DNA from: a virus
Length of the DNA: 64,000 nt
Strand: one strand, 5' to 3'
IMG/VR virus record: IMGVR_UViG_3300046535_001697
Coordinates: 1 to 64,000 of that record
Below, piece by piece: positions 1 to 64,000 of the stretch. A program made the translations under genes and the position numbers. Under the pieces are notes generated by a model that searched no databases, was not told the origin of the DNA, and worked only from the letters and a program-made list of their open reading frames with translations. Numbering within the stretch: the first letter of the stretch is position 1; each line of letters begins with the position of its first letter.

Positions 1-108
1 AACGGGCCGTCACCCCAACCCAGGGACACGACCCGCACAATGCGGCCAGCATAGCCAAACCGACCGGCACCCCGCCACAATTCGGACCAACACGCACGAA
101 GGAGCACC

Positions 109-276
109 GTGGCCAACCCGCCCGACCTCCCCGACCAGCCCATCGGCGCCACCAAGACGCAGCAGACCGCCGACGCCGAGGACGCCGCCCAGACCATCAA
201 CCAGGGACTCGCCGACCTGTTCCTCCGCCTCGGCCCCCCGCCCACCGGCCCGGCCATCGCCGAGGAGCAGTCGTGA
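109..276 (+). CDS. Small hypothetical protein
   Basis: AAGGAG RBS, GTG start, stop overlaps next start (GTGA). Confidence 0.55.
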   Translation: MANPPDLPDQPIGATKTQQTADAEDAAQTINQGLADLFLRLGPPPTGPAIAEEQS

Positions 277-671
277 CCGACGATCAGGTCATCTACACCA
301 CCCGCTACGGCACCACCTGGCACGCCACCCCGGACTGCCAGGCCCTCGACGACGCCCGCCTCAACGAAGGCGGCCACATCCTCCAGGAACGCGCCGGGAA
401 GGCCTCCAACCGGCGCGCCTGCCTCGTCTGCGCCGTGGAGCCCACCACCGGCTGGACCGTCATGCCGGACAACCTGAGCGAGCTGTTCAACCTGATCGGC
501 CCCAGCAAGCCCTACTGGTCCAGCACCGACGACGGCCTGAAGTGCACCGGCCTCACCATCCGGGAGCACAGCAGCCGGCCCCGGCAGGTCGCCCACTTCG
601 GCGACCGCATCACCCTCGACCCCGACGGCCGCACCTACACCGTCCACCCCGCCACCAAGGAACAGCAGTGA
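273..671 (+). CDS. Hypothetical phage protein (HxxxxC...CxxC)
   Basis: GTGA-coupled, high GC3 codon usage. Confidence 0.7.
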   Translation: MTDDQVIYTTRYGTTWHATPDCQALDDARLNEGGHILQERAGKASNRRACLVCAVEPTTGWTVMPDNLSELFNLIGPSKPYWSSTDDGLKCTGLTIREHSSRPRQVAHFGDRITLDPDGRTYTVHPATKEQQ

Positions 672-1006
672 CCGTCACCACCCGCGTCCGGCACCTCATC
701 GTGCTCAACACTGGCGCCATGGCCCCCGCCATCTTCCAGTTCCAGTCCCGCGACGTCGGCTTTACGCAGGGCACCACCATCAGCTACGGCGAAACCGTCG
801 TCGCCCAGTACAAGCCCGGCACCCGCCACTGGTCCACCGCCCTCGACCTCGCCGAGCAGGTCCTCGCGAAGGCCATGGAACGCGTCGTGAGCAGCGTCGG
901 CGGGTGGCACCTCGACGAGTTCACCGAAGCCGTCACCGCGGTCCTGGCCGAGGAGAAGTGCCAGCCGTGGGGCGGCAAGGACCCGGTCTCCGAGGAGTCG
1001 TGGTGA
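668..1006 (+). CDS. Hypothetical phage protein
   Basis: AAGGAA RBS, GTGA coupling, begins VTVTTRVRHL. Confidence 0.7.
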   Translation: MTVTTRVRHLIVLNTGAMAPAIFQFQSRDVGFTQGTTISYGETVVAQYKPGTRHWSTALDLAEQVLAKAMERVVSSVGGWHLDEFTEAVTAVLAEEKCQPWGGKDPVSEESW

Positions 1007-1287
1007 GCGACGCCGCGATCCTTGCCGCCGCGGCCCGGGAACTCCGTGACCGCCCCGGGCCGCTGCCGGCCAGCCTGAACCCGCTCATCGCCGACATGCT
1101 CCACCAATGGGCCCGCGTCGGCGGCTGGAACCCCGAACTCCTCCACCGCATGGCCGGCCGCGAAACCATCGCTCTCGCCCGCGGCATCATCGGCCAGCCC
1201 GAGAGCGCCTGCCCCGTCTGCGACGGCCTCGACGGCGACCACCAGATCGGCTGCCAACAGCCCACCACGAAGGAGACCGCCGCATGA
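1003..1287 (+). CDS. Hypothetical phage protein
   Basis: GAGGAG RBS, GTGA coupling. Confidence 0.65.
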   Translation: MSDAAILAAAARELRDRPGPLPASLNPLIADMLHQWARVGGWNPELLHRMAGRETIALARGIIGQPESACPVCDGLDGDHQIGCQQPTTKETAA

Positions 1288-1919
1288 GCGCCATCACGGA
1301 CCAGCACGCCCAGCAGATCGCCGACCGCTTCCGCCGCGAGACCGCCGGCCACCGACTCACCGTCCTCCACGACCACGACAGCTACCGGCACCTCCGATTC
1401 GAGAACCCCCGGCACGGCGGCCTCTACGGCTTCGACCTGCTCACCTGGCCCAACGGCCTCGCGCTCCGCGGTGACGGCCCGAACTTCATCCTCTCCCTCC
1501 GCCCCACCGCCGACCTGTTCGAGATGATCCGCGGGTCGAACAACGGCGGCATCAACCCCGGCTACTGGCAGGAGAAGGTCGTCGCCGGCCAGGTCAAGGC
1601 ATGGTCGGAGGCCAAGTTCCGCGACTGGCTGATCAAGGCTGCCCGGGCCGCCGAGACCCGCCACCCCGGCATCGTGGACGCCGTCCGCGTGGAAGTCCTC
1701 GACAGCGACGAGCACAACCTGGAGCACGAGGAATGCGCCCGCTATGCCGTCGCCGGCTTCGAGCACAAGGGCTACCGGCTGCGGTACCCGGCGAAGTGGG
1801 AGCGGGACTTCGACGACTGGTCGTGGGAGTGGCTGTGGGCCTGCCACGCGCTCGTCCGGGGCGTCGCCGAGTACGACCTGGCCAACGCCGAGGCACCCGC
1901 CACCGCGGGCGCCCTGTGA
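1284..1919 (+). CDS. Conserved hypothetical phage protein
   Basis: AAGGAG RBS, ATGA coupling, MSAITDQ...INPGYWQEK. Confidence 0.8.
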   Translation: MSAITDQHAQQIADRFRRETAGHRLTVLHDHDSYRHLRFENPRHGGLYGFDLLTWPNGLALRGDGPNFILSLRPTADLFEMIRGSNNGGINPGYWQEKVVAGQVKAWSEAKFRDWLIKAARAAETRHPGIVDAVRVEVLDSDEHNLEHEECARYAVAGFEHKGYRLRYPAKWERDFDDWSWEWLWACHALVRGVAEYDLANAEAPATAGAL

Positions 1920-2226
1920 TTGCCCGCCGGCCGGTGTGCGGCAACGACCCGCGCGCCGAGCTCACCGACGGGGACCAGGTCGCCGTGGGGGAGTTCCGGC
2001 AGTACCTGGCCGCCCGCCGCGCGCTCCCTGCGGTCGTGGAGGGCATGGCCCGGGAGAGTGGCTGGTCCTCCACTACGACGCCGACGCGTGGGGCTCGGTC
2101 GGTCCCGCGCGCGCCAGCCTGGAAGAGGCCCGGCTCCGGCAGCGACAGCTTGCCGAGCGGGTCCCCACGCTTCCCACGGCAGTCGTCCGGAAGACCACGA
2201 CCTACGAGATCGAGGAGCAGCGGTGA
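1916..2226 (+). pseudogene. Hypothetical protein with a 1-nt frameshift near 2041
   Basis: 311 nt between coupled start and stop; coding frame switches at GAGGGC. Confidence 0.5.
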
Positions 2227-2696
2227 GCGACGACCTGAACGGCCGCCTGCAGGCCGGCATCGAGCAGGCGCAGCGCGGCGAGACCCACGACCTGGGCGAC
2301 TTCGTCCCGTACATCGACGACGAGCAGGTGCGCGTCACCGCCCGTCCGGACGGCACAGCGATGATCTGGCTGCCGTCCGTCGACTACCTCGACACGATCG
2401 GCGGCTACTCCGCCGAGGTCGCCATCAGCCGGGAGCACGCCATGGAGCTGTTCCAGGCGCTCGGCAAGTTCCTGTGCACGCACGAGCAGACCGACTACGA
2501 GGTGTTCTGGCGGCACGGCTTCGACCAGAAACCCAGCCCGGAGGAGGCCCGGGAGTTCGCCCGTGAGAAGGCCGCCGAGCACCCCGGCCACGAGACGTAC
2601 GCCCGCTACCAGGTCGGCCGGACGTTCGCGGACGGCAGCGAGTGGTACGGGCCGTGGCTGCGGCTCGACCCGGAGACGAAGGAGGAGCAGGCGTGA
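2223..2696 (+). CDS. Hypothetical phage protein
   Basis: GAGGAG RBS, GTGA coupling. Confidence 0.7.
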   Translation: MSDDLNGRLQAGIEQAQRGETHDLGDFVPYIDDEQVRVTARPDGTAMIWLPSVDYLDTIGGYSAEVAISREHAMELFQALGKFLCTHEQTDYEVFWRHGFDQKPSPEEAREFAREKAAEHPGHETYARYQVGRTFADGSEWYGPWLRLDPETKEEQA

Positions 2697-3505
2697 CGAT
2701 CCGGATTGGCCTGGACGCCTGGTACCCGGCGCAGCACGGCATCGGCTACGCGGGTACCGAGGGCCTAGCGCGTGGCGTCATCGTCATTCTCAAGCGGGAG
2801 CCCTACCGTGTCGTCGAGACCCGGGAGGTGGACCCGGCGAACTGGCCCGGCGCCTACCTGGAGAAGTGGACCGAGGCAGGCTGCCCCGATACGGCGACGT
2901 GGCGCTACCGGCCGATCATCCTGGTCCTGCGCGACGAGCGCGACGACACCGCGAAGGCCCTGCACGTGCAGTGCCCCGCCTCGACGACATGGAGGACCCT
3001 GCCCGAGCACTACTTCGTGTGCCGCCGCTGCGGGGAGATCCCGCCCTGCCGGGAGGTCCACAACGAGAGAATCGCGGAGCAGGCCGCGGAGCGGTTCGAG
3101 GAGCGGATGGCGATCATGCCTGGGTGCTGCCACTCCTGCCGGGAGCCGATCACCAGCCGCCAAAAGTTCCACCGGTTCACCGGCCCGAACCTCATCCGCC
3201 CCGACCTCGGCGACGACTCCGCCATCTTCCACCTGCGTGGGTCCTGCCGATCCGGCCGGGACGCCTACGACAAGCGGTGGGCCGAGGCTGCGCCCGGCCG
3301 TCGGCGCAGCTTCTACTGCAACGGGAGCGTGGCCCACCACCACGACGGCACCTCATCGTGCAGCAACCCGGAGTGCCCCAGTGCCGAGGTCCGCCACCGG
3401 AGCGCGGAGTGGCACCGGCCCGGGGTCTACGGCATGGGCTGCTCGTGCGTGTCCGGAGACCTGACCGCTCGCATGCAGGACGCCAGCGACAAGGAGGAGG
3501 GGTGA
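2693..3505 (+). CDS. Cys/His-rich hypothetical protein (multiple putative Zn sites)
   Basis: CRRC, CHSC, CSNPEC motifs; coupled. Confidence 0.75.
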   Translation: MTIRIGLDAWYPAQHGIGYAGTEGLARGVIVILKREPYRVVETREVDPANWPGAYLEKWTEAGCPDTATWRYRPIILVLRDERDDTAKALHVQCPASTTWRTLPEHYFVCRRCGEIPPCREVHNERIAEQAAERFEERMAIMPGCCHSCREPITSRQKFHRFTGPNLIRPDLGDDSAIFHLRGSCRSGRDAYDKRWAEAAPGRRRSFYCNGSVAHHHDGTSSCSNPECPSAEVRHRSAEWHRPGVYGMGCSCVSGDLTARMQDASDKEEG

Positions 3506-3969
3506 CCGCCCGCGAAGCCCCCTGGTCCATCCAGGCCCCCTGGTCCGAGGACCAGGTCCGGAACCTCAACGCCTTCCAGCGGTCCGGGCGCATGCACCCG
3601 TTCACGTGCGGATGGCGCAGCGAGCACGGCGGCGAGGGGATCCTCGTCGCCACCGCGGCCGGCTGGGAGTGCCCCGCCGACGGCTGCGAATACCGGCAGA
3701 CCTGGGCGCTGCCGTTCATGGCCCAGCCGCTGCCGCCGCTGGACCCGCACGACCTGATGGCGCGCGCCCGGGAGGAGAACGAGCGCGGCCGCCAGGCCGT
3801 CATCGCGATCGCCCGGATCAGCTCCCTGCACCGGCCCGTGCAGTACATGAGCGTGACGATCTGCGACCACTGCTCCGTGCAGCGCTCCACCGGGCCCCGC
3901 ACGTGGGAGCGGATCGCGATCATGCCGCACCCGTGCCAGACCATCGAGGCCATCGAGGGGGAGCTGTGA
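3502..3969 (+). CDS. Hypothetical phage protein (MHPFTC motif)
   Basis: GGAGG RBS, coupled. Confidence 0.7.
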   Translation: MTAREAPWSIQAPWSEDQVRNLNAFQRSGRMHPFTCGWRSEHGGEGILVATAAGWECPADGCEYRQTWALPFMAQPLPPLDPHDLMARAREENERGRQAVIAIARISSLHRPVQYMSVTICDHCSVQRSTGPRTWERIAIMPHPCQTIEAIEGEL

Positions 3970-4145
3970 CCGGCGAGGAGTGTGCGGGAGGCTGCGGCCA
4001 GCCCCTCACCCAGTGGCAGCGCAGCGAGGACGGCCGTCAGTGGCACCCGAGGTGCGTCCCGCTCGGCACGCCGATGATGGGCGCCCGCCCGGCGCCGGCC
4101 GACGACCGGCCCGTCGACACCGTGGACCCGGGAGACACGCTGTGA
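3966..4145 (+). CDS. Small Zn-finger-like protein
   Basis: CAGGC...WHPRC; coupled at both ends. Confidence 0.55.
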   Translation: MTGEECAGGCGQPLTQWQRSEDGRQWHPRCVPLGTPMMGARPAPADDRPVDTVDPGDTL

Positions 4146-4384
4146 CCGGGCCCCGCATGACCACACCCGTGAGGATCGTCCTCGCCACGCTCCACGCCAA
4201 CGATGGCCCGATGTACGGCCTCGAACTCGCCCGGGCGACCGGCCTGGGTGCCGGGACCGTGTACCCGCTGCTGCACCGCCTGGCGGGCGCTGGCTGGGTC
4301 GCCTCGGTGGACGAGTTCGGGCCGCATCCGAGCAGACCTGCCCGCCGCTTCTGGGCCGTCACAGAGAAAGCCCCACGGCCATGA
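4142..4384 (+). CDS. PadR-family winged-helix regulator
   Basis: MYGLELARATGLGAGTVYPLLHRL. Confidence 0.85.
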   Translation: MTGPRMTTPVRIVLATLHANDGPMYGLELARATGLGAGTVYPLLHRLAGAGWVASVDEFGPHPSRPARRFWAVTEKAPRP

Positions 4385-4578
4385 CCGGCCCCGACCAGCT
4401 GCCGCTCCCCACCGAACCGGTGCGGGAGCGGCTCCGCGTGCGGGTCAATTGCCGCCGCTGCCACCGCCCCCTGCACGACCCCGAATCGCGCACGCTGCGC
4501 CTGGGCCCCGAGTGCCGCGCTGGAGACGAGCGGACGACCCGGCACGATGTCGACCAGGACACGCTGCCCGGCGTGTAG
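4381..4578 (+). CDS. DUF6011-like Zn-finger protein
   Basis: CRRCHRPLHDPESRTLRLGPEC. Confidence 0.75.
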   Translation: MTGPDQLPLPTEPVRERLRVRVNCRRCHRPLHDPESRTLRLGPECRAGDERTTRHDVDQDTLPGV

Positions 4579-4624
4579 TCAAGTCGCGCCACTCGGTGAC
4601 GGACTATCAGCTACCCTCGCGCCC

Positions 4625-5092
4625 GTGAGCACCAAGCGGACGCCGATCCTGTGCGTCATCTGCAATAAGCCGGCCCACCGCGAGGACCGCGTCCGGACCC
4701 GTAAGGGCGGCCACACCCACCGGTCCTGCCTGGAGCGGGCCACCCGGGCCGGACGTGCCGGGGCCAGCCTCGCACCCCCGGTCCCGCCGAAGCGGGCACC
4801 GCGGCCGCGGCGTGAGCAGCCTGCCGCGCCCGGGCCGGCCGCCCCGGCGCAGCGCCGCGGGCCCGGCAGCCCGTCCCGCTACGCCGGGCAGTGCCCGATG
4901 TGCCAGAAGCCGTACCCGGCGCAGACGCTGGTGTCGAAGATCTTCGCCGGGTGGGCGCACACCTCGTGCGTGTTCCCCGACAGTACCCGGCAGCTGAGCC
5001 CCGGGGCTCAGTCGTTCCTGGACAACAAGAACGCGGTGCTGTCCGGGGAGACCTTCCGCGGACAGAAGCCGTCGGCCTGGCGCCGGAAGTAG
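4625..5092 (+). CDS. Hypothetical protein with two CxxC/HxxC fingers
   Basis: CVIC...HRSC and CPMC...HTSC. Confidence 0.6.
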   Translation: MSTKRTPILCVICNKPAHREDRVRTRKGGHTHRSCLERATRAGRAGASLAPPVPPKRAPRPRREQPAAPGPAAPAQRRGPGSPSRYAGQCPMCQKPYPAQTLVSKIFAGWAHTSCVFPDSTRQLSPGAQSFLDNKNAVLSGETFRGQKPSAWRRK

Positions 5093-5145
5093 GCGGAGCT
5101 GCTGGGGCTTTCCCGTAGCTCTCTCGGGTGACTTCTCCCTCCCCC

Positions 5146-5174
5146 TTGCACTTTGATGGACTATCCATCATAGT
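5146..5174 (+). promoter_or_regulatory. Sigma70-type promoter with palindromic operator in the spacer
   Basis: TTGCAC-17 bp-CATAGT; TGATGGA-cta-TCCATCA at 5154-5170. Confidence 0.7.
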
Positions 5175-5206
5175 TAGGGGTGTCGCCACCGAGGGAGGGA
5201 ACCCCG

Positions 5207-5743
5207 ATGAACACCACCACCGCCAACGCCGCCGCGCAGGCCGGAGTCACCGTCCGCACCATCCAGGCCTGGTGCCGCACCGGCGTCGTCGACGCCGTGA
5301 AGCAGGCCGGCAAGTGGGTCATCGACACCGCCTCCCTCGCCTACCGCATCGGCCTCCCCGCCCTCCTCAAGCCGGCCCGCAAGACCGTCACCCTCACCGC
5401 CGAGATGGTCATCGCCCTCGGCGGCCGCCGCTGGCAGAAGAACGGCATGGACCGCGTCTACCTCAACGACTGGACCGGGTTCGCCGGCATCGAGATCGAC
5501 CGCTACCGGTCCGGCAACGTCGCCAGCGCCTCCATCGGCGGACGGAGCATCGCCAACGGCCGCGTCGCCGACATCATCGGGAAGATCGCCAAGGTCTGGT
5601 TCGACACCGCCGACGGCCTCCTCCACATCACCGGCTGGGACCACGACGCGGTCGAGGTCCGCTACCTCGACGGCGAGCGCACCACCATCAACCTCGCCGC
5701 CCTCATCCGCACCGGCATCAACACCGCCGCCGCAGCCCTCTGA
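5207..5743 (+). CDS. MerR/excisionase-like HTH protein
   Basis: AAAQAGVTVRTIQAWCRTG...GKWVID; GGAGG RBS. Confidence 0.8.
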   Translation: MNTTTANAAAQAGVTVRTIQAWCRTGVVDAVKQAGKWVIDTASLAYRIGLPALLKPARKTVTLTAEMVIALGGRRWQKNGMDRVYLNDWTGFAGIEIDRYRSGNVASASIGGRSIANGRVADIIGKIAKVWFDTADGLLHITGWDHDAVEVRYLDGERTTINLAALIRTGINTAAAAL

Positions 5744-5771
5744 CCACCCACCACCGCGAGGAGAACCCGCC

Positions 5772-6308
5772 ATGACCACCACCACCAGCTACGGCACCTG
5801 GCTCAACCACCAGAAGCACACCCTGACCGTCGAGCAGGCCATCACCGACGCCATCAGCGGCGGCGACAGCGACTGGCTGGAGCGCATGGACACCAGCGGC
5901 GCCTGCGACAACATCGCCTCCGACTACCGCAACGCCATCCAGGCCGCCCTTCCCGACGGCCTGTGGCTGACCGGCGACGAGTTCATCGGCCTCCACCACA
6001 GCGACCCCAGCTACACCGACGCCCTCGCCGAGTTCGACATCACCACCGCCATCGACGCGGTCGACCTGTTCGCCATCGTCGAACGCTGGGACGTCGACAA
6101 CGAGTGGACCCTCGACCAGGCAGCCGACCGGATCGACGCCTCCAGCACCAAGTACGCCGACACCGTCCTGCGCCGCTGGGGCGTCAAGGCCGCCGGCCGC
6201 CAGCCCGGCCGCGGCGGCCAGAACCTCTACCCCGCCTACGACGTCATCACCGCCATGAACAGCCGCCCCGGCCAGGGCGCCCGCACCGACCTCAAGGACG
6301 CGGAGTGA
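5772..6308 (+). CDS. Hypothetical protein with C-terminal HTH
   Basis: WTLDQAADRI...RPGQGARTDL. Confidence 0.75.
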   Translation: MTTTTSYGTWLNHQKHTLTVEQAITDAISGGDSDWLERMDTSGACDNIASDYRNAIQAALPDGLWLTGDEFIGLHHSDPSYTDALAEFDITTAIDAVDLFAIVERWDVDNEWTLDQAADRIDASSTKYADTVLRRWGVKAAGRQPGRGGQNLYPAYDVITAMNSRPGQGARTDLKDAE

Positions 6309-7156
6309 CGTCCGGGACCACAGGGGTGTGCGCAGCTGCCGACCGCGGCTGCGGCACCGCGACCGGCTGGCGCAACAAGGGCCGCTGCCCCGCCTGCCGC
6401 GCCGCCCACAACGAGGACACGGCCCGGCGTCGCCGCCGGGCCGGGGCGCCCCCCGCCGAGGCCGTCGACCGGTACATCGCACTCCTGCAGGCCGGCACGG
6501 ACCCGACCGAGGCCGCCCGAACCGTCGACATCCACCCCCGCAAGGCCGCCAGCCTGGCACAGGACGATCCCCGCGTGGCTGCCGCCCTCGACAGCCTGCC
6601 GGAATCGAAGCTCGCCCGGCAGGCCGCCTACCTGACCGCGCTGCTGGCCCGCCGAGGTGTGCCGTCTCTCGCCCAGGTCGACGCCAGTGTCACGTACGCC
6701 ACCGTCACCCGGTGGCGGGAGGACCCGGTGTTCGACGCCGCCCAGGGCGCCATCCGGAAGCTGTTCACGGGCCGGGCGATCGTGCAGCGGGCACACCGGC
6801 CGGTCAGCGAGGCCCAGTACGAGGCGTACCTGAATTGCCTGCAGGAAGGCGCTACGCATGCCGAGGCCGCCCGGCGCAGCGGGTGCGGCAAGAGCAGCGT
6901 CGGCTATCGGGCCGCCCAGGACCCGGAGTTTGCCGCGCGGCTGCATGCGATTCGGCGACCGGTGCCGCGGAGGAGGAAGCCGCGGGCCGAGGTGGACGGC
7001 GACGCGCTGCGGGCGGTCTGGGCGGACACCTCCAGGACCATCGCGTCGATCGCCGCCGAGTTCCGGATGACGTCCGGGCAGGTCTCGATCCGGGCTCGCG
7101 AGATGGGCCTCCCGCCGAGGAAGGGAAGCCGGCGCGCGGCGTCCGACCGCACCTGA
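6305..7156 (+). CDS. Zn-finger plus multi-HTH protein
   Basis: RCPACRAAHN; repeated HTH-like segments; coupled. Confidence 0.65.
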   Translation: MTSGTTGVCAAADRGCGTATGWRNKGRCPACRAAHNEDTARRRRRAGAPPAEAVDRYIALLQAGTDPTEAARTVDIHPRKAASLAQDDPRVAAALDSLPESKLARQAAYLTALLARRGVPSLAQVDASVTYATVTRWREDPVFDAAQGAIRKLFTGRAIVQRAHRPVSEAQYEAYLNCLQEGATHAEAARRSGCGKSSVGYRAAQDPEFAARLHAIRRPVPRRRKPRAEVDGDALRAVWADTSRTIASIAAEFRMTSGQVSIRAREMGLPPRKGSRRAASDRT

Positions 7157-7346
7157 GCACTCCGCCTGTCGTACCGGCCCGCTACGGTGTTCCTGCGGTC
7201 GCCGTTCACGCGTCGGACCGCATGTCTGCCGGGACCAGGCCTGGCCCGCTGTCGGGCCCTTCCACCCCCAGGGGTGGCTGAAGCCCCCGGAGACGTCCGC
7301 CTTGAGTCCCTGCCCCAGGTCGAGGGGGCAGGGACTCTCGCGGTAG

Positions 7347-8015
7347 TCACAGCGTTTGCACCGGCTCCACATCAGCCGGGAGCGGTCGCGTTCCCCTGAA
7401 GGAGCCGATCCGTTCGAGGTCGACCAGGAGATGGATCTCTCGACAGTCGTAGGCCCATCGGGCGACAGCGCCGTCCATGAAGAGGTGCATGAACGTACGG
7501 CTGGGCAGGGTGTAACCGACCTCCAGCGGAACCGAGAGCGGACGTATCTCGAACGGGGCTTGGACGGCGCCGTGGAGTGCATGGACATGCAGCACCTGAA
7601 CGGCCGTGCTGCGCCATGTGGTCACGGGTTCGACCCATTCCAGGGCCCCGTCACTGTCGGCACCGTTCTGAGTCATGTCGAGGCGTGCCACGAAGGGTGC
7701 CGGGAGATGGCGAAGCCGGGCGGCGTTGCCGACGCGGTCAGCGTCCGGGCCAGGGGTCGTACCGATGGGGATACGCCGGCGGGCGACCTTCCCCGAAGCG
7801 AGCCGGGACACGACGCTGGTGAACGCTGCGACTTGGTGCGTCGGCCAGTAGGCGGGATCCTCTCGGGTCTGCCCAATCGCGGAGACGAGCCAGCTGCCGC
7901 AGTCGCGGGCGCGCAGGCGGGAGGCCATGCTGTGCAGGTCTCGGGCCTGGTCGGGATGGGCGAGCATGTCGGCGAGCTCGTCTTCTGCTGCCTGGTCGTG
8001 GATGGTGCGGCCCAT
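7347..8015 (-). CDS. Hypothetical protein downstream of recombinase
   Basis: GAGGAG RBS, MGRTIHDQ..., atypical codon usage. Confidence 0.55.
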   Translation of the reverse strand: MGRTIHDQAAEDELADMLAHPDQARDLHSMASRLRARDCGSWLVSAIGQTREDPAYWPTHQVAAFTSVVSRLASGKVARRRIPIGTTPGPDADRVGNAARLRHLPAPFVARLDMTQNGADSDGALEWVEPVTTWRSTAVQVLHVHALHGAVQAPFEIRPLSVPLEVGYTLPSRTFMHLFMDGAVARWAYDCREIHLLVDLERIGSFRGTRPLPADVEPVQTL

Positions 8016-8026
8016 GCCAGCTCTCC

Positions 8027-9097
8027 TCATGCGGTGAAGACGTCGTCGGCGGCGTCGATGTAGTCGCGGTTGCGCTTCTCCGCGTCGCGGCGTTCCCGGT
8101 AGGCGATCGTGGTCTTCGGGTTGTCGTGGTCGGCGAAGGCCTGGACCTCCTCCAGAGGGATGCCGTCGTCGAGCATGTGCGTGATCCGGGAGGCGCGCAG
8201 GACGTGCGGGGTGACGTCCTCTCCGGCGAGCAGGCCGGCCTTGCGGCCCATGCGGGTGAGCAGGTAGTCGACGTCGTGCCGGGACAGGCGCCGGCCGTCG
8301 CGGTCCAGGAGCAGCGGACCGTCGGTCCGGTCGCCGACGTGCGCGAGGAGGAGGTCGGTGACGCGCGGGGAGAGGGTGAAGATGCGCTCCTTGCTCTCCT
8401 TGCGGGTGAGGTCGATGGCGAGGCGGTCGTCGCGGCGGCGCAGCTTGTCGACGCCGGCGTTGCACATCTCGGAGACGCGGCCGGCCAGGGTGTAGAGGAG
8501 GCGGCAGACGAGCTCCTCGAAGTCGTCGTCGGCGGCTTCGGCCAGGCGGCGGATCTCGTGCTTCTCCAGGACGGGCGTGGAGTTGGAGGTGCGGCCGGTG
8601 TCGATCTTCGGCCGGTCGTCCTGGGTGACGGGGTTGCGCGGCAGGTCGGTGCGTTCGGCGGCGTAGCGGTGCAGGGAGGAGAGGGAGTTGAGGTAGCGGG
8701 CGATGGTGCGCGGTCGGGCGCCCTGGGCTTCGGCGCGCAGGCGCCAGGTGCGGATGTCGTCGGCGGTGAAGCAGCCGAGGGAGAAGCGGTCGTGGCCGAG
8801 CTCGCGGGCGTAGCCGGCCCAGACGCGGCGGATGTCGTCGGCGTAGTTGCGCTTGGTGTCGACGGAGCCGCGCCGGGTGGAGGTGAGCCAGTCGAGGGTG
8901 AGGAGGAACGTCTCGGGGGTGAGGCACTCGGCGAGGAGGTCGAGGCGCTCGCGTTCGGGGTCGGTCTTCTTGCGGCCGAGGCGCACCGTGCCGAGGTCTG
9001 CGCGCAGGCGTTCAAGGACGAGGTTGACGATGGGGGCCGCCGGCAGTGCGACGGCGGTCTGTTCGCGCGGTGCGATGACCTGATCCATGGCCACCAT
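8027..9097 (-). CDS. Tyrosine recombinase (XerC/Cre-like)
   Basis: SAM-like N-domain; LYTLAGRVSE, PHVLR, DH...TTIAY catalytic residues. Confidence 0.92.
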   Translation of the reverse strand: MVAMDQVIAPREQTAVALPAAPIVNLVLERLRADLGTVRLGRKKTDPERERLDLLAECLTPETFLLTLDWLTSTRRGSVDTKRNYADDIRRVWAGYARELGHDRFSLGCFTADDIRTWRLRAEAQGARPRTIARYLNSLSSLHRYAAERTDLPRNPVTQDDRPKIDTGRTSNSTPVLEKHEIRRLAEAADDDFEELVCRLLYTLAGRVSEMCNAGVDKLRRRDDRLAIDLTRKESKERIFTLSPRVTDLLLAHVGDRTDGPLLLDRDGRRLSRHDVDYLLTRMGRKAGLLAGEDVTPHVLRASRITHMLDDGIPLEEVQAFADHDNPKTTIAYRERRDAEKRNRDYIDAADDVFTA

Positions 9098-9101
9098 TGT
9101 A

Positions 9102-9126
9102 TCCGCATAAGTGAACGTTATGCGGA
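9102..9126. other. Putative dif/lox-like recombination site
   Basis: TCCGCATAA-gtgaacg-TTATGCGGA perfect inverted repeat next to recombinase start. Confidence 0.7.
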
Positions 9127-9240
9127 ATCGCAGGGTGCTCGTCCGAGTGAATGCCGGACTAAGGGTGTTCTGACGAGCGGTCAGGCGCTACGCTGCCCTC
9201 GTCAGAACAACGTTAGATCACGTCTGTTACTACGGGAGCA

Positions 9241-9876
9241 GTCATCAAAGCCACCCTCATCCTCGAAGACATCGACCCCGGCGACCTGGACCGCATCCGC
9301 GACTTCATCGCCCCCTACAACCCCACCGTCACCATCGCCGACGACAACACCTGGACCGGCGACCGCATCCAGCGGTACTACCTCGCCCTCCCGCCCCGCG
9401 CCCAGCGCATCCTGGAGGAGGCCGTCGCCCGCGATGGCTACGTGCCCGCCGACGCCCTGCGTGGCGACGACGGCACCGCGAGCCTCAAGGGACACAGCGC
9501 CGGCCTCAAGCGCATCCTCGACCGCGGCATCCGCGAAGGCTGGCTCCCCCCGGGCATCAAGCCGCCCGTCCAGGCCGAAGGCCCCGGCTTCGGCAAGGTC
9601 GGTGGCTACACCGTCCCCAGCGGCCTCCGCGACGACTTCCGCGACACCGTGCTCGCCCTCCCCACCAACCGGCGCGCCACTCTGAGCCAGGAGATCACCC
9701 ACCGGGGCCCCGAGGTGAACTGGACTGCCCCGCTCGCAGTCGAAGTCCTCGCCGCCTACGGCCTCGACACCGACACCAAGGGCGCCCGCGCAATCCTGCG
9801 CCACCTCGCCGACACCGGCCTCATCATCAAGACCGGCCCCGACCGCGCCACTTACCGCCTCAACACCGAACAGTGA
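9241..9876 (+). CDS. Hypothetical protein (winged-helix-like); non-canonical or lost start
   Basis: Open coding-like frame from 9241 after GGGAG; first GTG only at 9442. Confidence 0.6.
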   Translation, partial: VIKATLILEDIDPGDLDRIRDFIAPYNPTVTIADDNTWTGDRIQRYYLALPPRAQRILEEAVARDGYVPADALRGDDGTASLKGHSAGLKRILDRGIREGWLPPGIKPPVQAEGPGFGKVGGYTVPSGLRDDFRDTVLALPTNRRATLSQEITHRGPEVNWTAPLAVEVLAAYGLDTDTKGARAILRHLADTGLIIKTGPDRATYRLNTEQ

Positions 9877-9883
9877 GGAACCC

Positions 9884-10363
9884 GTGACCACCACGCTCGC
9901 GCCTGCCCTGCTGCTCCCGACCGGCGACCCGAAGCCCGTCGAGAAGGCCGTCGTCGAGGGCATCATCGACGACTTCGAGCCCGAGACGTTCCTGTGGATC
10001 GTCTTCCACCGGCCCGACGGCGGTGCCCGCGTCTGGTACGCCTGGACCACGGGCGGCGTCCCCCTCGGCGAGCACATCGACCAGCACGCCCTCGCCGCCG
10101 GGTTCGACGCCTCCGACTGGCTGCACATCACCGGCCGACACCGCACCGACCACCACCGCGGACGGATCGAGACCCAGGCCCACCCGCTGCGCCCGATCGA
10201 GGCGGACCTCCGCAACGGCGTCCGCGCACCGGAGAACGAGCGGGACAAGCTCCGTCGGCTCATGAACGTCGCACGCGAGACGGCCGGCCAGCCGCCGCGA
10301 CCCGGCACCACCGTCCCCCGATGGATGGGCGTCGGGCCCACCCTGCTCAACCGAAAGAACTGA
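9884..10363 (+). CDS. Hypothetical protein
   Basis: GAGGA RBS, GC3 bias. Confidence 0.75.
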   Translation: MTTTLAPALLLPTGDPKPVEKAVVEGIIDDFEPETFLWIVFHRPDGGARVWYAWTTGGVPLGEHIDQHALAAGFDASDWLHITGRHRTDHHRGRIETQAHPLRPIEADLRNGVRAPENERDKLRRLMNVARETAGQPPRPGTTVPRWMGVGPTLLNRKN

Positions 10364-10372
10364 GGAGAGACC

Positions 10373-10939
10373 ATGGCCACGATCTACGGCATCTGGGACC
10401 CGGTGAAGGACCAGCCCGGCCCGGTCAACAACAAGTCCTGGATGGAGTGGTGGCCGTCCATGCGCGCCGCCCACGACTCGATGCGCGCCCGCCTCTACCC
10501 CGGCGGCGCCGTCACCGCGGTCGACCCGGCCCGGCACGTCCACCGGGAGGACCGGCCGGACGCGCAGTGGGGCGGCAGCATCGCCCAGTCCTGCATCTAC
10601 CTGTACGACACCCCGGACTCCGACAAGCCCTACGGTCTGGTGGAGTTCGGCCCTCGCGCTGGCGTCCAGTTCCACCGCATCACCGAAGAGCCGCGCACCG
10701 TCACCCTCACCCTCACCTGCGACGGCCGCGAGTTCCACAGCCGGGAGATCGTCGTCCACCCGTGGCACCTCCACAACGGCGCCCGCACCGAGGACCACCG
10801 GTGGGCAAAGTGGCTCGGCCCCGCCACCGACCTCAGCCTGCGCCTCCTGGACGTCCTGCCGCCCGACCCGTACGAGATCACGGCCACCGCTGCCGACACC
10901 GCCACCGGCGAGCAGCTCGCCGCCGCGAACATCCAGTGA
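10373..10939 (+). CDS. Hypothetical protein
   Basis: GAGGAG RBS. Confidence 0.7.
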   Translation: MATIYGIWDPVKDQPGPVNNKSWMEWWPSMRAAHDSMRARLYPGGAVTAVDPARHVHREDRPDAQWGGSIAQSCIYLYDTPDSDKPYGLVEFGPRAGVQFHRITEEPRTVTLTLTCDGREFHSREIVVHPWHLHNGARTEDHRWAKWLGPATDLSLRLLDVLPPDPYEITATAADTATGEQLAAANIQ

Positions 10940-10949
10940 GGATCACGCC

Positions 10950-11741
10950 ATGAGCCGTGAAGTACGCCGCGTCCCCCTCGACTTCGCCTGGCCCATCGAC
11001 CAGGTCTGGGACGGCTACCAGATGCCCACCAGTCTGCAGGCGGACCGCTGCCCCGACTGCTCCCGGGGCATGACGGCCGCCCGCGAGTGGCTCGACACGC
11101 TGTGCACCCGCATCGACATGCTCGCCTCCGACATCACCAACCAGCGGCGCGGCCGCCCCATGCACCCGTGGCTCGCGCAGATGCCCTACCCGGCGCACTC
11201 CGCATTCGTCTACGACGACGAGGGCCGGACCGTCGGCCAGCCGCAGATCCTCCGGCCGTCCGCCGACATCCTCGACCTCGTCGCCGGCCTCAGTGACGAG
11301 AGCCCGGAGTGTCTGACCAACCCGATGCGCGGCAGCAACTACAAGCTGACGTGGAAGGTCATCGAGGCCGCCGGACTCGACAACACCACCTGGGGCATCT
11401 GCCCGACATGCGCCGGCTACGCCTCCGTCGAGAAGTACCCGGGCCAGCGGGCCGAGGCCGAGACGTGGGAGAAGTCCGACCCACCGACCGGCGAAGGCTG
11501 GCAGCTCTGGGAAACCGTCAGCGAGGGCTCCCCGCAAAGCCCGGTCTTCGCGACCGCCGACGGGCTCGCCACCTGGATGTCCGACCCCGCCCGCGGCGAG
11601 GACTGGGTGCCACCCGCCACAGCCGCCGCGTTCATCAAGGCCGGCTGGGCACCCACCGGCGCACACAGCGCCGCCACCGGCGTCATCAGCGGAGTCGAAC
11701 TCGTAGGCCACCACCTCGACGACCCGACCAACCCCGCGTAG
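10950..11741 (+). CDS. Conserved phage protein with CxxC pairs
   Basis: CPDC, CPTC, GEGWQLWETVSEGSP. Confidence 0.8.
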   Translation: MSREVRRVPLDFAWPIDQVWDGYQMPTSLQADRCPDCSRGMTAAREWLDTLCTRIDMLASDITNQRRGRPMHPWLAQMPYPAHSAFVYDDEGRTVGQPQILRPSADILDLVAGLSDESPECLTNPMRGSNYKLTWKVIEAAGLDNTTWGICPTCAGYASVEKYPGQRAEAETWEKSDPPTGEGWQLWETVSEGSPQSPVFATADGLATWMSDPARGEDWVPPATAAAFIKAGWAPTGAHSAATGVISGVELVGHHLDDPTNPA

Positions 11742-11754
11742 CCCAAAGAGGCAA

Positions 11755-11791
11755 GGTGTCCCCGCCGCATTCGACCTGCGGCGGGGACACC
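11755..11791. terminator. Intrinsic terminator hairpin
   Basis: 15-bp stem GGTGTCCCCGCCGCA/TGCGGCGGGGACACC. Confidence 0.75.
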
Positions 11792-11813
11792 GCCATTGTC
11801 TACCCTGGTGGTC

Positions 11814-12788
11814 ATGACGACCACGGTGCCCGCCCAGCTCGACGCCGACCTGCAGGCCCTCCGCGACCGCGCCGCCGCCGACCCCACCATCGGCACCTCC
11901 AAGCACCGCATCGACCGCCTCACCACCGTCGTCTCCATGCTCAAGCGCGCAGCCGCCGACCTCGACCCCCAGCAACGCGCCAGCGTCGACGCACTGCTGC
12001 GCCCCGACGTCATCGGCCACCCCGACCAGCCCGACACGATCCTCGGCCGGGCCATCGACGGCCGCTACCGCACCCGGCCCAACCCCGACCCGCTCACCGC
12101 CGCCACCCAACGCGCACTCATGGACGGCCTCGCCGACCTCAACCGCGCCCACGGCCGGCCCCCCTACTGGTGGCAAGAGCCCGGCAACCGCTACCGGCCC
12201 GCGCTGCGCCCCTGGTCCGGGCACACCGAAGAACCGATGACACCCGGTGCACACCGGGTGCTGCGCCGCGCGCTCAGCCGGCCGTACCCGGACCCGGCAC
12301 GGGAGGCGTTCCGGCTGCGGACCCTCGCGATGCTGGAGGTGCTGTGGGACACCGCGGTCGAGCCGGAGGGCCTGGTCGCCGCGGACACCACCGACCTCGT
12401 CGACGGGGTGGAGGAGATCGAGCTGACGTTCAACCCGCCCGGCCGGACCGAGGCCGTCACCGCGACGGTGCCGCTCGGCCCGTCGGCGCGCGCGGCGCTG
12501 CGGCTGTGGCTGCCGGTGCGGCGCCGGGTGGTGGCCGAGCACCTGGTGGCCGGCCCGGACCATCCCGCGAACCAGGCCCTGTTCGTCACGCTGCGGGCGA
12601 CGACCGGCACCTACCCGGACACGGGGCTGCCGCGGCTGGTCCCGCCCGGGCTGCGGATCACCCGCGGGGGCCTGCTCGTGAGCTACCGGTCGACCGCGCG
12701 GCGCCTCAACGCCGAGCACCACGGGCAGAAAGGCTGGCCAGTGCCGACGAGCCTGTACCTCATCACCCGCGGTGCGGCCCAGACCTGA
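11814..12788 (+). CDS. Degenerate tyrosine-recombinase-like protein
   Basis: RLRTLAMLEVLWDTAVEPEGLVAADTTDL resembles box I; catalytic R, HxxR and Y absent. Confidence 0.6.
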   Translation: MTTTVPAQLDADLQALRDRAAADPTIGTSKHRIDRLTTVVSMLKRAAADLDPQQRASVDALLRPDVIGHPDQPDTILGRAIDGRYRTRPNPDPLTAATQRALMDGLADLNRAHGRPPYWWQEPGNRYRPALRPWSGHTEEPMTPGAHRVLRRALSRPYPDPAREAFRLRTLAMLEVLWDTAVEPEGLVAADTTDLVDGVEEIELTFNPPGRTEAVTATVPLGPSARAALRLWLPVRRRVVAEHLVAGPDHPANQALFVTLRATTGTYPDTGLPRLVPPGLRITRGGLLVSYRSTARRLNAEHHGQKGWPVPTSLYLITRGAAQT

Positions 12789-12957
12789 GCCGGGGAGTTG
12801 TGCAGCCGTAGGTGCCGGAGAGCAGGGGGCGGCAGATGGGCCAGGATGCCCGGGGAGGTTCGGGAGGCATCGCGCCGCAGCCGGAACCGTCGGGGTTCTT
12901 GATCAACGTATTAGTTAGACGTTTCGTCGGACACGGCGGGACTCGAGAGCCCCTGCA

Positions 12958-13362
12958 CTACTGGATCCTCCAGCGCATCTCCGCCCACAGCGTGGTCCCG
13001 GACGCGTCCAGTTCGTGCCCCATGCCGCTCGAGAGCTCCCGAACCAGACGAAGGCCCGCGCCGTCGTCCGTGCCGGTCGCGGTGGCCGTGAGCTCGGCGA
13101 CGGGGGTGGCAGTGGTGCGGCCGGCGTCGTGCACCTCGACCCGCAGCCACCTGTGGAAGGTCCGCACCTGGACGGAGAGGGTGAACGATTCGCCTCCGTG
13201 CCGGAGCGCGGCCTTGGCGAGCTCCTCGACGATGCGGCCGGCGTCCCTGCGGACCTCCTCAGGCGCGAACGCCTGGAGTAGGCTGCGCAGGCTCCGGCGC
13301 GCGACGCTGACAGATTCGGGCACGCCGGGGAGGGTGATCATCAGATCAGGGTCGCCGTTCAC
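12958..13362 (-). CDS. RsbW-like HATPase_c ATP-binding protein
   Basis: SVSVARR...EL..A.RHG, VEVHDAG, GAGLRLV, GTTLWAE. Confidence 0.8.
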   Translation of the reverse strand: MNGDPDLMITLPGVPESVSVARRSLRSLLQAFAPEEVRRDAGRIVEELAKAALRHGGESFTLSVQVRTFHRWLRVEVHDAGRTTATPVAELTATATGTDDGAGLRLVRELSSGMGHELDASGTTLWAEMRWRIQ

Positions 13363-13443
13363 TGCGCATTACTCCTACCCGGTCCACCGTCACGCAATTA
13401 TGACGCACAGTGAACTGTATCGGTCCGGTTTGCGGTGTCCCGA

Positions 13444-13461
13444 CACAGCCACAAAGCTGTG
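13444..13461. promoter_or_regulatory. Possible operator in divergent intergenic region
   Basis: CACAGC-cacaaa-GCTGTG. Confidence 0.35.
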
Positions 13462-13493
13462 CCCAAAGCTGGATTCGGTGAAGAGGGCCCTCC

Positions 13494-14255
13494 ATGGTGT
13501 TCGAGCAGTCATCCACGCCGCGGTACGTGGAGATTGCCGACGACCTGCGCGGGCGCATCAACCGGGGCGAGTGGGAGCCCGGCGACCCGTTCCTGTCGCA
13601 TCAGGAAATCAAGGAGCAGTACGGGGTATCGAGCACCACGGCGGCCGGCGTGCGCTCCATCCTCCTGTCCCAGGGCATCCTCGAGCCGCGCCCCGGCGCC
13701 CGGATGACGGTCCGCCGGCCACCCGAGCGGCGTCGTATCGACCGCACCTCCGCCGCCCCCGAATCCTCCGCGCACCCCCTGCGCGAGCAGGAGATCACCG
13801 CCGGCCGGGCCGGTGAGTGGGCGAGCAAGACCCGGTGGGCCCAGACACCGCGGGAGATCGCCGAGCTGCTCCGCGTCGAGGCCGGGTCAAAGGCGGTCGT
13901 CACCGACTACCAGTTCCGGTCCGCCGGACGCCTCGTGCGCCTGGCCCGCTGCTGGGAACCGGACGCCCTCGTGGGCGGCACCGTCGTCCAGCTCCCCGAG
14001 GAGGGCCCGTACGCGGGCCGCGGCGTCGTGGAGCGCATGGAGGCGCTCGGGATCGGCCCACTGACCGTCCGGGACGAGCTGGTGGCGTGCCCCGCCAGCC
14101 ATGACGAGGCGCAGCTGCTCGCGGTAGGGCTCGGTTCCCCCGTGCTGAGGGCGACTCGGGTCTACACGGGCCCGGATGGCCGGCCGGTGCACGTGGAGCA
14201 GTCCGTGGTGCGCGGGGAGACGTCGTCGATGATCTACCGGCTGTCGGCGGGCTGA
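13494..14255 (+). CDS. GntR/UTRA transcriptional regulator (KorSA/TraR-like)
   Basis: PRYVEIADDLRGRI...GEWEPG wHTH plus UTRA domain. Confidence 0.9.
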   Translation: MVFEQSSTPRYVEIADDLRGRINRGEWEPGDPFLSHQEIKEQYGVSSTTAAGVRSILLSQGILEPRPGARMTVRRPPERRRIDRTSAAPESSAHPLREQEITAGRAGEWASKTRWAQTPREIAELLRVEAGSKAVVTDYQFRSAGRLVRLARCWEPDALVGGTVVQLPEEGPYAGRGVVERMEALGIGPLTVRDELVACPASHDEAQLLAVGLGSPVLRATRVYTGPDGRPVHVEQSVVRGETSSMIYRLSAG

Positions 14256-14267
14256 ACGCACGAAACC

Positions 14268-14293
14268 GCCCCGCCCCCAGGCGGGGGCGGGGC
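14268..14293. terminator. Bidirectional terminator at end of late operon
   Basis: GCCCCGCCCCC/GGGGGCGGGGC between convergent genes. Confidence 0.75.
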
Positions 14294-14300
14294 TGCGGTG

Positions 14301-14666
14301 TCAGACACCAGTTCGGTTGTACTCCTCCACCAGAGGATGCGGCGGCACGGGTTCGATGTGTGCGTCCCGCATCTGTGCGGCCCACCTGTCGCATGTCACG
14401 GCGAAGGCGCGGAGCAGCGATTCGAAGCGGCTCTGGCGTTGGCGGAGCGCCCCGTTCTCGGCGTCCACCCGGTCGACGGTGGCCTGCAGGACGGCGAGGT
14501 CGACCGATTTGGCTTGTGGGCCGGCGGCCACGAGGGCCGCCGTGCGCTGTGCTTCCGCTGTGGCGACGGCGGCCACGCGGGTTGCGCGCGCGGCGAACCA
14601 CGCGGCGAGAGGTACTCCTGCTGCGGCAAGGACTGTGCCCAGCGCCGCCCACGTTCCAGCGCTCAC
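14301..14666 (-). CDS. Membrane-anchored coiled-coil protein (lysis cassette)
   Basis: N-terminal TM segment then coiled coil; coupled. Confidence 0.75.
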   Translation of the reverse strand: MSAGTWAALGTVLAAAGVPLAAWFAARATRVAAVATAEAQRTAALVAAGPQAKSVDLAVLQATVDRVDAENGALRQRQSRFESLLRAFAVTCDRWAAQMRDAHIEPVPPHPLVEEYNRTGV

Positions 14667-15100
14667 ACGCTCCTCCTGTTCGCCGCGCGGCGCTGGGGGA
14701 CGCTGTGCTCAGGCACGGTGCTGGCCCACAGGATGACGCCGACGTGGCTGGTCATGTACCAGATGAAGATCCAGATGCCGCGGGTGTACTCCCCCGTGGC
14801 TGCCGCGACGCCGTAGGCGAGCGCCCACAGCAGCGGGGCGATGATGGCGGCGGCGAATCCCGCTCCGTCCCGGCCGACTTGCAGGAACGCCGACGACGCT
14901 GTGACGATCCCGGCGATGATCCACACCCAGGCCCAGCAGTGCAGTGGGGCGTAGCGGGTGAGCAGGCCGAGGCCGATCCCCGCGGACGGGGTCACGATGA
15001 ACGAGGCGCCCCAGCAGACCTTGCCGATGCCGAGAATGAGGAGGGGTACGCCGCGGCGGCCCAGGTGCCGGCACAACACGCGGGCCGCCACGGCGCGCAC
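14663..15100 (-). CDS. Multi-pass membrane protein (lysis cassette)
   Basis: About 4 hydrophobic segments. Confidence 0.8.
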   Translation of the reverse strand: MRAVAARVLCRHLGRRGVPLLILGIGKVCWGASFIVTPSAGIGLGLLTRYAPLHCWAWVWIIAGIVTASSAFLQVGRDGAGFAAAIIAPLLWALAYGVAAATGEYTRGIWIFIWYMTSHVGVILWASTVPEHSVPQRRAANRRSV

Positions 15101-15469
15101 TCAGACCTCCCTGAGGGGGATCGCCGCCGGCGTCGGTTCGGCCGGCACCGGCGCGGTGACCTGGGTGCGGACGAACATGGCGATGGCCACGCCGACGGTC
15201 GACAGGATGGTGGCCTGCAGGTCCGCGGACATGTGCAGGCCGAACCCTACCGAGAGGGCGAGCGAGCCCTGGGCCACGCCGAGCAGGGCGGCGGACATCC
15301 CGTCGTGCACGATTCGTGCGACCACGAGCCCCACGATGGCCGCGATCAGGGCGTTGATCAGGGACTGCTGGTCGACGCTCAGGTGGAGCCAGAAAGCGCC
15401 GATCAGCTTGACGAGGCCTGCGGCGAGGGCGAGCCAGAGGGCCGGTTCACGGCCGAGGATCTTGGGCAT
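15101..15469 (-). CDS. Holin
   Basis: MPKILGREPALWLAL...VRTQVT; TM segments; follows endolysin. Confidence 0.8.
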   Translation of the reverse strand: MPKILGREPALWLALAAGLVKLIGAFWLHLSVDQQSLINALIAAIVGLVVARIVHDGMSAALLGVAQGSLALSVGFGLHMSADLQATILSTVGVAIAMFVRTQVTAPVPAEPTPAAIPLREV

Positions 15470-15482
15470 TGTCAGATTCCTG

Positions 15483-16370
15483 TCAGGTGAGGTTGTCGGT
15501 GCGGAACGCGGCGGTCCAGGTGTCGTGGCCGACGAGGCTGTCCTGTTCCTTGGGCTGCCCGGGGAACTTCTCCCGCTGGAACTCCAAGGTGATCGCCTGG
15601 GTCTTGTTGCCGAAGTAGCCGTCCGCGACGCCGATGCCGGACCAGCCGCGGTCGCGCATGCGCTGCTGGTACGCCTTGACGTTCGGGTCGTAGTGCTGCG
15701 GCGCGTAGCCCATGACGTATCCGGGATACGGCTTGAGCAGGGCCGGCGGCTTCGGTGCGGGCACCGGGGAAGGGGCTGGCGCGGGAGCGACGCCGAACAG
15801 GTCGGGCATCGGGCCGGGGTCGGTGTGGTCGTTCTCCGGGACCTGACTGTGGCCATAGTGGCCGCTGGCGCTGTTCCAGATCGCGGCGTTGCGGTGGCTG
15901 TTCCAGTCGGGTGCGCCCATGGGCCACACGTCCGGGACGCCCCAGGACCGGAGCCACTCGACGATCCCGTCGAGACCGACGAGGGGGGTATCGCGCAGGG
16001 TCGGGTAGACCTTGCCGTCGAACCGGCAGTAGGGGAAGAACAGGGACTCAATCTGGATGCAGACGTTGCCCTTGCGGTTCGTCTCCACCCCGCCCGGGGC
16101 GTTGACCACGGACTTGCTGAACTGGTTGGCGGGGTGGAACTGCGCGACCCGCCCCGTGAAGGGATCCCACAGCACATGCGGCGCCACCCCCGCGCCACCA
16201 CCCGCGAAGTACGAGGCGAGGCTGTCGAACGGCAGCAGGTCCGCCGGCGCGGCCGCAGTGGCGTTCCGGTCCCAGGTGATGTGCCAGATCGTGCGGGCGC
16301 CGCCGTCGCCGGCCATCGCACCGGACGTCAGGTCGTGGCGCTCGGCGCCGGGCAGGTACAGGTCGGGCAT
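15483..16370 (-). CDS. Endolysin (amidase plus peptidoglycan-binding domain)
   Basis: WHIT, GHYGHSQVPENDHTDPG, Pro linker, DGYFGNKT..FQ. Confidence 0.88.
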   Translation of the reverse strand: MPDLYLPGAERHDLTSGAMAGDGGARTIWHITWDRNATAAAPADLLPFDSLASYFAGGGAGVAPHVLWDPFTGRVAQFHPANQFSKSVVNAPGGVETNRKGNVCIQIESLFFPYCRFDGKVYPTLRDTPLVGLDGIVEWLRSWGVPDVWPMGAPDWNSHRNAAIWNSASGHYGHSQVPENDHTDPGPMPDLFGVAPAPAPSPVPAPKPPALLKPYPGYVMGYAPQHYDPNVKAYQQRMRDRGWSGIGVADGYFGNKTQAITLEFQREKFPGQPKEQDSLVGHDTWTAAFRTDNLT

Positions 16371-16371
16371 G

Positions 16372-17310
16372 TCAGGTCTCCTTGCCGGTCAGCCACGCCT
16401 CAGCGGCCTTGATGAACGCCTTGGTCGCGGTGATGAACGCGCGCAGTGCTGCGGCGAACGCGCCGGACGCCGCGGGGGCGGGAGCCGGTACGGGTGCGGG
16501 CGGCGTCGGAACAGGCACCGGCTGCGGGACCGGGTTGGGCTCTCCGGTCAGGGCCGCGAAGGTCTGGCCGAACGCGGCCAGGTCGAAGCCCGCTGCGCCC
16601 ACGCCGGTCTTCGGGTCGACGGAGTCGGGGCCGAAGATGACCCAGGCTTCCTCGACGTACTTCTTGAAGAACGCCCAGGTCATGCGCTGGACCTTGCCCC
16701 AGGTGACGCACTCGAGACCGGTCTCGTCATAGGCGCCGATCGTGATGCAGTGGCCGCCCTCGAGTCGGGCACCGCGCACCACGTCCCACGTCTCGCCCGC
16801 GTTGAACTGGTCCATCGCGGAGCCGGGGAAGTTGATGCCGACGTAGATCTGCCCGAACAGGCTGATGGCCTGCTTGACCTCGTCGAGGTTCGCCGGGTCG
16901 ACTTTGGCGAATGCGAGGATCTTCTCGCCGAGGAAGCCGTGCTTGCGCCAGTAGTCCAGGACGTCCTGGCAGACGGCGCCCTGGTCGGTCGGGTTGCTGC
17001 CAGACGGGCCGGCGTTGGGGTCGAACCCGGTGATGGCGCTGTAGAAGGCGAGGGCGTCGGCGACGGTGACCTTCAGCACGGTGCGCTGGTTGATGTACAC
17101 GTCGCCGATGCGCTTGTGGGCGACGCCGGCGCAGGTGCAGTCCCCCCAGATGTCGTTGCCGAGGACGCCCCACGCTGCCTCGGGCACGGGGTACAGCCAG
17201 TCGACGGACGGCGGCGGGGCGGGGAGTGTGGCGGGGAGGAACGTTCCGAGCCGCAGGTGCGGTCGGGCGGGCTCGGCCGGTCGGCGGCCGCCGCGGAAAG
17301 TGGTGGGCAC
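16372..17310 (-). CDS. Papain-like (C1-type) cysteine peptidase
   Basis: VDW, GNDIWGDC, GGHC, VTWG. Confidence 0.75.
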   Translation of the reverse strand: MPTTFRGGRRPAEPARPHLRLGTFLPATLPAPPPSVDWLYPVPEAAWGVLGNDIWGDCTCAGVAHKRIGDVYINQRTVLKVTVADALAFYSAITGFDPNAGPSGSNPTDQGAVCQDVLDYWRKHGFLGEKILAFAKVDPANLDEVKQAISLFGQIYVGINFPGSAMDQFNAGETWDVVRGARLEGGHCITIGAYDETGLECVTWGKVQRMTWAFFKKYVEEAWVIFGPDSVDPKTGVGAAGFDLAAFGQTFAALTGEPNPVPQPVPVPTPPAPVPAPAPAASGAFAAALRAFITATKAFIKAAEAWLTGKET

Positions 17311-17322
17311 AGGGCCTCCAGG

Positions 17323-18465
17323 TCAGTTGCAGGTGAGGGGTGCGAGCGCGGGGCGCCAGAGGCCGCCGTCACCGGTCGAGCCGTACGCGGGGCGGAAGGT
17401 GAGCGGCTCCAGGTGCTGCCCGGCGCCGGTCTCGTTCGGGGTGCCGCGCCAGAGGTTGACCTTCTGCCAGGGCACGCCGTCCATGACGCTCACGCCGTCG
17501 ACCTGGCCGCCGCAGCTGTTGGCGCTCCACATCCGGCGGCCGTAAGCGAGGGAGCCGGCGCCGACGTTGACCGGGGCGGTCCAGGGGCCGAGCTGGGCGG
17601 GGGCGGTGGCGTAGCCGGCGGGCGCCCCGGTGCAGTAGCCGCAGCCGGGGTCGGAGAAGGTCATCACCCAGGTGCCGGTGGTCGGGTCTTTCCAGCCGCC
17701 CATGGCCTCGACGCCCTTGAGGCCGGCGACGTTGGTGGAGCCGGTGCCGGATCCGTCGGCGCCCCAGTAGCCGAGGCGTTCGATGCCGAGGCCGGTGGTG
17801 CCGGCCATTGGGCAGAGCAGCGCCGGGGGCTGGCCGCCGTCGGCCGGGAGGAACCCGGCGTCGCCGTTGGCGCCGTTGCACTGCGTCAGGCCCGGGCGGT
17901 GGGTGGTCCCGTACGGGGCGCCCGCGGAGGCGCCGCACGGGCCCGCCGGGCCGTTGCAGCCCATCGCCATGTAGGCGTGCTGCGCCCCGCCGTTGCTGTA
18001 GTACCAGGGGGCGTTGAACCACAGCACGAACACGCCGTCGTTCGGGCCCCAGCCGACGCGCTGGATCATCCGCGGCGTGAAACACCCCTGACCGGTCGCG
18101 CCGCAGGTGGCCTGGTAGGTCTTGCCGGGGTTGTACGGGTCGGGCGCGGTCGGGGAGAACAGCGTGACGGGCGTCGACCAGGGGCCGGACAGCGACGGCG
18201 CGGTGCTCACCCCGAACCCGCACCAGGGCGTCCCAGCCGTGTACCAGGAGAATCCGCACGAGTACATCGACCCGTACCAGTAGTACGTGCTGCCGAACTT
18301 GGTGATCTGCCCGTCGTGCAGGTCCACGCCGGCGATGGTGACGGGGTCGGGCAGCGGGTCGGCGGCGGCCGTGCCGGGGGCGGGTGCGGCGCCGAGGGCG
18401 ACGGCCAGGACGAGCAGGAGGGCCGCGAGGGCGCGGCGGATGCGGGTCACGATGCCTCCGGGCAT
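17323..18465 (-). CDS. Secreted beta-propeller glycoside hydrolase-like protein (GH43-like)
   Basis: Signal peptide; DLHDGQITKFGSTYYWYG, F.PRM, EAMG, LGPW. Confidence 0.65.
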   Translation of the reverse strand: MPGGIVTRIRRALAALLLVLAVALGAAPAPGTAAADPLPDPVTIAGVDLHDGQITKFGSTYYWYGSMYSCGFSWYTAGTPWCGFGVSTAPSLSGPWSTPVTLFSPTAPDPYNPGKTYQATCGATGQGCFTPRMIQRVGWGPNDGVFVLWFNAPWYYSNGGAQHAYMAMGCNGPAGPCGASAGAPYGTTHRPGLTQCNGANGDAGFLPADGGQPPALLCPMAGTTGLGIERLGYWGADGSGTGSTNVAGLKGVEAMGGWKDPTTGTWVMTFSDPGCGYCTGAPAGYATAPAQLGPWTAPVNVGAGSLAYGRRMWSANSCGGQVDGVSVMDGVPWQKVNLWRGTPNETGAGQHLEPLTFRPAYGSTGDGGLWRPALAPLTCN

Positions 18466-18509
18466 GGTGAAGCCCCCGGCCGGACGGCTCGGGGGCTGGT
18501 GAGGGGCGG

Positions 18510-19154
18510 TCAGTTCTGTTCGCCGCGCACGTGGTGGATGCCGACGGTGATGGGGCCGGAACCGCCGGTCAGCTGGGCCTCGATGTCGACGGTCATGTCG
18601 GTGTTGATGGCCGCGCCGTGCGCGATCGGACCGACGGTCCACTGCGCGAGGCTGGTGGTGGCGACGACGGTGGAGCCGATCTGGGTGCCGTTGACCTTGA
18701 CCCGGAGGTTGCCGGTCGATCCGGCGCCGGCGAGGATCCAGCCGGACGCGGCGAGCCTCGGGTTGCGGGTGTCGGCGTAGCCGCGCCAGAGGATCTCGTA
18801 GGCGGCGCTGGTGGTGGTGAGCATGTTGCCGGACTTCGCCGGGTACATGGGCACGTCGAAGTAGGGGCGGGCGAGGCCTTGGCCGGCGGGGTCTTCGAGG
18901 ATCAGGGTGTTGCCTGCGGCGTCGCGGACGAGGAGGCCCTGCGGGTCGGCGCTGATCCACAGCCGGACGGTGGTGCCGTCCGCGGACAGGACCTGGATCG
19001 ATCCGTTGCCGGTGATGGTGAGGGCGCCGGCGCCGATGCTCGCGGCTTCGAGGCGGCGGGCCGCCCGCAGCTCCTTGACGTCCTGCTGCAGCGCCTTGAT
19101 GGCCTTCCAGATGTCGCCGGGTGCGGCGGGCAGCATCGCGGTGCGCAGGGGCAT
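18510..19154 (-). CDS. Minor tail protein
   Basis: Position; short coiled coil then beta-rich domain. Confidence 0.75.
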   Translation of the reverse strand: MPLRTAMLPAAPGDIWKAIKALQQDVKELRAARRLEAASIGAGALTITGNGSIQVLSADGTTVRLWISADPQGLLVRDAAGNTLILEDPAGQGLARPYFDVPMYPAKSGNMLTTTSAAYEILWRGYADTRNPRLAASGWILAGAGSTGNLRVKVNGTQIGSTVVATTSLAQWTVGPIAHGAAINTDMTVDIEAQLTGGSGPITVGIHHVRGEQN

Positions 19155-20239
19155 CAGCTGTCCTCCAGGAGGATCGGGGAGAGCCGGTTGGCGCCGGGGT
19201 CGAGGTCCCAGCCGTAGGCGCGGGCGACGCGGTCGATGCCGAGCGGGTGCCGGGGGCTGGTGACGATCTGGACGCGGACGTTGTCGCCGAGGCCCCAGTC
19301 GCTGCCGACGTGGGGGGAGGCGGATGCGGCGGCGCTGACGGTCCAGGAGCGGGTGCCGGTCTGCATGAGGGCGAGGGCTTCGGCGGCGTGCGCGTTGAGC
19401 TGGGTGGTGCTGGTGATGCCGGTGCCGGGGCTGGTGCGGTAGTCCCAGCGGCACCAGCCGCCGAGGATCAGGGCGGAGGCGACCTGGGGTGTGGACAGGG
19501 CTCGGGTTGTGCCCTCGCCCTCGCCGGTGGCCAGGACCTCGGTGGCGCCCTTGCCGTCCTCGAAGGACTCGGTGAGTTCGTACTCCGTGATGTTGCCGGG
19601 CATGTCGAACACGGCTTCCGGCTGCGGGAGCTGGGTGCCGATGGCGGGGTGGATCCGGGTGACGAGCTGCACCTGGGTCTGGGCGGCGTCCGCCCACACG
19701 GTGTCGATGGTGAGCTCCGGCGCGCCTGCCATACCGGCGAGGGTCTGCACCTGGGAGAGCACGGTCTTGTCGTCGCCGTCGGCGGTGGCGTAGTCCATCG
19801 TCGTGCCGGAGGCGACGGTGTCGAGGACCAGGGGCGGGCCGTCGGTCAGGGCGGGGGTGACGAGGGCGGCCATGATGCTGGACAGGTCGGTGGCGGCGGC
19901 GGTGTAGCTGCCGGGGTAGCGGCGGCCGAGGTAGCACTCGGGGGTGGCTGCGGCGAGCTGCAGCTGGTCGGAGGATCCGCCCTTGCGGGTCAGGGTGATG
20001 CCGGACCAGATCGGCTGGCTGGTGGCGGTGTCGACGGCGACCAGCAGGGTGCGGCCCGGATCGGTCGCGGACTCCCATTCGCGGGGGGCGCCCGAGATGG
20101 ACATGCCGAACGTGGTGCTGGTGACGCCGACCAGGCGCCGGCCGATGACCTGGCTGGGGGTGAGGGACCGCAGCTCCTCGGCGACCCGGCCGGACTTGAG
20201 GTCGCACGCCAACCAGGCCAGCTCGACCGGTGCGCGCAT
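19154..20239 (-). CDS. Minor tail (hub/Tal-like) protein
   Basis: PIWSGI, WGLGDNV; position in tail-tip cluster. Confidence 0.8.
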   Translation of the reverse strand: MRAPVELAWLACDLKSGRVAEELRSLTPSQVIGRRLVGVTSTTFGMSISGAPREWESATDPGRTLLVAVDTATSQPIWSGITLTRKGGSSDQLQLAAATPECYLGRRYPGSYTAAATDLSSIMAALVTPALTDGPPLVLDTVASGTTMDYATADGDDKTVLSQVQTLAGMAGAPELTIDTVWADAAQTQVQLVTRIHPAIGTQLPQPEAVFDMPGNITEYELTESFEDGKGATEVLATGEGEGTTRALSTPQVASALILGGWCRWDYRTSPGTGITSTTQLNAHAAEALALMQTGTRSWTVSAAASASPHVGSDWGLGDNVRVQIVTSPRHPLGIDRVARAYGWDLDPGANRLSPILLEDS

Positions 20240-21288
20240 CAGGCGGCCTCGTAGCTGAAGTCGACGACCGCGCGGTCGCTGACGGCCCAGGTGAAGGGCA
20301 CGTTGAGGTTGCTGTTGGCGCCCGCGTTACCGGCGCCGGTGGGGGTGAGCAGGCGCATCACCGACTCCCCGTCGTTGATCCACGGGGTGCCGATCGCGGC
20401 GAAGCCACCGGAATTGTCGTAGGCCGAGAAGCTGCCGGCGATGCTCATCTGGTAGCTGCTGCGGCCAGCCACGGGCAGGGTCCAGGTCCAGGCACCCGTG
20501 CCGAAAGTCGTCGTGGAGCCGGCCACCATCCGGATGTTGCCCAGCACGGTCTTGCCGATGATGGTGTAGCGGGCGCTGATGTTGCCGTTGCCGATGGCCG
20601 GGTTGGTGCCGGTCGCGCACGCCCACGTCGGGGTGAAGGCCTGCCAGTCGCCCTGGGCGACCCACGCGGATCCGGTCCAGAACTCGGGCAGGCCCCGCAC
20701 CGTGTTGTAGCGGGTCTGGCCGACGTAGGCACCGGAGATGGCGATGTCGGCGGCGCTGGAGACGGGCAGGATCCCGCCGGGGGCGACGGTGACCTGCCGC
20801 GCGGCGCTGGAGACGGTGGCCGAGCCGGTGCCACCGGCGCCGGTGTTCGGCACGGTGATGGTGGCCAGCGGGATGTAAATCTCGGTGCCACCCGGGGACG
20901 GTGCGACCGGCGAGCCGGACGGCGTGCCGACCAGGTACACGGTGTCGGCCTTGCGCAGGCCGGACGCGTCGACCGCGGTGTCCCAGACCCGCAGGTACAC
21001 CAGGTCGATGCGGGAGAATGTCGCGTTGGCGGCGGACAGCGTGCCCGGGGACGACGCGGCGAGCTGCGCCCGGTACAGGCCCTGGCCGGACTTGTAGATG
21101 GTGGCGCTGCCGGCGGAGACGTTGACGGTGGTGCCGGCGAGGGTGACCGTGAGGCCCGGGTCGCCGGGGCGGATGCCGGCGCGGGCGCCCTGCGCGGTGC
21201 CGTCGGACATGACGAGCGGGAGGTCCATCTTGCGGAGTTCGGTCTCGTCGTAGCTGATGCTGGGCAGCCACAGGGGATCGGTGGGCAT
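20239..21288 (-). CDS. Minor tail / receptor-binding protein
   Basis: RIDLVYLRVWD, IPLATITVP, ARYTIIGKTV. Confidence 0.8.
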   Translation of the reverse strand: MPTDPLWLPSISYDETELRKMDLPLVMSDGTAQGARAGIRPGDPGLTVTLAGTTVNVSAGSATIYKSGQGLYRAQLAASSPGTLSAANATFSRIDLVYLRVWDTAVDASGLRKADTVYLVGTPSGSPVAPSPGGTEIYIPLATITVPNTGAGGTGSATVSSAARQVTVAPGGILPVSSAADIAISGAYVGQTRYNTVRGLPEFWTGSAWVAQGDWQAFTPTWACATGTNPAIGNGNISARYTIIGKTVLGNIRMVAGSTTTFGTGAWTWTLPVAGRSSYQMSIAGSFSAYDNSGGFAAIGTPWINDGESVMRLLTPTGAGNAGANSNLNVPFTWAVSDRAVVDFSYEAA

Positions 21289-21300
21289 CTCGGCTCCTCT

Positions 21301-22167
21301 CTACAGCCAGGCGGCGCGGCAGGTGCCGGTGAGCAGGGCGGCGGGGTCGTAGGACGACGCTGACCACAGGAAGGTCAGCTGGCTGCCGGCGGGGATCTCC
21401 GGCCAGGTGCCGGAGAGGTAGCGGCGGCGGCTGGTGGTGCCGTTGAGGATGACGCTGTGCGCATCGCAGTCGATGACGAGGACCTCGCCGGCCTGGAGGG
21501 TGTCGGCGTAGGCGAGCTGGGTGACGGTGCCGTCCGGGCGCTGGGCGAGGATCGTCGGTGAGGCGACCGGCCCGGTGATGGTGAGGACCGGCCGGGTCGC
21601 GGCCGTTCCCGGGTTGGTGAGGACGACGGAGCCGGACACGGTGGTCGCGGTGATCGTGATCGGCAGTGTGATCGGCAGGCTGAGGCCGCCGGACACCGAC
21701 GGCAGGCCCACGCTCTGGGACTGCAGCGTGGTCGCGTACTTGCGCGGGTCGGCGGCGGTCAGCAGGACCGAGTAGTTGGCGATGCGGTCGGTGGGCCGGT
21801 CGATCAGGACCCGGCCCGACCGGCGGACCGTGCACTGCCTGGGGGTGGTCTCGTAGACGACGAGCAGCGTGTCGTCGAGGGATGCGGCGGCCTGGAGGCT
21901 GTCGAGTGCAGCCTCCAGGGTTGCCTGGTCCGGGGCGACGATGGCGCCGCCCGCGGTGAGCACCCGGGACTGGAGGTACGCCTTGCCGGCCCAGGAGCCG
22001 TGGTCGGCCTGCCGGTCCGAGTACGAGGTGCGGACATCGGGGCTGTCCCAGCCGTCGAGCTTGGACAGGCCCCAGGCGGTGCCGGCGCCGTCCACCGCCC
22101 CGAGGCGGACGGCGCCGAGGTCGGCCTGGATCCCGCCGAGGGACGCACCGGGGGTGTAACCGGCCAC
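21301..22167 (-). CDS. Distal tail protein (Dit-like)
   Basis: Directly after TMP; LTAADPRKY, NPGTAATRP. Confidence 0.82.
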   Translation of the reverse strand: MAGYTPGASLGGIQADLGAVRLGAVDGAGTAWGLSKLDGWDSPDVRTSYSDRQADHGSWAGKAYLQSRVLTAGGAIVAPDQATLEAALDSLQAAASLDDTLLVVYETTPRQCTVRRSGRVLIDRPTDRIANYSVLLTAADPRKYATTLQSQSVGLPSVSGGLSLPITLPITITATTVSGSVVLTNPGTAATRPVLTITGPVASPTILAQRPDGTVTQLAYADTLQAGEVLVIDCDAHSVILNGTTSRRRYLSGTWPEIPAGSQLTFLWSASSYDPAALLTGTCRAAWL

Positions 22168-22183
22168 GCGGGCCCCCTCTCTT

Positions 22184-25100
22184 TCAGCTGACGGTCTCCA
22201 GGTGCCGCAGCACGTCGGCGAGTTGCTCCTGCGCGGACTGCTTCGCCCCGTGCAGGTGGACGTGCTGGGTGCGGGACTGGTCGTAGGTGGCGCCGGATCC
22301 CCCCGCGCCGACGAGCTGCCGGGCGGGGATGAGGTCCCGCCCCAGCGGGGCGAGCTGCATCCCGAACCGCTCGGCGACTTGGGCGAGGATGCTCATGGAG
22401 CGGTCCCGCTTGCCCGGGGCGAGCGGGATGTAGGCCTCGCCGCCGGTCTCCGGTTCGGCCCACAGTCGCCAGGCGCCCGCAGGGGCGATCTGGGCGACGT
22501 GGTGCTCGCCGCCGGAGGCGAAGGAGCGGATGCCGCCCTGTCCGTAGCGGACGATGCCGCCGTCGGCCTCGGCGAGGCGGGCTTGGCCCTTGCCGCCGAC
22601 GAAGATGGTCTCGCCGGTGATGGTGACCCGGACGGTGCGGCCCGTGATCCCGTTGATCATGTGTTGGATCGAGGTGGCCCCGTCGAAGGCGTCGTTCGTC
22701 GGCACGGTGACGCGGACCTTGCCGTTCGGCAGGTGGGTGACGGTGTACCCGATGGCTTCCAGGTCGCCGATGGCCTGCTCGTTGGGGGCCTTGACGTCGA
22801 TGTGCTTGCCCGGCGGGACGTCCTCGACGGCCTTCTTGACGGCCTGCAGGTCGGCGATCGTCTTCAGCGCCTCGGGGTCGGTGACCTTGGTGGCCACCGT
22901 CTCGGGCACAGAGGCGTAGGCCGCGGTCAGGGAGTCGATCTGGTCCTTGGTGAAGTGGGCCTGCTGCATCGTCTGCTTGAGCATGTCGATGTCGTGGCCG
23001 AGGACGATGTTCGCTTCCTCGGTCGACCCGGTCTGCTTGGACACCGCCTCGGCGTGCTTCATGGCCGCCTCGGCCGCACTGAGGAAGGCGTCCTTGACGT
23101 TGCGGCCCTTCTCGGTGGTGATGTCCAGGCTGGTGCCGTTCTCCTGCACGGTCTTCTTGAGGTCGGCGAGCGAGGACTGCATGCTGATGGCGGCCTTGGT
23201 GGCGTCGATGTTCTTGCCGTTGAGGCCGTCCAGGGCGTCGGAGAGCTTCTCCGTCTCGGACCGGGTGTCCTTCATGTCGTCGGCCGTGGCGGTGGCCGCG
23301 CTTCCCAGCGCCTTCGTGCTGCCAGCCGCGTCCGCGGAGGCCTCGCCCTCGCGCTGCGCGGCCGCCACGGCACTGTTGACCTGCGGATTGAGGGACTTCA
23401 GGGCATCCTCGACCGAGGTGACCGACTTGCCGAGGTCGTCCTGCCCCGAGTTGGCGTCGCCGGCTGCCTGGGCGTAGTCCAGGGCGGCCTGCTTGGCCGG
23501 GCCGAGCTGGGCATTGACCCGCTTGAGGGCGTCCTCGTTGCCGAGGATCGCCGCAGTCAGGTCGGCGGTGTTGATCCCGAGGTCCTGCGCGGCCTTCAGC
23601 GCGCCGCGGGTCTCCAACTCGTGGGCCACCCACGCCTTCGTGTTGGAGCCGACTGCGGCGCCGTCCGCCTTAACCGCCGCGGTGAGGTCCTCGGTCTGCT
23701 TCTTCGCGTCCGAGTTCGCCCCGCCGAAGATGCCCAGCGCCACTGTGGCCACCGTGAGGGCGATCCCGAGCGGGCCCAGCGCGCGCATCGTGAGTGAGGC
23801 CGCGGTGGCCATCCGTGGCATCGTCGTTGCCAGTGTCGCGAGGGAGGTCTGGAAGGCGGCGATGCGCGGCAGCAGCAGCAGGAAGCCGCCGCCGACCACC
23901 GCGAGTGCGCCGCCGAGAAGGAGCAGGCCTGCGGCCGACGCCTGGGCCCAACCGGGCAGCGCCGCGTAGGCGGTAACGACCGCGTTGACCGTCTGGACCA
24001 TCTCGCGGAGGATCTTGTTCGCCTCCGTGCCCGACTGGATCAGGGCCACCTCCAGGCTGCCCTTGAGGTACTGGAGGTCACCGGCGAGATTGTTCATCTG
24101 GACACCGGCCATCCTCGCGGCGGCCCCGTTGTCATCGACCGCCTTGCGGTACTCGGTGATGCCCAGCGAGCCCTGCTCGTACAGGATCGAGGCGGCACGG
24201 ACCGCGTCCGAGCCGAAAATAATGCCCATGGCGGAGTTGCGGGCCTCGGGGGTAAGCGTGGCGAAGGAGCGCTGCATGCGGGCGGACAGCTCGGTCAGGC
24301 CAACGAAGTTGCCCTGCGCGTCGTACGCACTGAAGTTGAGCTTGGCCATCATGTTCGCGGCCTCGGTGGACTGCGGGGTCAACCTCTGCAGCATGGTTTT
24401 GAGGCTGGTACCGGCGTCAGAGCCGATCAAAGCATGATCGGCAAAAGCGGACAGGACAGCGACCGTGTCCTCCAGGGACAGGCCCGTCTGGTGCGCGAGC
24501 AGGCCGCCCATGCGCAGGGACTCGCCAAGTCCGTGCACGTCGGACGCCGACTTGTTGGCGCCGGCCGCCAGGACATCGGCGATGTGCGTGACGTCCGCGC
24601 CCTTCAGCCCAAACGTATTCATGGCCTGCGCCGCAATGGTGGCGCTCTCGCCAAGGCTCAGCTGCCCGGCCGCAGCGAGCGAGAGGGCACCGGTGAGCGC
24701 ACCTCCGACGATGTCCGACACCGAGACACCCGCGCGCGCAAGCTCACCCTCCGCGTCGGCTGCCTGACTGGCGGTGAATGCCGTGTCACGTCCCGCGGCC
24801 AGGGCCGCATCGCGGAGCTGGGCCATCTGCTCGGACGTGGCATCGGCGACCGCACCCACGCCCGACATGGCCTTCTCGAAGCGCGCCGCCTCAAACGACG
24901 CGGCCGCGAACATGGCGAGCATGGCGAGGCCGGCCGTGCGGATGCCGGTGAGCGACTTCTCGGCCTGCGTGCCCGCAGCAGCGAGCCGCGTGAACGAGGA
25001 CGTCTGGGCGGCGGCGCCCGCGGCCAGACCGGTCTGCTGGGCGATAAGCGCCTGACTGACAGCCAGCCGGTTCGCCAGCGACAGCTGGGTGCCCGCGGCG

Positions 25101-25825
25101 GCCGCAGCCGTCGCGGCGGTCATCCGCCCATCGGCCGCGACAACCGCCGCCGCCGCCGCCGTGGCCGACGTGGCAATGCCCTCCGAAGCGCGCGCAGCGA
25201 TGGTGGCCGCCGACGCGAACGCGGTCGGCACACCGGCGGTGACCTCGGTCAGGCGCGCCATCCCGGTGGTGGCGGTCTGGGAGGCGGCCGCGGTCCGGGT
25301 GAACGCTGCGCCCTGCACGGCCGCACTGGACGTGGTGGCCGCCGCGAGGGTGGTCTGCTGGGCGACGAGGGCCTGACCGGCGACCAGGCGCTGCGCGAGG
25401 GAGGCCTGCATGCCGGTCGCGGCCGCAACGGACGCCTCCGACATGCGGGTCTCCGCGGCGACCACCGAGTTCGCCGCCGCGGTCGCGGAGGTGGCCATAC
25501 CTCCAAGGGCCCGCTCGGTCAGAGTGGCCGCCGAAGCGAACGCCGTCGGCACACCCTCCGCGGCCTCCGCGAGCCGGGCCACGCTCCCCGATGTCGCCCG
25601 CACCGACTCCTGCGTCGCCCGGCCGGAGGCCTGAGCAACCGCCGCGGTGCGCTCCATGGCCCGCTGCGAGGCGACCGCCGCCGACTGGAACGCGTTCTGC
25701 TGCTCCGTGCCGGCCACGGTCGCGGCCTGCCCGACCCGCCGCATGGACTGCTCGGACTGGACCGCCGTCCGCTGCGCCCCGGAGTTGTCGAGATTGAGGC
25801 GGACGTTGACGGTGCGGTCAGTCAC
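22184..25825 (-). CDS. Tape measure protein
   Basis: About 1213 aa Ala-rich; AGTSLKTML, FGSDA, WAEPETGGEAYIPL. Confidence 0.93.
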   Translation of the reverse strand: MTDRTVNVRLNLDNSGAQRTAVQSEQSMRRVGQAATVAGTEQQNAFQSAAVASQRAMERTAAVAQASGRATQESVRATSGSVARLAEAAEGVPTAFASAATLTERALGGMATSATAAANSVVAAETRMSEASVAAATGMQASLAQRLVAGQALVAQQTTLAAATTSSAAVQGAAFTRTAAASQTATTGMARLTEVTAGVPTAFASAATIAARASEGIATSATAAAAAVVAADGRMTAATAAAAAGTQLSLANRLAVSQALIAQQTGLAAGAAAQTSSFTRLAAAGTQAEKSLTGIRTAGLAMLAMFAAASFEAARFEKAMSGVGAVADATSEQMAQLRDAALAAGRDTAFTASQAADAEGELARAGVSVSDIVGGALTGALSLAAAGQLSLGESATIAAQAMNTFGLKGADVTHIADVLAAGANKSASDVHGLGESLRMGGLLAHQTGLSLEDTVAVLSAFADHALIGSDAGTSLKTMLQRLTPQSTEAANMMAKLNFSAYDAQGNFVGLTELSARMQRSFATLTPEARNSAMGIIFGSDAVRAASILYEQGSLGITEYRKAVDDNGAAARMAGVQMNNLAGDLQYLKGSLEVALIQSGTEANKILREMVQTVNAVVTAYAALPGWAQASAAGLLLLGGALAVVGGGFLLLLPRIAAFQTSLATLATTMPRMATAASLTMRALGPLGIALTVATVALGIFGGANSDAKKQTEDLTAAVKADGAAVGSNTKAWVAHELETRGALKAAQDLGINTADLTAAILGNEDALKRVNAQLGPAKQAALDYAQAAGDANSGQDDLGKSVTSVEDALKSLNPQVNSAVAAAQREGEASADAAGSTKALGSAATATADDMKDTRSETEKLSDALDGLNGKNIDATKAAISMQSSLADLKKTVQENGTSLDITTEKGRNVKDAFLSAAEAAMKHAEAVSKQTGSTEEANIVLGHDIDMLKQTMQQAHFTKDQIDSLTAAYASVPETVATKVTDPEALKTIADLQAVKKAVEDVPPGKHIDVKAPNEQAIGDLEAIGYTVTHLPNGKVRVTVPTNDAFDGATSIQHMINGITGRTVRVTITGETIFVGGKGQARLAEADGGIVRYGQGGIRSFASGGEHHVAQIAPAGAWRLWAEPETGGEAYIPLAPGKRDRSMSILAQVAERFGMQLAPLGRDLIPARQLVGAGGSGATYDQSRTQHVHLHGAKQSAQEQLADVLRHLETVS

Positions 25826-26187
25826 GGCTTCTCCTCCCGGTGGACGTGGATGTTCAGGCCGTGCTGGTCGCCGCCGGCCTTCTGCCACTGCTCGGCGTGG
25901 CGGCTGCCGGCGGCGCAGGCGTGGCAGCGCAGGACCTCGGGGGTCCACTGGAACTCGAGGTCCGGGCTTGTCGATTCGGACAGGGGGTTGCCGCAGCCGC
26001 GGCAGGTCTCCTCCTCGACGACGAGGAGGGCCATGGCCCAGGCCCGGTCGTCGTCGAGCCACAGCGGCTCCCCCGGGCCGGGCAGCGGCCGGCCGAGGAA
26101 GACGGAGCGGGGCACGGACCAGGCCCGGGCGGCCTCTACCTCTCGCCGGTGCTGGCGGCTGTTGCGGAGGCGAGCAGCGAGAAAGGG
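25822..26187 (-). CDS. Tail assembly chaperone, -1 frameshift extension (gpGT-like)
   Basis: -1 frame from slippery CCCTTTC, ends overlapping TMP start; CRGC/CHAC. Confidence 0.8.
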   Translation of the reverse strand, partial: PFLAARLRNSRQHRREVEAARAWSVPRSVFLGRPLPGPGEPLWLDDDRAWAMALLVVEEETCRGCGNPLSESTSPDLEFQWTPEVLRCHACAAGSRHAEQWQKAGGDQHGLNIHVHREEKP

Positions 26188-26669
26188 ACCTTGGACACCG
26201 CCTGGGTGTTGAGGTCCCAGACGGCGTTGACGAGGGCTTCCTGCTGGCCGTAGGTGAGGCGCTCGGCGAGGCGGCCGTACTGCTCGACGGTCATGGCCGG
26301 TTCGACGGCGCAGGCGGCGACGGCGGCGGGGGCGAGTGTGTCGGGGTTGAACAGCTGCCCGTCGCGGCCGGGGTGTTCGGCCAGCAGGTCGGACCACTGG
26401 GTGGGGCTGATGGCCCGGAACCGGAAGTGGACGAGCTGGTCGGCCATCTCGGCGCGGATGGCCTCCATGCGCTGGGCGATCGGTACCCGCGGGTTGCCCG
26501 CGAGGGAGTCGCCGACCATGGAGGCCGCGTCGGTGAGCTGCCGCTCGAGGGCCTCGTACTCGCCCTGGAGGTCGCCGGCCAGGCACAGCGGGACGGTGGT
26601 CTCGCGGGGCTTGGCGCTGCCGATGATGGCTTCGATGTCCGGGACGGCCGGGTTGCGCTTCTGGGGCAT
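26136..26669 (-). CDS. Tail assembly chaperone (gpG-like)
   Basis: Between major tail and TMP genes. Confidence 0.85.
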   Translation of the reverse strand: MPQKRNPAVPDIEAIIGSAKPRETTVPLCLAGDLQGEYEALERQLTDAASMVGDSLAGNPRVPIAQRMEAIRAEMADQLVHFRFRAISPTQWSDLLAEHPGRDGQLFNPDTLAPAAVAACAVEPAMTVEQYGRLAERLTYGQQEALVNAVWDLNTQAVSKVPFSLLASATAASTGER

Positions 26670-27148
26670 CAGGCCACCGACGCGTTCGTCGCCGGCGGGC
26701 TGTAGACCATCATCGGCGAGGTGAACTTCAGCACCTCGTTGGGTGCGGAAGGCTTGTTCATGCGCTCGCCGCACACGGTCGGGTAGACCTCGACCTGCTG
26801 GCCGGTGGTCCACGCGGTGGTGTAGGTGACGGCGCGGCGCACGATGAGGTAGCCGCGGGTTCCCTTGACCAGGGTGGTGTAGGGCAGGTCCTCGGCGCCG
26901 GTGGTGCCGCGCTTGAGGGTGAGCTCGTTGGCGAACTTGGTGCGGCCGACGTCCTCGGTGTCGTACGTCGAGGCGAGCGAGCTGGTGTCGACCGAGGCGG
27001 TGGTGGGGTCGGTCTTGAGGCCGTCGGGGGTGACGCGGGTGGTGAAGTCCAGGGCCGCGTTGAGCTCGGTGGTGGTGGGGGCGTTGATGTTGGCGATGCT
27101 CGTGGCCCAGACCACCCGGGTCTGGCCGTCGCCGATGAGGTCGGACAT
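26669..27148 (-). CDS. Major tail protein
   Basis: APTTTELN, GYLIVRR, QVEVYP; AGGAGG RBS. Confidence 0.88.
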   Translation of the reverse strand: MSDLIGDGQTRVVWATSIANINAPTTTELNAALDFTTRVTPDGLKTDPTTASVDTSSLASTYDTEDVGRTKFANELTLKRGTTGAEDLPYTTLVKGTRGYLIVRRAVTYTTAWTTGQQVEVYPTVCGERMNKPSAPNEVLKFTSPMMVYSPPATNASVA

Positions 27149-27218
27149 GCGTGCCCTCCTGGGCGTGAGAAAACCCCCGGACCCGGTGCGGGTGCGAGGG
27201 CTTGGGTGGGGGTCTGGG

Positions 27219-27548
27219 TCAGATGCGGATCAGGGCGACGGTGACGCTCGTCGTCGACGAGTACGTGACCGCGCAGGTGCCGTCGGCCGGGTTGGCGAAC
27301 AGCTCGGCCGGGATCGGGCCGATCATCTTGTCGCCGGTGGTGGCGGGCACGGTGACGACGGTGTCGGCCGCGCCCTGGCCGCGGACCTTGGCGGTGGCGG
27401 TCAGGGTCACCGTCATGGACGAGCCGTTGGTGTTCTTGACGTGCAGGAAGATGTGCTCGCCGCACGGCACCGTGGTGCTCGCGGCGGCGGCCGAGTAGGT
27501 GGGGGCCGTACCGGCAATGGTCACGACCTGGGGCTGCAGCAGAGCCAT
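27219..27548 (-). CDS. Small virion-associated protein
   Basis: Beta-rich, in structural operon. Confidence 0.7.
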   Translation of the reverse strand: MALLQPQVVTIAGTAPTYSAAAASTTVPCGEHIFLHVKNTNGSSMTVTLTATAKVRGQGAADTVVTVPATTGDKMIGPIPAELFANPADGTCAVTYSSTTSVTVALIRI

Positions 27549-27561
27549 CGGGGGTCTCCGT

Positions 27562-27972
27562 TCAGGCGGATAGGGAGCGAAGCCGGTACTGCACCGGCAG
27601 GTACCACAGGGGCTTGGTCAGGTCGTCGTCGCGCTGTTCGGGCGGCCCGCCGAGGAGTTCCGGCTTCCAGCAGGCGCGCCCGTCGACCGTGAGCGGGTCG
27701 GCGAGGGCGGCGGCGACCCGGTCCCTGGTCCCGATGGCGCCCTCGGCGGTGGTGGCCACGCACGTGACCTGCACCAGGAGGTCCAGCACGGTGCGGTCGT
27801 CGGCCAGGGAGGCCGCCTCGACCGTGCCCGGGGCGGAGTACAGCACCGCGTAGGTCTTGGGCAGCGGGTCCGGGCCGCGGGGCGCACCGGCGAGGTAGAC
27901 GGTCAGCGGGACGGCCTCGAGGACCGCGGTGACGGCGGCGATGTGCGGCAGGACCTCGGGCGCGGTGGTCAC
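27562..27972 (-). CDS. Tail terminator
   Basis: YAVLY..PG, VQVTCVA; synteny. Confidence 0.72.
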   Translation of the reverse strand: MTTAPEVLPHIAAVTAVLEAVPLTVYLAGAPRGPDPLPKTYAVLYSAPGTVEAASLADDRTVLDLLVQVTCVATTAEGAIGTRDRVAAALADPLTVDGRACWKPELLGGPPEQRDDDLTKPLWYLPVQYRLRSLSA

Positions 27973-28355
27973 AGGAGGTCACCCCCGAGCTGTTCGACCG
28001 CGGCGATGAACCGCGGTTCTTCGGCGGCGAGGGCGCGGCCGCCGTCGTTGTGCGGCGGGTTGTGGGCGGAGCCGTACTCGAGCAAGTTGCCGAGCGGGCC
28101 CTGGGGGCCGGCCTTGTCGGGTCCGATGACGGCGCCGACGCCGACGCCCGGGATGGTGACCGGGTCGTCGTAGCCGATGGACAGCGGGTACAGGCGGGCG
28201 TGGGCGCCTGCGGTGGCGCGGGCGTTGGCCCGCCAGTCCCGCTTGATGTTGAGGGCGCCGCGGGCGACGACCTGGCGGCAGCGCTCGTCGAGGGTGGCTG
28301 CGGCCCGGGCGAGGTCGGCGGCGAACGCCTCGAGTTCCCTGATGTCCGCGGTCAT
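27969..28355 (-). CDS. HK97 gp10-like neck protein
   Basis: GNLLEYGS..NPPH. Confidence 0.75.
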   Translation of the reverse strand: MTADIRELEAFAADLARAAATLDERCRQVVARGALNIKRDWRANARATAGAHARLYPLSIGYDDPVTIPGVGVGAVIGPDKAGPQGPLGNLLEYGSAHNPPHNDGGRALAAEEPRFIAAVEQLGGDLL

Positions 28356-28762
28356 GAGCGGTCCTCCACGACGATGCGCCAGGCGGTAGCCGTCGCGGAC
28401 TCGCCGAGGCTGGTCACCCACAGGACGAGGCCGGACAGGCGCGGGTCCGGGGAGGCGGTGACGGTGGCCCGGTCGTCGGGCAGGACCCGGGCGGCGACGG
28501 CCGGTACCGAGGTCCACGGCAGGGCGACCTCGTAGCGGCGGATGACGACGGCCCGCTCGCCCGCCCGGATGTCCTGGCTGTGGGCGATGAGCGGCTTGAC
28601 CCGGGCCGGGCCCGAGTACAGGACCTGCGCCGGGCCCTCGCCGGTGTCGCCGGTCACCGGGTCGTAGACGTCGGGGGCGGGCCGCTCGAGACGGATCGTG
28701 TCGACCATGAGCTGCTCGTGGGCCGCCCGCCCGGCGGCGAGCAGCGCGTCCAGGGCGCTCAC
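28352..28762 (-). CDS. Head-to-tail stopper (DUF6093-like)
   Basis: LMVDTIRL, YDPVTG, LYSGPARV. Confidence 0.75.
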   Translation of the reverse strand: MSALDALLAAGRAAHEQLMVDTIRLERPAPDVYDPVTGDTGEGPAQVLYSGPARVKPLIAHSQDIRAGERAVVIRRYEVALPWTSVPAVAARVLPDDRATVTASPDPRLSGLVLWVTSLGESATATAWRIVVEDRS

Positions 28763-29388
28763 GTGACCGGCTTCACGGAGAACGCCGCTGCCCGGTAGGG
28801 GCGCAGCATGGCTTTCTGGTCGGGGGTCAGGGAGCCGGCGCCGATGGTCTCGGACGCGAAGGTCCGGGAGTAGTCGTCGATGCTCTCGGAGCGCAGGCCC
28901 TGCGGGTTCGTCATGGTCAGGGCCGCGATCTCCACGACGATGTCGACGATGTCGTCGGGGACGACGGTGTAGCCGTGGCTGTAGGTGATGCGGATGCGGT
29001 CGGCCCAGATGCCCTGGGGGCGGGCCCAGGGCCAGCCCATGAGGCGGGTCTGTGCCCAGAACGCTTCGGCGCGGGTGAGTTTGGAGCCGGTGCGGAGGTA
29101 GTCGCGGCCTTCCAGGCAGGGGAACTCGGTGGAGGTCACGCCGAACAGTTCGACGACGGTGAGCGGGTTGTCGGCGTCGACGACCAGGGGCCGTTGGGGC
29201 ATCAGGAGTTGGCGGCCGCCGCCGGTGATGGTGATGGTGTCCTGGGCGTGGAAGGTGAGTTCCTGCCGGCAGTAGCCGCGGACGCGGGCGGATGCCCGGC
29301 GCAGGGCGCTGGCGGCCTGCGCCGGGTCGAGGGTGCGCTGGAGTGCGGCCTCGAGGTCGGCCTGGTTGGCGAGTGGGGGGAGGGACAT
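28759..29388 (-). CDS. Head-to-tail adaptor
   Basis: ASARVRGY, TYSHGY, NPQGLRSESIDDYS. Confidence 0.8.
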   Translation of the reverse strand: MSLPPLANQADLEAALQRTLDPAQAASALRRASARVRGYCRQELTFHAQDTITITGGGRQLLMPQRPLVVDADNPLTVVELFGVTSTEFPCLEGRDYLRTGSKLTRAEAFWAQTRLMGWPWARPQGIWADRIRITYSHGYTVVPDDIVDIVVEIAALTMTNPQGLRSESIDDYSRTFASETIGAGSLTPDQKAMLRPYRAAAFSVKPVT

Positions 29389-29404
29389 GGTGCTCCTCCC
29401 GTGG

Positions 29405-29869
29405 TCAGTCGGTCTGGGTCTCGGACTCGGTGTCGGTGGGGGTCGCCGGCTCGGTGGCGGGGTCGTTCTCCGCCTGGCCGTCATCGGTCTCGGACTCGGT
29501 GTCGGCGATGGCCGTGAGGCGCTTCACGGCGGTCGAGCGGGGGTTGTCCTTGGCCTGCTCGGCGGCCAGTGCGGCCCGGGCGCGGGCGGGGTCGTCGCCG
29601 ACCCACGTCATGAGGTTGTCGATGGTGCCGTCGACGGGCGGCTCCCCGGCCGGGTCGCCGTCGTCCGGGCCGTTCCCGCCGCCGCTGTCCTCGGTCTGCG
29701 GGACGACCGGGGCGGGCGGTGCGGGCGGCTCGCCGTCGACGATCTCGACGGGCGCCAGGGTGAGCCACAGGTGTGCGGCGATCTCGCCGTCGACCTCGGC
29801 GCCCTGGCGGAGTTCGTGGACCTGGTAGTTGAAGTAGGTGCGGGTGTCTTCGGTGGCGCGGACACGCAT
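29405..29869 (-). CDS. Hypothetical head-associated protein
   Basis: WVGDDPARARAALAAE..PRST; follows capsid. Confidence 0.72.
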   Translation of the reverse strand: MRVRATEDTRTYFNYQVHELRQGAEVDGEIAAHLWLTLAPVEIVDGEPPAPPAPVVPQTEDSGGGNGPDDGDPAGEPPVDGTIDNLMTWVGDDPARARAALAAEQAKDNPRSTAVKRLTAIADTESETDDGQAENDPATEPATPTDTESETQTD

Positions 29870-29931
29870 GGTGGTCCCTCCTTCGGGGCCGGACCCGGGG
29901 CGCGGCCGTGCGGCTGCGCCCCGGGGAGGGG

Positions 29932-31233
29932 TCAGGCGTGCTCGATGACGACGGCGCGCTTGAACAGGGCGGCGTCGCCGGTGCCGACGTCGGTGGGGAC
30001 GCCGTAGTCGCCGATCCAGGACCAGGTCGAGGAGAGGATCTGCTGGAGGCGGTCCTGCGGCGGGCGGACGATCATGGTGATGTCCACGCCGGGGGCGGCG
30101 TTGATGGTGCGGACATCGGGGACGTCCTCGACGCCGGTGCCCGCGAGCAGGGAGCCGGTGGAGTCGAACGGGGCCGCCATGAGGGCGCTGCCGCCGAGGA
30201 CGATCGGCCGGTGCACGGTGAGGGTTCCGGCGGAGCCGCCCAGGATGGTCGGGCACTCGATGTTGCGGACCCAGTCGATGCCGCCGAACCGGCCGATCGA
30301 CAGGTCCCGGAAGATCGGGGAGTCGACGCGGCCCTGCAGGGCCTGCTTGAAGTCCGAGTCGGAGAACAGCTGCGCCTCGGTGTCGGGGTCGATGTGCGCG
30401 ACGTAGTAGCCGTTGATCGTCGGCACGTTCATCTTCCGCAGGCGGGCGACCGCGGCGCGGAAGTTGGCGAAGGTGACGGTGTTGGACCCGGACAGGTCGT
30501 AGGCGGAGTTACCGGTGGCGCGGATGGTGACCGGGGCGTTGGAGGCGAGGACGTAGTCGCCGGCGGTGTCGGCGCGGGCGGTGCCCAGGGTGAGGGTGTT
30601 GGTGCCCGCGTTGACGCCGACGACGGTGTTCGCGACGCCGGCGATGGTGACGTTGAGCGGGGTCGCGCCGGAGACCGGGGTGGGGACGCCGTTGACGAGG
30701 ACGCTCGAGAAGCCGGCGACGGACTGCACGATGATGCTGGTGTCCGAGCCGGCAGTGGTGGTGCACCAGGTGCGGCCGCCGCTGTAGGCGGCGTAGAGCT
30801 TGTTGCGGGAGACCTGGTTGATGGTCTGGCCGGCGTTGATGGCGAGGGTCTCGACGTCGGACAGGAACTTGTTGGCGAGCGCCATCGAGCTGGACAGCAG
30901 GTTGGTGTCCATGGAGTTGCCGTACTGGTCCATGGTCACGGACCACTGCTCGATGCCGTAGGTGGCCGCGGACGGGTCGGAGCCGGTGATGGGGGTGGTG
31001 ACCGGCGCGAGGAGGCCCTTGCGGGTGAAGGTCTTGGTGTCGCCGAGGCCGGCCATCCACGGCTCGGCGTCCGCGATGGCGGGGAAGATGAAGTTCGGGA
31101 CGAGCGCGTCCTTGAAGACGCGGTCGAGGATGCCGTTCTGCAGCATCGCGCGGATCGCTGCGGGGACGGTGCCGCGGACGTCGTGCCGGGCGAGGTCGAA
31201 CCACGGGCGGGCCGCGGTCAGGGTGGGGGTCAT
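29932..31233 (-). CDS. Major capsid protein
   Basis: 433 aa after scaffold; AVARLR, YYVAHIDP, GRFGGIDW. Confidence 0.88.
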   Translation of the reverse strand: MTPTLTAARPWFDLARHDVRGTVPAAIRAMLQNGILDRVFKDALVPNFIFPAIADAEPWMAGLGDTKTFTRKGLLAPVTTPITGSDPSAATYGIEQWSVTMDQYGNSMDTNLLSSSMALANKFLSDVETLAINAGQTINQVSRNKLYAAYSGGRTWCTTTAGSDTSIIVQSVAGFSSVLVNGVPTPVSGATPLNVTIAGVANTVVGVNAGTNTLTLGTARADTAGDYVLASNAPVTIRATGNSAYDLSGSNTVTFANFRAAVARLRKMNVPTINGYYVAHIDPDTEAQLFSDSDFKQALQGRVDSPIFRDLSIGRFGGIDWVRNIECPTILGGSAGTLTVHRPIVLGGSALMAAPFDSTGSLLAGTGVEDVPDVRTINAAPGVDITMIVRPPQDRLQQILSSTWSWIGDYGVPTDVGTGDAALFKRAVVIEHA

Positions 31234-31235
31234 GC

Positions 31236-31424
31236 TCACTCCTCGGTGATGGTGACGGACACGAGGTCCGGGTGTTGCCGGGCGATCTGTTCGAGGCCCA
31301 GCAGTGCGGTTTGGGTGACGGCGGATACGGCCGCGCAGACGCGGCCTCCGGCGGCGTGCTCCTCATGGCCGACCACCTCGATGGAGGTGCGCCCGTCGCC
31401 CAGGCGGGCGCGGATGTGGATCAC
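31236..31424 (-). CDS. prp: Prp-like (DUF464) cysteine protease, short form
   Basis: IEVVGH...VCAAVSA His/Cys dyad. Confidence 0.8.
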   Translation of the reverse strand: MIHIRARLGDGRTSIEVVGHEEHAAGGRVCAAVSAVTQTALLGLEQIARQHPDLVSVTITEE

Positions 31425-32191
31425 GACCGGAGCCGGTACCCGTACTTGGCGAGTTCCGCGTCGCGCTCCTCGGGGGAGGCGTTGCGGAAGTCCGTGGCCG
31501 GTGCGGGCGGCCGGGAGCCCTGGCCCGGGTCGGGCTTGGGCCGGCGGGGCCGCTCGGCGGCCGGTGCGGGGTCGGCCGGGGCCGCGGCGGGGGCCTGCGG
31601 TGCGGGCTTCGCCCAGTGCGCCTTGCGGTCCAGGAGGTCGGCGAGGTCGGCCTCGATGGCCTCGGTGTCGATCTCGCCGTCGGAGTCGACGTACTTGGAG
31701 GGGTCGCGCATGAGGACCTCGACGGCGTCCGTCGGGTCGGCGAACCGGTCGATGGACAGGGTCCTCACCTCGGCGGCGACCGCGCGGGCGGTGGCCCTGG
31801 CGGCCTGTTCCGCGGCGCGCTCCGCCTTGGCGGTGGCCTTCTCGAGGTCGGACTTGTCGCGGTCCTCGTACTCGCGGACCTTGGCCTCGGCGGCGAGACG
31901 GGCCTTGCGCTCGTCCGCGGCCGCCCTCTTGGCTGCCTGCTGGGTGGCCTTCATTCGCTCGATGGCCCGCTTGGCCTTGTCGCCGAGCGCCGGGTCGTCG
32001 CCGTCCGGGCTGTCGCCCTCGGGCTCCGGGTCGCCGTCGTCGGCCGGGTCGGGGTCGGCCTGGGGGTCGGGGTCGGCGGCCGGATCCGGGTTGCCCGGGT
32101 CGGCCCCCTCGGGGGTGGGGTCGTCGCCCTCGTCGTGACGGGCGAGGTCGAACCAGTGCGGGGCACGGCTCGTCAGGGTGCGGTCGGACAT
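31421..32191 (-). CDS. Capsid scaffolding protein
   Basis: Acidic N-terminus, coiled coil KSDLEKA, FADPTDA, DPGQG. Confidence 0.85.
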   Translation of the reverse strand: MSDRTLTSRAPHWFDLARHDEGDDPTPEGADPGNPDPAADPDPQADPDPADDGDPEPEGDSPDGDDPALGDKAKRAIERMKATQQAAKRAAADERKARLAAEAKVREYEDRDKSDLEKATAKAERAAEQAARATARAVAAEVRTLSIDRFADPTDAVEVLMRDPSKYVDSDGEIDTEAIEADLADLLDRKAHWAKPAPQAPAAAPADPAPAAERPRRPKPDPGQGSRPPAPATDFRNASPEERDAELAKYGYRLRS

Positions 32192-32240
32192 GGTGGTGTC
32201 TCCCGTTGCAGGAGTCGGGACCGTCGGCGTTGCGCCGGGG

Positions 32241-33230
32241 TCAGATCAGGTAGCCGTAGCGGCGGAGCATCGCGATCAGCTCGTCGCGGTCCCCGGCGCG
32301 GGCGTAGATTTCCTCCGGCAGGAGGCGGTGGGCGCGGAGCTTGAAGCCCTTGCCGGACGGCGGGACCAGGCCGCGCTCGATCGCCCGCTGGCGTTCGAGG
32401 CGGAAGAACCGGCCCCGCTTGGTCGTGGAGTCGTAGGTGGAGCGCAGCCGCTGCCCGTACGAGTCGGCGGTGTACATGCCGCGGCGGGCGTTGACGACCT
32501 GCCCGATGTCGGCGCCGTCCCTGATGGCCTGCGCGCCGGCGGCGGTGAACACGCGGGCCTGTTCGGCCTCGGACAGGCTGTTGAAGTAGGCCCGCGGGTC
32601 CGTCATCGCCCGGCCCGCCTGGTAGCGGGTGACGGGCTGGTGCACGCAGTCGCAGTGCGGGTGGCGCTGGAAGCCGGTGTTGTACCGGTAGAAGGTGCCG
32701 GCCAGCACCACGCAGCGCGCGCAGGACGGCGGGCTGAGGACCCGCACGTAGCCGGTGACCGCCCGGTTGGAGGCGATCCCGGCCCCGGCCGCGGTCCTCC
32801 CCGCGTCCGCGACCTCCGTGGTCGCCGAGCGGAGCAGGGTGGCGAGGGATCCGGTCATGGCGTCCGCCTCCGCCTGGCCGGCCTCCAGGCGCCACTTCGC
32901 ATCGATGACCGGCTCGTACAGCAGGCCGAGCAGGGACCGGCCGTCGGCGGCCTGCCCGGCGAACGCCCCGACCCGGATGGCCCCGGCCGGATCGCTCTGG
33001 GCGCCGTCCGCGGCGATGACCGCCGCCAGGTAGGCGTCGGCCGGTGAGGCGGCGGCCTGCTGCCCTTCAGTGACGGCCTGCACCAGCGCCGGGCCGGCGG
33101 TCAGCCACTCGTGGTCGAGCCTGCGGGCATGCAGGCGCCGCCAGATGGCCTGCACCCGGTCCGCAGTGCGGCGCACGGTGCGCTGCTGCTGCAGGTAGTG
33201 CGCGGTGGCGATCTCCGAGGCGGTGGGCAC
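32241..33230 (-). CDS. MuF-like minor head protein
   Basis: CARC...FQRHPHCDC; after portal. Confidence 0.8.
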   Translation of the reverse strand: MPTASEIATAHYLQQQRTVRRTADRVQAIWRRLHARRLDHEWLTAGPALVQAVTEGQQAAASPADAYLAAVIAADGAQSDPAGAIRVGAFAGQAADGRSLLGLLYEPVIDAKWRLEAGQAEADAMTGSLATLLRSATTEVADAGRTAAGAGIASNRAVTGYVRVLSPPSCARCVVLAGTFYRYNTGFQRHPHCDCVHQPVTRYQAGRAMTDPRAYFNSLSEAEQARVFTAAGAQAIRDGADIGQVVNARRGMYTADSYGQRLRSTYDSTTKRGRFFRLERQRAIERGLVPPSGKGFKLRAHRLLPEEIYARAGDRDELIAMLRRYGYLI

Positions 33231-33233
33231 CGG

Positions 33234-34682
33234 CTACTCCCCCGCAGCCGGAGGCGCCCCGTCCCCGCCGTCCGCAGGCTCGCCGCCGTCCGTGACGGGG
33301 GCGGCGGGTTCGGCCGGCGGTGGCGGCGGCTTGGGCCCGTACACGGCGGCGAGGTCGCCGCCCATGGCCCGGTCGAGGGCGTCCTGCTGCATGTCCCGCA
33401 TCCGGGCCCGCTGCTCGGCGGAGTAGCCGAGGTCCTCCCAGGCCTGCTCGGTCGGCAGCAACCCCGCGGCGTGGAGCTTGACCACCGCATCGGCCTTCTG
33501 CGCGTACGTCGGCGTCGCCGGGTCCCGCCACTGCGTCTCCAGGGACCGGGCCGACGGTGCGACGTCGCCGTCCCGGACCAGCAGCGCCAGCCGCATGACC
33601 CGCTCCCACGGGCCGCCGAACGCCCTCTGCCGGCGCTCCGCACGCTTCACCAGCCGCGTCTCGGACGAGCGGATGGCGTCCGCCGAGACCGGGTTGTCGG
33701 TCGCCAGGCCCAGGAACGCCGGCGGCAGGCCGGTCAGCGACGCCACCAGCCGGGCCAGGGCGTTCAGCGTGTCGTGGAAGTTGGTCAGCTGCGCCTCGGG
33801 GAACTGCCCGTACTTGACGTCCGAGTTCTCCGTGGCCCACAGGCGGCCCGCGAGGGAGGAGAACGCGCCGAGCGGGTTGCCCTGCTCGTCGGTGAAGTCC
33901 TCCCGGGAGACGCCGGTCGCCCAGCGGCGCGGCATCGCGTGGTACTCCGCGGACAGCATCATGTCCGTGGCGATCTTGCAGGCGGCATCCGAGAGCGGGA
34001 TGACGGCCTTCAGCTCGGACGTGCCCAGGGCGCTCTCGAGACGGGGCCGGTTCGCGAGCATCTCGACCGGGACCTGCCCCAGGTCGTGCTGGTCGCCCTC
34101 GTCCGTCTTCTCGGCCCACTTGCCCTTCTCGAGGGCGAACACGTGCCGCGAGTCCGGCAGGTACAGCGTCGCCATCTTCGTCGGCGCTGCGCCCAGGCAG
34201 GGCTCCTCCCAGCGCTTGACCGCGGCGAGGACCTTCCGGGTGCGGGGGTCCCGTTCGGCGTAGACCTGCAGCGCCGACTCCACGGTGATCAGCGGGGTGT
34301 CGTCGTCCTCGTCGTTCGCGCCGACGATGACGTACGCCCGGCCGAGGGCCAGCGCATCCACGTGGCCCTGCTGGGAGCCCTCGTCGAGGTCGTTGGCCTG
34401 CCAGATGGACCACAGGTCGTCCGCGGTGGTCTCCGAGTCCGCGTACCGGAACCCTTCGACGTCCAGGCGTTCCTCGAGGGAGTCGACGACCAGCTGCGGC
34501 CAGTTGATGACGACCTGCCGCATCCGGTCCTGGAGTTCGTTGAGGAGCTCGGGCGCCATGTACGACAGGGGCTGGCTGCCCTCGTAGTAGGAGTTCATGA
34601 GCACGAGGCCCTTCTTCGCCTCGTCGTGGTCGGCGACGAGGCGCTTCAGCCACTGCTCGGGGTCCAGATCGCTCAGCGCCAT
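33234..34682 (-). CDS. Portal protein (SPP1 gp6-like)
   Basis: YYEGSQ, INWPQLVVD, WQANDLD, SADAIR. Confidence 0.92.
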   Translation of the reverse strand: MALSDLDPEQWLKRLVADHDEAKKGLVLMNSYYEGSQPLSYMAPELLNELQDRMRQVVINWPQLVVDSLEERLDVEGFRYADSETTADDLWSIWQANDLDEGSQQGHVDALALGRAYVIVGANDEDDDTPLITVESALQVYAERDPRTRKVLAAVKRWEEPCLGAAPTKMATLYLPDSRHVFALEKGKWAEKTDEGDQHDLGQVPVEMLANRPRLESALGTSELKAVIPLSDAACKIATDMMLSAEYHAMPRRWATGVSREDFTDEQGNPLGAFSSLAGRLWATENSDVKYGQFPEAQLTNFHDTLNALARLVASLTGLPPAFLGLATDNPVSADAIRSSETRLVKRAERRQRAFGGPWERVMRLALLVRDGDVAPSARSLETQWRDPATPTYAQKADAVVKLHAAGLLPTEQAWEDLGYSAEQRARMRDMQQDALDRAMGGDLAAVYGPKPPPPPAEPAAPVTDGGEPADGGDGAPPAAGE

Positions 34683-34695
34683 CGGGCACCCCCTG

Positions 34696-36330
34696 TCATC
34701 GCATCACGGTGGTTCTCCGTGGGGTTTTGGGTCGGGCGAGACCCGCTGCGACGGCGTCGCTGGCGGCCTCGTGGGCAAGGACTGACACGACCGCGAGGTC
34801 GATCTTCTGGTGGGGTGCGGCCTTGCGGAGCACGTACCGGTCGGCCGGCCGGGCCGCCCGGCGGGCGTGCCCGACGTGCGCCGAGGTGTCCTCGCAGCCG
34901 TCGTGGAAGAACGTGCTGTCGGCCTTGGTGACGTCGGTGACCAGGCGTTCGCACGCGGCGTGCATCCGGATGATCTGGTTGGTGTTCCACTTGAAGACCC
35001 GCTTGTCGCCGTACTTCTCCGCCCACGCGTCGACCTCGGTCGGCCAGTACGGCGGGTCGCAGTACATGCGGACGACGTCGTAGCGGCGCATCAGCTCGTC
35101 GAGTGCGGCGTCGACTTCCAGGCGCGGCACCTGGCCGCCCCACTCCTTCGGGTCCCACACGGTCGGCAGGGCCAGGGAGCTGTAGACGGGCGTGAACTGG
35201 TAGCCGTCCAGGGTCTCGGCGCGGATCCCGGTCCAGTCGTCGATGTCCGAGCCGTCGAAGCCGAGGACCACGGAGGTGCCGTCGGGCACGTCCCGGTGGG
35301 TCTCCCGCGCGTCCCAGTGGTCGCGGTTGATCCAGGTCCCAGTGCCGGCGACGACCCGGTTGCCGAAGAACCGCTCGGCCTCCGCGGGCTCCTTCTCGAG
35401 GAGCTCGGCGGCCTCGCCCTCGATGGCGTCGAGGTCGATGTGCGTGGACCCGGCGTAGACGTGACTGTGGATCTTCCGCCGTTCGGCCTTGTTGGCGTAC
35501 GACAGGCCCTTGGGCGGGGGCCGGTGGTACCGGTAGACGTCGGTCTGCTTGGTCTCGGAGGTCTTCTGCGCGACCGAGTTCTCCGACGGGTCCCAGCAGT
35601 TCGTGGTCTCCAGCGAGCGGCCGCTCATGCCCGCCAGGCCGCGGCGCTGGGTCGTGGCGACCTTCGTCATCTTGTTGCCGTCGGTCCAGATACCCGTCTC
35701 GTCCTGGATCGCGAACGTGATCGGGTTTCCCAGGCGGGACTGCGCCGACGACGTGACGACGTCGATCCGGCCGTCGTTCGGCAGCCGGATGAACTGCTCG
35801 CCGACCTTCATCAGGTCACCGAGCGGGCCGTTGCGGATCATCGCCTGCAACGGCCGGTAGACGTTGTCGGTCTGGTCCTCGCTGGTCGCGGTGATCTGCA
35901 GCAGCGGAGTCGACCACGGCCGGCCCATCGGCTCGCCCGGCTCGTACTCGTACATCCAGCCGCAGCCGCAGCCATGCGCCCGGCAGTCGTACACCTCGCC
36001 GCCCGCGGCCCAGCCGGCGAACAGCACCGGCCCGACCGCTTCCGCCGCCGTGATCCCCGCGGTCCAGGGGCCCTTGCCCGACTTCTGAGGCGCGACGACC
36101 TGGCCGCGCCGGTAGTGAAACGCCGTCGACAGCTGGCCCACCTTGGCCGTCGGCCGCACCCGGTAGAAGTTGGCGGTGGCCCGCAGCTGCCAGTCGTACA
36201 TCTCGAACGACTGCGGGCCCCGGGTCAGGCCTCCGACGGACTCCAGGCGGCAGTGCCTGGCGATCCAGTCGGGGACGACGAACAGCGTCGGGAAGTCCAG
36301 CGGCCAGGTGCCGTCGTCAGCTGCCGCCAC
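34696..36330 (-). CDS. terL: Terminase large subunit
   Basis: PQKSGKG Walker A, IQDE Walker B, LGFDGS, KIDLAV. Confidence 0.93.
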   Translation of the reverse strand: MAAADDGTWPLDFPTLFVVPDWIARHCRLESVGGLTRGPQSFEMYDWQLRATANFYRVRPTAKVGQLSTAFHYRRGQVVAPQKSGKGPWTAGITAAEAVGPVLFAGWAAGGEVYDCRAHGCGCGWMYEYEPGEPMGRPWSTPLLQITATSEDQTDNVYRPLQAMIRNGPLGDLMKVGEQFIRLPNDGRIDVVTSSAQSRLGNPITFAIQDETGIWTDGNKMTKVATTQRRGLAGMSGRSLETTNCWDPSENSVAQKTSETKQTDVYRYHRPPPKGLSYANKAERRKIHSHVYAGSTHIDLDAIEGEAAELLEKEPAEAERFFGNRVVAGTGTWINRDHWDARETHRDVPDGTSVVLGFDGSDIDDWTGIRAETLDGYQFTPVYSSLALPTVWDPKEWGGQVPRLEVDAALDELMRRYDVVRMYCDPPYWPTEVDAWAEKYGDKRVFKWNTNQIIRMHAACERLVTDVTKADSTFFHDGCEDTSAHVGHARRAARPADRYVLRKAAPHQKIDLAVVSVLAHEAASDAVAAGLARPKTPRRTTVMR

Positions 36331-36784
36331 CGTTGATCGCCTTCAGGCGGGCACGCGCCGAGCCAGGCACGACGGGGCCGGCCGCCGCCGTGACGGGCCG
36401 GGCGTCCTCCTCCGCCCGGTCGATGCGCCAGCGGTTCGCCCGCATGCCCGGGGTGGACAGGCCCAGGCTGTCGCCCATCTGCTTGACCACGGTGGTCAGC
36501 GTCACCGCCGACTCGAGCTGCTCCGCCTCGGACAGCCGCCGCACGTACAGGGCGACTTCGTACTCCTGGCCGTACCGCTCCCACATCAGGGCCTGCGGCT
36601 TGGCCCACAACCGCTCCCACAGCTGCGACTCCCGGAGCGTCTCGTCCGTCAGGGGCCAGTCGGGCGTTGCGCCCTGGCGGCCCTCGGCGGGCAGGATCGT
36701 CCAATCGCCGGCGTCCTTCTCGCGTCGGAACGCGGTGGGGTCGGGGGCCGGTCCGGATCGTGCGCGTGCTCCGCCCTTCGCCAT
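36317..36784 (-). CDS. terS: Terminase small subunit
   Basis: GGARARSGP, WAKPQA..W, LGLST; precedes terL. Confidence 0.85.
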   Translation of the reverse strand: MAKGGARARSGPAPDPTAFRREKDAGDWTILPAEGRQGATPDWPLTDETLRESQLWERLWAKPQALMWERYGQEYEVALYVRRLSEAEQLESAVTLTTVVKQMGDSLGLSTPGMRANRWRIDRAEEDARPVTAAAGPVVPGSARARLKAINGGGS

Positions 36785-36939
36785 GTCGGTCTCCTCGCGG
36801 GGTGCGCCGTTGCGGCGCGTGGTGTCCGGCCGGCGTTGCGCGCGGCCGCGGTGCAGGAAGAGCCCAGCGTGTTGGTGCGGGCGCTGCGGTGGTGCGGTCT
36901 CCGGGGCGACTCACGGAGGGTGACGAATCCCGGGCATTT

Positions 36940-37035
36940 CAAGATCACGAAAATCTCTGAACCTGAAAAACCTCCGCCGGACCTCCCCGGCGGTCCCCGG
37001 CCAAATGATCTTTGGGTAACCCCCCTGGGTGATCA
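36940..37035 (-). other. Candidate cos / packaging initiation region
   Basis: Non-coding, AT-enriched, upstream of terS; CGCCGGGGA at 36984-36992 on minus strand. Confidence 0.4.
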
Positions 37036-37216
37036 TGACCCTGAGTGACCAAGGTCGGATGATCAACCAGGCAGGGGGCCGGCCGACCGGCCGGCGGGAG
37101 GCTGCGCAGTGCATGCCCTGTGCCCCTCGGTGCCTGCGCTGCGGCCGCGGTGGCCACGGCGTGGGCTCTGGCCTGCCGCTGCCCGGGCCAGGCCCGCAGA
37201 CGGCCGCCTGGGCGCG

Positions 37217-37567
37217 CTACCGGACCTGCCGGTGCTCTGCCCCGCCGACCTGGCCGGGCTCCCCGGTGACGTGGCGCAGCGGGTAGCCGTGAGCGGCGCG
37301 AGCGCGGTTGATGTTGACCGTCGTGCGCTTGATGGCTACGCAGATGCGTTCGAGCTCGGCAGGGGTGAGCACGAGGGCGGGCGTGGGCCGGCTGTCGGGG
37401 TGGGGCAGGGCGCAGCCGTACGGCTGGTCCGGGTCCACCAGTAGGCGGAGGTTGACGATGCCGCCGGTTGCCACGGTGCCCAGTTCGTCGGCGGTGGTGG
37501 TGTGCTCCTCGGCGATGGCTGTGCTGCCGTCGGGCAGCCGGCGCACACGGGTCAGGTCCTGGGTCAT
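37217..37567 (-). CDS. Hypothetical protein
   Basis: GAGGA RBS, ATGA coupling. Confidence 0.55.
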   Translation of the reverse strand: MTQDLTRVRRLPDGSTAIAEEHTTTADELGTVATGGIVNLRLLVDPDQPYGCALPHPDSRPTPALVLTPAELERICVAIKRTTVNINRARAAHGYPLRHVTGEPGQVGGAEHRQVR

Positions 37568-37911
37568 GCGCTGTCCTCGGGGCTGGCCCAGAGGCGGGGC
37601 TGCGTGGTGGCGTCGAATGCTCGGACGGCGGCATCGCAGCCTGGGCAGTCGTTGTGGGCCTGCTGTACAGCGGGGGTCTTGGCAAGGTTGCGGCGGGTGT
37701 ACGCCGGGTCGATGGCCATGTCCTGGTGGACCGCCTCTGGGTAGGCCAGGCTGTACACCGGGCCGAGGAACTCCCCGGCGAGGGAACGTCGGTGGTTCTC
37801 ATCGCGGATGGACTGGGCGATGTGGTGGCCAGCAGCGGCACGGGTGGCACGGTAGGTGAGGGCGCAGCCGTGCGGCTGCTCTGGGTCTGTCTGCTGGGTG
37901 TGCTTGCTCAT
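37564..37911 (-). CDS. Hypothetical protein
   Basis: Coupled to neighbours. Confidence 0.55.
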   Translation of the reverse strand: MSKHTQQTDPEQPHGCALTYRATRAAAGHHIAQSIRDENHRRSLAGEFLGPVYSLAYPEAVHQDMAIDPAYTRRNLAKTPAVQQAHNDCPGCDAAVRAFDATTQPRLWASPEDSA

Positions 37912-38159
37912 TCGTCGTCACTGCTTCCGACGGATGGTGTGCCGCTCTCGATGACCTCGGCGACGCGGAGCATGCCGACGCGTTCGATCCATCCGAGGCC
38001 GTCGGAGTAGGTCATGCTGAGCCGGGTGTCTCCGTCTTCCTGGAGGATCTTGAGCAGGACGACGGCGCCGGCTACCAGCTCGCCTTCGTCGACTCGGGCG
38101 GTGACGTTGAGCGCGTCGAGGACGTGGCCGATGGTCTGTTCGTCTGTCTGTCCGCTCAC
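37908..38159 (-). CDS. Hypothetical phage protein
   Basis: GGAGG RBS; LVAGAVVLLK...GML. Confidence 0.7.
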   Translation of the reverse strand: MSGQTDEQTIGHVLDALNVTARVDEGELVAGAVVLLKILQEDGDTRLSMTYSDGLGWIERVGMLRVAEVIESGTPSVGSSDDE

Positions 38160-38163
38160 GTGT

Positions 38164-38604
38164 TCATCCTCCGGGCTGGTCCTGTGCGGGGGCTGCAGCC
38201 ACAGCGCGCCAGACTCCGCGGTCGTCCTGGATGAGGAGGCCGCAGCGGGTGCACTGGCCGGTGGACGTCACGAGCCGGGTGTCTGCGTCGTAGGCCGGGT
38301 GGTCCTGGCGGCAGGCGTCTTCCTGTGGCGGGAGGGCCTGTAGGCCTGTCGGCGGGGTCCAGCCGAGGTCGGCCAGGAGGGCTGCGGTCTCGGGGTCCAG
38401 CCGTACGTGGGCCTGGGTGGTGGCGTGGTCCATGTGAATGACGAGGGGGTCGAGGGTGAGCTGTGGGTATTCCCCTGGCTGGATGCTGAGGATGGCGCCG
38501 CGCAGGCTGTGGCTGATGTCGGTGCCGTCGAGGGTGACGGTGTGCACGATCCCGTTGCTGGTGATGGTGACGGTGCGGGTGCCGTCCCCGCCGTGCTTGC
38601 TCAT
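38164..38604 (-). CDS. Hypothetical protein
   Basis: Coupled; C-terminal CTRC. Confidence 0.6.
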   Translation of the reverse strand: MSKHGGDGTRTVTITSNGIVHTVTLDGTDISHSLRGAILSIQPGEYPQLTLDPLVIHMDHATTQAHVRLDPETAALLADLGWTPPTGLQALPPQEDACRQDHPAYDADTRLVTSTGQCTRCGLLIQDDRGVWRAVAAAPAQDQPGG

Positions 38605-38804
38605 GTGGATTCCACTTCGAGCGTGTACTGCTGGCCGACGTCGGCTCCTTCGTTCCAGTGGAGCTGGAGGGAGAAGCCGCGGACGGTGACGTACTGGCCC
38701 GCGTGGCCGGTGATGCTGACGCCGGTGAAGGTGGTGGTCTCGGCGAAGGCGTCGAGTGCGTCGGCGAGGGCGCGGAGGTCGGCTGCGGTGAGTCGCTCGC
38801 TCAT
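38601..38804 (-). CDS. Hypothetical protein
   Basis: Coupled ORF. Confidence 0.55.
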   Translation of the reverse strand: MSERLTAADLRALADALDAFAETTTFTGVSITGHAGQYVTVRGFSLQLHWNEGADVGQQYTLEVEST

Positions 38805-38867
38805 GCCTGGCGGCCGTGCTGGGTGTCGGTCACGTCTGTCTCCGTGTGGTTGAGGGGGGCGGGTGGG

Positions 38868-39230
38868 TCAGTGCTGGTTGAAGCCGCCGGGTTGGTGCTG
38901 GGCGGTTTCGGTGCTGTGGCAGGGCTTGCAGATGCCGCGCATGCGTTCGGGGGCGTCGGGGTCGGGGACGCCTTGGGCGAGGAGGTCGCGGCGGCTGGTG
39001 GGCCAGTGGTCGGCGACGGTGGAGGGGCGGCCGCAGCCGAGGACGCAGTTGGGGTCGCGGGTGAGGACGGTGGCGCGGGCCTGGTTCCAGGTTCGGCCGC
39101 CGTAGCCGCGTTGGCGGGCGGTGCCGCGTCGGGCGTCTGCTTGGCGTCGGTGTTCGTCGCAGCGGCCGCTGTCGGTGTACTGGGGGCATCCGTGGACGGT
39201 GCAGATGGTGAGTGCTCGGCCTCTGGGCAT
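38868..39230 (-). CDS. HNH endonuclease (HK97 gp74-like terminase accessory)
   Basis: C..GC, RC.EH, RQRGY, ADH, CKPCHS. Confidence 0.85.
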   Translation of the reverse strand: MPRGRALTICTVHGCPQYTDSGRCDEHRRQADARRGTARQRGYGGRTWNQARATVLTRDPNCVLGCGRPSTVADHWPTSRRDLLAQGVPDPDAPERMRGICKPCHSTETAQHQPGGFNQH

Positions 39231-39286
39231 GGTGGTCACCTGCCTCTACGCTGGGCGCCCTTGTTGTCCCGATGTGGGGGTGCGTG

Positions 39287-39577
39287 ATGGTGGATCGTGT
39301 GGGCCGGGCGTTGTTGACGGCGGGTCTGGCTGCGGCGGCCTGTGGGCTGCTGTACGGGCTGTGGTCGGTGGGGCCGTCCGGTACGGATTGCGGGTCGGCG
39401 TTCATCCAGAAGGCGCGGGACAGCGTGGCGTGTGTGGCGGCTGTGGAGGGCCGGACGAACACGGCGTGGCTGTTGATGATCTCGGGCGGGTCGGTGGCGG
39501 CCGGGGCGGTCGTGCTGACGCGTGAGCCGGCGTCGGCGAAGCAGGCGGCCGCGCCGGGGGCGTCCGACCCGGCGTGA
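39287..39577 (+). CDS. Small membrane protein (antisense moron)
   Basis: Two TM segments, CGS...C motif. Confidence 0.55.
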   Translation: MVDRVGRALLTAGLAAAACGLLYGLWSVGPSGTDCGSAFIQKARDSVACVAAVEGRTNTAWLLMISGGSVAAGAVVLTREPASAKQAAAPGASDPA

Positions 39578-39605
39578 GCGGGGGCCCGGGCCTGGCCGTC
39601 GCCGG

Positions 39606-39893
39606 TCAGGCCCGAGGCGGCCAGTGCCAGGTGCCGCCGGCCGTGGGGTCCTCGGAGTACGGGACGGCCGGGTCGAAGAACATGCCGGTCGGGTTGAGGA
39701 TGCAGAGGCTGGCCACGATGGGGAGCGATGTCCCGTCGTTGGGGCAGCCGTCGTAGGGCTCCTGCTCGAGGTGTTCGGGGACCGCGGTGACGATGGCGGC
39801 TCGCGGCAGCGGCTGGTACTTCTGGGTGCCGTCGGGGAGGACGGGGCTGCCGTGGCTGACGTAGTGGACGATGCGGCCGATGGTCGGCTTCAC
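39606..39893 (-). CDS. Conserved phage protein
   Basis: PTIGRIVHYV...RAAIVT...GTWHWPPR. Confidence 0.8.
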   Translation of the reverse strand: MKPTIGRIVHYVSHGSPVLPDGTQKYQPLPRAAIVTAVPEHLEQEPYDGCPNDGTSLPIVASLCILNPTGMFFDPAVPYSEDPTAGGTWHWPPRA

Positions 39894-39928
39894 GCGGTCT
39901 CCTGAGGGGTTGTGGGGCGTGGCGCTGT

Positions 39929-40237
39929 TCAGGCGACGCGCCAGCCTCCGTCGCGGCTGTGGATCATGTGGGCGCCGCAGCCTGTGCAGAGGGCGTTGGC
40001 CCGGTTGTCGGTCATCGACGTGATCTCGACGGGGTCGTGGGTGATGCAGGTCCCGGTGCGGCGCAGCGCGATGGTGAGGGCTGCGGGGGTGCCGGGTTCG
40101 GGTTGGATGCCGTAGAGGTCGTGTTCGAGGACGGCGATGCGGGTCGGGTTGGGCCGGGGGGCCGGTTCGGGGTTGGTGTGGCGGTCGCGGAGTTTGGCGA
40201 GGGCGTTGCGGACGGTGGCGGCGGTGAGTGGGGTCAT
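39929..40237 (-). CDS. Hypothetical protein
   Basis: GGAG RBS; RIAVLEHDL, CTGC. Confidence 0.6.
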   Translation of the reverse strand: MTPLTAATVRNALAKLRDRHTNPEPAPRPNPTRIAVLEHDLYGIQPEPGTPAALTIALRRTGTCITHDPVEITSMTDNRANALCTGCGAHMIHSRDGGWRVA

Positions 40238-40256
40238 CCGGGCTGCTCCCGTCCGG

Positions 40257-42422
40257 TCAGGTGATGCTGAAGGCGACGCCTTCGAGGTGGGGGTGTTCGG
40301 GGGTGGCGGTGACGTCGATCCAGGGTGTCCAGGTGCCGGGGCCGAGGGTGATGGCGCCGCCGTCGGGGCCGATGAGGAGTTGGGCGTGGGGGATGCCGTT
40401 GACGGTGGCCCAGGTGGCGGTGTGCCAGTCGCCGGTGGTGGGGCGGTCTCCTGGGGGGAGGATCGCGATCCGGACGGGGTAGCTGGAGGGGTCGGTGTCG
40501 GCGTAGACGGGGAGCTGGAGGAGTTCGGTGCCGTCGCGGTCCATGGCGTTGCTCCTCGCTGCTCCGCTGGTCCATCGGGTTCGGTTGCGGCCGGGGGTCC
40601 AGCGGGTGCGGGGTGGGCCGGTGCGGACGGTGCCGAGCTGGTGGCCTGTGCGGGTGGGCCCGTTGGCGGTGTCGAGTTCTGTGGCGCGGCCGGGGGTGAG
40701 GTTCTTGGCGCGTCCCGGGGCCTGGCCGGTGCTGGTCTCGGCGGCGGGGGTGACGGCGATGGTCCGGCCGGAGCGGGTGGAGCCGAGGGCGGTGCTGGTC
40801 TCTGTGGCGGGGGCTGTGCCGAGGCGCTTTGCTGCGCCTGCGGGGGTGGCGGTGTCGGTGCCGGTGGCCGCGGTGATGCTGCGGGTCTTTGTGCCGGTGG
40901 CGGGCCGGGCCGTGCTCGTTTCGGCGGCGGTGCCTGCCGGGGTGTGCTTGGCGCGTCCCGGGGTCTGGCCGGTGCTGGTCTCCGTCGCGGGGGCCGTGGT
41001 GGCGTGCTTGGCCCGGGCGAGAGTCTGGGCGGTGTCGACGCTGCCTGCAGGTGCCGCGGTGAGCCGCTTGGTCCTGGGGAGGGTCTGTGCGGTGTCGACG
41101 CCGGCGGCGGGGGTGAGCGTGGCGCGCTTGGTCCTGGGGACGGTCTGCGCGGTGTCGATGCTCGCGGCCCGGCCGGGGGCGAGGGTTTTGGTTCGTGCGG
41201 TGGCCTGGGCGGTGCTGGTCTCTGCGGCGGGGGTGACGGCGATGGTGTGGCCGGCGGCCGGGTTGACGTTGTCGATCTCGGCGAAGTCGCTGGTGCCTGC
41301 GGAGCGCTGCGACTCGAAGTAGCCGATGAGGGTGCCGAGGCGCATCCACTGGGTGGGTGTGGCGATGGTGCGCTGGGTGGTCCAGGTCGTGTTGTCGGGG
41401 CTGGTCTCCATGAGGAGGGAGCCGCCGGTCTCACGGAAGCGCCACCAGGCGTGGGAGGTGGCGTTGTAGGTGAGGGTGGTCGGTGAGGCGTCGGAGCCGC
41501 CGACGTTGTTCCGCAGGACGAGGTTCCCGGTGACCGGGGAGTACTCGAATTCCAGGTTGGTGTTGGAGATGGTCGGCCCGGCGGAGAGGTAGGCGCTGAA
41601 GGTGACGGTGGAGCCGCCGCCGGCCGCGGGCAGGGTGGGGACCTGGAAGGCGAGCTGGGCGCCCTGGATCTCGTAGGCACCGACGGTGTACATGTCGGCG
41701 AGGGTGGTGGTGCAGTTGATGCGGGCCCGGCCGCCGGTGCCGCTGACGCCCGCGGTGGTGTTCCACAGGGTGCCGCTGATGCCGGTGGCGAAGGTGTCGG
41801 TGAGGGTGGTGATGGCGGGGGTGAAGAGGCCGTCGGCGCCGGAGAACTCGATCCAGCCGGGCTCGGTGGTGACGGCGGTGTCGCCGGACGCGAGGTCGGT
41901 GCCGCCGACGTTGCCGTAGTTGATCGTGGCGTTGTACGTGGTGGCGAGGGCGTTCGCGCGGTAGCCGATTTCGGCGACGATGCGGTCGCCGACCTGGACG
42001 GCGACGGGTGTGACGGTCTGTGCGCCCGCGGTGGCGCCGGTGGCGGTGGTGGTGAATTCCGTGGCGCCGATGTAGTCGGTGAGGAGGGTGCCGCGGGGGG
42101 TGTCGGAGTCGCCGGACGTGACGTAGACGTGGAGGTGCCAGAACCCGTTGAGGTCGACGTTGGACTCTTTGACGCCGATGGTCCACTGCACGGTGCCGGA
42201 CAGGGTGCCGGCTTTGACGGCGCCGGCGCTGATGGAGCGGTGGAGGAGGATGTCGCGGTCGGCGGCGGTGGATCCGACGTTGATGGACGACGTGCCGGCG
42301 GAGCCCTGGGGCTTGCGTCCGAGCAGTTGGATGTCTTCGCCGGTGGCGACGTCCCAGGCACCGCGTCGGGTGGTGGGGGTGTAGGGCGGGGCTGCGGATG
42401 TCAGCCAGAACCTGGTGGCCAC
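40257..42422 (-). CDS. Virion fibre-like protein with Thr/Ala repeats; internal start at 40544
   Basis: Lectin-like N-terminal half, about 20-aa repeats, GAGGAG+ATG at 40544. Confidence 0.7.
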   Translation of the reverse strand: MATRFWLTSAAPPYTPTTRRGAWDVATGEDIQLLGRKPQGSAGTSSINVGSTAADRDILLHRSISAGAVKAGTLSGTVQWTIGVKESNVDLNGFWHLHVYVTSGDSDTPRGTLLTDYIGATEFTTTATGATAGAQTVTPVAVQVGDRIVAEIGYRANALATTYNATINYGNVGGTDLASGDTAVTTEPGWIEFSGADGLFTPAITTLTDTFATGISGTLWNTTAGVSGTGGRARINCTTTLADMYTVGAYEIQGAQLAFQVPTLPAAGGGSTVTFSAYLSAGPTISNTNLEFEYSPVTGNLVLRNNVGGSDASPTTLTYNATSHAWWRFRETGGSLLMETSPDNTTWTTQRTIATPTQWMRLGTLIGYFESQRSAGTSDFAEIDNVNPAAGHTIAVTPAAETSTAQATARTKTLAPGRAASIDTAQTVPRTKRATLTPAAGVDTAQTLPRTKRLTAAPAGSVDTAQTLARAKHATTAPATETSTGQTPGRAKHTPAGTAAETSTARPATGTKTRSITAATGTDTATPAGAAKRLGTAPATETSTALGSTRSGRTIAVTPAAETSTGQAPGRAKNLTPGRATELDTANGPTRTGHQLGTVRTGPPRTRWTPGRNRTRWTSGAARSNAMDRDGTELLQLPVYADTDPSSYPVRIAILPPGDRPTTGDWHTATWATVNGIPHAQLLIGPDGGAITLGPGTWTPWIDVTATPEHPHLEGVAFSIT

Positions 42423-42453
42423 GGCTCACCGCCTCCCGGGCTTGTGAGGGTGG

Positions 42454-42903
42454 TCAGGCCGCGGAGGTGATCCGGATGAAGTCCGTGATCGTTGCCGTCA
42501 CATCGCTGCCGTCCGGGGTGATCACGAAGTCGACGAGGACCCACGGTACGAGGTTGGAGTCGGTGCCGGTGGTGGTGTCGTTGTCGAACGCGAACAGGAG
42601 TTTGGAGATGGCGTTGCCGGAGGCGGCGGTCCAGGTGATGTCCGCGCAGTCCACGGCGTACCTGTCGTTGGTGTTGTCGACGGCCCCGGTGACGCTGGTG
42701 ATCGTCTTGCGGCCCATCGTCGTCTGCTCGTTCGTGGCGCCGACGAAGAACGCGGCGACGTCGGCCTTGTCGCGCAGGACGCTGTCGGCCTCGAGTCCGC
42801 TCGTTTCGACGGGGATGACGATGAGGGCGGCGTTGCCGGTGCCGACGGCGTCGGCGAACGCCTTGGAGCGGCCGAGGGCGATGTTGGGGACGATGTTGGC
42901 CAT
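42454..42903 (-). CDS. Putative virion structural protein
   Basis: GGAGG RBS; CADITWTAA, DFVITPDGSD. Confidence 0.7.
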   Translation of the reverse strand: MANIVPNIALGRSKAFADAVGTGNAALIVIPVETSGLEADSVLRDKADVAAFFVGATNEQTTMGRKTITSVTGAVDNTNDRYAVDCADITWTAASGNAISKLLFAFDNDTTTGTDSNLVPWVLVDFVITPDGSDVTATITDFIRITSAA

Positions 42904-42953
42904 GGTGGTTCCTCCGGCGGGGGGGTGCGGTGCGGGGTTCGCCGGGGGCCGGG

Positions 42954-43160
42954 TCAGGCTGCGGCGTGGTCCTGGAGGGGGACGAAGCGGGCCGGGCGGC
43001 CGCGGTCGGTGCACGGGGTGTCGAGGTGCCACCAGCGGGTCGTGCCCTGTTCGGCGGGCTGACCGCAGCGGGAGCAGGTGCCGGGGGCGGGCTGCCACGT
43101 GTCCCAGGTGGTGAAGGGCGCGTCGAGGGCGTGCCAGCGGTCCGGGTCGGGCTGGGTCAC
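42954..43160 (-). CDS. Small CxxC protein
   Basis: GGAGG RBS, GTGA coupling. Confidence 0.5.
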   Translation of the reverse strand: MTQPDPDRWHALDAPFTTWDTWQPAPGTCSRCGQPAEQGTTRWWHLDTPCTDRGRPARFVPLQDHAAA

Positions 43161-43678
43161 CCGGCGGCCTCGGTGGGGGTCCAGCGGACCCGGCCGTTCT
43201 CGAACGCGAAGCGGAGGCCGGAGACCTGGGCGACGCGGTCGAGGGTGGCCTGCCCGATGGCCGGGTCGGCGAGGTGGGTGCTGTACAGCTTGGCGTGGTG
43301 CTTGGGCCGGGGGCCGACCATCACCCACCGGTAGGCGCTGAGGTCGCCCCAGCCGCCGGTGTCGGTGCCGTCGGGGAGTTCGCCGATCGGGAGCCAGCCG
43401 GTGGGGGCGGGAGGGTTCGGGGTGTTGGAGGTGCCGATAAGGAACAGGCGGTCGGGTTCCCGGTTGGGCAGGTCGATGTACAGCTTGTGGGGCCAGCCGT
43501 ACTTGGCGTCCGCCCAGTGGGCCTGCGCGGCGGTCTCGGCGGCGAGGTCGTCGGGGTGGATCGATCCGCAGTGGCTGCAGGTGCGGTAGTGCTCGCCGGA
43601 CATGGGCTCGCGCCAGGACCAGCCGCCCCAGCGGTCTGCCTCGGTGCCGTGGACGGGGTCGGGGGTGTCGCTGCTCAT
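43157..43678 (-). CDS. Hypothetical phage protein
   Basis: CSHCGSIHP, KYGWPHK. Confidence 0.75.
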   Translation of the reverse strand: MSSDTPDPVHGTEADRWGGWSWREPMSGEHYRTCSHCGSIHPDDLAAETAAQAHWADAKYGWPHKLYIDLPNREPDRLFLIGTSNTPNPPAPTGWLPIGELPDGTDTGGWGDLSAYRWVMVGPRPKHHAKLYSTHLADPAIGQATLDRVAQVSGLRFAFENGRVRWTPTEAAG

Positions 43679-43758
43679 GGCACTGGGCTCCCGTGGTTGT
43701 GGCCGGCCCGGACCTGCCCCCCTCAGAGCGGTCCGGGCCGGCGGCTTGTGGAGGGGGG

Positions 43759-43953
43759 TCAGTCGTTCCGCTGGGAGGCGAGCAGGGTGTGTGCGATGGC
43801 GTTCCAGCTGTCGGCGAGGCGTTCCAGGCGCTCCATGACCGCGAGGTTCGTCTCGAGCTCGGCATTGCGGAGGAGCCGTGCGGCGTTGGCGATGGCTTCG
43901 TCTACCGTCGGCAAGGCTTCCACCGGCGGGTTGGGGACGGGCTCTGCGGCCAT
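43759..43953 (-). CDS. Hypothetical protein
   Basis: GGAG RBS, helical. Confidence 0.65.
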   Translation of the reverse strand: MAAEPVPNPPVEALPTVDEAIANAARLLRNAELETNLAVMERLERLADSWNAIAHTLLASQRND

Positions 43954-44031
43954 GGGCGTCTCCGCGGTGGGGAACGACGAAGCCCCGCCCAGGGAGTGGC
44001 GGGGCCGTACAGGGGTGAGGGGGCAGCGGGT

Positions 44032-44259
44032 TCAGGCTGCGGCGGTGCGGTTGTTCGGCAGGGGCGGGACGGGTCCGGGGCTGCCGTCGTCCTCGGCGGG
44101 TGGGAGTTCGTCGAGGTCGTAGTAGGTGTAGCGGCCGTGGCGGTGCCGGGTGGTGCGGCCTTCGTGGCCCCAGCGGCGGATGGTGCCTTCGGGGTGGCCG
44201 GTCCAGATGGCGGCGGACGCGGCGAGGACAAGGCGCGGGAGGACGGGGGCGAGGGGCAT
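44032..44259 (-). CDS. Small HTH protein at head of late operon
   Basis: AAIWTGHPEGTIRRWGHEGR...YDLDEL. Confidence 0.7.
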   Translation of the reverse strand: MPLAPVLPRLVLAASAAIWTGHPEGTIRRWGHEGRTTRHRHGRYTYYDLDELPPAEDDGSPGPVPPLPNNRTAAA

Positions 44260-44648
44260 GCCGGCGCTCCAGGGCGAGGGTGTTGTGGTCGGGAACGCGA
44301 AAAGGGGCCGCCGTGTGGCGACCCCTCGGGGCGTACGTAGACCATTCGAGCAGATCGTATGTTCACTCTGCTGCTCCGTCAACTTCCGGCCCTGGTGGCG
44401 GGACCTGCGGCGTTGCGCGCGTGTGGCTGTGCTGCGCCCGGCCGGGCCCCGGGGGTGGGCCCTTGGCGGGGCGGTGCGGCGGGGGTGGTGGGTGTTCGGG
44501 GTGCTTTCATGGCTGTGGCCCCACCCGGCGCGAATCCGGTAAAGAGTGAGCAAAATATCGGGGATGGTCGGTGGAAAGTCGCCGGTCAGCCTGCCATGGC
44601 GTACACGGACTGCATTCTTTGTGTTCGACCCGCCATCAGTTCACGGGC

Positions 44649-44888
44649 CTACTCGGGGCTGCGGAAGCTTCGGCGGACGGTGCGGGGTGCGGGGATCCGG
44701 CCGGCGGCGACGAGGCAGTCCCAGACGGTGGTGCCGGTGGCAGCGGCCGGGGCGTCCGGGGCGGGGACCAGGGTGAGGTGTCCACGACGAGACCGTTCGC
44801 ATGCTGCGGTTTCTTCTGACGGGCCGTCGGAATTCCGGGCGGCTCGTGCTGTTGCGCTGATGCCGGTCTGCTTGCCACGGTGATCCAT
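44649..44888 (-). CDS. Small protein with GTTVWDCLVAAG motif
   Basis: GGGGAG RBS; motif shared with 63048-63458. Confidence 0.5.
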   Translation of the reverse strand: MDHRGKQTGISATARAARNSDGPSEETAACERSRRGHLTLVPAPDAPAAATGTTVWDCLVAAGRIPAPRTVRRSFRSPE

Positions 44889-45077
44889 GCCGCTCCCCCG
44901 CACGTGGATGGGCCCACCTCGGGTGTGCACGGTTGGTGTGCGCGAGGTGGATGGGGCACCGATTGTTCCGGCATCAACGATCTGTTTTACAGGGGAAGAT
45001 TCGTTAGGTAATTCGACGATCGGCCCGCGGGGGCGGGGTGCGGTCGTCGCCGGTGGCGATGATGGGTTGAGCGGGAG

Positions 45078-45908
45078 ATGGATAGCATCAGGCAGCGGGA
45101 AGCGCTGCGGGCGTTCCTGCGGTGTGCCAGGGCGGCTCTGTCGCCGGAGGAGGTCGGCCTGCCCCCGCGGGCCGAGGGGCGGGGCCGCCGCGCGGTGGGC
45201 CTGTCCCAGGAGCAGGTGGACGAGCTGATGAACCGGGCCGCGGGCACGTATGCCCGGCTGGAACGCGGCTCGCTGTACGGGGTGACGCCGGAGCTGTGCC
45301 GGGACGTGGCGCTCGCGCTGCGCTTCGCGGAGGAGCAGTGGCAGGCGCTGTGGATCTACATGTACGGGCATCTGCCGCCGTGGCTGCTGCACCCGTCGCA
45401 GGCGGGCCTGGTGGGCGGGCACTGGCGGCGGGTGGTGGAGATGCACGGGGAGCCGGCGTACGTGACGGACGCGGGCTGGAACATCATCTACCACAACCAC
45501 CTGTTCGCGGCGATCTTCCCGGGGAGGGTGGCTCCGGCGAACGCGATGGAGTGGATGATGCTGTCGGCGGACGCCCGGCACCGGCTGGTGGACTGGCCGC
45601 GGGCGTGGGCGCCGAAGGTGCTGCCGCAGCTGCGGGCGGCGGTGTTGGAGCATCCGGAGAACGAGACGCTGCAGTGGCTGGACCGGGCGGTGCGGCGGGA
45701 TCCGGTGGCGGGCCGGCTGTACGGGGAGACGCACGATGCGCATCTGCAGCCGGACGGGGACGTGCGGCAGCTGGTGCACGCGGGCCGAGGGGACCGCCAG
45801 GTGGTGCAGATGGCGGCGGCGGAGCCGACGGGCAAGCGCGGTGCGCGGTTCATGGTGCTGCAGCTCGATCCGGTGGTGGGGGATCGGACGTTCGCCGACG
45901 TCATGTGA
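45078..45908 (+). CDS. MmyB-family regulator (XRE HTH plus PAS-like ligand-binding domain)
   Basis: LRAFLR..RAALSPEEVGLP, GLSQEQV, YARLERG, PAYVTDAGWNI. Confidence 0.9.
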   Translation: MDSIRQREALRAFLRCARAALSPEEVGLPPRAEGRGRRAVGLSQEQVDELMNRAAGTYARLERGSLYGVTPELCRDVALALRFAEEQWQALWIYMYGHLPPWLLHPSQAGLVGGHWRRVVEMHGEPAYVTDAGWNIIYHNHLFAAIFPGRVAPANAMEWMMLSADARHRLVDWPRAWAPKVLPQLRAAVLEHPENETLQWLDRAVRRDPVAGRLYGETHDAHLQPDGDVRQLVHAGRGDRQVVQMAAAEPTGKRGARFMVLQLDPVVGDRTFADVM

Positions 45909-45928
45909 CGTGGTTCGGGAACTGATCA

Positions 45929-45959
45929 CCGGCCGCCCCTTGTGGTGAGGGGCGGCCGG
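45929..45959. terminator. Hairpin between regulator and PKS
   Basis: CCGGCCGCCCCT/AGGGGCGGCCGG. Confidence 0.65.
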
Positions 45960-46069
45960 GTAGTTGTCTGGTCCAACGCACCGTGGGCGTGGCCGCTGAT
46001 TGGCCGGGCTTGGCCGGGCGCCATCGTCCGGCCGCGTCTCGGTGCCGGACGAGAGGGAGGGGACCTGTC

Positions 46070-47143
46070 ATGATCAGTCCCGAAGTGCGGCCGGTGTTCG
46101 TGTCCCGGCCGGCGGTGTTCCTGCCGGAACACGTGGTGACACGGGAGACGATCCTCGCCGACATGCTCACCCGGCACCCGGACCACCCCCGGGCCCGGCT
46201 GCTCCCCCGGCTGCTGGACAAGCTGCCCGCCACGCGTCGCATGTCCCGGCCGTGGGAGACCGTGATCTCGGATCGGACGTTGGAGGAGCGCAACCGCGGG
46301 GCGTTCGCGGACGTGGTGACGATGGGTGGGGCCGCCGCGCGCCAGGTGCTGGAGCTGCACGGCGTGGACCCGGGCGCCGTGGACTGCGTGGTGACCACGC
46401 ACTCCACGGGCGACGCCGTCCCCGGCCTGGACGTCCACCTGGTCGACGCGCTGGGGCTGCGCCCGGATGTGTCGCGCCGTCCGATGACACAGCTCGGCTG
46501 CGGCGGCGGCGCGCACGGCCTGGTGATGGCCGCCGAGTTCGTGCGGGCCCGCCCCGGGTCGACGGTGCTGGTCGTCGCGGCGGAGTCCCTGTCGAGCATC
46601 TACCACCACGGCGACACCGACATCCAAGGCATGATCTTCAAGGCGCTGTGGGGCGACTCCGGCGCAGCGGTCCTCGTCTCGGACCGGCCGTTCGGGCCGG
46701 GGCTGCAGGTCGACGGGCCGACGTGGGAGTACCTGATCCCCGGCTCGGCCGGCCGCTACACCAAGCGCCTCGACGCCGACGGCGTGCACTTCGACTCGGT
46801 GAAGGCGTCGATGAACTGCGTGCCGGACATGGGCCCGGCGCTGCGGGAGTGGCTGTGGCAGTACGGCCCGGAGCGGCTCGACTTCGTGGTCGCGCACACC
46901 GGCGGCGAGGCCATCCTCGCCTCCCTGGCCGACGAGCTGGAGCCCCTTGGCGTCGACACCGGCATGCTGGTCCACTCGTGGGCGTCCCTCGACGAGGAGG
47001 GCAACCTCGGCGGGCCGTCCGTGCTGGCTGTCCTGGACCGCACCCACGCCGCGCCGCCGAAGCCCGGCGACCGGGGGCTGCTCCTCGGCTTCGGGCCCGG
47101 GTTCTCCGTGTCGGCGCTGACCGTGACATGGACTGACGGCTGA
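46070..47143 (+). CDS. Type III polyketide synthase (CHS/RppA/PhlD-like)
   Basis: QLGCGGG (Cys), AHTGG (His), GNLGG (Asn), GFGPG; GGGAGG RBS. Confidence 0.93.
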   Translation: MISPEVRPVFVSRPAVFLPEHVVTRETILADMLTRHPDHPRARLLPRLLDKLPATRRMSRPWETVISDRTLEERNRGAFADVVTMGGAAARQVLELHGVDPGAVDCVVTTHSTGDAVPGLDVHLVDALGLRPDVSRRPMTQLGCGGGAHGLVMAAEFVRARPGSTVLVVAAESLSSIYHHGDTDIQGMIFKALWGDSGAAVLVSDRPFGPGLQVDGPTWEYLIPGSAGRYTKRLDADGVHFDSVKASMNCVPDMGPALREWLWQYGPERLDFVVAHTGGEAILASLADELEPLGVDTGMLVHSWASLDEEGNLGGPSVLAVLDRTHAAPPKPGDRGLLLGFGPGFSVSALTVTWTDG

Positions 47144-47261
47144 GTCGCTCCGGTCGCTGCCCGGGCCGGGCTGTCCGACCCGGGCGCCATCATGCCCCGG
47201 TGGCCGGGTGATCCCCTGGCTGCCGAACCATCCCCTCGCCTCCCCGAAGGACAAGTCGCCG

Positions 47262-48086
47262 ATGCTCCATGTCCCTCCGCCCCCTCCTGCCGCCTCGGTT
47301 GCGGATGCCCCGAAGTGGACGGACGTGATGTCCGCCTGGGGATCCCTGGGCGCGGTCGTGTTCGCCGTCGTCGCGATCGGCGCCACCCTGTGGCTGGCCG
47401 ACCGGGACCGGAAACGGTCCGAGCAGCTGCGGCAGCAGGACCTGGCCGCGGCCGCCCAGGACCGGGCCGAGGCAGACGCCCGGCTGATCGCCGAACGGGC
47501 CGCAGCGGACCAGCGACTGCGGGACGAGCGAGCCGACCGGGACCGCCGCCAGGCACGCGACTGGCAGGCCGCTGCTGCGGTCAGGCTCCTGGAGCGGATC
47601 GCCGGGATCCAGCCCCATCTCGTGCGGCTCACCAACCACCAGACGTCCCCCGTGGCGCAGCCGGACCGGACCGAGGCGATTCGGCACTTGCGCGACGGCG
47701 CCATGTCCGATGCGCTCGCCCTCGGCGACGCCAACGGGACGCTCCTCTACCGGACGCTGGCCGGTCTGGTCGTCGGCGCGACCCCGGCCATGAACGAGCT
47801 CCAGCGGACCGGGAGCGATGGCGCGACGCTCGGTGCCTCGGCGGAGATGCTGGCTCTCAACGTGCGCCGCTACTCCCGGTACGTGCGTCTGTGGCTGCAC
47901 CATCTGATCGAGCACGGCTCCATCCCGGACCACGCGGTCGGGCCGGCCCGTTCCCTTCATGCGCCGATCCTGACGGCGCTCACTGCCCAGGTCGCGTGGA
48001 CGCCGATCGAGCATCCGGCCGGGTGGGACGAGGACACCGACCTCGACCCGGACGATCCCCAGTCGAGGTTGTACCCGCGCAGGTAG
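47262..48086 (+). CDS. Membrane-anchored hypothetical protein
   Basis: WTDVMSAWGS TM segment then coiled coil. Confidence 0.7.
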   Translation: MLHVPPPPPAASVADAPKWTDVMSAWGSLGAVVFAVVAIGATLWLADRDRKRSEQLRQQDLAAAAQDRAEADARLIAERAAADQRLRDERADRDRRQARDWQAAAAVRLLERIAGIQPHLVRLTNHQTSPVAQPDRTEAIRHLRDGAMSDALALGDANGTLLYRTLAGLVVGATPAMNELQRTGSDGATLGASAEMLALNVRRYSRYVRLWLHHLIEHGSIPDHAVGPARSLHAPILTALTAQVAWTPIEHPAGWDEDTDLDPDDPQSRLYPRR

Positions 48087-48189
48087 CCGTGGTCGGGAAG
48101 CGAGCCGGCCGCCCTGTCACGCCCGCGCGCAATGATGTGCACGGCGGTCTCCCCCTCGGCCGCCGTCCCCCAGCGATCCGGAGAACACC

Positions 48190-48525
48190 GTGGACCAGAA
48201 CCAAGTCCTCAAGCACGTCGTCGCCATCCTCGCCGCCGGGGACGGGATGCGGACCTCGGACGACCCGCAGCTCGGCACCGAGTTCACCCAGCTCCTCGGC
48301 GAGGTCATGAACGACTCTCTCGGCAAGCTGGAGTTCGCCGAGGACGAGCCGCTGAGCGAAGTCCTGCCGGTGATCGGGCAGGCGTTCGCCGAGCCCCTGA
48401 TGAAGCTGGTCGGCGGATTCATGGTCGCCTTCCTGCAGCTCGCCGAGGTCCACGACTCCGGGCAGACCCACCTGTCTTCGAAGGATGTCCTGCAGGACCT
48501 GGCGCTGCGCGTCGAACAGGGCTGA
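48190..48525 (+). CDS. Acidic hypothetical protein
   Basis: GGAG RBS, GC3 bias. Confidence 0.7.
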   Translation: MDQNQVLKHVVAILAAGDGMRTSDDPQLGTEFTQLLGEVMNDSLGKLEFAEDEPLSEVLPVIGQAFAEPLMKLVGGFMVAFLQLAEVHDSGQTHLSSKDVLQDLALRVEQG

Positions 48526-48544
48526 CCACCGGCCGGCACATGCC

Positions 48545-48582
48545 GCGGCCCCCCTCCCCCGTTCGTCCGGGGGGGGGGCCGC
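48545..48582. terminator. Convergent terminator hairpin
   Basis: C-rich/G-rich stem between convergent genes. Confidence 0.65.
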
Positions 48583-48591
48583 TGTCGTTGT

Positions 48592-49080
48592 TCAAGCCCT
48601 GACGGTGGGCCACTCGTACTTCCCGGGGTACTGGATGTCCCTGCCCCAGGTGTTGGCCGCGTCGGTGTCACCGATGAATGCGAAGCCTTCGCCGTCACCG
48701 ATGCTGCAGTACTCGCTCATGGCCTGCTGCTGGTTTCCGCACCGGCACCAGCGGTCGCCGTCCCAGGCGTAGACGCCGCGGTCGGCACCGGCCCGAACGA
48801 ATTCGGCAAGGGCTTTGGCCTCCTCGACGTCGCGCACTCCAATGCAGGCGCTGGTGTGCCAGGCGTCGAGGGCCGGGCCGTCGGGGAAGACGTGGCCGTT
48901 GAGGGCGACGAGGAGCTGCCCGGGGGTGAAGGGCCACGCGGGTTCTTCGTCGGCCGGGGTGTGGGTGCCGGTGATGACGAACCATCCGATGTCGCGCAGG
49001 CGCACGGGCTTGCAGTCGTTGAGGGCGTAGAGGACCTCGTCGGCGGTCGGCCCGGTGGGGATGGTGTAGCGGTCGGTCAT
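48592..49080 (-). CDS. Hypothetical protein
   Basis: GAGGA RBS, MTDRYTIP. Confidence 0.65.
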   Translation of the reverse strand: MTDRYTIPTGPTADEVLYALNDCKPVRLRDIGWFVITGTHTPADEEPAWPFTPGQLLVALNGHVFPDGPALDAWHTSACIGVRDVEEAKALAEFVRAGADRGVYAWDGDRWCRCGNQQQAMSEYCSIGDGEGFAFIGDTDAANTWGRDIQYPGKYEWPTVRA

Positions 49081-49091
49081 GGCCGGGTTCC

Positions 49092-49601
49092 TCACGCGTC
49101 GGGCGCCCAGTCGGGCTGATAGTCGGGGTGCCCGCGGTACGGCAGGGCGAGCAGGCAGAGCAGCATCAGGTCGGCCCCGTTGCCCGGGTCGCCTCCCACT
49201 CCCCACTCGCTGTCGATCTGCGCCTCCATGCTGGTGACCTCGGGGACGATCTCGTTGATGACGCGCCGCTTGGCGGCGACCTCGGCCAGGGTCCGCGCCG
49301 GGTCCTGGCGGGCGATGTGCCGGTGCTGGCCGACCGTCAGCTTGCCGCTGGCGGAGTAGAGCGCGACGTCGTTGGGGATCGGGCTGGCGTCGTCCCAGCG
49401 GCCGTCGGTGGTGGCCTTGGCGCCCAGGGCCGCGCTCTCGTCCATGGACAGCATGTCGAGGAGGAACGCGCGGATGTCGGTCGTGCGGAGCCCACAGGGG
49501 CCGTGGAGGTAGCGGGGCTCCGGGTCGTACGGCCCGGTGTAGTTCTCACGGACCGGGCATTCGGCGGCGTCGTGGTAGCCGGGGATGCGCTGCTCGGTCA
49601 T
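49092..49601 (-). CDS. DUF6221-like protein
   Basis: HIARQDPARTLAEVAAKR...LALPY..HPDY. Confidence 0.8.
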   Translation of the reverse strand: MTEQRIPGYHDAAECPVRENYTGPYDPEPRYLHGPCGLRTTDIRAFLLDMLSMDESAALGAKATTDGRWDDASPIPNDVALYSASGKLTVGQHRHIARQDPARTLAEVAAKRRVINEIVPEVTSMEAQIDSEWGVGGDPGNGADLMLLCLLALPYRGHPDYQPDWAPDA

Positions 49602-49605
49602 GTGC

Positions 49606-49995
49606 TCAGCCTTCCGCTTCGGGTGCCGGGGCGAAGACGGCGAGGGCAGCGGTGGCGAACTGGTAGGGCTCGCCGACGAGGTGCCAGTGGTCGCGGGCCA
49701 CTGCGAGGATCTTCTCGGCGTCCTCGGCGGAGACGCCGCGCCACCGCGCCTCGTCGACGTAGCGGTCGTGCCGCTGCCGAGCCTCTCGGGCGCGGGCCTC
49801 CTGCTCGTCCCGCACGCGGGAGATGAGGACCCCGTATGCTGCCGCGACCGCAGGGGCAACGCCGCCATTTCCGAACTCGCAGTGGACGTCGTGGCAGGCG
49901 TGATCGTCCGAAGCGGGGGCGTAGATCAGGGGTGTGCCGTGCGTCGGGCAGACGCAGTGGGTGCCGCACTGGTGCTGGTGGGCCATGCGGTTCAT
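49606..49995 (-). CDS. Hypothetical Cys/His protein
   Basis: GAGG RBS; CVCPTH, HAC. Confidence 0.6.
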   Translation of the reverse strand: MNRMAHQHQCGTHCVCPTHGTPLIYAPASDDHACHDVHCEFGNGGVAPAVAAAYGVLISRVRDEQEARAREARQRHDRYVDEARWRGVSAEDAEKILAVARDHWHLVGEPYQFATAALAVFAPAPEAEG

Positions 49996-50040
49996 CCTCT
50001 CGCAGGGGGCCCGCCCCGGACACCTGCCGGGGCGGGCGGG

Positions 50041-50378
50041 TCAGCGGTCGAGCAGGGACGCCTTCACGGCCATGGACAGGGCGGTCCCGCGTCGGTCGTC
50101 CTCGGCGATGAGCCGGCTGGCCTGGGTCTGGGTGATGTGGAGGGCGCGGGCTGCGCGGGCTGCTCCGCCGTGCTCGGTGCCGACGAGGTCGCGGACGAGG
50201 TTGGCGTCGGCGCGCTGGAGGAGCTGGTCCTGGCGGGCGATCAGGGCGCGGCGGCGCTTGATGGTGGCCCGGGCGGCGGCGGGGTCGGCGGGCAGCGCCA
50301 GGCGCAGGATCTCGGTGTACTCGTCGAGGGCGTCTCGGGCATGCCGTCGTCGTCGAGGGCGATCTGCCTGATGCGCAT
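50041..50378 (-). pseudogene. HTH-like protein with a 1-nt frameshift
   Basis: AAGGAG+ATG at 50378; 338 nt; frame switches near 50333. Confidence 0.55.
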
Positions 50379-50414
50379 AGCGGTTCTCCTTCGGGTCTTG
50401 GCGGTTTCGTGAGG

Positions 50415-51182
50415 CTACTCGGCGGCTACGACGGGGATTCCGTACTCGCCCTTGGCGCCGCGCACGGCCTTGCCGTCCTTGACGAGCTGGGTGCAGACGT
50501 TAGCGACGGTGCTATAGGAGACGCTGGCCAACTCGGCAAGCTGGTCGACGTGCAGGTAGGCGACCCTGCCGGTTCCGGGATCGCAACACGCCCCAAGTGC
50601 CAGGAGGATCTTCTCGGCGGCCGTGGGTGCCTTCTCCCTGGCCGGCGCCTTCTGGGTGGGAACCCAGCCGTGGAAGGCTTCCTTCACAGTCAGCGACGGC
50701 TTGCTGAGGGCGCATCTCTCGATGAACCGCGTGATGCGCGGAGTGAGCTCGAACCACTCGGTGTTGTGCACCCTCTCTCTGGCAAACCGGCGGTGCAGTG
50801 CCTGTTCGAGCGCGGCACCGCCGCGCAGGAGGAGCAGCACATCCCGCTCCCGCAGAGCGAGGGTGCCGACCCTGCCTTTGAGGTTGGTGGTGTAGCCGAT
50901 TTTGATTCGGCTGCCGTTGGTGAGGAAGTACACGGCGCTGGGATGTGACCCCAGGAGGGCGCCTTGGATGTCGAGGGCCTTCGCCCTTTCGATGATGCCC
51001 CTGTCCGAAGCCTGCTCGACAGTGTCGGAGGCCTCAACGCGGATGAAGGCTTCGGTCGCCAGGTGGACGACGGTTGCGAGGTGTTTGCGGCAAAGGGGTA
51101 CCGGGCGGCTGATGAGCGGCGCTTCCCAGCAGGGGCCGTCGTTCTCGATGACGGCGCAGTCGTCGATGGGCGGGGTAGTCAC
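50415..51182 (-). CDS. GIY-YIG (T5orf172/Mug113-like) protein with C-terminal wHTH
   Basis: VYFL...IKIGYT, LEQALHRRF, EWF; lower GC. Confidence 0.82.
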   Translation of the reverse strand: MTTPPIDDCAVIENDGPCWEAPLISRPVPLCRKHLATVVHLATEAFIRVEASDTVEQASDRGIIERAKALDIQGALLGSHPSAVYFLTNGSRIKIGYTTNLKGRVGTLALRERDVLLLLRGGAALEQALHRRFARERVHNTEWFELTPRITRFIERCALSKPSLTVKEAFHGWVPTQKAPAREKAPTAAEKILLALGACCDPGTGRVAYLHVDQLAELASVSYSTVANVCTQLVKDGKAVRGAKGEYGIPVVAAE

Positions 51183-51204
51183 GGACGGTGCTCCTCTGTG
51201 CTGG

Positions 51205-51693
51205 TCAGTTGGCGCGGTTCTTCCAGCCGGATGCGGCGCTGGCGTGGCTGGTCGCGGTGGAGTGGGAGGTGGAGCCGGTGTTGCTGTTGTTGATGTTGAC
51301 GGTGACTTTGGCGGAGGAGCCCTTGAGGAGGCTGACGGCCGCGGCGGCGACGCCGACGGCCAGGCCGGCGCCCTCGGCGGCGTGGGCGAACTCGGCGAGG
51401 CCGTGGGCGTAGTGGCCAACCGCAACAGCGACACCGGCGATGGTGCCGCCGGAGGCAACGATGCGGGCGGGCCACGGGTCACGGGGTGCCTGCTGGACGA
51501 TGACCGGCGCCGGGGCCGGCTGGGGCTGGGGGGCGGCACGGGGCTCGGGCGCCGGGGTGTCGTTCATGTAGACGGCGACGGGCTTGTGGTCCTCGACACC
51601 GATGGCGATGCCGATGCCGGTGAACTGCCCGGCAGCGAGGTCGGCCTGGGTTGCGTAGGCGGTGCGGTCGGCGGACTGCTGGGTGGTGGTCAC
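51205..51693 (-). CDS. Spd-like membrane protein
   Basis: Two TM segments, coupled to TraB. Confidence 0.6.
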   Translation of the reverse strand: MTTTQQSADRTAYATQADLAAGQFTGIGIAIGVEDHKPVAVYMNDTPAPEPRAAPQPQPAPAPVIVQQAPRDPWPARIVASGGTIAGVAVAVGHYAHGLAEFAHAAEGAGLAVGVAAAAVSLLKGSSAKVTVNINNSNTGSTSHSTATSHASAASGWKNRAN

Positions 51694-53873
51694 TGCTGCT
51701 CCTCGGGGGCGTCGGTGCGGTGCTTGACGTGGGCGTAGGCGCCGCGCATGGGCTTGTAGAACTGGGGCTCGGCCTTCAGCCAGTCCGTGATGGCGGACCG
51801 GGACGGTGCCGGGGCAACCGGGAAGATCACGGCGAAGAGTTCACGGATGGCGTCGGGGCCGATACCGGACGGGCCGGCCTTGACGACGATGCTGAAGACG
51901 GTGGGCCAGCGGGCGTCGTCGCTGACGCCGGGGGTGGGCGTGGGGCCAGTTGCCTGCTTCGGCGCCGGGGCGGACTCGGGGGTGAGGTGCGCGGGGGGCT
52001 TCCACAGGGCGCCGCCCTCGCCGAGGATCTCCCGGAACTGCCGGTCGAGGTCGGCGTCGTGGCTGGTGGTCTCGTTCATGGCGCCGCGTACGCGGTTGCG
52101 GGTCTCCTCGGCGGCGGCGATGGCGTCAGCGGCGCTTCCGGCGGGCGGTGTGCTGTCCCAGTCGGCGGTGACGCTGCGCCTCGGCGTGCTGTTCCCGTCC
52201 GTGGTCGGGCCGGCCTGCGGGGGGACGGCGTCCATGATTCCGGCGAGGATGCTGTCGGGGTCCTGGACGTCGATGAGGAACAGGTGGTCGGTGTTGTCCC
52301 AGCGCCGCTCGTACGCTTCACCGGCGACCTTGCGGGATGCGGCGTCGAGTTCGGGGCGGCGGGTGCTGACCTCCTGGATGAGGGCCATCATGATGTCGGG
52401 CTTCATGAGGTAGGTCTTGAACGGGCGGGCGTGCTTGCGGCCGAACTTGAGGAAGCCGCAGCCCTCGTAGGGGGCGTCTTCGGGCTTGAGGCGCTCATTC
52501 CAGCCGAACAGGTAGTTCAGCTCGGCTTCGGTGTCGACGCCGAGGCCGATCTTCATGATGGACTGCTTGAGGACCTGCGGTTCGGCGATGACGTCCTGGG
52601 TGGCGCGCAGGGCAGCGTTCTCGACGTTGCAGGCGGTGGCCCGGCCGATCTCGATGATCTCGACGATGTTGTCGCCGACCTTGCGGAGGATCTCGTCGCG
52701 GCGGGCGCGCTGCGAGAAGAGCATGGCGATCTCGTCGTTGTTGAGGGTCAGGGCGGGGATGCGCGGGGTGACGGGCAGCTTGTCGTCGTTGGCCTGGAGC
52801 TCGAGGGCCTTGTAGGCGGTCTTGCGGATCTTGGCGATGCGCTTCATGGCCTCGGTCATGGCGAGGGCCTTTTCGGGGGTGTCGGCGACCCAGTCGACGG
52901 GGGGCTTGCCGGGCTTGCCGAGCTGCGTCCACAGATGGAGCCAGGGCAGGGCGAGGTTGCCGCCGTTGAGGTCGATGACCCAGACGAGGTTGTCGACCAT
53001 GCGGAGCTGGTTGGCGATCTTGACGTTCATCAAGTTGGACTTGCCGGAGCCGCGCTGGCCGACGGTGACGCTGGAGGCCTGGCGCATGACGGCGCCGGCC
53101 TTCTCGCCGTCCTGGTAGACGCCGATCGCGGTGAAGTCATTGATCGACAGGGGGGAGAAGTCCATGGGGTAGGGGACGTCGTCGAGGAGGTGGTTGACGG
53201 TGGCGACGTTGACGAGTGCGGTGCCTCGGTCGGCGCCGGCTGTGACCTCGACGCCGCAGCCCTCGGGGAGGCGGGCGTCGCCGGCGAGCCGGTCCTCGAA
53301 CGGCTTGAGTTGGCGCCAGGTGGTGCCGCCCGGGGGGACGATCTCCAGGGTGTAGCCGCCGCCGCTGTCCCACTGCTCGATGGCGAGGACGGTGGTGTTG
53401 TGGACGGCGCAGACGCGGCCGATGCGGGCGGTCCATTCGGCGGCGAGTTCGGTGCGCAGGGCCTGGGCGGCGTTGGCGATGTCGGTGGCCTGCTGGTCGG
53501 CGGCGGCCTGGGCGGTGGCGCGCCCGGTGCGGGCTTCGCCGGTCCAGGCCATGCCGAGGCCGATGGTTCCGGCGGCGAGGGTGCCGAGGCTGGTGGTGGT
53601 CCAGGGGCTGGTGGCCATGGCCCAGGAGCACCAGGTGCCGGCGCCGGCCCAGGTGGCGGCTCGGACGGCGAGGCTGGTGCCGGTGATGTGGTGGGTGCCG
53701 CGCTGGCGGACGCCGGCGAGGTGGTGGCCGAGGAGGCCGGCGCCGGCGGTGGCGGCGGCCCACATGGGGGGCATGTGGGCGACGTGGCCGGCCCAGGCGG
53801 CGGCGAGGGTGGCGCCGGCGATGTTGAGGGGGCCGGTGACGGGGCCGTGGCCGGCTTCCCAGTCGACGTTCAC
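51690..53873 (-). CDS. TraB-like FtsK/SpoIIIE conjugative DNA translocase
   Basis: N-terminal TMs, GQRGSGKS Walker A, LNNDE Walker B, C-terminal wHTH-like. Confidence 0.82.
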   Translation of the reverse strand: MNVDWEAGHGPVTGPLNIAGATLAAAWAGHVAHMPPMWAAATAGAGLLGHHLAGVRQRGTHHITGTSLAVRAATWAGAGTWCSWAMATSPWTTTSLGTLAAGTIGLGMAWTGEARTGRATAQAAADQQATDIANAAQALRTELAAEWTARIGRVCAVHNTTVLAIEQWDSGGGYTLEIVPPGGTTWRQLKPFEDRLAGDARLPEGCGVEVTAGADRGTALVNVATVNHLLDDVPYPMDFSPLSINDFTAIGVYQDGEKAGAVMRQASSVTVGQRGSGKSNLMNVKIANQLRMVDNLVWVIDLNGGNLALPWLHLWTQLGKPGKPPVDWVADTPEKALAMTEAMKRIAKIRKTAYKALELQANDDKLPVTPRIPALTLNNDEIAMLFSQRARRDEILRKVGDNIVEIIEIGRATACNVENAALRATQDVIAEPQVLKQSIMKIGLGVDTEAELNYLFGWNERLKPEDAPYEGCGFLKFGRKHARPFKTYLMKPDIMMALIQEVSTRRPELDAASRKVAGEAYERRWDNTDHLFLIDVQDPDSILAGIMDAVPPQAGPTTDGNSTPRRSVTADWDSTPPAGSAADAIAAAEETRNRVRGAMNETTSHDADLDRQFREILGEGGALWKPPAHLTPESAPAPKQATGPTPTPGVSDDARWPTVFSIVVKAGPSGIGPDAIRELFAVIFPVAPAPSRSAITDWLKAEPQFYKPMRGAYAHVKHRTDAPEEQQ

Positions 53874-53971
53874 GGTGGCGGGTTCTCCTGTCGGTGGCGG
53901 TCGGTGGCCGCGGGTCGGTGAGGGTGGCGGGAGGGCGGCCGCCCGGGCGAGGGCCCGGGCGGCCGGGCTGG

Positions 53972-55516
53972 TCAGTGGAAGTCGACGTTCGCGGCGATGT
54001 CCCACATCTCCTCGCCGGGGCGCGGGTTGCGGTGACGCTCGAGGTCGACGTGGTGGAGGTTCTCGAACGCGGGGGCGAGCTCTCCGGCCATCTCGGCGGC
54101 CTTCTGGGTGAGCTGGTAGATGCCGCGCATCAGCTCGATGATCTGCGGGTCCAAGGGGTAGGGGCCGTCGGCCTTCTCGGTGGTGATCTTCATGGCCTCG
54201 GCGACAAGCTGCAGTGCATCCGGGAGGCTGGCGAAGTCCTGGCCGACCTGGAGCATGGCGGTCGGCTCGTAGGCGGAGGCGGCACGGGCCATCTCCACGG
54301 CGGCGGCGGTGAAGTGGTGACCGGACATGTCGGTGGCTCCCTGGGTCGTGGTGGACGGGCTGAAGGTGGTGGCGCCGGCGGGGCGGCGGATGGTGCCGCC
54401 GATCTCCGGCTCCGTGGTGTCGATGGCGGGCTGCGCGGAGGCGGCCTTGGCGGCTGCGCGTTCCGCCCGTGCTGCGCGGCGGCGGGCCCAGGTGGCGCGC
54501 ATCCGGGCCCAGCCGGTCTTGCCCGACCAGTTCCAGATGCCGTGCCACAGGCCGGCACCGACGGACAGGAAGCCGTCCCATCCGACCGCGGCGGTCTTGC
54601 GGGTGCCTCGGCCGAGGGCGGCGAGCACCCGGGCCCGGTGCGGCTTCGTCTTCACGATGGCGGTGCGGGTGCCGGCGGCGGCGAGGGTGGCGCCGCGCTT
54701 CCCGGCCCGGCCGGCCGTGGCGGTCAGGCGGCGCCGGGCAGCGGCCCGGCTGTTCTTCCTGTCCGCGGTGAGGGCAGCGGCGGCCTTCTCCTCCTTCGAG
54801 AGCTGCCCCGCCTTCCCGGCGCCGGTCCGCTCGGCAGAGCGGTCGGCACGGCCGGTGCCGCCGGACAGCCGGTCGGCGATCCGGCCCAGACGCCCCGCCT
54901 TCCCTCCGCCGTCGACCCGCCCCGAGTTGGCGCCAACACCCGACGCTGCGCCGGTCCCGTTCTGGCGGCCGAGGGACCAGCTGGTCGACGACGGACGTTG
55001 TCCTGTCCCGCCACTCCTGGCGCCGGCACCGCCGCCGACACCGCCCCGGCTGCCGCCGCCGGAGAGCAGACCGCCGCGGGCGCTGTTGGCGCCAGAACGG
55101 GTACCGCCAGGAGCGAGCAACCCGGCCTTCGCCGTCTTGTTGGCGGTCTGCTTCTTGACGGTGGCGCGGCGCTTCAGGACCGCCGCCGTGGTGCCGCCAA
55201 GCGCGAGGCCGGCCGCGCCGCCGATGCCGGGGAGGCCGGCGATCTGGTAGGCGGCGGTCAGGGCGGTGGCGGTGCCGTTGGCGGCGGCCACGAGGGCGGG
55301 CGCGGCGGGGATGCCCTTGCGGCGGGCGGTCTTCTTGTCGGCCTTCTGGTCGCGGGCAAGTTCGGTGAGGGCGGCCTGGGCGGCCGGGGACTGGGTCTTC
55401 CAGTCGATGGCGGGTGCGGGGGCGCCGGGGGTGACGTACACGGAGTCGTGGTCGGGCTGGGGGGTGGTTGTTGCCGGTGCGCGGGTCGGCGCGGGCGGCG
55501 CTTGGGTCTGGGACAC
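53972..55516 (-). CDS. Transfer-region protein; internal start at 54328
   Basis: AAGGAG RBS; TM, basic Gly-rich region; GGAG before MSGHHF. Confidence 0.65.
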   Translation of the reverse strand: MSQTQAPPAPTRAPATTTPQPDHDSVYVTPGAPAPAIDWKTQSPAAQAALTELARDQKADKKTARRKGIPAAPALVAAANGTATALTAAYQIAGLPGIGGAAGLALGGTTAAVLKRRATVKKQTANKTAKAGLLAPGGTRSGANSARGGLLSGGGSRGGVGGGAGARSGGTGQRPSSTSWSLGRQNGTGAASGVGANSGRVDGGGKAGRLGRIADRLSGGTGRADRSAERTGAGKAGQLSKEEKAAAALTADRKNSRAAARRRLTATAGRAGKRGATLAAAGTRTAIVKTKPHRARVLAALGRGTRKTAAVGWDGFLSVGAGLWHGIWNWSGKTGWARMRATWARRRAARAERAAAKAASAQPAIDTTEPEIGGTIRRPAGATTFSPSTTTQGATDMSGHHFTAAAVEMARAASAYEPTAMLQVGQDFASLPDALQLVAEAMKITTEKADGPYPLDPQIIELMRGIYQLTQKAAEMAGELAPAFENLHHVDLERHRNPRPGEEMWDIAANVDFH

Positions 55517-55531
55517 CGGGCTCTCCTTCAA

Positions 55532-55640
55532 TGTCGTCGTCGTAGTCGTCGGGTCCGAGGGATGGGGGTGGTGCGGGGTTTTTGCTGTTCAGGGGGGTGC
55601 TGGGGGGTCGGCTACGACGACGACTACGACGTCGACGACA
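55532..55640. repeat. GTC/GAC-rich inverted repeat
   Basis: TGTCGTCGTCGTAGTCGTCG...CGACGACTACGACGTCGACGACA. Confidence 0.55.
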
Positions 55641-55662
55641 TCAGGGCCGGCCGGTGGGCGGG

Positions 55663-56961
55663 TCAGTCCATGGCGGGCATCGGGGTCTTGTCGAGGATCG
55701 CGGTGCGGATGTTCTTCGCCGTGGACGCGGACACGCTGCCCAGCCCGGCGGTCTCGATGGCCTTGGCGAACTCCTCGCCGGTGGGCTGCCTGCGCAGGCG
55801 CTGGAACTCGTCGTGGAAGACGGGCCCGGCGAGGTCGACCCATTCGTCCATGGGGCGGCGGGTGTTCTTCTGGGTGGTGGTCTCGGCGCGGACGGTGCGG
55901 CGGCGGGTGGCGGCGGGGCGGGGCTTCTTGGCGCCGGTCGTGCTGCTGTCGCTGGCGCCAGGTGCGTCCTGCTGGTGGCGCCAGGTGGCGCCGTTGCTGG
56001 CGGCAGGAGCGGCGCTGTCCTGTCGCCAGTTGGCGGTGCTGTTGTCGCCAGAAGCGGTGTCCGTACTGTCGCCAGCTGTCGCCAGTTCGGGGGTGTCGCT
56101 GTCGCTAGTTGTCGTCTCGTTCTGTCGCCAGTTGGCGGTGCTGTTGGCGCTGTCGCTGGCGGTGCTGTTGGCGGCAGGAGCGGTCGTGCTGGCGCCAGGA
56201 GCGACCGGGTTGCTGTCGCCATCTGCCGCCAGTTCGGCCGGGTGGTCCGCCAGCGTCTGGCGGATCGGGGCGCCGAGCCGGGCGAGCCTGATCGCCATCA
56301 CCTCGTGTGCGGGGGCGGTCCGGCGCCAGCTGCGGCCGTAGCGGCGGCGGAGCTTCTCGCGGAAGATCCGGGCCTCCCACTCGATCGCGACGACGTCCGT
56401 GTACGAGGTGAGGTGCCACAGGTGCTGGCGGCGCCAGATGCGGTAGGTGGAGATCGGGCTGAGGATCCACCGCTTGATGGGCGGGGTCTCGATGTGCCGG
56501 TCGGCGGTGATGTCGGCGATGCGGCCGACGGCGTGCCGGGCTGCCTCCATGACGACGATGAAGAGCGTGGGGATGGTGGCGTGCATGCCGACGGCCAGCC
56601 AGTCGCCCCAGGCCGAGGAGGCGTTGAAGGCGACGGTGGCGGCGGTGAGGAACCAGGCTGTCTGGCGGAGCAGGGGGAACGGCATGCGGAGGCCGGTGAG
56701 GACCAGGTCGAGGGCGAGGAGGACGCCGATGCCGGCGTCGATGCCGATGGGGAAGGCGTACGCGAAAGAGCCGAAGTCCTTGTCGATGGCGAGCTTGGTG
56801 ACGGCGCGGTAGGAGCCAGCGAAGCCGATGCCTGCGATGGCGGCAGAGCCTCCGGCGACGGCACCGATGAGGCCTTTCTGGGTCTTGGTCAGCTGAGTGG
56901 GGACGGCCGGCTCGGGCTGTGTGCTGGTCGGCTGGCCGGCGGACAGGTCGGGCGCGGTCAC
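55663..56961 (-). CDS. DUF2637 / SpdA-like membrane protein
   Basis: GFAGSY, FPIGIDAGI, ATVAFN; C-terminal HTH-like. Confidence 0.85.
   Translation of the reverse strand: MTAPDLSAGQPTSTQPEPAVPTQLTKTQKGLIGAVAGGSAAIAGIGFAGSYRAVTKLAIDKDFGSFAYAFPIGIDAGIGVLLALDLVLTGLRMPFPLLRQTAWFLTAATVAFNASSAWGDWLAVGMHATIPTLFIVVMEAARHAVGRIADITADRHIETPPIKRWILSPISTYRIWRRQHLWHLTSYTDVVAIEWEARIFREKLRRRYGRSWRRTAPAHEVMAIRLARLGAPIRQTLADHPAELAADGDSNPVAPGASTTAPAANSTASDSANSTANWRQNETTTSDSDTPELATAGDSTDTASGDNSTANWRQDSAAPAASNGATWRHQQDAPGASDSSTTGAKKPRPAATRRRTVRAETTTQKNTRRPMDEWVDLAGPVFHDEFQRLRRQPTGEEFAKAIETAGLGSVSASTAKNIRTAILDKTPMPAMD
55947..56221. repeat. clt-like 8-bp direct repeats TGTCGCCA
   Basis: Perfect copies at 56021, 56043, 56067, 56077, 56123, 56214 plus TGTCGCT variants. 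Confidence 0.7.
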
Positions 56962-57044
56962 GGGGGTCTCCAGAGGATGGCTGGTGGCATATGCATGACA
57001 TGGGCTGGGTGGTGCGGGTTGCCGGTGGCCCCGGCCGGGGCGGG

Positions 57045-57299
57045 TCAGAGCTGGTCGGGCTCCAGGGAGAAGAACACGACGTCGGCCCGCTCCAGGGCGG
57101 GGTTCTGCTTGGTGAGGGCGGCGCGGATCTCGCGGTAGGCGCCGGCTCGGCTGGCCCCGGGCCGGGTCGGGAGGGTTCCGTTGATGGTGGCGATGCTGAA
57201 GCCGCCGGCGGCCGGGTACTGGAGGGTGATCAGCCAGGAGTAGAGGACGGGCTCCTCGGAGGTGGAGGCGGAGGCGGGAGCGGTGGCGGTGGTGGTCAT
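57045..57299 (-). CDS. Small hypothetical protein
   Basis: WLITLQ...VVFFSLEP. Confidence 0.7.
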   Translation of the reverse strand: MTTTATAPASASTSEEPVLYSWLITLQYPAAGGFSIATINGTLPTRPGASRAGAYREIRAALTKQNPALERADVVFFSLEPDQL

Positions 57300-57389
57300 T
57301 GGTCTTCTCTCTCGTGTGGTCATACCGGGCGGGGTGTCTGAGTGCCTGCGGCTGCCGCACGGCTGGGGCTGTGCGGCGCCGTCCGGCGA

Positions 57390-57557
57390 TCAGGCGCGCG
57401 GGTGGTGGAAGGGGCTCGGGTTGGTGTGCATGATCTCGTCGGCACAGTCGGCGGCCCAGGTCTGGTGCGTGTAGCAGGTCTGGCGGTCGTCGGCGTGCAT
57501 GCCGGCGTCCTCTCGCTGGTTGTCGCGCTCGATCGCGGCGGCGAGCTTCTTGTCCAT
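57390..57557 (-). CDS. Small hypothetical protein
   Basis: AAGGA RBS; C..H.TW..DC. Confidence 0.55.
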   Translation of the reverse strand: MDKKLAAAIERDNQREDAGMHADDRQTCYTHQTWAADCADEIMHTNPSPFHHPRA

Positions 57558-57573
57558 GGGTGTCCTTCCGGGG

Positions 57574-57726
57574 TCAGGCGGCGGTGGGGAGGGGTTGTTC
57601 GTCGTCGCGCGGTGCGGGTGCGGGTTCGCCGTCGTCGTCGGGGTGCCAGGCGGCGGGGCGGACGGTGAAGCGGACGAGGCGGCGGGCCTGGTAGAGGCCG
57701 GCGGCGGCGGGGCGGCGGCCGGTCAT
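57574..57726 (-). CDS. Small hypothetical protein
   Basis: ATGA coupling. Confidence 0.45.
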   Translation of the reverse strand: MTGRRPAAAGLYQARRLVRFTVRPAAWHPDDDGEPAPAPRDDEQPLPTAA

Positions 57727-57884
57727 TTCGCGGCGCCGCTCTGCGGCTGCGGGGCCGGCTGGGTGGGGCGGACGGCTTCGCAGGTGACGGGGCAGGGGAT
57801 GGTGCCGTGGCCGTCGGGGCTGACGACGATGCCCCAGTCCTGGCACTCGTTGCAGCGGTAGGCGGGGATACCGGCGAGGGTCAC
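57723..57884 (-). CDS. Small CxxC protein
   Basis: GGAGG RBS; CNEC...CP. Confidence 0.5.
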   Translation of the reverse strand: MTLAGIPAYRCNECQDWGIVVSPDGHGTIPCPVTCEAVRPTQPAPQPQSGAAK

Positions 57885-58036
57885 TGCGGGCCTCCGAGGT
57901 GCTGGGTGACCATGTGGGCGAGCTGCGCGGCCTGGTCTCGGAGGACCGGTGCGGGCGGGACCGTCGGCGCGGGCAGCGGCGCCGGGGCGGGGGCCGGTGC
58001 GGGGGCCGGCTTGGAGGGGGTCTGCTGCGCGCTCAC
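57881..58036 (-). CDS. Small Pro-rich protein
   Basis: Coupled at both ends. Confidence 0.45.
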   Translation of the reverse strand: MSAQQTPSKPAPAPAPAPAPLPAPTVPPAPVLRDQAAQLAHMVTQHLGGPQ

Positions 58037-58404
58037 AGGACACCGCCGGACTTGCCGTCGAGGACGGCCTGCAGGGCGGTGACGATCTCGTCGATGCGGT
58101 CAGCGGAGAGCAGCAGGGTGCCGTAGCGGCTGCCGGAGATGTTGTTGATCTGGATGAGCGCGGCGGCCGGGGTGTCGTGGTCGAGGATCTCGAACTCGGC
58201 AAGGACGGCGATGAGCCGCGCGACGGCGTCGGCCTGCGTGCCGGCCTGGGCGAGGGCCTCCTCGGCGGTGAACACCGGAAGGTCCGTCACGCTCAGGGGC
58301 TCGGCGGGCTCGGCAACGAGCAGCACCGGGGCGCCGAAGTCCGTGTTGGGCGCGCTGGGCTGCGCCTGGTGTGTGCCGGAAGCCGGCATCTCGGTACGAT
58401 CCAT
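58033..58404 (-). CDS. Hypothetical protein, first gene of transfer operon
   Basis: AGGAGG RBS. Confidence 0.6.
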   Translation of the reverse strand: MDRTEMPASGTHQAQPSAPNTDFGAPVLLVAEPAEPLSVTDLPVFTAEEALAQAGTQADAVARLIAVLAEFEILDHDTPAAALIQINNISGSRYGTLLLSADRIDEIVTALQAVLDGKSGGVL

Positions 58405-58449
58405 AGGGATCGGCCTCCTGGTTGTGTCAGGTGGGCTGGTCTGCGCTGG

Positions 58450-58600
58450 CGGGTGTTGACGCACTCGCCCAGCAAGGGCCCCGAGCTTGGTGTTGACGCA
58501 CCCTCGGGGCTTCTTGCTGTTCTGCTGAGACCAACGTAGCACAACTTCCTCTCGACGAACACAGCAAGTTAGTGCAGGATGTTGAGCAAGGAAGTTGGGA
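58450..58600. promoter_or_regulatory. Divergent control region of transfer operon
   Basis: GGTGTTGACGCAC twice; CAACTTCCT/AGGAAGTTG inverted repeat. Confidence 0.55.
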
Positions 58601-58612
58601 TAGGATGTCGCC

Positions 58613-58900
58613 ATGCCCAGCACCTCTGGGAACGAACAGCAAGCAGAAGGAAAGGAGCCCGACTTGGTCACGTTCACCGACATCCCTGACCGCCTTGAGC
58701 GGCAGGGGCTGAAGAGGATCAGTGCGTCGCGTGTGCGGCAGCTTGCCGAGACCGATCCCGACTGGCCGATCCCGCTGGAGCAGGCGCAGAAGGCCGGCCG
58801 CATCAGGCTGTTCGACTGGAACGTGCTCGAGCCGTACTTCGTCAACCGCGTCTCGCGGCAGGGGAAGCGCACGGACCTCGACAAGCTCCGGGGCAAGTAG
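58613..58900 (+). CDS. Small AlpA/excisionase-like DNA-binding protein
   Basis: LVTFTDI, SRVRQLAETDPDWP, RLFDW, RQGKRTDL. Confidence 0.75.
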   Translation: MPSTSGNEQQAEGKEPDLVTFTDIPDRLERQGLKRISASRVRQLAETDPDWPIPLEQAQKAGRIRLFDWNVLEPYFVNRVSRQGKRTDLDKLRGK

Positions 58901-59097
58901 TCTCCCCAGAACGCGCAAACGGCCGACGGGGGTGGAGCCCCGGCCGGCCGTCCAAGCGCAACAGCGAGATCGCACTCGCTGTCAGATGAGACCCCCCATG
59001 CAGCAGGAAGGTGCTCGAAGGTGACTGTACCCACGAGGGTAGGGCAGCCCAACCCGTACCGACACAGCTCACAGCGAGTGGCGGTCGGTGATTCCAC

Positions 59098-60333
59098 GTG
59101 AGCGCGGCACACATGGGCATGGTGTTCGCAGCTGAGGGCCTGGACGGCACCGAGAAGCTGCTGCTGCTCGGCTACACAAACTACACGGACCCGCACGGCT
59201 ACTGCTGGCCCAGCGAGGAGCGGCTGGCGGACGACTGCGGCACGTCGCGCAGCACGGTCCAGCGCGGGAAGCGGAAGCTCACCGCCAGGAATCTGATCAA
59301 GGGCGTTCGGCGGTTCAACCCCGCCACCGAGGAACCGACGTCGAACCTGACTCGGGTCAACCTGCCGCTGCTCGCCTCGATGGCCCGGAAGCGCACCCAG
59401 TACAACGACGACCTGATCAACGCCATCAGCTTCGAGGACGACACCCAGGGCGACCCGTTCAGCAGCCTCGGCGGAACCCCAGACGACCCCGAACCTACTG
59501 CTGACCTGCTGATGATTCGATCTGACTCCTACCCTGAGCCAAATCGACTCGCACCCCGGGTCAATGTGACTCACGGGCTGGGTCAGGATGACTCTCAATC
59601 CACCAGTGATCCCGTATGTATCCCTGAAGAGATCCCGACGCCTGTCCCGGACGCCCGTAGGGCAGGTACAGGTAGTAGCGCGCGCGAGGCTGGCGGCTCC
59701 GCCGCGTCCGGCAAGAAGCAGCGATTCACGTCTGGGGAGGGGAAGCAGGCTGCCGAGTTCGTCCGCTGCTTGCCGCCTTACCTTCGACGGCACGTGCCGT
59801 CGAAGCGGCCCCGCAACTTCACTGCAGCCGTCATTGCTGCACTCGCTGCCGAACAGCCGCACGAGCGCACCCCGGAGCAGCTGGTGCGGTTCCGGGTGCT
59901 GGCGAAGTGGGACAAACACTGGGGTGCCGAGTTCGGAGCCGGCCGAGTCCGGCAACCCGTCGGCGCGATCATCAAGATGCTCGAGCGATCCGCCGAGTGC
60001 GGTGACCCGCGGTGCGATGAGCGAATCAACGTCGACACGGGGCAGCCGTGCGGCAGCTGCGGGGAGCGAGTCGCGGACGAGAAGCAGGACCGGAAGGCTG
60101 CGGCCGCCGCCAGGGTCGCCGAGGAGCACGGCGCCAGCGACGTCGACTACTACCCGGAGATGCCGGAGCCCGGCGGAGGCGAGCCGCCGGAGTGGGCCGA
60201 CGTCCCGAAGCAGCGGACGACCGAACCAGCGCCGCCAACCCATCCCATGCGGACCTGCGACGGCTGCGACAAGGCCTACCGCGGCCCGGCCGGCCTGTGC
60301 GGCATCTGCATCAACGAAGCCCAGTACGCCTGA
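59098..60333 (+). CDS. Replication initiator (HTH_36 / replisome organizer)
   Basis: EKLLLL, CWPSEERLADDCGTSRSTVQR; internal iterons. Confidence 0.8.
   Translation: MSAAHMGMVFAAEGLDGTEKLLLLGYTNYTDPHGYCWPSEERLADDCGTSRSTVQRGKRKLTARNLIKGVRRFNPATEEPTSNLTRVNLPLLASMARKRTQYNDDLINAISFEDDTQGDPFSSLGGTPDDPEPTADLLMIRSDSYPEPNRLAPRVNVTHGLGQDDSQSTSDPVCIPEEIPTPVPDARRAGTGSSAREAGGSAASGKKQRFTSGEGKQAAEFVRCLPPYLRRHVPSKRPRNFTAAVIAALAAEQPHERTPEQLVRFRVLAKWDKHWGAEFGAGRVRQPVGAIIKMLERSAECGDPRCDERINVDTGQPCGSCGERVADEKQDRKAAAAARVAEEHGASDVDYYPEMPEPGGGEPPEWADVPKQRTTEPAPPTHPMRTCDGCDKAYRGPAGLCGICINEAQYA
59513..59600. repeat. Four 22-bp iterons (putative ori)
   Basis: GACTC at 59524, 59546, 59568, 59590. Confidence 0.75.
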
Positions 60334-60348
60334 CCCAAGGGGGACCCG

Positions 60349-60711
60349 ATGTCTCTGCGCCACCGCCTTGTACCTGTGTTCAGCCTGGGCCGTCAGGCCC
60401 TGCGTGCCGCCGCCGGGCACTTCGACATCCCTGCCGACCGCACGGAACTGTGGATGGAAAGCGCCCGTGCCACGGCGGATGCCTTTCGGGCTGCCACCAC
60501 AAGCACGCCCGCGACGCCGGCGGAGGCGCCTTCGCCGCCGCCGACGCGGGTTGAACTTGCCAAGCAGCGGCAGCGTCTCCTGGCCGAGTGCCGGCTGACC
60601 TACGGTGAGCTCCGTGACCGGGCCGCTGCCTACACGCTCAGCCCGGACGAGCTCGACATCTGGCACACCATCGAAGGCATCGACTTCCTCCTCGCAGGCA
60701 CCGGCGGCTGA
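60349..60711 (+). CDS. Hypothetical protein
   Basis: AAGGGGG RBS; LTYGELRDRA...IDFLL. Confidence 0.6.
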   Translation: MSLRHRLVPVFSLGRQALRAAAGHFDIPADRTELWMESARATADAFRAATTSTPATPAEAPSPPPTRVELAKQRQRLLAECRLTYGELRDRAAAYTLSPDELDIWHTIEGIDFLLAGTGG

Positions 60712-60720
60712 CACCAACCG

Positions 60721-60751
60721 GGCCGCGGTCCGGGGCGCGCGGACCGCGGCC
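60721..60751. terminator. Hairpin terminator
   Basis: GGCCGCGGTCC/GGACCGCGGCC. Confidence 0.6.
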
Positions 60752-60846
60752 TGCGTCATCGGCTCTGACGACGGCGCCACAACCTTCCAATTCCCGTTTC
60801 CGGGATTGCTCCCGCAAGCGGCAAATGCGGCAGTAGGGTCGGCGCT

Positions 60847-61278
60847 ATGACCGAACCCACCGCCCTTCGCCACCTCACCGAGAACTTCGCGCTCTGGCTC
60901 GCCGACTCCATGCGCGTCGCCGACCTCGACATCGACCGGCAACGCGGTGGCGGCCGAACAACGCTCGCCAAGGCCGTCGGCGTCGCACCCAGCACCGTAG
61001 CCCGCTGGCTCGACGGCCTCGCCCTGCCCAGCCCCGAACACCTCCAGGGCATCGCCGACGCCGTCGGCGTCAACCCCATCGAGATGCTCATCACCAGCGG
61101 CATCCTGCGCATCGACCGGCGCGACGTCGCACTCACACCAAACCGCAGCAGCGACGAACCCGAGACCGCCGCGCGCGCCGCCCTCCAGGAAGCCGCCACC
61201 GTCCTCGGCATCCCTTCCACACGGACCAACCTGTGGATCCAAACCGTGAAAGCCACCGCGGAACCCTTCCGCGCCTGA
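60847..61278 (+). CDS. XRE-family HTH regulator
   Basis: LAKAVGVAPSTVARWLDG.ALP. Confidence 0.82.
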   Translation: MTEPTALRHLTENFALWLADSMRVADLDIDRQRGGGRTTLAKAVGVAPSTVARWLDGLALPSPEHLQGIADAVGVNPIEMLITSGILRIDRRDVALTPNRSSDEPETAARAALQEAATVLGIPSTRTNLWIQTVKATAEPFRA

Positions 61279-61298
61279 CCCGGCCGGCGCCGCAGCGG

Positions 61299-61736
61299 CT
61301 ACTCGGCGGCGCCAAGCTCCCGCAGTCGCGCTTCCAGTACCGACGACTCCGTGAGCGTCTGTTCCAGCTCGGATGCCGACGTGCGCAGCAGGGCGGCGTC
61401 CGAGCTTTCCGCACCGGCTTTGCAGTCCCGGGCCGCCTGCCCGAACAGTTCGAGCATCCGGGCCCAGTGCTGCTGCGCGGTGGTGTCGGGAATCGGCGGG
61501 TAGGCCTTCGCTGCTTGCGCGTGTTCCACGCCGGAGGTGCAGGCTTTGGCGTCCGTTTCCAGATCGGTGGCGTTGCCCATGGCCCGCGCATCCTCGGTCA
61601 GGGCTGTGATGTGTGTCCGGCCGCCTTGGCTGTACCAGTCGGTGAACGACTGGCCGTTCGAGGAGCACCCGGTGGCGGTCAGCGCGGCAGCGGCGATGAG
61701 CAGTGCGGCGGCGGCGCGGTAGGGGTTGGTGGGCAT
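61299..61736 (-). CDS. Lipoprotein
   Basis: Signal peptide with lipobox ATGC; GGAG RBS. Confidence 0.72.
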   Translation of the reverse strand: MPTNPYRAAAALLIAAAALTATGCSSNGQSFTDWYSQGGRTHITALTEDARAMGNATDLETDAKACTSGVEHAQAAKAYPPIPDTTAQQHWARMLELFGQAARDCKAGAESSDAALLRTSASELEQTLTESSVLEARLRELGAAE

Positions 61737-61912
61737 GGGTGTGGCTCCCGTGGTCGGTGCTGGGTGCCGAACACGCTCCCAGCCCTGCGACGCTGCTGTG
61801 AGGGGGTTGCCGAACCGTGATTGCAGTGATCTGCGCCAGGATGCATCGATCTGCACTGTGCTGCAGAGAACTGCACTTGCCCCGCATCAAAAAGTGATGC
61901 ACGATGTGAGGC

Positions 61913-62227
61913 ATGAGCACTCTCACTGGCAAGGCCGTCGCGCGCAAAACCGTGCCCGTCACAGCCGAGGACACCCAAGCCGTGGAGCGCCTGCGCGAGC
62001 CCGCCAGCGCGTACCGCACCGCTCTCGCCGAAATCCTCGGCGTGGAACTCTCCGCCGACCCCTCCGAGGCCGAGGTCCTCCAGGCCCTCATCGAGGCAGG
62101 ACGCATCGCAGTGGAACAGAAGGTCATGGTCGGCGGGTACGCTGCCCTCGCCGCAGCCCGGGACGACGAAGACCGTGCGTACGCCCGAGCCATGCGCGGC
62201 CGCCGACGGGGATCCAGCGAAGACTGA
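61913..62227 (+). CDS. Antitoxin (MazE position)
   Basis: Directly upstream of MazF-like toxin; GYAALAA. Confidence 0.72.
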   Translation: MSTLTGKAVARKTVPVTAEDTQAVERLREPASAYRTALAEILGVELSADPSEAEVLQALIEAGRIAVEQKVMVGGYAALAAARDDEDRAYARAMRGRRRGSSED

Positions 62228-62235
62228 GGAGCAGA

Positions 62236-62556
62236 GTGCCCGAAATCGTCCCGGTACGTGGCGTCGTCTACAGAGCCGACGCAGGCTTCGGCCTCAAACC
62301 GTTCCTGGTGGTGTCGAACAACGCCCGGAACCAGAAGCTCGACGATTGCCTGGCCGTCCGGATCACCACCTCGGACAAGCCCGAGCTGGCCAGCATCATC
62401 AAGCTCGGTCCCGCGGACGGCCCCCTGGTCGGCTCGGTCCTGTGCGACGACGTCCTGCCGTTGTTCCGCGACGAGCTCCGGGAGAACCTCGGCGCCCTGA
62501 GCCCCGGCACGATGATGAAGGTCGCGGCCGGCCTGCGCGCAGCGCTCGCCCTGTAG
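62236..62556 (+). CDS. mazF: MazF/PemK-family endoribonuclease toxin
   Basis: RGVVY..D.G.G.KPFLVVSNNARN, VRITTS, LGALSP. Confidence 0.88.
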   Translation: MPEIVPVRGVVYRADAGFGLKPFLVVSNNARNQKLDDCLAVRITTSDKPELASIIKLGPADGPLVGSVLCDDVLPLFRDELRENLGALSPGTMMKVAAGLRAALAL

Positions 62557-62577
62557 CCACCGCCATCCCCTTCCGGG

Positions 62578-62606
62578 AATGCCCCCACCCGCCCGGTGGG
62601 GGCATT
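62578..62606. terminator. Hairpin after mazF
   Basis: AATGCCCCCACC/GGTGGGGGCATT. Confidence 0.65.
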
Positions 62607-62652
62607 GCGCATTCCGCAGCAGGTGACAGTGCCGCGCGGCAGGATGTCCGGC

Positions 62653-63042
62653 ATGGACCTGAACCGTGACCCCCAGACGATCGCCGCCGCTGCTGCGGAG
62701 GAGATCCGCGCCCTGAACCACAAGACGTTGACGCCCGGCGGGAGCTTCACCTATCCCAGCAACATCTACGACACCGTCGGTTCCCTCGAGACGATGGTCG
62801 AGCGGCTGCCGCAGGCCCTCGACCAGATCGGCCGGGCCCTCGCCAAGTTCAACGCCGACGGGGTGATCCGCATGGACGACGGCAGCGACCCGGGCGAGGC
62901 GGTCGCCGCGGTGACGCGGGCCCTCGAGTCGGGGAAGTCCGTCGCCGAGGCCCTGGGCACCATCCTGCAGGTCGCGGTCCAGCCGCTCGGCAAGATGTGG
63001 TTCCAGGCCCCTCCCGGGCACGACGACGCCGACGACGAGTAG
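62653..63042 (+). CDS. Hypothetical protein
   Basis: IRALNHKT, LPQALDQ; GC3 bias. Confidence 0.7.
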   Translation: MDLNRDPQTIAAAAAEEIRALNHKTLTPGGSFTYPSNIYDTVGSLETMVERLPQALDQIGRALAKFNADGVIRMDDGSDPGEAVAAVTRALESGKSVAEALGTILQVAVQPLGKMWFQAPPGHDDADDE

Positions 63043-63047
63043 CTCCG

Positions 63048-63458
63048 TCACGACGCCTCCCCCACCACCGGACGGCGGCGGCGCAGCGGCAGTATGACGG
63101 CACCCCGGTGGCCGTGTGCGGCGGTTTCGGGGCCGGGTGCGGGTGTCGGGGCGCCAGCGGCCTGTGCGGCGTGCTGAAGGGCTGTCAGCGCCGCCCGGCC
63201 CGGGGTGTCGACGCCGTCACCAGGGTTGGTGAGGTAGGCGTCCAGTCCGGTGCGGGCGGTCTCGAGGTCCACGCCCGCGGCGACCAGGCACTCCCACACC
63301 GTGGTCCCGGCCGGCACCCCGGTGGCGGGCTGGCCCGTGGTCTCGTGGCCGGTGGCCGCCGGGGTCACGTCCGGTACCGGGAGGCGCGCCACGCCGGACC
63401 CTGACCGCTCCACGGACTCGAGGCCCCCACCGGCACCACCACGGCTGCTCGGCCACAT
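63048..63458 (-). CDS. Small protein with GTTVWECLVAAG motif
   Basis: GGAGG RBS; motif shared with 44649-44888. Confidence 0.55.
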   Translation of the reverse strand: MWPSSRGGAGGGLESVERSGSGVARLPVPDVTPAATGHETTGQPATGVPAGTTVWECLVAAGVDLETARTGLDAYLTNPGDGVDTPGRAALTALQHAAQAAGAPTPAPGPETAAHGHRGAVILPLRRRRPVVGEAS

Positions 63459-63528
63459 CAGGGCCACCTCCAGACGACACGCCACCCAACTTGCGAGTCA
63501 CCAGAGTGATCGTCAGAACCGTGCCGCA

Positions 63529-63547
63529 GGTTCACGGTTCGTGAACC
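63529..63547. promoter_or_regulatory. Palindromic operator candidate
   Basis: GGTTCACG-gtt-CGTGAACC in divergent intergenic region. Confidence 0.55.
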
Positions 63548-63698
63548 CCAAACCCGTGCACACCACCATCAACCGGCATCAACCGGCCCCGGCCGTGCAC
63601 CACCGTGCGCGCCCCACCGCGAGATACCCGTACCCCCGCACGCCCCCACACGCCTACCCTGGGCACCACTGCCGACAAGGACACCCTGGGGGACCGTC

Positions 63699-64000
63699 AT
63701 GCCCGTGCACCCTGCCGACGACCACATCGGCCGCCACATCGCCCAGCAGCGCAAACTCGCAGGCCTCACCCAGACCCAGCTCGCCACCCAGACCGGCTAC
63801 TCCCTCAGCCTCATCAAACAGGTCGAAACCGGCGCCAAGCCCGCCACCCCCGCCCTCGTCGCCACGATCGCCCGCGGCCTGCACATCCACCAGGGCCTCC
63901 TCACCGGCCAGCCCGACCACACCCTGCTGCGCGCCGACGCCCTCGACCGCACCATCTCGGCAATCCGCGACGCCCTCGACCTCTTCGACCTCGGGGCCGA
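63699..64000 (+). CDS. XRE-family regulator (truncated by window end)
   Basis: IGRHIAQQRKLAGLTQTQLA..TGYSLSLIKQVETG. Confidence 0.85.
   Translation, partial: MPVHPADDHIGRHIAQQRKLAGLTQTQLATQTGYSLSLIKQVETGAKPATPALVATIARGLHIHQGLLTGQPDHTLLRADALDRTISAIRDALDLFDLGA

Follow-up and report, generated by a model that had tools for sequence, protein, structure and literature searches.

A characterised system homologous to the locus described here is vioA/vioB, a two-gene cluster on an ~85-kb circular plasmid of S. somaliensis SCSIO ZH66, in which VioA produces violapyrones (3-methyl-4-hydroxy-6-alkyl-α-pyrones) and VioB acts as a repressor (PMC4924298). In that report, deletion of vioA abolishes violapyrone B and the flanking ORFs are dispensable; deletion of vioB raises violapyrone B about 8-fold together with the vioA transcript. 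VioA has been grouped with Cpz6, DpyA and Gcs among the pyrone synthases whose starters are β-ketoacyl units derived from fatty acids, and the same study counts 21 genomes with vioAB loci (PMC5898002), among which may be some of the plasmids counted here. The Cpz6/presulficidin synthase occupies a different setting, lying inside the caprazamycin cluster, where its pyrone serves as a sulfate carrier (PMC4924298).

Beyond vio, pZL12 carries the genes pZL12.99 and pZL12.100 on a ~90-kb plasmid that is also a tailed-phage element (GenBank annotation GQ919031 and PMC4487206, our sources for all statements on pZL12), and pSLE1 holds a lone type III polyketide synthase (T3PKS) with no cluster around it (PMC4487206). 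A 2023 survey found T3PKS only in those prophages that reside on plasmids, and found no clusters for known anti-phage molecules in prophages (PMC10023795); its lists may overlap with our set of plasmids. For the regulator, the reference proteins are MmyB and MltR (3pxp), which combine an Xre-type helix-turn-helix (HTH) with a PAS-like ligand domain and are tied to a secondary-metabolite gene. Among the S. coelicolor paralogs of the MmyB family, 15 of 16 are divergent from their target (PMC3406030).

The window analysed here is a 64,000-nt stretch of a virus record, in which gene calling by third-position GC (GC3) delineates two plus-strand genes, both with a GC3 of 0.94. The first (45078-45908) encodes an MmyB-family, VioB-like transcriptional regulator of 276 aa, and the second (46070-47143) a stand-alone, VioA-like type III PKS of 357 aa. 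The synthase ORF could extend back to a GTG at 45983, but the ATG at 46070 is the likely start, with GGGAGG 8 nt ahead, and the longer form is probably unused.

All the marks of a type III PKS are found in the synthase. Both Pfam domains are recognised, Chal_sti_synt_N (PF00195) at 3e-18 (66.5 bits) and Chal_sti_synt_C (PF02797) at 3e-6 (27.8 bits against a cut-off of 27), and the Cys (QLGCGGG), His (VAHTGG) and Asn (EGNLGG) motifs are accompanied by a GFGPGF loop. Type III PKSs lead the 129 PDB sequences that match at E≤1e-3, the nearest solved relatives being 3v7i (1e-44, spanning synthase residues 62-354 only) and 1u0m (1e-38), both entitled 'putative polyketide synthase'. 3v7i is the germicidin synthase Gcs and 1u0m is THN synthase; Gcs, the nearest solved relative, is a chromosomal singleton. 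Alignment with 3v7i and 1u0m puts the Cys, His and Asn at catalytic positions, and all 62 homologs that were aligned keep the triad unchanged. Homologs of the synthase range from 339 to 388 aa. The protein is single-domain, without ACP or other PKS domains. Identity as a KAS III/FabH enzyme was considered and rejected, as NCBIfam FabH models reach 53-69 bits against cut-offs of 249-292 and type III PKSs top the PDB list.

The regulator pairs an N-terminal Xre-type HTH with a PAS-like ligand-binding domain, the architecture of the MmyB/MltR family. Its ligand-binding domain matches Pfam MLTR_LBD (PF17765, the MmyB-like ligand-binding domain) at E 7e-12 (46.1 bits against a cut-off of 26.3); the Pfam matches to HTH_31 and HTH_3 are sub-threshold (18.7 bits against 27 for HTH_31), and a profile built from 20 regulator homologs matches MltR (3pxp) at E 7e-5 across the HTH and linker. 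An AF2 model (pLDDT 87) returns 3pxp as its best full-length Foldseek match (E 1e-8, with a TM score of only 0.41), followed by PAS domains. Across the 20 homologs 28 columns are invariant, many of them within the putative ligand domain. Pfam, PDB, fold and triad evidence thus bear out what had been proposed from the sequence alone, namely an intact stand-alone type III PKS directly downstream of an MmyB-family regulator on the same strand.

The whole record comprises 82,636 b and carries tailed-phage structural genes (portal, tape measure, VG15), transfer-related genes (an FtsK/SpoIIIE-like gene matching phrog_31069 at 1e-88, and DUF2637) and a maintenance set (ParA-like, SSB, two methylases). 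With ParA and SSB, a siphovirus late operon and a transfer gene of the FtsK type together in one record, the element is a phage-plasmid, a type of replicon that unites tailed-phage structural genes with plasmid maintenance and transfer genes on one molecule of ~85-100 kb. The 82,636-b record has no terminal overlap that would mark it as circular. An integrated prophage was considered and rejected, since the element is a single virus record with ParA and SSB and without host flanks. The phage-plasmid is of the Streptomyces family, with Kitasatospora as its probable host. The five matching sequencing runs among the rows returned are all rhizosphere or soil metagenome DNA, with a best share of 0.33 and no RNA run among them.

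The late region is on the minus strand; the regulator-synthase pair sits upstream of it and points away from it, with the FtsK-like gene (51690-54581) further on. The sequence-only reading had located a prophage-encoded pair between the late operon and the transfer module; the location is therefore broadly right, and 'prophage' gives way to phage-plasmid. It had also reported no P450, methyltransferase or exporter nearby. This held in a screen of most neighbours against Pfam, NCBIfam and PHROGs, in which no P450, methyltransferase or transporter family matched the neighbours tested, including 47208-48086, 48190-48525, 48592-49095 and 42454-43678; nor was a sulfotransferase family found among them, in contrast to the sulfate-carrying role of the Cpz6 pyrone. 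Three adjacent ORFs were tried as further parts of the cassette and rejected: 44640-44888 (minus strand) has no tblastn match in 61 other PKS loci, and 47208-48086 and 48190-48525 adjoin none of 29 homologous loci.

To compare the pair with vioA/vioB we used the pCQ3 proteins throughout as stand-ins. PMC4924298 scores the synthase at 95% identity to VioA (its Table 1) and a W9 regulator at 94% identity to VioB. The window synthase is 45% identical to pCQ3.110c (WP_012840496.1) over 352 aa (E 2e-99), which is full-length homology, and the regulator is 44% identical to the pCQ3 regulator (32-856, minus strand), which lies upstream of its PKS across the record origin. In both systems, then, an XRE/MmyB-type regulator sits upstream of and co-oriented with a stand-alone type III PKS of ~350 aa, on a plasmid and without tailoring or export genes. 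The same order and orientation recur in pZL12, whose proteins are 43% (regulator, pZL12.99) and 45% (synthase, pZL12.100) identical to those of the window. The backbones differ, however. pCQ3 has a pZL12-type terminase, unlike the portal and terminase of the 82.6-kb element; only about 14 of the 90 called genes of this element match pZL12; and the cassette follows the replication region in pZL12 but here has the late region on one side and the transfer gene on the other.

A tree of the synthases separates a half of 35 rows, which includes the window, from one of 27 rows, which includes pZL12, each with 99% SH-aLRT. The VioA stand-in pCQ3.110c is 74% identical to pZL12.100, and the window synthase falls outside the VioA clade. 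The split is mirrored at the gatekeeper next to VioA L190 (the equivalent of CHS Phe215), which is Trp in the window half and Phe in the other (35 W, 27 F). The window synthase represents a paralogous or deeply diverged branch and not a VioA ortholog. The 44-45% identity to the stand-ins, the placement in the other half of the tree and the Trp gatekeeper count against a simple vio-type reading of this locus. Judged by sequence, the pair is real but a distant relative of the studied vio cluster, that is, a divergent member of a known cassette and not a new kind of system.

Given the substitution of Trp for the gatekeeper Phe, the product of the window half could differ, and we regard it as a tentative possibility that this clade is the same kind of regulated cargo with other chemistry, making a non-violapyrone polyketide, for instance by using another starter or extender, or as a resorcinol or triketide pyrone. 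The low identity to the VioA proxy and the W/F division beside L190 point this way, as does the dependence of product spectra on both enzyme and host stressed in PMC5898002. However, the equivalents of VioA I174, L190, Y229 and S242 are all identical in the window synthase (SSIY, KAL, GRY, HFDS; numbering from the 350-aa pCQ3 protein), and mutation of three of these, I174, Y229 and S242, hurts production in VioA (PMC5898002). The GNLGG motif and triad context are common to both tree halves, and an enzyme only 53% identical to VioA, Cpz6, still yields pyrones of that class (PMC4924298).

Upstream of the regulator gene lies a conserved AT-rich element (44961-45014, plus strand) that may serve as promoter and operator. 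It reads, in order, GATTGT, ~19 nt, TTTACA (-35-like), GGGGAAGAT..., a 17-nt spacer and TAATTC (-10-like), and its GATTGT and TT.A.AGGG are invariant in an alignment with four relatives. Among 101 loci, the pattern GATTGTN{14,24}TTYAYAGGG occurs only upstream of the mmyB homolog in 4 distinct window-clade plasmids. An operator common to all MmyB-linked loci was sought by k-mer counts, which returned GC-rich words only; the conserved element is confined to the window clade. A looser likeness to it is visible by eye in the pZL12 clade.

Past the stop codon of the regulator gene and ahead of the synthase start, the window copy has a perfect 11-bp GC-rich hairpin (45929-45959, plus strand), composed of CCGGCCGCCCC, a 9-nt loop and GGGGCGGCCGG, a feature distinguishing it from the vioA/vioB stand-ins. 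The RNA spanning 45915-45975 folds at -35.9 kcal/mol, with a z of -3.46 relative to shuffled sequences. The hairpin is possibly a terminator or attenuator; lacking a T-run, it was passed over by a simple terminator scan. Comparable intergenic hairpins are visible in pZL12, L064 and L051, whereas the regulator and synthase genes abut or overlap in loci L038, L039, L040 and L088. A strong hairpin in this element alongside overlapping genes in close relatives indicates that the regulatory wiring is not uniform, and counts against a strictly vio-type wiring.

The linkage of the two genes is strong on large plasmids. Among Streptomyces and Kitasatospora plasmids of 85-102 kb that bear the PKS, 30 of 31 have an MmyB homolog upstream and co-oriented; across PLSDB the arrangement is found in 35 of 47 PKS-bearing plasmids. 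About three quarters of the pZL12-type phage-plasmids carry the cassette (PKS in 26 of 34 plasmids with a pZL12-type terminase), as do at least two other ~90-kb backbones including the present element; the eight pZL12-type plasmids without the PKS mark it as accessory. On MmyB-PKS contigs of 87-98 kb, a tape-measure family gene is present on the same contig in 6 of 6. Across 50,697 phage records, ZL12 alone holds either gene at >27% identity, and a scan of viral contigs with the PKS query found none. A first scan of genomic contigs with this query gave only 2 loci, and a wider genome search gave 63 places, 60 of which were analysed, leaving aside G297:C129 and G149:C48, which matched only in part, and G118:C2, the weakest hit. 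Of these 60 loci (E≤1e-60 for the PKS), 15 have the co-oriented regulator upstream, 6 more have it with one MBL-fold gene between, and 36 lack an MmyB gene immediately upstream. About a third of genomic homologs are MmyB-linked. Many of the homologs are chromosomal and outside any phage context, and the MmyB-linked chromosomal copies lie in ordinary non-phage contexts. Consistent pairing, which the sequence-only reading had offered as a check, therefore holds for the large plasmids and fails for most genomic loci. The pairing does not extend to the PKS family as a whole, and the 36 unlinked homologs count against a fixed association.

These exceptions raise the question of whether the regulator controls something else and merely travels beside the synthase. 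Regulator homologs occur alone on plasmids that lack the PKS, homologs of the PKS are likewise found with no regulator beside them, and a hairpin separates the two genes here. We nevertheless consider such hitch-hiking very improbable, given the 8-fold rise in product and the increased vioA transcript in the ΔvioB strain, the overlapping or abutting genes at four loci, and a linkage that outlasts exchange between unrelated phage backbones.

The two genes have also diverged in step. Their pairwise identities correlate (r 0.90, reached by 0 of 2000 permutations), and identity to pZL12 across 24 plasmids gives a rho of 0.97 for PKS against MmyB and of -0.31 for terminase against PKS; 24 of 26 plasmids entered this analysis, CP108485 (regulator unlisted at 1e-40) and CP042280 (fragmented match) being left out. 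Between contig G243:C30 and the 82.6-kb element, the late genes are 69-85% identical, and the cassette only 46% and 54%. On these comparisons, both genes travel together independently of the packaging module, and the cassette is exchanged among phage-plasmids as one unit. The invariant triad and the 28 invariant regulator columns suggest that the cassette is under selection, as do dN/dS values of 0.12-0.74 in six pairs, which, coming from a crude Nei-Gojobori estimate at GC3 >0.9, are readable only as below 1.

Photopyrone PpyS-PluR and phage arbitrium AimP-AimR are signalling systems in which, as in the window, a small-molecule synthase or signal gene lies beside the gene for a ligand-binding regulator, and photopyrones are themselves α-pyrones. 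To our knowledge, PpyS is not a type III PKS, PluR is LuxR-type, arbitrium is peptide-based, and none of them has homology to the cassette. By analogy, the pair might form a pyrone signalling circuit, in which the diffusible product lifts repression through an MmyB-type receptor and thereby, in populations of carriers, tunes induction, conjugal transfer, or host development or germination, with the divergent alleles acting as pherotypes. Germicidins, the products of the nearest solved relative (3v7i), inhibit spore germination. A circuit of this kind would fit a synthase and a ligand-binding-type regulator kept together through deep divergence, the conserved element ahead of the regulator gene, cassette alleles that in related elements have diverged further than the phage genes beside them and independently of these, and the solo regulator homologs. 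The pocket of MltR holds a head-and-tail lipid (PMC3406030). In PMC12113368 violapyrones are treated as photopyrone-like candidate signals, so that the signal hypothesis is already in print, and a VioA variant of low output is reported to awaken clusters that are silent in other strains.

We nonetheless judge the signalling circuit improbable. No result here ties the cassette to immunity, lysis or transfer genes; its position differs in pZL12; 8 of 34 pZL12-type plasmids lack it; the same pair resides in chromosomal, non-phage contexts; and ZL12 is the sole carrier of either gene at >27% identity among the phage records searched. Linked genes are expected to co-vary simply because they are inherited together, and in S. 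somaliensis VioB behaves as a plain repressor under WblA control, with no autoinduction reported (PMC4924298). The sequence-only reading had envisaged a synthase-receptor pair controlling lysis versus lysogeny or transfer, a non-peptide counterpart of arbitrium. The co-variation (rho 0.97, n=24) and the effect of deleting the vio regulator uphold a functional unit, but not a receptor for its own product; nothing found here links the cassette to lysis-lysogeny or transfer control, and the arbitrium idea gains no support from any result here, as phage-specific signal and receptor genes wired to that decision sit poorly with chromosomal copies, absence from some pZL12-type plasmids and an unfixed position. 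The fullest form of the proposal, in which vioAB-type cassettes are a phage-plasmid pyrone communication module whose repressor is freed by its partner's pyrone and whose shuffled alleles embody distinct signal-receptor specificities, seems to us a shade less probable still. Were it true, the diffusible pyrone would make carrier hyphae or spores aware of one another and let them modulate induction, conjugal spread, germination or the secondary metabolism of neighbours.

A defensive metabolite, that is, a pyrone guarding the carrier or element against competing bacteria or superinfecting phages, is likewise unlikely. Violapyrones inhibit MRSA (best MIC 25 µg/mL; PMC4924298), and wide retention on phage-plasmids fits a benefit to the lysogen. 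However, the reported activities are weak, in the wild type studied the vio cluster is almost silent (PMC4924298), and no clusters for known anti-phage molecules were found in the surveyed prophages (PMC10023795). No known defence system came up either, all nine proteins at and around the locus being blank in PADLOC.

The reading we favour, with a probability of roughly 0.68, is that the pair is a vioB/vioA-type two-gene cassette that serves as regulated accessory cargo, a lysogenic-conversion trait of the phage-plasmid. The product class and the negative sign of regulation, established by others for the vio homolog, are predictions for the window copy. The type III PKS would most likely join a fatty-acid-derived β-ketoacyl starter with (methyl)malonyl-CoA, and lactonisation would release small 4-hydroxy-6-alkyl-α-pyrones, a route needing no tailoring enzyme or exporter. 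The MmyB-family protein would most likely bind the conserved element ahead of its own gene and keep the synthase low, as VioB does, with repression relieved by a small amphipathic ligand in the PAS-like pocket or by developmental input. MmyB itself is an activator, unlike the VioB homolog, and the window regulator is co-oriented with its synthase, unlike the S. coelicolor paralogs; among the MmyB-family members studied, the majority either activate or are encoded divergently from their targets (PMC3406030), which counts against repressor wiring. The cassette is retained by many phage-plasmid lineages and swapped as one unit, which argues for a moron-like trait that would benefit the carrier cell and not virion production.

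Since a pyrone cluster of two genes from which it has diverged is already published, the pair promises little new enzymology, though the uncharacterised Trp-gatekeeper branch could yield different pyrones. In our literature searches, phage-plasmid papers named neither violapyrones nor the MmyB family, a search for MmyB together with type III polyketides found nothing, the vio papers mention neither phage nor MmyB, and PMC13730376 has 'phage' in its reference list only. Since the vio and phage-plasmid literatures are unconnected in these searches, the link between a characterised metabolite and a widespread class of actinomycete phage-plasmids is an accessible experimental question on what temperate elements give to their hosts. 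The point of interest is why so many elements keep so small a cassette.

[quoted passage not shown] The regulator matches the Pfam family for the ligand-binding domain found in MmyB-like regulators, MLTR_LBD (E 7e-12), and, weakly, an Xre-type HTH. For a profile of the window protein and 19 homologs, the closest solved structure is MltR (PDB 3pxp; E 7e-5), and an AlphaFold2 model (mean pLDDT 87) has 3pxp as its top Foldseek match (E 1e-8), followed by PAS domains. The PKS matches both the N and C domains of chalcone/stilbene synthases, and in the PDB it is closest to 3v7i (1e-44) and 1u0m (1e-38), which we take to be germicidin synthase and THN synthase, respectively; it contains GFGPG and the Cys, His and Asn motifs, and the triad does not vary in any of 62 aligned homologs. 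Gene calls, Pfam, PDB and fold matches and catalytic motifs thus confirm the regulator and stand-alone PKS described in the sequence-only reading, which had also remarked that tailoring and export genes are missing nearby; none of the tested neighbors matches such a family. In four homologous loci (L035, L051, L077 and L080), the called regulator ORFs carry TTA codons between codons 6 and 31; the window's copy lacks them. They hint at bldA-dependent translation, which is known for mmyB (PMC3406030), and may precede the true starts.

The best-supported reading of these comparisons is that the pair represents a diverged vioB/vioA-type cassette on a phage-plasmid. According to the report on the violapyrone cluster, S. 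somaliensis carries on an ~85-kb circular plasmid the type III PKS VioA (350 aa) and the XRE regulator VioB (272 aa); deletion of vioA abolishes violapyrone B, a vioB deletion increases its level about 8-fold and brings out four further congeners, the flanking ORFs are dispensable, and WblA acts via vioB (PMC4924298). It puts VioA at 95% identity with pCQ3.110c from Streptomyces sp. W9 and VioB at 94-95% with the pCQ3 and pCQ4 regulators (PMC4924298). With the pCQ3 proteins as stand-ins for VioA and VioB, the window PKS is 45% identical (E 2e-99) and the regulator 44%. Plasmid pCQ3 (NC_013449.1) itself has a terminase of the type found in the Streptomyces plasmid-phage pZL12 (67%), and its PKS shares 74% identity with the pZL12 PKS, pZL12.100. 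A second study groups VioA with Cpz6, DpyA and Gcs, reports vioAB loci in 21 more genomes, 'most' on linear plasmids, and finds that VioA I174A and Y229A are severely defective, S242A is dead and L190I is neutral (PMC5898002). All four residues, I174, L190, Y229 and S242, are identical in the window PKS. The residue following L190 (the equivalent of CHS Phe215) is Trp in the window PKS and its whole half of the tree, and this column divides into 35 Trp and 27 Phe along the tree halves. In this reading, a ligand-binding, repressor-like regulator would gate a pyrone synthase, with the cassette riding the phage-plasmid as accessory cargo; for the window copy, we infer product class and sign of regulation by analogy with a 45%-identical homolog. 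The words 'phage' and 'MmyB' do not occur in either vio paper (PMC4924298, PMC5898002). Lone type III PKSs on pZL12 and pSLE1 are already in print (PMC4487206), and type III PKSs have been found 'exclusively' in plasmid-borne prophages (PMC10023795).

The window derives from a single 82,636-b virus record. This record encodes a tyrosine recombinase and has a siphovirus late region on the minus strand, with portal, VG15 and tape measure, along with an FtsK/SpoIIIE-like gene (phrog_31069, 1e-88), DUF2637, an HTH_36 protein, an SSB, a ParA-like ATPase and two DNA methylases. We read this element as a phage-plasmid; an integrated prophage was set aside, given a single record of this length with a ParA-like ATPase and SSB and lacking host flanks. 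About 14 of its 90 called genes match pZL12, and its portal is closest to those of Streptomyces phage Kromp (59%) and of a 92,570-b contig (G243:C30, the source of locus L040; 83%). This contig shares a portal (83-85%), a terminase-region gene (74%) and neighbors (69-72%) with the record. The genes at 40257-43678 are missing from it and yet shared (55-57%) with Kitasatospora plasmid pCMC57_01, which points to a mosaic structure of this phage backbone. Since almost all of the nearest PKS homologs are named Kitasatospora, the host probably belongs to that genus.

Among 50,697 phage records, the pair genes were found only in pZL12, where pZL12.99 (276 aa, 43% identical) and pZL12.100 (45%) stand in the same order as in the window; the other matches were FabH-like, with at most 27% identity. 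A PKS homolog (E<=1e-40) is present in 47 PLSDB plasmids, 31 of which are 84.8-102 kb long. Judged from coordinates, a co-oriented regulator homolog lies within 1.3 kb upstream of the PKS in 35 of the 47 and in 30 of these 31, so that the consistent MmyB-PKS pairing proposed as a check is borne out for plasmid-prophages. The pZL12-type terminase (at least 54% identity) occurs on 34 Streptomyces/Kitasatospora plasmids, 26 with a PKS and 8 with none, a split unchanged with either PKS query. The pair is also present on two further ~90-kb plasmids whose portal is of the window element's type (41%). Culturable carriers of a window-clade cassette include Kitasatospora sp. CMC57 (plasmid pCMC57_01) and Kitasatospora sp. 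NBC_01246 (plasmid CP108485). The ~90-kb S. chartreusis plasmids CP108822/CP108843 have the pZL12-type terminase and lack a PKS, and a 939-kb plasmid also named S. chartreusis (NZ_CP108821.1) has an MmyB-(gap)-PKS unit; in strains like these, the cassette may be located on another replicon. On several PLSDB plasmids (NC_013449.1, NZ_CP032230.1, NZ_CP108353.1, NZ_CP134214.1, NZ_CP109524.1 and NZ_CP108377.1), the terminase match is split in two or overlies annotated HNH/LAGLIDADG homing-endonuclease genes, which suggests that mobile, intron- or intein-like elements have inserted into the terminase genes of several phage-plasmids. Two linear Streptomyces plasmids with zero PKS matches (NZ_CP108296.1, L098; NZ_CP109039.1, L099) encode solo regulator homologs 61-63% identical to pZL12.99, each overlapping a downstream 76-aa ORF, divergent from an ~330-aa hypothetical protein and near parAB and primase genes.

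Among sampled genomes of the family, 59 of 401 have a PKS homolog at E<=1e-60, and 60 of 63 genomic PKS places were fetched. The regulator is directly upstream in 15 of these 60 loci, one metallo-beta-lactamase (MBL)-fold gene away in 6 and a weak divergent homolog in 3; the remaining 36 show no regulator directly upstream. The three-gene order, MmyB homolog, MBL-fold protein (~340 aa, Pfam Lactamase_B 1e-19) and PKS, is seen at L084, L085, L087, L089, L070 and L090, and appears, from a 1.1-1.2-kb gap, also on plasmids CP108821, CP108098 and CP108397. All six MmyB-PKS contigs of 87-98 kb also bear a tape-measure gene; on one chromosome such a gene lies 19 kb from the pair, and in six genomes whose pairs are chromosomal or on large contigs none was found. 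Three such pairs examined are surrounded by ordinary kinase-like, TetR, SDR, hydrolase and helicase genes. The regulator-less PKS clade comprises 25 rows with short branches, and 13 of its loci (L048, L050, L052-L056, L059, L060, L062, L063, L066 and L069) share a chromosomal context in which the PKS is preceded by a gene for an EF-hand calcium-binding protein and followed by genes for TetR and an EamA transporter. A mostly chromosomal distribution lacking MmyB linkage, named beforehand as counting against a signalling module, describes part of the wider family.

Regulator and synthase pairwise identities are correlated (r 0.90, n=21 pairs; 0 of 2000 permutations reach r), and dN/dS is <1 in six pairs. 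Across 24 plasmids, identities to pZL12 give a rho of 0.97 between regulator and PKS and of -0.31 between terminase and PKS. Between G243:C30 and the window's record, late genes are 69-85% identical and the cassette, in the same relative position, 46% and 54%; the nearest cassette (L035; 56% and 63%) belongs to a plasmid that lacks a portal of the window element's type. Because cassette identities are uncoupled from terminase and late-gene identities across backbones, these values indicate that the cassette is retained and swapped among phage-plasmid backbones.

Regulator and PKS genes overlap or abut in L038, L039, L040 and L088; the window's record, pZL12 and others have 100-250 nt plus a hairpin between them, in the window a perfect 11-bp GC hairpin at 45929-45959 (-35.9 kcal/mol, z -3.46). 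An AT-rich element 5' of the regulator gene, with GATTGT followed by a TTTACA-like sequence and a GGGAAGA-type partial palindrome, is common to the window and the four MmyB-linked relatives nearest to it and absent elsewhere among 101 loci. Divergent from the regulator gene, a small ORF at 44640-44888 (-) contains a TTVW[DE]CLVAAG stretch that recurs in a second small ORF at 63048-63458 (-), itself divergent from an XRE/TPR-like gene (63699-64895); the first has zero tblastn matches in 61 other PKS loci and is therefore placed outside the conserved cassette. Downstream of the PKS, 47208-48086 (+) encodes a protein of 292 aa that has a hydrophobic N-terminal segment plus a charged stretch rich in Arg, Asp and Ala, and 48190-48525 (+) an acidic 111-aa protein; neither product matches anything in Pfam, NCBIfam, PHROGs or PADLOC, and neither gene was found adjoining the cassette at any of 29 homologous loci.

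The sequence-only reading had cast the pair as a candidate small-molecule signalling module that could control lysis-lysogeny, conjugation or host development. A further study treats violapyrones as possible photopyrone-like signals and reports that a VioA variant with low output awakens silent clusters in other strains (PMC12113368). This analysis yielded no link between the pair and the control of lysis-lysogeny or transfer, and the pair also functions, or at any rate is maintained, outside phages. We consider a signalling role improbable and prefer the diverged vioB/vioA-type cassette. The element type and the kind of cassette are both known, and the window copy is a new, diverged member; its chief interest lies in why phage-plasmids keep the cassette.
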